Shown here: piece by piece, positions 1 through 10,979 of the stretch
How the letters are laid out: each line of letters begins with the position of its first letter
Numbering within the stretch: the stretch's first letter is position 1
NCBI GenBank assembly: GCA_029258885.1
Contig: JAPDJW010000011.1
Span: forward strand, 1-10,979
DNA: 10,979 nt
Reading direction: 5' to 3'
DNA from: Thermoproteota archaeon
GTDB lineage: Archaea > Thermoproteota > Thermoprotei > Thermofilales > B9-G17
The notes under the pieces: generated by a model
Database searches by the model: none
What the model was told of the DNA's origin: nothing
What the model saw: the letters and a program-made list of their open reading frames with translations, nothing else
Translations under genes and position numbers: made by a program

Positions 1-2056
1 TGTATTCGGCTAGAACATTAAGTAATTCGCCTCCCTTAAGCCTAGCTATGATTAAAACATTATTCTCAGTAGCATTAAATTCGCTGTATACTAGGGTAAT
101 ATTGTATTTATGCATTCCAAGAACTGTGATTTTAGTTACGCCATCATTTAGCATACTATCGTTCGTGCCTCTAACCTCAGATAATATGTAATATACGCCA
201 TTCCGCTCGATAACTGTCGGATATTTTAGCGTTAAATTCCCTACCTTAAGGTCTCTGCCTACAACCGATAGGATTGATACGTTCTGCCACATAACACTGC
301 CGTAGGTTATGTAGCCTCCTAGAGCTACATGGCGTGTATTGTTTAAATTGAGGAGTAGGGAGTAGTCTTCCGTGAGACCGCTGGGTAATGCATATTCTCC
401 CACCCTATTCAGTTCTCCATCCAATAGGTAGAGTCTACCGTATGCGCCTACTACCCTAACTTTGCTAATTAGGATGGTGGTTCTACCAATGAACGTCTCA
501 TTTAAATAGGCGTAGGCGTAGTCGTAGCTATTGCTAACGTAAACCCACTCCTCACCACTCCACATCAGGGGATCAATAAGGTAGCCCTTGATAGGAAGCC
601 ATGAATCTTGCCCCGGATAGACCTCAATATACTTTCTAAGCCATGAGAAATCGAGCTTAAACGATGTCTCTCCTTCTCCAGCCTCATACCCTTTCTCCGA
701 TAATGTGGTGGTTATATTCCATTGAACTTTAATGTTTAACTTAGTTCCGTTATTCAGCACAGCATTAACGTATACTTTTGTAGGCTCAACCCTCTCATAG
801 TATGCCTCCGCTACATACTTTTTATCATTTGGCACAGTTATCGATACAGTATCACTATATGTAGTTATAATCGTAGAATTGTTCTCATCCTTTACGATCC
901 ACTTCACGAAACAAAAGCCATCTAGAGGCAAGGCCTTAAGCGTAACGGTAAATGCTGAAGAGCCTAAACTAGTATTCACTTTATTAACTAATTCAAATGG
1001 AGTGACATTTAAGCCCATAAAGTCTCCGATATATGATATATTTACATTTAACTCGCTTCCTGAAACATCATATGCCTTAATATTTAGTATACTTGTATAT
1101 GCATATTTCTCATAATATGCCGTCAGTATACCGCCTTCGTTTATCCAGCCCGTATCAAGCGTTATAATATCTCTGCCGTTTAACATCCATTTAACAAACC
1201 TATAAACTCCGTATTCGCCGAGACTACTATGTGCAATGCACCTTATCAAACACCCCAACTCAGTTAGGTTAAAGATATATGGAAAATTAGCATACCTAGT
1301 GTAGCTTTCATTACTCAATCTATAGGCGAATTCAGAGCCATCAAGCTTAGCCGGATAGACATCAACATATAATATGTCGCTACCTCCACCGCCTGTTTCG
1401 ACGCTGTATCTGATGATTATCTTTTCCCAATTTACTGATTCTAATTGAAGGTATCCTGAGCCACTATTAATTCTTCCCCAGACTGAGATGTTGTATGGCA
1501 TGTCGAATACTTCGTAGCGGTAGCTGTGCTCTGAGAAGCCCCCAGAGAAGGTGTAGTTCCACGAAACGATTGTAAAGTTCCCGATAGAATGATAGCCCGA
1601 TGAACCGCTGAACTCTTCGTTAATATCCCTCGTGAAGCAGTCGCTATTATAGTAAGCCAAATGAACAAGCATGTCATCGAAATACCCTTTAAACCAGCCA
1701 CCCATATACCAAACAGAGCAGTTCTCTAGAACTCCGGAAATATTTTTGCCGTAGACCCGGAACACGGCTATACGGGGATAGAAGTTAGACCAAGGCGGAT
1801 AATATTCTACAAAATCTCCATCACTAAAGTTGAAGGTTAAAACATCGCTAACATACGAGTAGTTACCTGCCATCCCGTCAGATAAAAAGAAGGAATCTTC
1901 AGCTTTAACTTTTCGACTGTCCCATACGTGAGCTATCGGTCTGAAGACTAATATCATTTTACCTCTGTGCTCTATATCGGGTTTACATGTACCGTAGTGC
2001 TGGATTATAAAGAGCAACAAGAGAAACAAGATGAGCAGTGTCAGTATCTTCCTCAT
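1..2056 (-). CDS. Large exported/cell-surface glycoprotein, partial (3' end outside window), >685 aa, with two InlB-B-repeat-like (FVKW...AYYE) beta-sandwich repeats
   Basis: Manual translation: ATG at 2056 overlaps the upstream TGA (ATGA), with no stop in frame down to base 1. N-terminus MRKILTLLILFLLLLFIIQHYGTC is a Sec-type signal. About 20 N-X-S/T sequons. Repeats at 1109-1198 and 794-910. Not in the ORF track because its stop lies outside the window. Confidence 0.9.
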   Translation of the reverse strand, partial: MRKILTLLILFLLLLFIIQHYGTCKPDIEHRGKMILVFRPIAHVWDSRKVKAEDSFFLSDGMAGNYSYVSDVLTFNFSDGDFVEYYPPWSNFYPRIAVFRVYGKNISGVLENCSVWYMGGWFKGYFDDMLVHLAYYNSDCFTRDINEEFSGSSGYHSIGNFTIVSWNYTFSGGFSEHSYRYEVFDMPYNISVWGRINSGSGYLQLESVNWEKIIIRYSVETGGGGSDILYVDVYPAKLDGSEFAYRLSNESYTRYANFPYIFNLTELGCLIRCIAHSSLGEYGVYRFVKWMLNGRDIITLDTGWINEGGILTAYYEKYAYTSILNIKAYDVSGSELNVNISYIGDFMGLNVTPFELVNKVNTSLGSSAFTVTLKALPLDGFCFVKWIVKDENNSTIITTYSDTVSITVPNDKKYVAEAYYERVEPTKVYVNAVLNNGTKLNIKVQWNITTTLSEKGYEAGEGETSFKLDFSWLRKYIEVYPGQDSWLPIKGYLIDPLMWSGEEWVYVSNSYDYAYAYLNETFIGRTTILISKVRVVGAYGRLYLLDGELNRVGEYALPSGLTEDYSLLLNLNNTRHVALGGYITYGSVMWQNVSILSVVGRDLKVGNLTLKYPTVIERNGVYYILSEVRGTNDSMLNDGVTKITVLGMHKYNITLVYSEFNATENNVLIIARLKGGELLNVLAEY

Positions 2057-3468
2057 GGATTAACACCTAAAATCCTGATCTCGACAACAACTGTTTCTCC
2101 GTCCTCCCAGCGAACGTCCCAACCGAAACGCATGAATATTCCATATCTCCCCTTCATCTCAGGTAGAGGCAGAAGTCTTTCATCACTTAGATCTCTAGTA
2201 ATGGCATAGAATCCTAGCTTGAATACCCCTCTTGCGAAGCGTCCGTCGCTTAGCTTTGCGCATGTCTCGTTTATGTAAAGTATATGCTCCATATTCGGGT
2301 TCTGCACAATGCCTTCAAGCTTCATAATGTATTGGTTGCTATGGAATCTCCTAAAGCAGTAGTTGAAGGTTGCCACGTGTTCCCAGCCCCCTACGACAAT
2401 TCCACCATAGCTCCTCCACCATAACCATATACCACTAACATTCCAATCAAACTCGAGAAACACATCAACGATAACAGGCCTTATTTCAGGATTGGTGAAA
2501 TTATAGAAAATAAGCTTATGATCCTTTAATTTAGCATAGCAAGTCCATAAATCTCCACTATGATTCCATGAGTACGGTGGAAAATACCATATTCTCCTCA
2601 CATACGGTAATCCCCTTAATCCTAATACATAGTGTATCTCTACTTGCTTCATTTCCTTGTTTAACGTTACTGCAGGGTACTTGTAGTAGCTATAGTACTT
2701 GATTGTGCCGTTCCTATATGCTACCGCATACCATCCCAGCCACCAGCTGTGTGTTTCGTTTAGATAAACGCTCCAGTTGCCATGGAGTACACCTTTCTTT
2801 AAGACCGTAGGTAATCTTATAGTTTTACCATTTATAAAGGCGAAATTCGCATGATTAGATGTAATCAATATACCTTCTTCGAGGCTTTCCTGTTCATATA
2901 CTGCATATATAGTTAAATTTTCCCTACTTAGATACAGAAAAAACGTCGAATTATACAATGTATTATTCACCATTACTCCAATGGGCCTATATAGTACATT
3001 ACCTTCTATGAAGGGAGAGATTGAGACCTTAAAACTAACCTTATCCTTATACCTAATTATATAAGGAGGGCGAATGAACGTTCCATTAATTATAATGGGT
3101 CCATTGCCATTAAAACGTACATAGAAATATGCTCTTTTAAATACCGCTTCTACTGTAGTATTCCCGTTTACTTTTAATGTAATAGGTGTTTCTCTCCTAA
3201 TAATACTATTGTTTATACACCAGTAATAGAACTCATAGTCACTGCATGCTGTTGCATTTAAGGTAATAGTAGCAGCACCTATAGTATTATTAAATATGTA
3301 AATACCTTCTTTTGGTGAGATGTCGCCACAGCCAATTTTTCTAATTACCACCTTTATTATATTCTTCTTAATGCCATAATTATTGTGAACAAAATAGCAA
3401 ATAATAAGACCTATGAGCATTGCTATTATAATAATTATTAATAAGATTATGTATTTTGCCCTAATCAT
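2053..3468 (-). CDS. Membrane-anchored surface glycoprotein (471 aa) with an InlB-B-repeat-like segment and a Trp/Tyr-rich C-terminal domain
   Basis: N-terminal hydrophobic stretch (YIILLIIIIIAMLIGLIICYFV). 15 N-X-S/T sequons counted. Segment TITLNATACSDYEFYYW...PITLKVNGNTTVEAVF resembles the divergent InlB B-repeat. GAGGG SD-like motif upstream. Confidence 0.85.
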   Translation of the reverse strand: MIRAKYIILLIIIIIAMLIGLIICYFVHNNYGIKKNIIKVVIRKIGCGDISPKEGIYIFNNTIGAATITLNATACSDYEFYYWCINNSIIRRETPITLKVNGNTTVEAVFKRAYFYVRFNGNGPIIINGTFIRPPYIIRYKDKVSFKVSISPFIEGNVLYRPIGVMVNNTLYNSTFFLYLSRENLTIYAVYEQESLEEGILITSNHANFAFINGKTIRLPTVLKKGVLHGNWSVYLNETHSWWLGWYAVAYRNGTIKYYSYYKYPAVTLNKEMKQVEIHYVLGLRGLPYVRRIWYFPPYSWNHSGDLWTCYAKLKDHKLIFYNFTNPEIRPVIVDVFLEFDWNVSGIWLWWRSYGGIVVGGWEHVATFNYCFRRFHSNQYIMKLEGIVQNPNMEHILYINETCAKLSDGRFARGVFKLGFYAITRDLSDERLLPLPEMKGRYGIFMRFGWDVRWEDGETVVVEIRILGVNP

Positions 3469-3526
3469 GACATATGTCCCTCACTGTCTCTACATAACTA
3501 TTATTATCTATCCCCCTATTATTTTA

Positions 3527-3584
3527 CAAAAAAATATATAGTTAAACGTGTTTGGGTATTCCTACCCTATTATATAGTTTTTTG
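3527..3584. promoter_or_regulatory. Crossed divergent promoter pair (A-rich BRE + TATATA on each strand) with internal palindromes
   Basis: CAAAAAAATATATA (3527-3540, +) and CAAAAAACTATATA (3584-3571, -) form a 14-bp inverted repeat with 1 mismatch. The spacer holds AAAC-GT-GTTT (3544-3553) and GGGTA-TTCC-TACCC (3554-3567). Confidence 0.6.
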
Positions 3585-3607
3585 GTAATAATTCTTGAGA
3601 GGAAAAT

Positions 3608-4333
3608 ATGATAATTGCTCCATATTCTGGGGGAAAAGGAGGAGTAGGAAAAACCACAATATTAACATATCTATCCCTGCTTTTAAGTTCAAAATTTAAG
3701 GTATTAATTATCGATGCTTCTCCAGACTACGGTATAAGCTACATGCTTTTGAAGTATCCCGATCCACCTTATTTTAAAGATGTAGTTAGAGGTGATTTAA
3801 GTATACGCGAGTCTATAAGCCGCTATAAGTTTACATTAGAGGATATAAGTTATGATTTTTACATGATACCGAATAAAGGTAGCATACGATGTAATCTTTC
3901 CGATAATGTATTGAAGCAGATAAAAGACGTTTCAAGAGAATACGATTTCATTGTTATAGATATACCTTCATGGCAAAGGGGAGATATTAGATATCATAGA
4001 TTAACGCTCATATCAAATGTTTTGTTGATTGTAACTACTCCGCTTGTTAATCATGAGCCTGAGATGCTAAACATAGAGAATGATTATCTGAAAAGAAAGA
4101 AAATAATACTTTATGTAATAAATTGTCCAGTTCCAATACCTTCTAAAGTGATAAAAAATACATCTAGGCTTGTAAATAATGGTAATGATGTATATATATT
4201 TCCCTATGATCCAGCTGTAGCTCTATCGGTAGTATTTTTTGAAAAATCCCTCAAAGCTATATCTCGGGATTTTCAGAAACCTTTGTTAAGTTTAGCCTTA
4301 AATCTAGTAAGGTGGAAGTATGAGTATACATAA
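3608..4333 (+). CDS. MinD/ParA-family P-loop ATPase
   Basis: Deviant Walker A GGKGGVGKTT at the N-terminus, VLIIDA (Walker A'), YDFIVIDIP (switch II region). SD-like GAGAGGA at 3597-3603. Confidence 0.9.
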   Translation: MIIAPYSGGKGGVGKTTILTYLSLLLSSKFKVLIIDASPDYGISYMLLKYPDPPYFKDVVRGDLSIRESISRYKFTLEDISYDFYMIPNKGSIRCNLSDNVLKQIKDVSREYDFIVIDIPSWQRGDIRYHRLTLISNVLLIVTTPLVNHEPEMLNIENDYLKRKKIILYVINCPVPIPSKVIKNTSRLVNNGNDVYIFPYDPAVALSVVFFEKSLKAISRDFQKPLLSLALNLVRWKYEYT

Positions 4334-4583
4334 GATACCGATTCCCCGAAATAGTAAGGTAGTTCTAGATAAAGCTGAGGAGATAGAGTCTGAGCTAAGC
4401 CTAGAGGAGATTAAGGAGCTAATAAGGCGATTGGGTGGTGATCCATCGTTCATTGATAAATTAGAAACTGAAATTGAAAAAATAAATAACGAAATAAGTG
4501 AGCTAGAAAGGAAAATACAATCGTTGAAAATTACACGTAATAAATTATTAAAGTTGAGAAAAAGGTTAATAGGTATAAGCTAG
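4320..4583 (+). CDS. Small coiled-coil protein (87 aa), hypothetical
   Basis: Overlaps the MinD/ParA stop by 14 nt and ends 2 nt before the next ATG. Heptad pattern in IDKLETEIEKINNEISELERKIQSLKITRNKLLKL. Confidence 0.8.
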   Translation: MSIHKIPIPRNSKVVLDKAEEIESELSLEEIKELIRRLGGDPSFIDKLETEIEKINNEISELERKIQSLKITRNKLLKLRKRLIGIS

Positions 4584-4585
4584 TC

Positions 4586-5782
4586 ATGTTATATGCACTA
4601 AAGAAATTTAATCAAAAACTAAATAAATTAAATATACAGCACATTAAAGTTAATGAAATCTTAAACTCAGGAAATACAGGTAATCCTAAGCAGATACTGG
4701 TTGACGGCGCCTATAGGATAATAGAGTTAGAAAGTGGTAAAATAGTTATTCAGAATGATGTGGTGAGAGTTTTTCAATCAAATAAAAATCACTTATATCC
4801 TCTTGCTCCACTATTTGAATATAGCGAATGTCAGGAGATCTTTATACGAGTAGATAAAATTTCCACAACGATAAATGGTAGGAGATACGTCGTAGAGGTT
4901 AAGGACTATGATGTACAGGAATTTATTGAAAATCTTGCAATTTTTCAGGGTGTAAATTTAAATCTTACAGTGCCCTATGCAGAAACTTTTCTTAAGAGGA
5001 AAAACTATATATGGAGGATATACCTAAAGCTTCGAGAGAAAGAAATTATTGCTACAAGAATAACGCGTATTCCTTTACTAACAGATTATGATCCCCTACT
5101 AGCAGCTAGGCTTATACTTACCGTGCTAAAACCTAATGTGTTGTGTATTTGCGGTCCCACAGGCAGCGGTAAAACCACTCTATTGAACTCAATTATTTTA
5201 GGAATCCACTACCTTTATCCCTACCTAAGAATCTGCGTTATAGAGCAGGTAAGAGAACTAATTTTGCCTCCATCTGCGCTGGTATCTAGGGCTGTAGCAT
5301 ACGGTGATTATGACGTAACCTTCTTGCTTAGGCAGGCCTTCAGGTATGAACGCCCGTCAATAATTGTGCTTGGTGAGTTGCGTAGCGAAAATATAGAGAC
5401 ATGGTTTGAGGTTAGTAAAGGATTAGCGAGTATAACGACCATGCATGCAAAAGATCTAGATGATGCACTATCCTTTATGCTCTTTTATCTGAGAGCATAC
5501 TATCCTAGAGCTACGCTAGAAGACTTATATTCAATCGTCAACGCTTTCGTCTTTATGAGAAAAATAGAGACTGCTTCTTCCATAATGAGAAAAATTTCCA
5601 GTTTTTACATCGTTAATAATAATAAGGTCGTCAAAGTATATGATGGAAAAAATCACATAAGTGATGAAGACTTCATTAAACTGATAGGTGATGAAACCAT
5701 GGTAGGTGATGCTCGTATTCAATATACTTATATCAAGGATGTATTGTTTAAGGGAAAGCTACAATTTCCTGCTCTCTTTTGA
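4586..5782 (+). CDS. Type II/IV secretion system ATPase (VirB11/TadA/CpaF-like), divergent
   Basis: Walker A GPTGSGKTT, Asp-box-like VIEQVREL, LRQAFRYERP followed by Walker B IIVLGELR, His box TTMHA. N-domain motif YPLAPLF...CQEIFI resembles the family motif of the form GPLxPLLxDxxIxEI. Confidence 0.85.
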   Translation: MLYALKKFNQKLNKLNIQHIKVNEILNSGNTGNPKQILVDGAYRIIELESGKIVIQNDVVRVFQSNKNHLYPLAPLFEYSECQEIFIRVDKISTTINGRRYVVEVKDYDVQEFIENLAIFQGVNLNLTVPYAETFLKRKNYIWRIYLKLREKEIIATRITRIPLLTDYDPLLAARLILTVLKPNVLCICGPTGSGKTTLLNSIILGIHYLYPYLRICVIEQVRELILPPSALVSRAVAYGDYDVTFLLRQAFRYERPSIIVLGELRSENIETWFEVSKGLASITTMHAKDLDDALSFMLFYLRAYYPRATLEDLYSIVNAFVFMRKIETASSIMRKISSFYIVNNNKVVKVYDGKNHISDEDFIKLIGDETMVGDARIQYTYIKDVLFKGKLQFPALF

Positions 5783-5842
5783 GAACAAATAAAACAGCAT
5801 CAAACATTTAAAATATTTTAGGGTTATTATATAAATGCCGTA

Positions 5843-5847
5843 GGTGA
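5843..5847 (+). promoter_or_regulatory. Shine-Dalgarno GGTGA for the KH-domain gene
   Basis: GGTGA 5 nt before TTG 5853, the same spacing as at the L7Ae gene. TATA-like elements at 5807-5814 and 5827-5834. Confidence 0.5.
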
Positions 5848-5852
5848 AGTTG

Positions 5853-6401
5853 TTGCAGGTAGGCCCTATTTATTTAAGCGTAAATAAAGAAAAGATAGGT
5901 TTAATAGTAGGAGAAAAGGGTAAAACAAAGAAGAAGATAGAGGAGCTACTCAAAGTAAAGATAAACATTAATAGCAAAACAGGAGAAATTGTCATTAAGT
6001 CCTCTTCGTCTGACACTACTCTTAATGAACTGTTAAAAGCAAGAGACATTATTAGAGCAATCTCTCTAGGATTCCCCTTAGATATAGCCCTTAACCTACT
6101 GCATGATGAATACTTCTTGGACGTAATAGACCTTAAAGAACATGCTAAGTCACGAAATGCACTAAGTAGAATTAAGGGGCGAATCATAGGAGAAAGGGGA
6201 AAAGCTAAGAAAATGTTAGAAGAAATAACCGGTACATATATATCTATAGGCTTACACACGGTTGCAATAATTGGAGGCTTTGAAGAAGTAAGACTAGCTA
6301 GGGAAGCCATATTAATGCTTATAGAAGGAAGACAACACACCACAGTTTACAGGTTTCTGCAAAGCGAAAAAAGAAGACAAAAATATCGTATTAGCCTATA
6401 G
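5853..6401 (+). CDS. dim2: KH-domain RNA-processing protein Dim2/Pno1 (pre-16S rRNA processing)
   Basis: Two KH GxxG motifs (IVGEKGKTKK, IIGERGKAKK), ARDIIRAISLGF and LIEGRQHTTVYRFL are typical of the family. Start uncertain (GTG 5844, TTG 5850 or TTG 5853); the SD position favours 5853. Confidence 0.9.
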   Translation: MQVGPIYLSVNKEKIGLIVGEKGKTKKKIEELLKVKININSKTGEIVIKSSSSDTTLNELLKARDIIRAISLGFPLDIALNLLHDEYFLDVIDLKEHAKSRNALSRIKGRIIGERGKAKKMLEEITGTYISIGLHTVAIIGGFEEVRLAREAILMLIEGRQHTTVYRFLQSEKRRQKYRISL

Positions 6402-6520
6402 GAAATAATATAATTCATAAGTTTTATATCCTTTAAATGTGATTAATGCCATTCCTTCTATCAGCGTAATTTCTAACAGTTATGATAGATATTGTCATAC
6501 ATTCTCCATTCATTAAACGT

Positions 6521-6535
6521 CAAAACATATATAAA
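6521..6535 (+). promoter_or_regulatory. BRE/TATA promoter of rpl7ae
   Basis: CAAAACA followed by TATATAAA (6528-6535), predicting a transcription start near 6552-6558. Confidence 0.65.
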
Positions 6536-6555
6536 AGGGACTTTGAAGAATGTTA

Positions 6556-6577
6556 TGAGTATGAACGATGAAGGTGA
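6556..6577 (+). promoter_or_regulatory. K-turn in the rpl7ae 5' leader abutting the SD (L7Ae autoregulatory element)
   Basis: UGA-GU-[AUGA]-AC-GAU-GA-A gives tandem G.A/A.G pairs, a GAU bulge, a C-G pair at position -1 and a 2-bp C-stem, directly followed by SD GGUGA (6573-6577). Confidence 0.7.
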
Positions 6578-6582
6578 AGGTT

Positions 6583-6960
6583 ATGAACAAGAAGCCATTT
6601 TATGTAAAGTTCGATGTACCAGAGGAATTGGCGGAAAAAGCATATGAAGCAATAAGTATAGCCAGACATAGTGGCAGTATTAAAAAGGGAACCAACGAGA
6701 CAACAAAAGCCGTAGAGAGAGGGTTAGCTAAGCTAGTTCTTATAGCTGAAGATGTCGATCCTCCAGAAATAGTAGCTCACCTACCTCTTCTATGTGAGGA
6801 AAAAAAGATACCCTATATTTACGTTCCTTCGAAAGAAAAACTAGGTAAAGCTGCCGGAATAGAGGTAGCCGCAGCATCGGCAGCAATAATAGATCCCGGC
6901 GATGCTGCCACACTACTGGAAGAGATAATTAAGAAGCTGGAAGAAATCAAGCTAAAATAA
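6583..6960 (+). CDS. rpl7ae: 50S ribosomal protein L7Ae (k-turn binding; core of C/D, H/ACA and RNase P RNPs)
   Basis: [45 protein letters not shown] signature. The true start is probably ATG 6583 (SD GGTGA 5 nt upstream) rather than 6568. Confidence 0.98.
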
Positions 6961-6987
6961 GCAATAACTATGTAATCATCGCCACGC

Positions 6988-7041
6988 TCATTGCTCCAGA
7001 CCGTCATCATAAAATATGTCAGACAGAAACTAAATGCTCAC
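6988..7041 (-). ncRNA. Candidate box C/D guide sRNA with atypical (permuted-looking) box order; one guide is complementary to the tRNA-Trp anticodon loop
   Basis: Minus strand: GTGAGCA - TTTAGTTTCTGT (12 nt) - CTGA - 8 nt - ATGATGA - CGGTCTGGAGCA (12 nt) - ATGA. The second guide pairs over 10 nt with GCUCCAGACC (typical crenarchaeal tRNA-Trp arm, recalled), and the +5 rule lands on C34. Confidence 0.65.
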
Positions 7042-7085
7042 GCTACCTATTATTTTTATTCCCTTTCTAACATTAGCTGAAGTTA

Positions 7086-7820
7086 CTAATGTTTCACCAC
7101 GATACCTAATCCTGGTACAATTTCAAATTCAAACTCTTGAGGATGAACTGGTCGCCATCTCATTTTCCTGATGAAGAGAGTTCTTTTGAACTCTTTATTA
7201 ACTCTCTTTAGTCCGAGGACTATGACTCCAGTAGCTAAAAACTCTTCAACTCCGAATCGACTCAGCGAATTACTATTTGTCGGTATTTCAGAGGTAATGA
7301 CAGTAGTTGTTCCAATATTTCTCTCTATAGATATTATTAGGCTTCTAATATATTCTCGTGTCCAAGCTATATCCCTTTCACCAGTAATTAAAGGAGCTAT
7401 TGGATCTATAACCAGCCTTTGAGCTCTAATTCTCTTTACCTCATAGCTTATATCTCTAATGATAGACTTTACAGTAACATCTAATGGTCTATCCTTAAAT
7501 CTTTCAGTAAACTCCGGTAACAATGTCATTATGCTTAGCTTTCCACTATTGATTAAATGATTTAGATCCCATCCAAAAGCTTTTGCCCCTCTCATCAAAT
7601 CATTAACGTCTTCGTCTACGAGAATATATACGCCTGGCTCGTTAATCATTGCACCATAAATAAGGTAATTTAATGAAAATATAGTCTTTCCAGTACCCGT
7701 TTCCCCTGCGACTAAATACGTTCTACCCTTTATAAAACCTCCTATAATTTCATCTAGACCTTTAATTCCGGTAGGAACTATGGGAAGCTCTTCTTCAATT
7801 ACATTTTCTTGGCTCTTCAT
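7086..7820 (-). CDS. Single-domain KaiC/RAD55-like (RecA superfamily) ATPase
   Basis: VPTGIKGLDEIIGG, Walker A GETGTGKT, RLVIDP, GVEEFLATGVIVL, RTLFIRKMR. Start probably ATG 7820 (GAGTGA upstream); the ORF track uses GTG 7829. Confidence 0.92.
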   Translation of the reverse strand: MKSQENVIEEELPIVPTGIKGLDEIIGGFIKGRTYLVAGETGTGKTIFSLNYLIYGAMINEPGVYILVDEDVNDLMRGAKAFGWDLNHLINSGKLSIMTLLPEFTERFKDRPLDVTVKSIIRDISYEVKRIRAQRLVIDPIAPLITGERDIAWTREYIRSLIISIERNIGTTTVITSEIPTNSNSLSRFGVEEFLATGVIVLGLKRVNKEFKRTLFIRKMRWRPVHPQEFEFEIVPGLGIVVKH

Positions 7821-7821
7821 A

Positions 7822-7995
7822 TTAATCACTCATCTTCAGCTTATTAAATTCCTTCTCAGTAAGCATTAATATAGCTATCCTAACGAGATGAGAAATTGAT
7901 GAAAAATAGCCTAAGTTAACTAAACGTTTCATCAACTCTAAGTCTCTTTGGGTTACCCTGAAGGATATCCTCCTTATGCGAATATTTTCAGACAT
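7822..7995 (-). CDS. Ribbon-helix-helix (CopG/MetJ/Arc-type) transcriptional regulator, 57 aa
   Basis: Manual translation MSENIRIRRISFRVTQRDLELMKRLVNLGYFSSISHLVRIAILMLTEKEFNKLKMSD*. Alternating beta-strand ISFRV, helix A, then the GYFSSISHLVRIAI turn/helix B pattern. The stop is 1 nt before the KaiC-like ATG. Below the ORF-track size cutoff. Confidence 0.85.
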   Translation of the reverse strand: MSENIRIRRISFRVTQRDLELMKRLVNLGYFSSISHLVRIAILMLTEKEFNKLKMSD

Positions 7996-8000
7996 GGTAC

Positions 8001-8036
8001 TATACCCTTAGGTATAATCGAAAATATACTTTTCTC
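8001..8036 (-). promoter_or_regulatory. Promoter of the RHH-KaiC operon with a palindromic operator
   Basis: Minus strand GAGAAAA + GTATATTT (8036-8022). Perfect palindrome TATACC-N4-GGTATA (8001-8016) between the TATA box and the ATG. Confidence 0.6.
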
Positions 8037-8296
8037 ATCGCAGGCATATATCCTCTCAGGGTAAACAGGAAGTAAATTTAACAAGATAGATTCCTAACAT
8101 TTTGCATAGTGCTCTTGCCCTTATTTCTATGCTTTGCTAATAGCCTATTAGTATCGTTCTCCTTTAACACTATTTTAACCAATATTAGATGCAGGATGTA
8201 GATGCGCTTTAATACTGCATTTCCAAGCTCGCCCCTTTTCAGTTATTGTACTGCAGTGGTATATAAACTAAGGTTATGATATAGTGATAAGAAATG

Positions 8297-8322
8297 CATC
8301 AAATCGATGCTCCATCAAATCG
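8297..8322. repeat. 10-bp direct repeat CATCAAATCG x2 (16-bp period)
   Basis: Copies at 8297-8306 and 8313-8322. The first lies inside the inverted repeat GCATC-AAATC-GATGC. Confidence 0.6.
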
Positions 8323-8326
8323 TCAT

Positions 8327-8340
8327 GGAAAATTATTAAA
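8327..8340 (+). promoter_or_regulatory. BRE/TATA promoter of the C/D sRNA
   Basis: GGAAAA + TTATTAAA ending 25 nt before box C. Confidence 0.55.
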
Positions 8341-8365
8341 GAGATATCAACATTTAGGAGTATCG

Positions 8366-8414
8366 ATGATGAAGGCTGGTAATACGGAGATATGAAGAAT
8401 GACACCAGAACTGA
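8366..8414 (+). ncRNA. Box C/D 2'-O-methylation guide sRNA; both guides target the 16S rRNA 530-loop region
   Basis: C ATGATGA (8366-8372), 12-nt guide AGGCTGGTAATA, D' CGGA, C' ATGAAGA, 12-nt guide ATGACACCAGAA, D CTGA (8411-8414). Guides are complementary to the recalled crenarchaeal 16S segment UCUGGUGUCAGCCGCCGCGGUAAUACCAGC. Confidence 0.85.
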
Positions 8415-8466
8415 TATTTATTTGAATTATTTGGAAAGCATTTCTAAATTTTACACTAGAGAATAT

Positions 8467-8544
8467 TGGTAGCGGGGCGAGGATTTGAACCTCGGACCTC
8501 GGGGTTATGAGCCCCGCGGGATAACCTGGCTTCCCCACCCCGCT
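8467..8544 (-). tRNA. Initiator tRNA-Met (CAT), intronless, CCA encoded
   Basis: AGCGGGG TG GGGA AGCCAGGTTA TCCC G CGGGG CTCATAA CCCCG AGGTC CGAGG TTCAAAT CCTCG CCCCGCT A CCA. A1-U72 pair, three G-C pairs at the base of the anticodon stem and G11-C24 mark an archaeal initiator. Confidence 0.97.
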
Positions 8545-8569
8545 ATTTAAACAAGAATAGAAGGATTGA

Positions 8570-8585
8570 TTTATATTTTTCTATC
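8570..8585 (-). promoter_or_regulatory. tRNA promoter (BRE + TATA)
   Basis: Minus strand GATAGAAA-AATATAAA ending 25 nt upstream of the mature tRNA 5' end. Confidence 0.6.
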
Positions 8586-8624
8586 ATTACCGCAGTTTTT
8601 ATGTTTTATTTTTCAAGATTTTAT

Positions 8625-8645
8625 AAAAAAGATTCTTTAGAAAAA
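8625..8645 (-). terminator. Oligo-U terminator tracts after rpl23
   Basis: T5 immediately after the TAG and T6 at 8630-8625 on the minus strand. Confidence 0.45.
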
Positions 8646-8906
8646 CTATAGTATTCCTAACCTTGTAGCTACCTCCTCCGCCTTATACTCAGGCTTAAGC
8701 TTGACATATGCCTTTTTTTCCCCTTGAGGGGTAATTAAAGTATTTACCTTTTCAACCTTCACTTTAAATATTTCCTCAACTGCACGCTTAATGTCTTTTT
8801 TCGTGGCCTTGATATCAACTATAAAAGTTAGAGTATTATTTCGCTCTATTTTATCCAACGCTTTCTCTGTTATAACAGGTCTAATTATTACATCATAGGA
8901 ATCCAC
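8646..8906 (-). CDS. rpl23: 50S ribosomal protein L23
   Basis: [36 protein letters not shown] start with GGAGGTG SD inside the end of rpl4. Confidence 0.98.
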
Positions 8907-9700
8907 TATTCAAACACCTCCCTAAGGTATTCTATAGCTCCCTTCGTCCATAGAGTAAGTCTGCCAGGTTCACCGCCAGGAGCTAAATGTTCAACCGATA
9001 ATTTATCAATCTCCACAACGTCTACTCCTGGTAGATTTCGTGCAGCCTTAACTATTCCCTCATCCTTTCTCACCACAATTAAAATGCTTTTTCCTTTCTT
9101 ATACCTCCTTCCTCTCATTTTTCCCTTGCCTGCTCTCACACGTATCGATTTTTTCGCGCGCTCTATGTCAGCCCATAGCCCTAGATTAACAAGTACGTTT
9201 TTTAATTCTTGAGTTTTCTTTATTCTGCTTAAATCATCTTGTATTATAATCGGCAGTTCGGAGACCGTCTCAATAATGTGCCCACGCTGTTTAACGAGTT
9301 CTTTAATTGCAGTTGCTGCTATAGCAGACTTTAAAGCTAACCTTTTCTCCTTCTTATTCATTCTTTCAACAATAATTTTCATGGTTGTTGGAGGATGAGC
9401 CCTCCTTCCGCCCACAGTCATGGGCGCAAATGCGGCTCTAGAGGAACCCTTTATTCTTGGGACTCTTGCAACGCCATAGCCAACGCCCCAGCTTTCAGCT
9501 GTAGTTCTCTTGCCTGCCATAGGATCTCTACCTTGTTTCTGAATCCTCTTGGTAATGGAGGATACCACTGCTCTCCTAATCACGTCCTTTCTTATAGGAT
9601 AAAAGAAGACTCGAGGGAGAGTGATACTCTCTATACGATCTCCTTCTAAACCATATACGTTTACTTGGGTCCTATCCAATCTATATTTCAGGAAACTCAT
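8906..9700 (-). CDS. rpl4: 50S ribosomal protein L4
   Basis: [50 protein letters not shown]. Start probably ATG 9700 (ORF track extends to 9709). Confidence 0.98.
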
Positions 9701-9705
9701 GTTTA

Positions 9706-10707
9706 TCAACCAAGCATACCAATTGTACTAATATATGTAATTTTAGGTGGCTCCGGTAGTGCTTCCTTCGGCGGTCTTATGGGATACCTCATTTTTATTA
9801 GTCTTTTTACGGGTCCTGGTACAGATCCTTCAATTATAACGTATTGAGTCCTTATGATACCATAGTGTTTAAATCCTCCTTTTGGATTGATGTTTTCCTT
9901 GCTTATATCGCCTATTTTCAGGATCCTCTTGTTATATTCTGTTCGCTGGTGAAAACCCATTTGTCCAGGTCGGGGCGTAGTAAACATTACAGCAGGTTTT
10001 GTCGGTCCTATAGATCCTATTCGTCTATGTCCCTTTCTATGTTTATGCCACCTAGGTAGTATTTTTACTCCAAACCTCTTAATGACGCCCTGAAAGCCCT
10101 TCCCCTTTGTTATCGATATTACATCTATTAGCTGTCCTTCTTTAAAAACGTCAGTTATGTTAACTTCCTTCCCTAGAAGAGATAAAGCATAGTTTAAAGC
10201 ATTATTCGGAGATCCGCCTATAGCAATCTCGAATATTTCGGGAGTTTTCTTTCCTAAGCCGGAAAGCCACGGCTGTGTATGTGCTATAACTCTGACTTCA
10301 TCAGCTTCCACTCCTTTAATTTCTTCTATTTTAGCTTTGAATTTTTCTTCTGCTTCCTTGCTTACCTTAGGAAGGGTAACCTTTCTCCTGAGATATTCCT
10401 CAAAGTTTGGCGTCCATATTTCGGTTAGAGTCTTTAAACCGTACGGAGAATTCTTATATACCCTTACACCGACAATGCGAAGAGGAGGACATTCAACAAT
10501 AGTCACCGGACAAAACACCTCTCTTCCATAAAGTGGGCTATGAGGATCACTTTCAACGTAAAAAATATGTGCCATGCCTACCTTGTATCCTGCAAACAGT
10601 AATAGCCTTATCTCATCTACTGCAGGCCAGCTTCTTACTCTAGCAACTATACTTTTAGCTCTTACCCTAGGGTAATATCCCATGGATCCTCTTCTAGGCC
10701 TCGACAT
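9706..10707 (-). CDS. rpl3: 50S ribosomal protein L3
   Basis: [55 protein letters not shown]. Confidence 0.99.
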
Positions 10708-10712
10708 CGTTC

Positions 10713-10756
10713 ATCACTCTAGATACCGAAAATAGAGTGATAGGGAATTTAATAAA
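10713..10756 (-). promoter_or_regulatory. rpl3 operon promoter region with a 9-bp perfect inverted repeat covering the SD
   Basis: TATA TTTATTAA (10756-10749, minus). ATCACTCTA-N11-TAGAGTGAT (arms 10713-10721 and 10733-10741). SD-like GAGTGA lies within the ATG-proximal arm. Confidence 0.55.
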
Positions 10757-10879
10757 TTTTCGCTCAGGTAGAGACAGGTCGATGTTCTATCAATAGAATA
10801 CCCTCGCTGAATAGTGAAAAATCCCGGTCTTTACAAAATCAACACAAGAGCAGGTGCTGACAACTTAAGTTTATTGGGA

Positions 10880-10942
10880 GGGTCCGTAGCCTATAATGTA
10901 TGGGCAACAAGCAACATAAGCTCTTTAGGAGACTACGGACCC
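10880..10942. other. GC-rich inverted repeat / possible structured RNA hairpin
   Basis: GGGTCCGTAG (10880-10889) and CTACGGACCC (10933-10942) are a perfect 10-bp inverted repeat, extendable inward by CCTA/TAGG and TATG/CATA. Confidence 0.4.
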
Positions 10943-10978
10943 CATTATGGATAATGCTCTACGCAATATATCTTTATC
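10925..10978 (-). CDS. Possible C-terminal end of an upstream gene (partial, DKDILRRALSIMGSVVS*)
   Basis: Open frame from the window edge to TAA at 10925. Only 17 codons are visible, so it cannot be identified. Confidence 0.25.
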   Translation of the reverse strand, partial: DKDILRRALSIMGSVVS

Positions 10979-10979
10979 T

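Follow-up and report, generated by a model that had tools for sequence, protein, structure and literature searches.

A predicted guide RNA locus for C34 of tRNA-Trp with its perfect D box ahead of its perfect C box

Main

The window, a 10,979-nucleotide stretch of DNA from a Thermoproteota archaeon, contains on its minus strand a locus that is very probably a guide for C34 of tRNA-Trp (Table 1). This function is well supported and is not new as a kind. The full archaeal C/D box set is present (ATGATGA, CTGA, ATGA and GCGATGA) but in the atypical order D-C-guide-D'-C', and the odd order recurs across many related genomes, so that on sequence comparison it is no one-off rearrangement. We prefer, at about even chance, the architecture D(CTGA)-8 nt-C(ATGATGA)-guide-D'(ATGA)-5 nt-C'(GCGATGA), in which one guide would lie between two locally closed kink motifs. 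Two such motifs around one guide place the D box before the C box in gene order.

Table 1 Coordinates of the tRNA-Trp guide locus and its parts in the window
Feature	Position	Strand	Remarks
Whole feature		minus	between convergent L7Ae gene (6568-6960, plus) and KaiC-like gene (7829-7086, minus)
AT-rich element AATAAAAATAATAGG	7046..7060	minus	candidate TATA box of the sRNA gene
TAGC		minus	between AATAAAAATAATAGG and GTGAGCA
GTGAGCA	7035..7041	minus	weak C-like box, terminal in the sequence-only reading; second GA missing
TTTAGTTTCTGT	7023..7034	minus	orphan 12-mer between GTGAGCA and CTGA
CTGA	7019..7022	minus	perfect D-type box 5' of the C box
CATATTTT	7011..7018	minus	8-nt loop, closing the proposed CTGA/ATGATGA K-loop
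ATGATGA	7004..7010	minus	perfect C-type box
Guide CGGTCTGGAGCA	6992..7003	minus	12 nt between ATGATGA and ATGA, antisense to the tRNA-Trp anticodon arm
ATGA	6988..6991	minus	D-type box setting the N+5 ruler
GCGTG	6983..6987	minus	5-nt loop of the proposed ATGA/GCGATGA K-loop
GCGATGA	6976..6982	minus	C-type box, proposed partner of ATGA; both GA steps present
Tail TTACATAGTTATTGC and T-run TTATTTT (6960-6954)	6954..6975	minus	possible 3' end

Box set and order of the locus

The boxes, the spacings and a repeated hexamer, AGCGTG (7044-7039 and again 6988-6983), described in an earlier note made without database searches, hereafter the sequence-only reading, are all present on the minus strand. 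The perfect CTGA does precede the perfect ATGATGA, and the locus lies, as had been claimed, just downstream of the KaiC-like gene, at a distance of 40 nt. The perfect C and D boxes are connected by an 8-nt loop, not by the RNA ends, and no good terminal C/D pair joins the 5' and 3' ends, the GTGAGCA/ATGA pair being weak and out of K-turn register. Among the 38 canonical C/D sRNA genes that a pattern search recovered from this genome, none (0/38) has CTGA within 8 nt 5' of the C box, D'-C' spacers are mostly 3 nt, and several use ATGA as D'; the box-quality pattern of the Trp-guide locus is unusual in this company.

As partner of ATGA we prefer GCGATGA because it carries both GA steps, lies 5 nt away, is the heptamer found in family f2, and has a counterpart in G001, a genome of the same family as the source, where ATGATGA follows at an equal 5-nt distance and CAATT stands in place of GCGTG. 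The same heptamer occurs after the Trp unit in f2 (L036-L039), as the 5' C box in Acidilobus/Desulfurococcales and as C' of the intron-borne guides of f12; in L033 (G047), too, the Trp guide is followed by ATGA. The sequence-only reading had offered, as its alternative, an RNA with C' = GCGATGA and a decayed D box. Its C' holds up as the conserved partner of ATGA, whereas the D box is more likely the intact CTGA 5' of the C box. GTGAGCA is probably a relic or a chance occurrence and, taken with the upstream 12-mer TTTAGTTTCTGT, would be a decayed 5' half or, again, chance.

An Rfam cmscan of the window at E up to 1 returned no family at the Trp-guide locus, and elsewhere only two sRNA-like matches and a tRNA-Met. 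Gene searches that require C...D order miss D-first genes, and Rfam is blank here. The two sRNA-like genes, at 5657-5712 (+) and 8362-8416 (+), give sub-threshold matches to sR5, sR1 and snoPyro_CD, and the former lies inside the 3' end of a T2SSE-type ATPase ORF (4586-5782). A further motif of the window, CTGA-14 nt-GCGATGA at ~8058-8034 (-), upstream of the promoter of a ribbon-helix-helix (RHH) gene, has the same two boxes as the K-loop module and no guide; a role as K-turn in the RHH leader was rejected, the promoter lying 3' of the motif.

Pairing with tRNA-Trp and the search for a second target

Nowhere else in the 2.1-Mb genome is CGGTCTGGAGCA perfectly complemented; only two sites come within one mismatch, and one of them (C3:100712) falls in the anticodon arm of a tRNA at G000:C3:100664-100757. 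The anticodon stem-loop of this tRNA, UCCGG-CUCCAGA-CCGGA, displays the anticodon CCA, and it is the single tRNA-Trp of the genome; the target arm named by the sequence-only reading, GGCUCCAGACCG, is indeed part of it. Guide CGGTCTGGAGCA and tRNA-Trp GCUCCAGACCG form 11 contiguous base pairs, with one A.G mismatch beside the D-type box. By the N+5 rule the fifth guide nucleotide 5' of ATGA stands opposite C34 in a G:C34 pair, which bears out the claimed placement on the wobble base, and the core of the guide is conserved in the class. The replacement of CTGA by ATGA after the guide, together with the adjacent mismatch, could mean a lower activity. This tRNA-Trp has no 37/38 intron and hence no cis-acting, intron-borne guide of the euryarchaeal type, so the locus is predicted to supply in trans the Cm34 guide that would otherwise be missing. 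The D-loop of this tRNA is enlarged by an insertion of ~13-17 nt that is probably a non-canonical intron and that makes ARAGORN miscall the tRNA as tRNA-Ser(gga).

The other candidate guide, TTTAGTTTCTGT, which the sequence-only reading could not assign, has no evident target among stable RNAs. Its only perfect complement genome-wide is the locus itself, none of its 18 one-mismatch sites (0/18) falls in rRNA genes or ARAGORN-listed tRNA genes, and 16S and 23S rRNA contain no site with at most one mismatch and at most three non-Watson-Crick pairs. The 12-mer 3' of GCGATGA likewise has no plausible rRNA target. Second guides are also poorly kept among Thermofilales-type orthologs, where they are not conserved. 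Untargeted and unconserved second guides are consistent with one functional guide.

Genes for the RNP proteins are at hand, with L7Ae in the window and fibrillarin and Nop5 adjoining on contig C3. Sequence features, target match, conservation and these protein genes together suggest a pathway in which expression, RNA ends, box pairing and the methylation itself are predicted steps. The locus would encode a minus-strand box C/D sRNA of the Pyrobaculum sR26-type family, with the functional core CUGA-8 nt-AUGAUGA-guide-AUGA-5 nt-GCGAUGA and both kink motifs being K-loops. If it works like the archaeal C/D RNPs already characterised, L7Ae would bind the kink motifs, a Nop5 dimer and fibrillarin would then assemble, the 12-nt guide would pair with the tRNA-Trp anticodon arm, and fibrillarin would methylate the 2'-OH of the nucleotide opposite the fifth guide base 5' of the D-type box, converting C34 to Cm34.

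Conservation of the guide in the class

Orthologs were found by pattern search, a BLAST-type DNA search of 60 relatives having yielded only short guide matches. The 15-nt guide-plus-box pattern GGTCTGGAGCNNTGA, consisting of the 10-nt guide core GGTCTGGAGC followed by NNTGA, occurs in 57 of 120 genomes of the class, mostly once per genome, as opposed to a single match for the reversed control. Named records with the motif include Pyrobaculum oguniense, Thermoproteus, Thermofilum, Infirmifilum, Thermofilaceae and Thermofilales MAGs, Acidilobus and Desulfurococcales. The nearest relatives are G001, a MAG record labelled 'uncultured Thermoproteales archaeon', and a metagenomic sister, L095. In the window the guide core is antisense to GCUCCAGACC and is followed by a D-type box that sets N+5 on C34, as in sR26-type RNAs, and the recurrence of core and D-type box across the class places the locus in the family that includes Pyrobaculum sR26.

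That the locus encodes no functional RNA, and is a chance cluster of short motifs in a convergent intergenic spacer, is hard to credit. Rfam is silent at the locus and the fold of the locus is no more stable than those of shuffled sequences; C/D sRNAs, however, are not expected to fold stably, and neither the abundance of the 15-nt pattern relative to its control nor the specific complementarity to the tRNA-Trp anticodon arm fits such an explanation.

Layouts across orthologs

We compared 62 distinct orthologs, which are kin sequences, so that the counts that follow are descriptive and not independent tests. Layout B, C-g1-D'-~3 nt-C'-Trp-D, is found in f10 (Pyrobaculum and Thermoproteus records), f5 and Acidilobus/Desulfurococcales. 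Layout A, C-Trp-D'-spacer-C'-g2-D, is found in f2, with C' = GCGATGA, in f3 and in part of f4 g5, f4 being the family of Thermofilaceae-labelled records. Layout W has a D-type box, a gap of 2-10 nt, C-Trp-D', a further gap of 2-16 nt and a C-type box, with no downstream D box; this D-first arrangement describes 23 of the 62 orthologs, including the window, G001, several f4 genera and Vulcanisaeta-sized genomes. A core of D-type box, loop, C-type box, Trp guide and D-type box is common to all layouts, the f12 introns described below included.

Both flanking boxes of layout W occur well above background. Twelve of 19 lineages have a D-type box 2-10 nt before the box on the 5' side of the Trp guide (background 7.8%), and in 40 of the 62 orthologs a C-type box comes 2-16 nt past the box on the guide's 3' side (background 6.2%). 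The gap between CTGA and the C box, 8 nt in the window, is 3-8 nt in relatives or is occupied by a hairpin. In L050 and L102 a hairpin fills the stretch from CTGA to GTGATGA and spares exactly 3 nt as a bulge ahead of the GA, the textbook K-turn design, and in Caldivirga-sized genomes xTGA and GTGATAG are split by a hairpin with compensatory changes (GGGG/CCC versus GGGUC/GACCC). Among the Vulcanisaeta-sized genomes, eight that closely resemble one another (L061-L068) all keep the upstream ATGA, whereas its 4-nt spacer varies. These hairpins, the compensation and the invariant ATGA argue that the flanking boxes are functional partners. L069 also has the upstream ATGA, with a 3-nt spacer.

Where the Trp guide occupies the 5' unit, orthologs that have the upstream D-type box tend to lack the downstream one (24/2 versus 7/7), an association that is descriptive only because the sequences are related. 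In genus g3 only G002 has an upstream ATGA, and only there is the downstream CTGA missing; its TATA box is shifted to 22 nt 5' of that ATGA. Two observations speak against the preferred architecture. Two Thermofilum-sized genomes have both the upstream ATGA and the downstream CTGA. In the lineage of G001, divergence of the flanks has spared a CAGA that lies 18 nt past the downstream C-type box, and this lineage may be canonical with a long second spacer.

One arrangement closest of all to that of the window, CTGA-6-GTGATGA-Trp-TTGA-6-GCGATGA in L105/L163, was dropped as support because its contig is binned as a deltaproteobacterium and its ORFs have no Pfam family or tblastx match to this genome, and also because a long ORF on the opposite strand covers the match with its 5' part. 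A stretch that the upstream region shares with G005 (15/16, TTAGAAAGG-AATAAA) was likewise set aside: its score of 26 is near the 99.9th percentile of the genomic null, which we do not count as significant after ~60 comparisons. A second D-first candidate in the source genome, at G000:C1:233612 (-), reads CTGA-GTT-GTGAGGA-GCCGTTGGGCGG-CTGA-TGCG-GTGATGA with no downstream D box, and its best match to a stable RNA is a two-mismatch site in 23S rRNA.

Readings with canonical ends

The layout B orthologs bear on an unlikely rival to the preferred architecture, namely a canonical, non-permuted sRNA in sR26 order. Here GUGAGCA would serve as C and CUGA as D', with an orphan D' guide between them; AUGAUGA would be C' after an 8-nt spacer, and the Trp guide would be the D guide ahead of D = AUGA, the following GCGAUGA being fortuitous. 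The order C-g1-D'-C'-Trp-D is that of f10, f5 and Acidilobus/Desulfurococcales, four of the last group combining perfect internal boxes with a terminal ATGA, and a GCGU/GCGU terminal pairing is predicted. Counting against layout W, precisely the canonical 12 nt separate GTGAGCA from CTGA, which completes a canonical reading homologous in order to f5, f10 and Acidilobus. Yet GUGAGCA lacks a second GA, its position 6 is unable to pair with A1 of AUGA, the predicted terminal helix is out of K-turn register, and the box begins merely 4 nt past the strongest AT-rich element (7060-7046). Furthermore, no C-like box stands 12 nt 5' of the upstream CTGA in G001 or L095, the nearest relatives, a stronger C-type box lies 5 nt after AUGA, and we estimate that [AG]TGA falls 11-13 nt 5' of CTGA by chance in ~2% of cases.

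The hexamer repeat had led the sequence-only reading to a circular permutation, in which the gene is broken at the D'/C' junction and the ends of GUGAGCA...AUGA, joined through AGCGUG, recreate AUGA-GCG-UGAGCA and thus a canonical sRNA. We consider this very improbable. A 6-mer shared between two 12-nt windows arises by chance in ~1.4% of random trials, and the repeat by itself is weak evidence. In favour of the proposal, canonical sRNAs of this genome often show ATGA-3 nt-GTGAxxx, circular and permuted C/D sRNAs exist (PMC3491384), circular permutation between sRNA families has been reported (PMC6009581), and an RtcB gene is present in the genome. On the other side, GTGAGCA, which the proposal takes as C', is without counterpart in G001 and L095, and ATGA has a better conserved partner in the C-type box 5 nt on. 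The two halves of the locus are dissimilar beyond the hexamer, a local alignment run as a tandem-duplication test scoring 14 where shuffled sequences averaged 13.7 and 47% of them did as well. The flanks show no helix or bulge-helix-bulge between them, and the locus has no significant fold. A search for PF09414 RNA ligases gave weak matches only, in 609-aa and 543-aa frames, and no clear dedicated ligase of that family, which is no firm guide to the capacity for circularisation. Orthologs in the same order with ordinary ends, which the sequence-only reading had itself named as grounds for refutation, occur in f5, f10 and Acidilobus/Desulfurococcales. The four Acidilobus/Desulfurococcales orthologs in layout B with perfect internal CTGA/GTGATGA and terminal ATGA make strong internal and weak terminal boxes a trait of the family, not evidence of permutation. 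As speculation, the AGCGTG repeat perhaps marks a duplication of the region before the C box, leaving an old decayed 5' box and a newer 3' one.

Predicted promoter and transcript ends

For the locus, the promoter was placed by A/T position alone, from a positional A/T profile; a TATA weight matrix trained on the regions upstream of the 38 sRNA genes failed to settle on an informative motif. The A/T peak of the 38 sRNA genes lies at -35..-26 of the first box. At these positions the A/T content is 100% for a start at CTGA, 70% for GTGAGCA and 40% for ATGATGA, and the AT-rich element AATAAAAATAATAGG stops 23 nt short of CTGA. An AT-rich element placed as in the 38 sRNA genes favours layout W. In L048, L051 and L045, AATATAGG or TTAATAGG lies 21-23 nt 5' of the upstream CTGA. 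A start at GTGAGCA could be served by CTAATGTTAG, 70% A/T, and the AT-rich element may be nothing but the terminator of L7Ae, whose mRNA its plus-strand T-run probably ends. The transcript would probably start a few nucleotides 5' of CUGA from the AT-rich element, or be trimmed from KaiC read-through, and probably end near the T-run at 6960-6954, which overlaps the L7Ae stop codon on the opposite strand.

The start position also bears on a canonical gene that has lost its terminal D box, C(AUGAUGA)-Trp-D'(AUGA)-C'(GCGAUGA)-spacer-D, in which the upstream CUGA is irrelevant and the RNA is poor or the gene decaying. We consider this distinctly unlikely. Such a gene would resemble f2, in which L036, L038 and L039 read C-Trp-CTGA-spacer-GCGATGA-13 to 20 nt-CTGA and L037 (G002) has lost the final CTGA; the window, too, has no CTGA within 40 nt downstream of GCGATGA. 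But the guide is intact, no other Trp guide occurs in this genome, which is 99.9% complete and whose tRNA-Trp has no intron guide, a start at ATGATGA has the lowest A/T content at -35..-26, and the upstream D-type box recurs in many lineages, the D-less G002 included.

On the plus strand, a transcript of L7Ae that runs past its stop codon first meets a T-run at 7049-7059, TTATTTTTATT, so that the 3' UTR of L7Ae (region 6961-7059) would be wholly antisense to the sRNA and would hold a perfect copy of the sRNA's target sequence. This would leave room for cross-talk between the mRNA of a C/D RNP protein and a C/D RNA. The adjacency of L7Ae and the sRNA was not seen in relatives.

Gene neighbourhood and intron-borne relatives

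In the window the RHH gene (7822-7995, -) and the KaiC-like gene (7086-7829, -) precede the sRNA, which lies downstream of KaiC. The Trp-guide sRNA is linked to small RHH and KaiC-like genes in several genera (loci L036-L039, L045, L047, L050 and L102) in a different order, the sRNA lying upstream of these genes on the same strand. In L048 and L051 the downstream C-type box, GTGATGA/ATGATGA, overlaps the start of an ORF that by eye resembles the RHH gene, a likeness not confirmed by tblastn.

In f12, a family without a free-standing sRNA, the Trp guide lies inside the 37/38 intron of tRNA-Trp in eight of nine genomes (L169-L176), with the layout TTGA-GC-N3-5-GCGATGATGA-guide-GTGA/GAGA; a 5' C box is not obvious in these introns. 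This intron-borne layout resembles that of the bathyarchaeial records L119, L126, L127 and L152. Elsewhere the order of guides is swapped: the 9-mer GGTGAGCCC is a guide 5' of the Trp unit in the Thermoproteus-like g30 of f10 (L082-L089) and 3' of it in the Vulcanisaeta-sized f14 g38 (L061-L069).

Discussion

More broadly, and somewhat short of an even chance, much of the order and related lineages may either carry a naturally D-first, single-guide Cm34 RNA or make a transcript that is canonical only once circularised. The D-first lineages of that reading, proposed just as tentatively, would include the Thermofilaceae-labelled records and the Vulcanisaeta- and Caldivirga-sized genomes, with K-loops or hairpin K-turns and no second guide strand. 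If the D-first form is true, the minimal RNP is two kink motifs and one guide. If the circularised form is, the orthologs would be three linearisations of one cyclic box order, with the window a possible intermediate that has a decayed 5' C box. Should the preferred layout be confirmed, one guide and two locally closed kink motifs would be enough for a natural C/D RNP, and the orthologs would be a tangible set of genes for tracing how circular permutation of C/D genes comes about. The literature, searched in full text, yielded no account of a conserved D-first single-guide family.

Comparison with known systems

The closest known RNA is Pyrobaculum sR26, which Lui et al. 2018 predicted to target C34 of tRNA-Trp and of which a 'transposed' form, Pca sR26a, has the Trp guide moved to the D' position (PMC6009581). 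Similar to the window, the Pyrobaculum and Thermoproteus orthologs carry the core GGTCTGGAGC, in their case followed by CTGA, and have the same predicted target at C34. They differ in being canonical, C-g1-D'-3 nt-C'-Trp-D, with no C-type box after D, whereas in the window a perfect D box precedes a perfect C box, ATGA replaces CTGA, a C-type box follows 5 nt on and there is no clear 5' C box. The Trp guide of the window occupies the canonical D position only if GTGAGCA is taken as the C box, and the comparative data favour GCGATGA as the partner of ATGA.

A box D upstream of box C is also known from the permuted sRNA24 of Nanoarchaeum equitans, for which Randau 2012 proposed that only the circular form restores the box order and detected the circular RNA by inverse RT-PCR (PMC3491384). 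The likeness lies in the order itself, CTGA (7022-7019) before ATGATGA (7010-7004) in the window. As opposed to sRNA24, a single gene of another organism with another target and a demonstrated circular RNA, the D-first layout of the window is common to many lineages and known from sequence, and circularisation would be unnecessary for a linear RNA with two K-loops. The Pyrobaculum families sR56 and sR57 are themselves related by circular permutation (PMC6009581), and the Trp/GGTGAGCCC pair, in opposite order in f10 g30 and f14 g38, recalls them; permuted genes of that kind keep canonical terminal C and D boxes, which the window does not.

In euryarchaea the intron of pre-tRNA-Trp encodes a box C/D guide for Cm34, according to the studies cited in PMC7994747 (Clouet d'Orval et al. 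2001; Singh et al. 2004). The target nucleotide and the RNP machinery are the same as those predicted here, and within the class itself the f12 introns have xTGA-GC-N3-5-GCGATGA directly 5' of the guide (8/9 genomes). The guide of the window differs in being free-standing, on another contig than tRNA-Trp and predicted to act in trans, and in having no second guide for position 39. The locus thereby links free-standing sR26-type and intron-borne tRNA-Trp guides inside one class.
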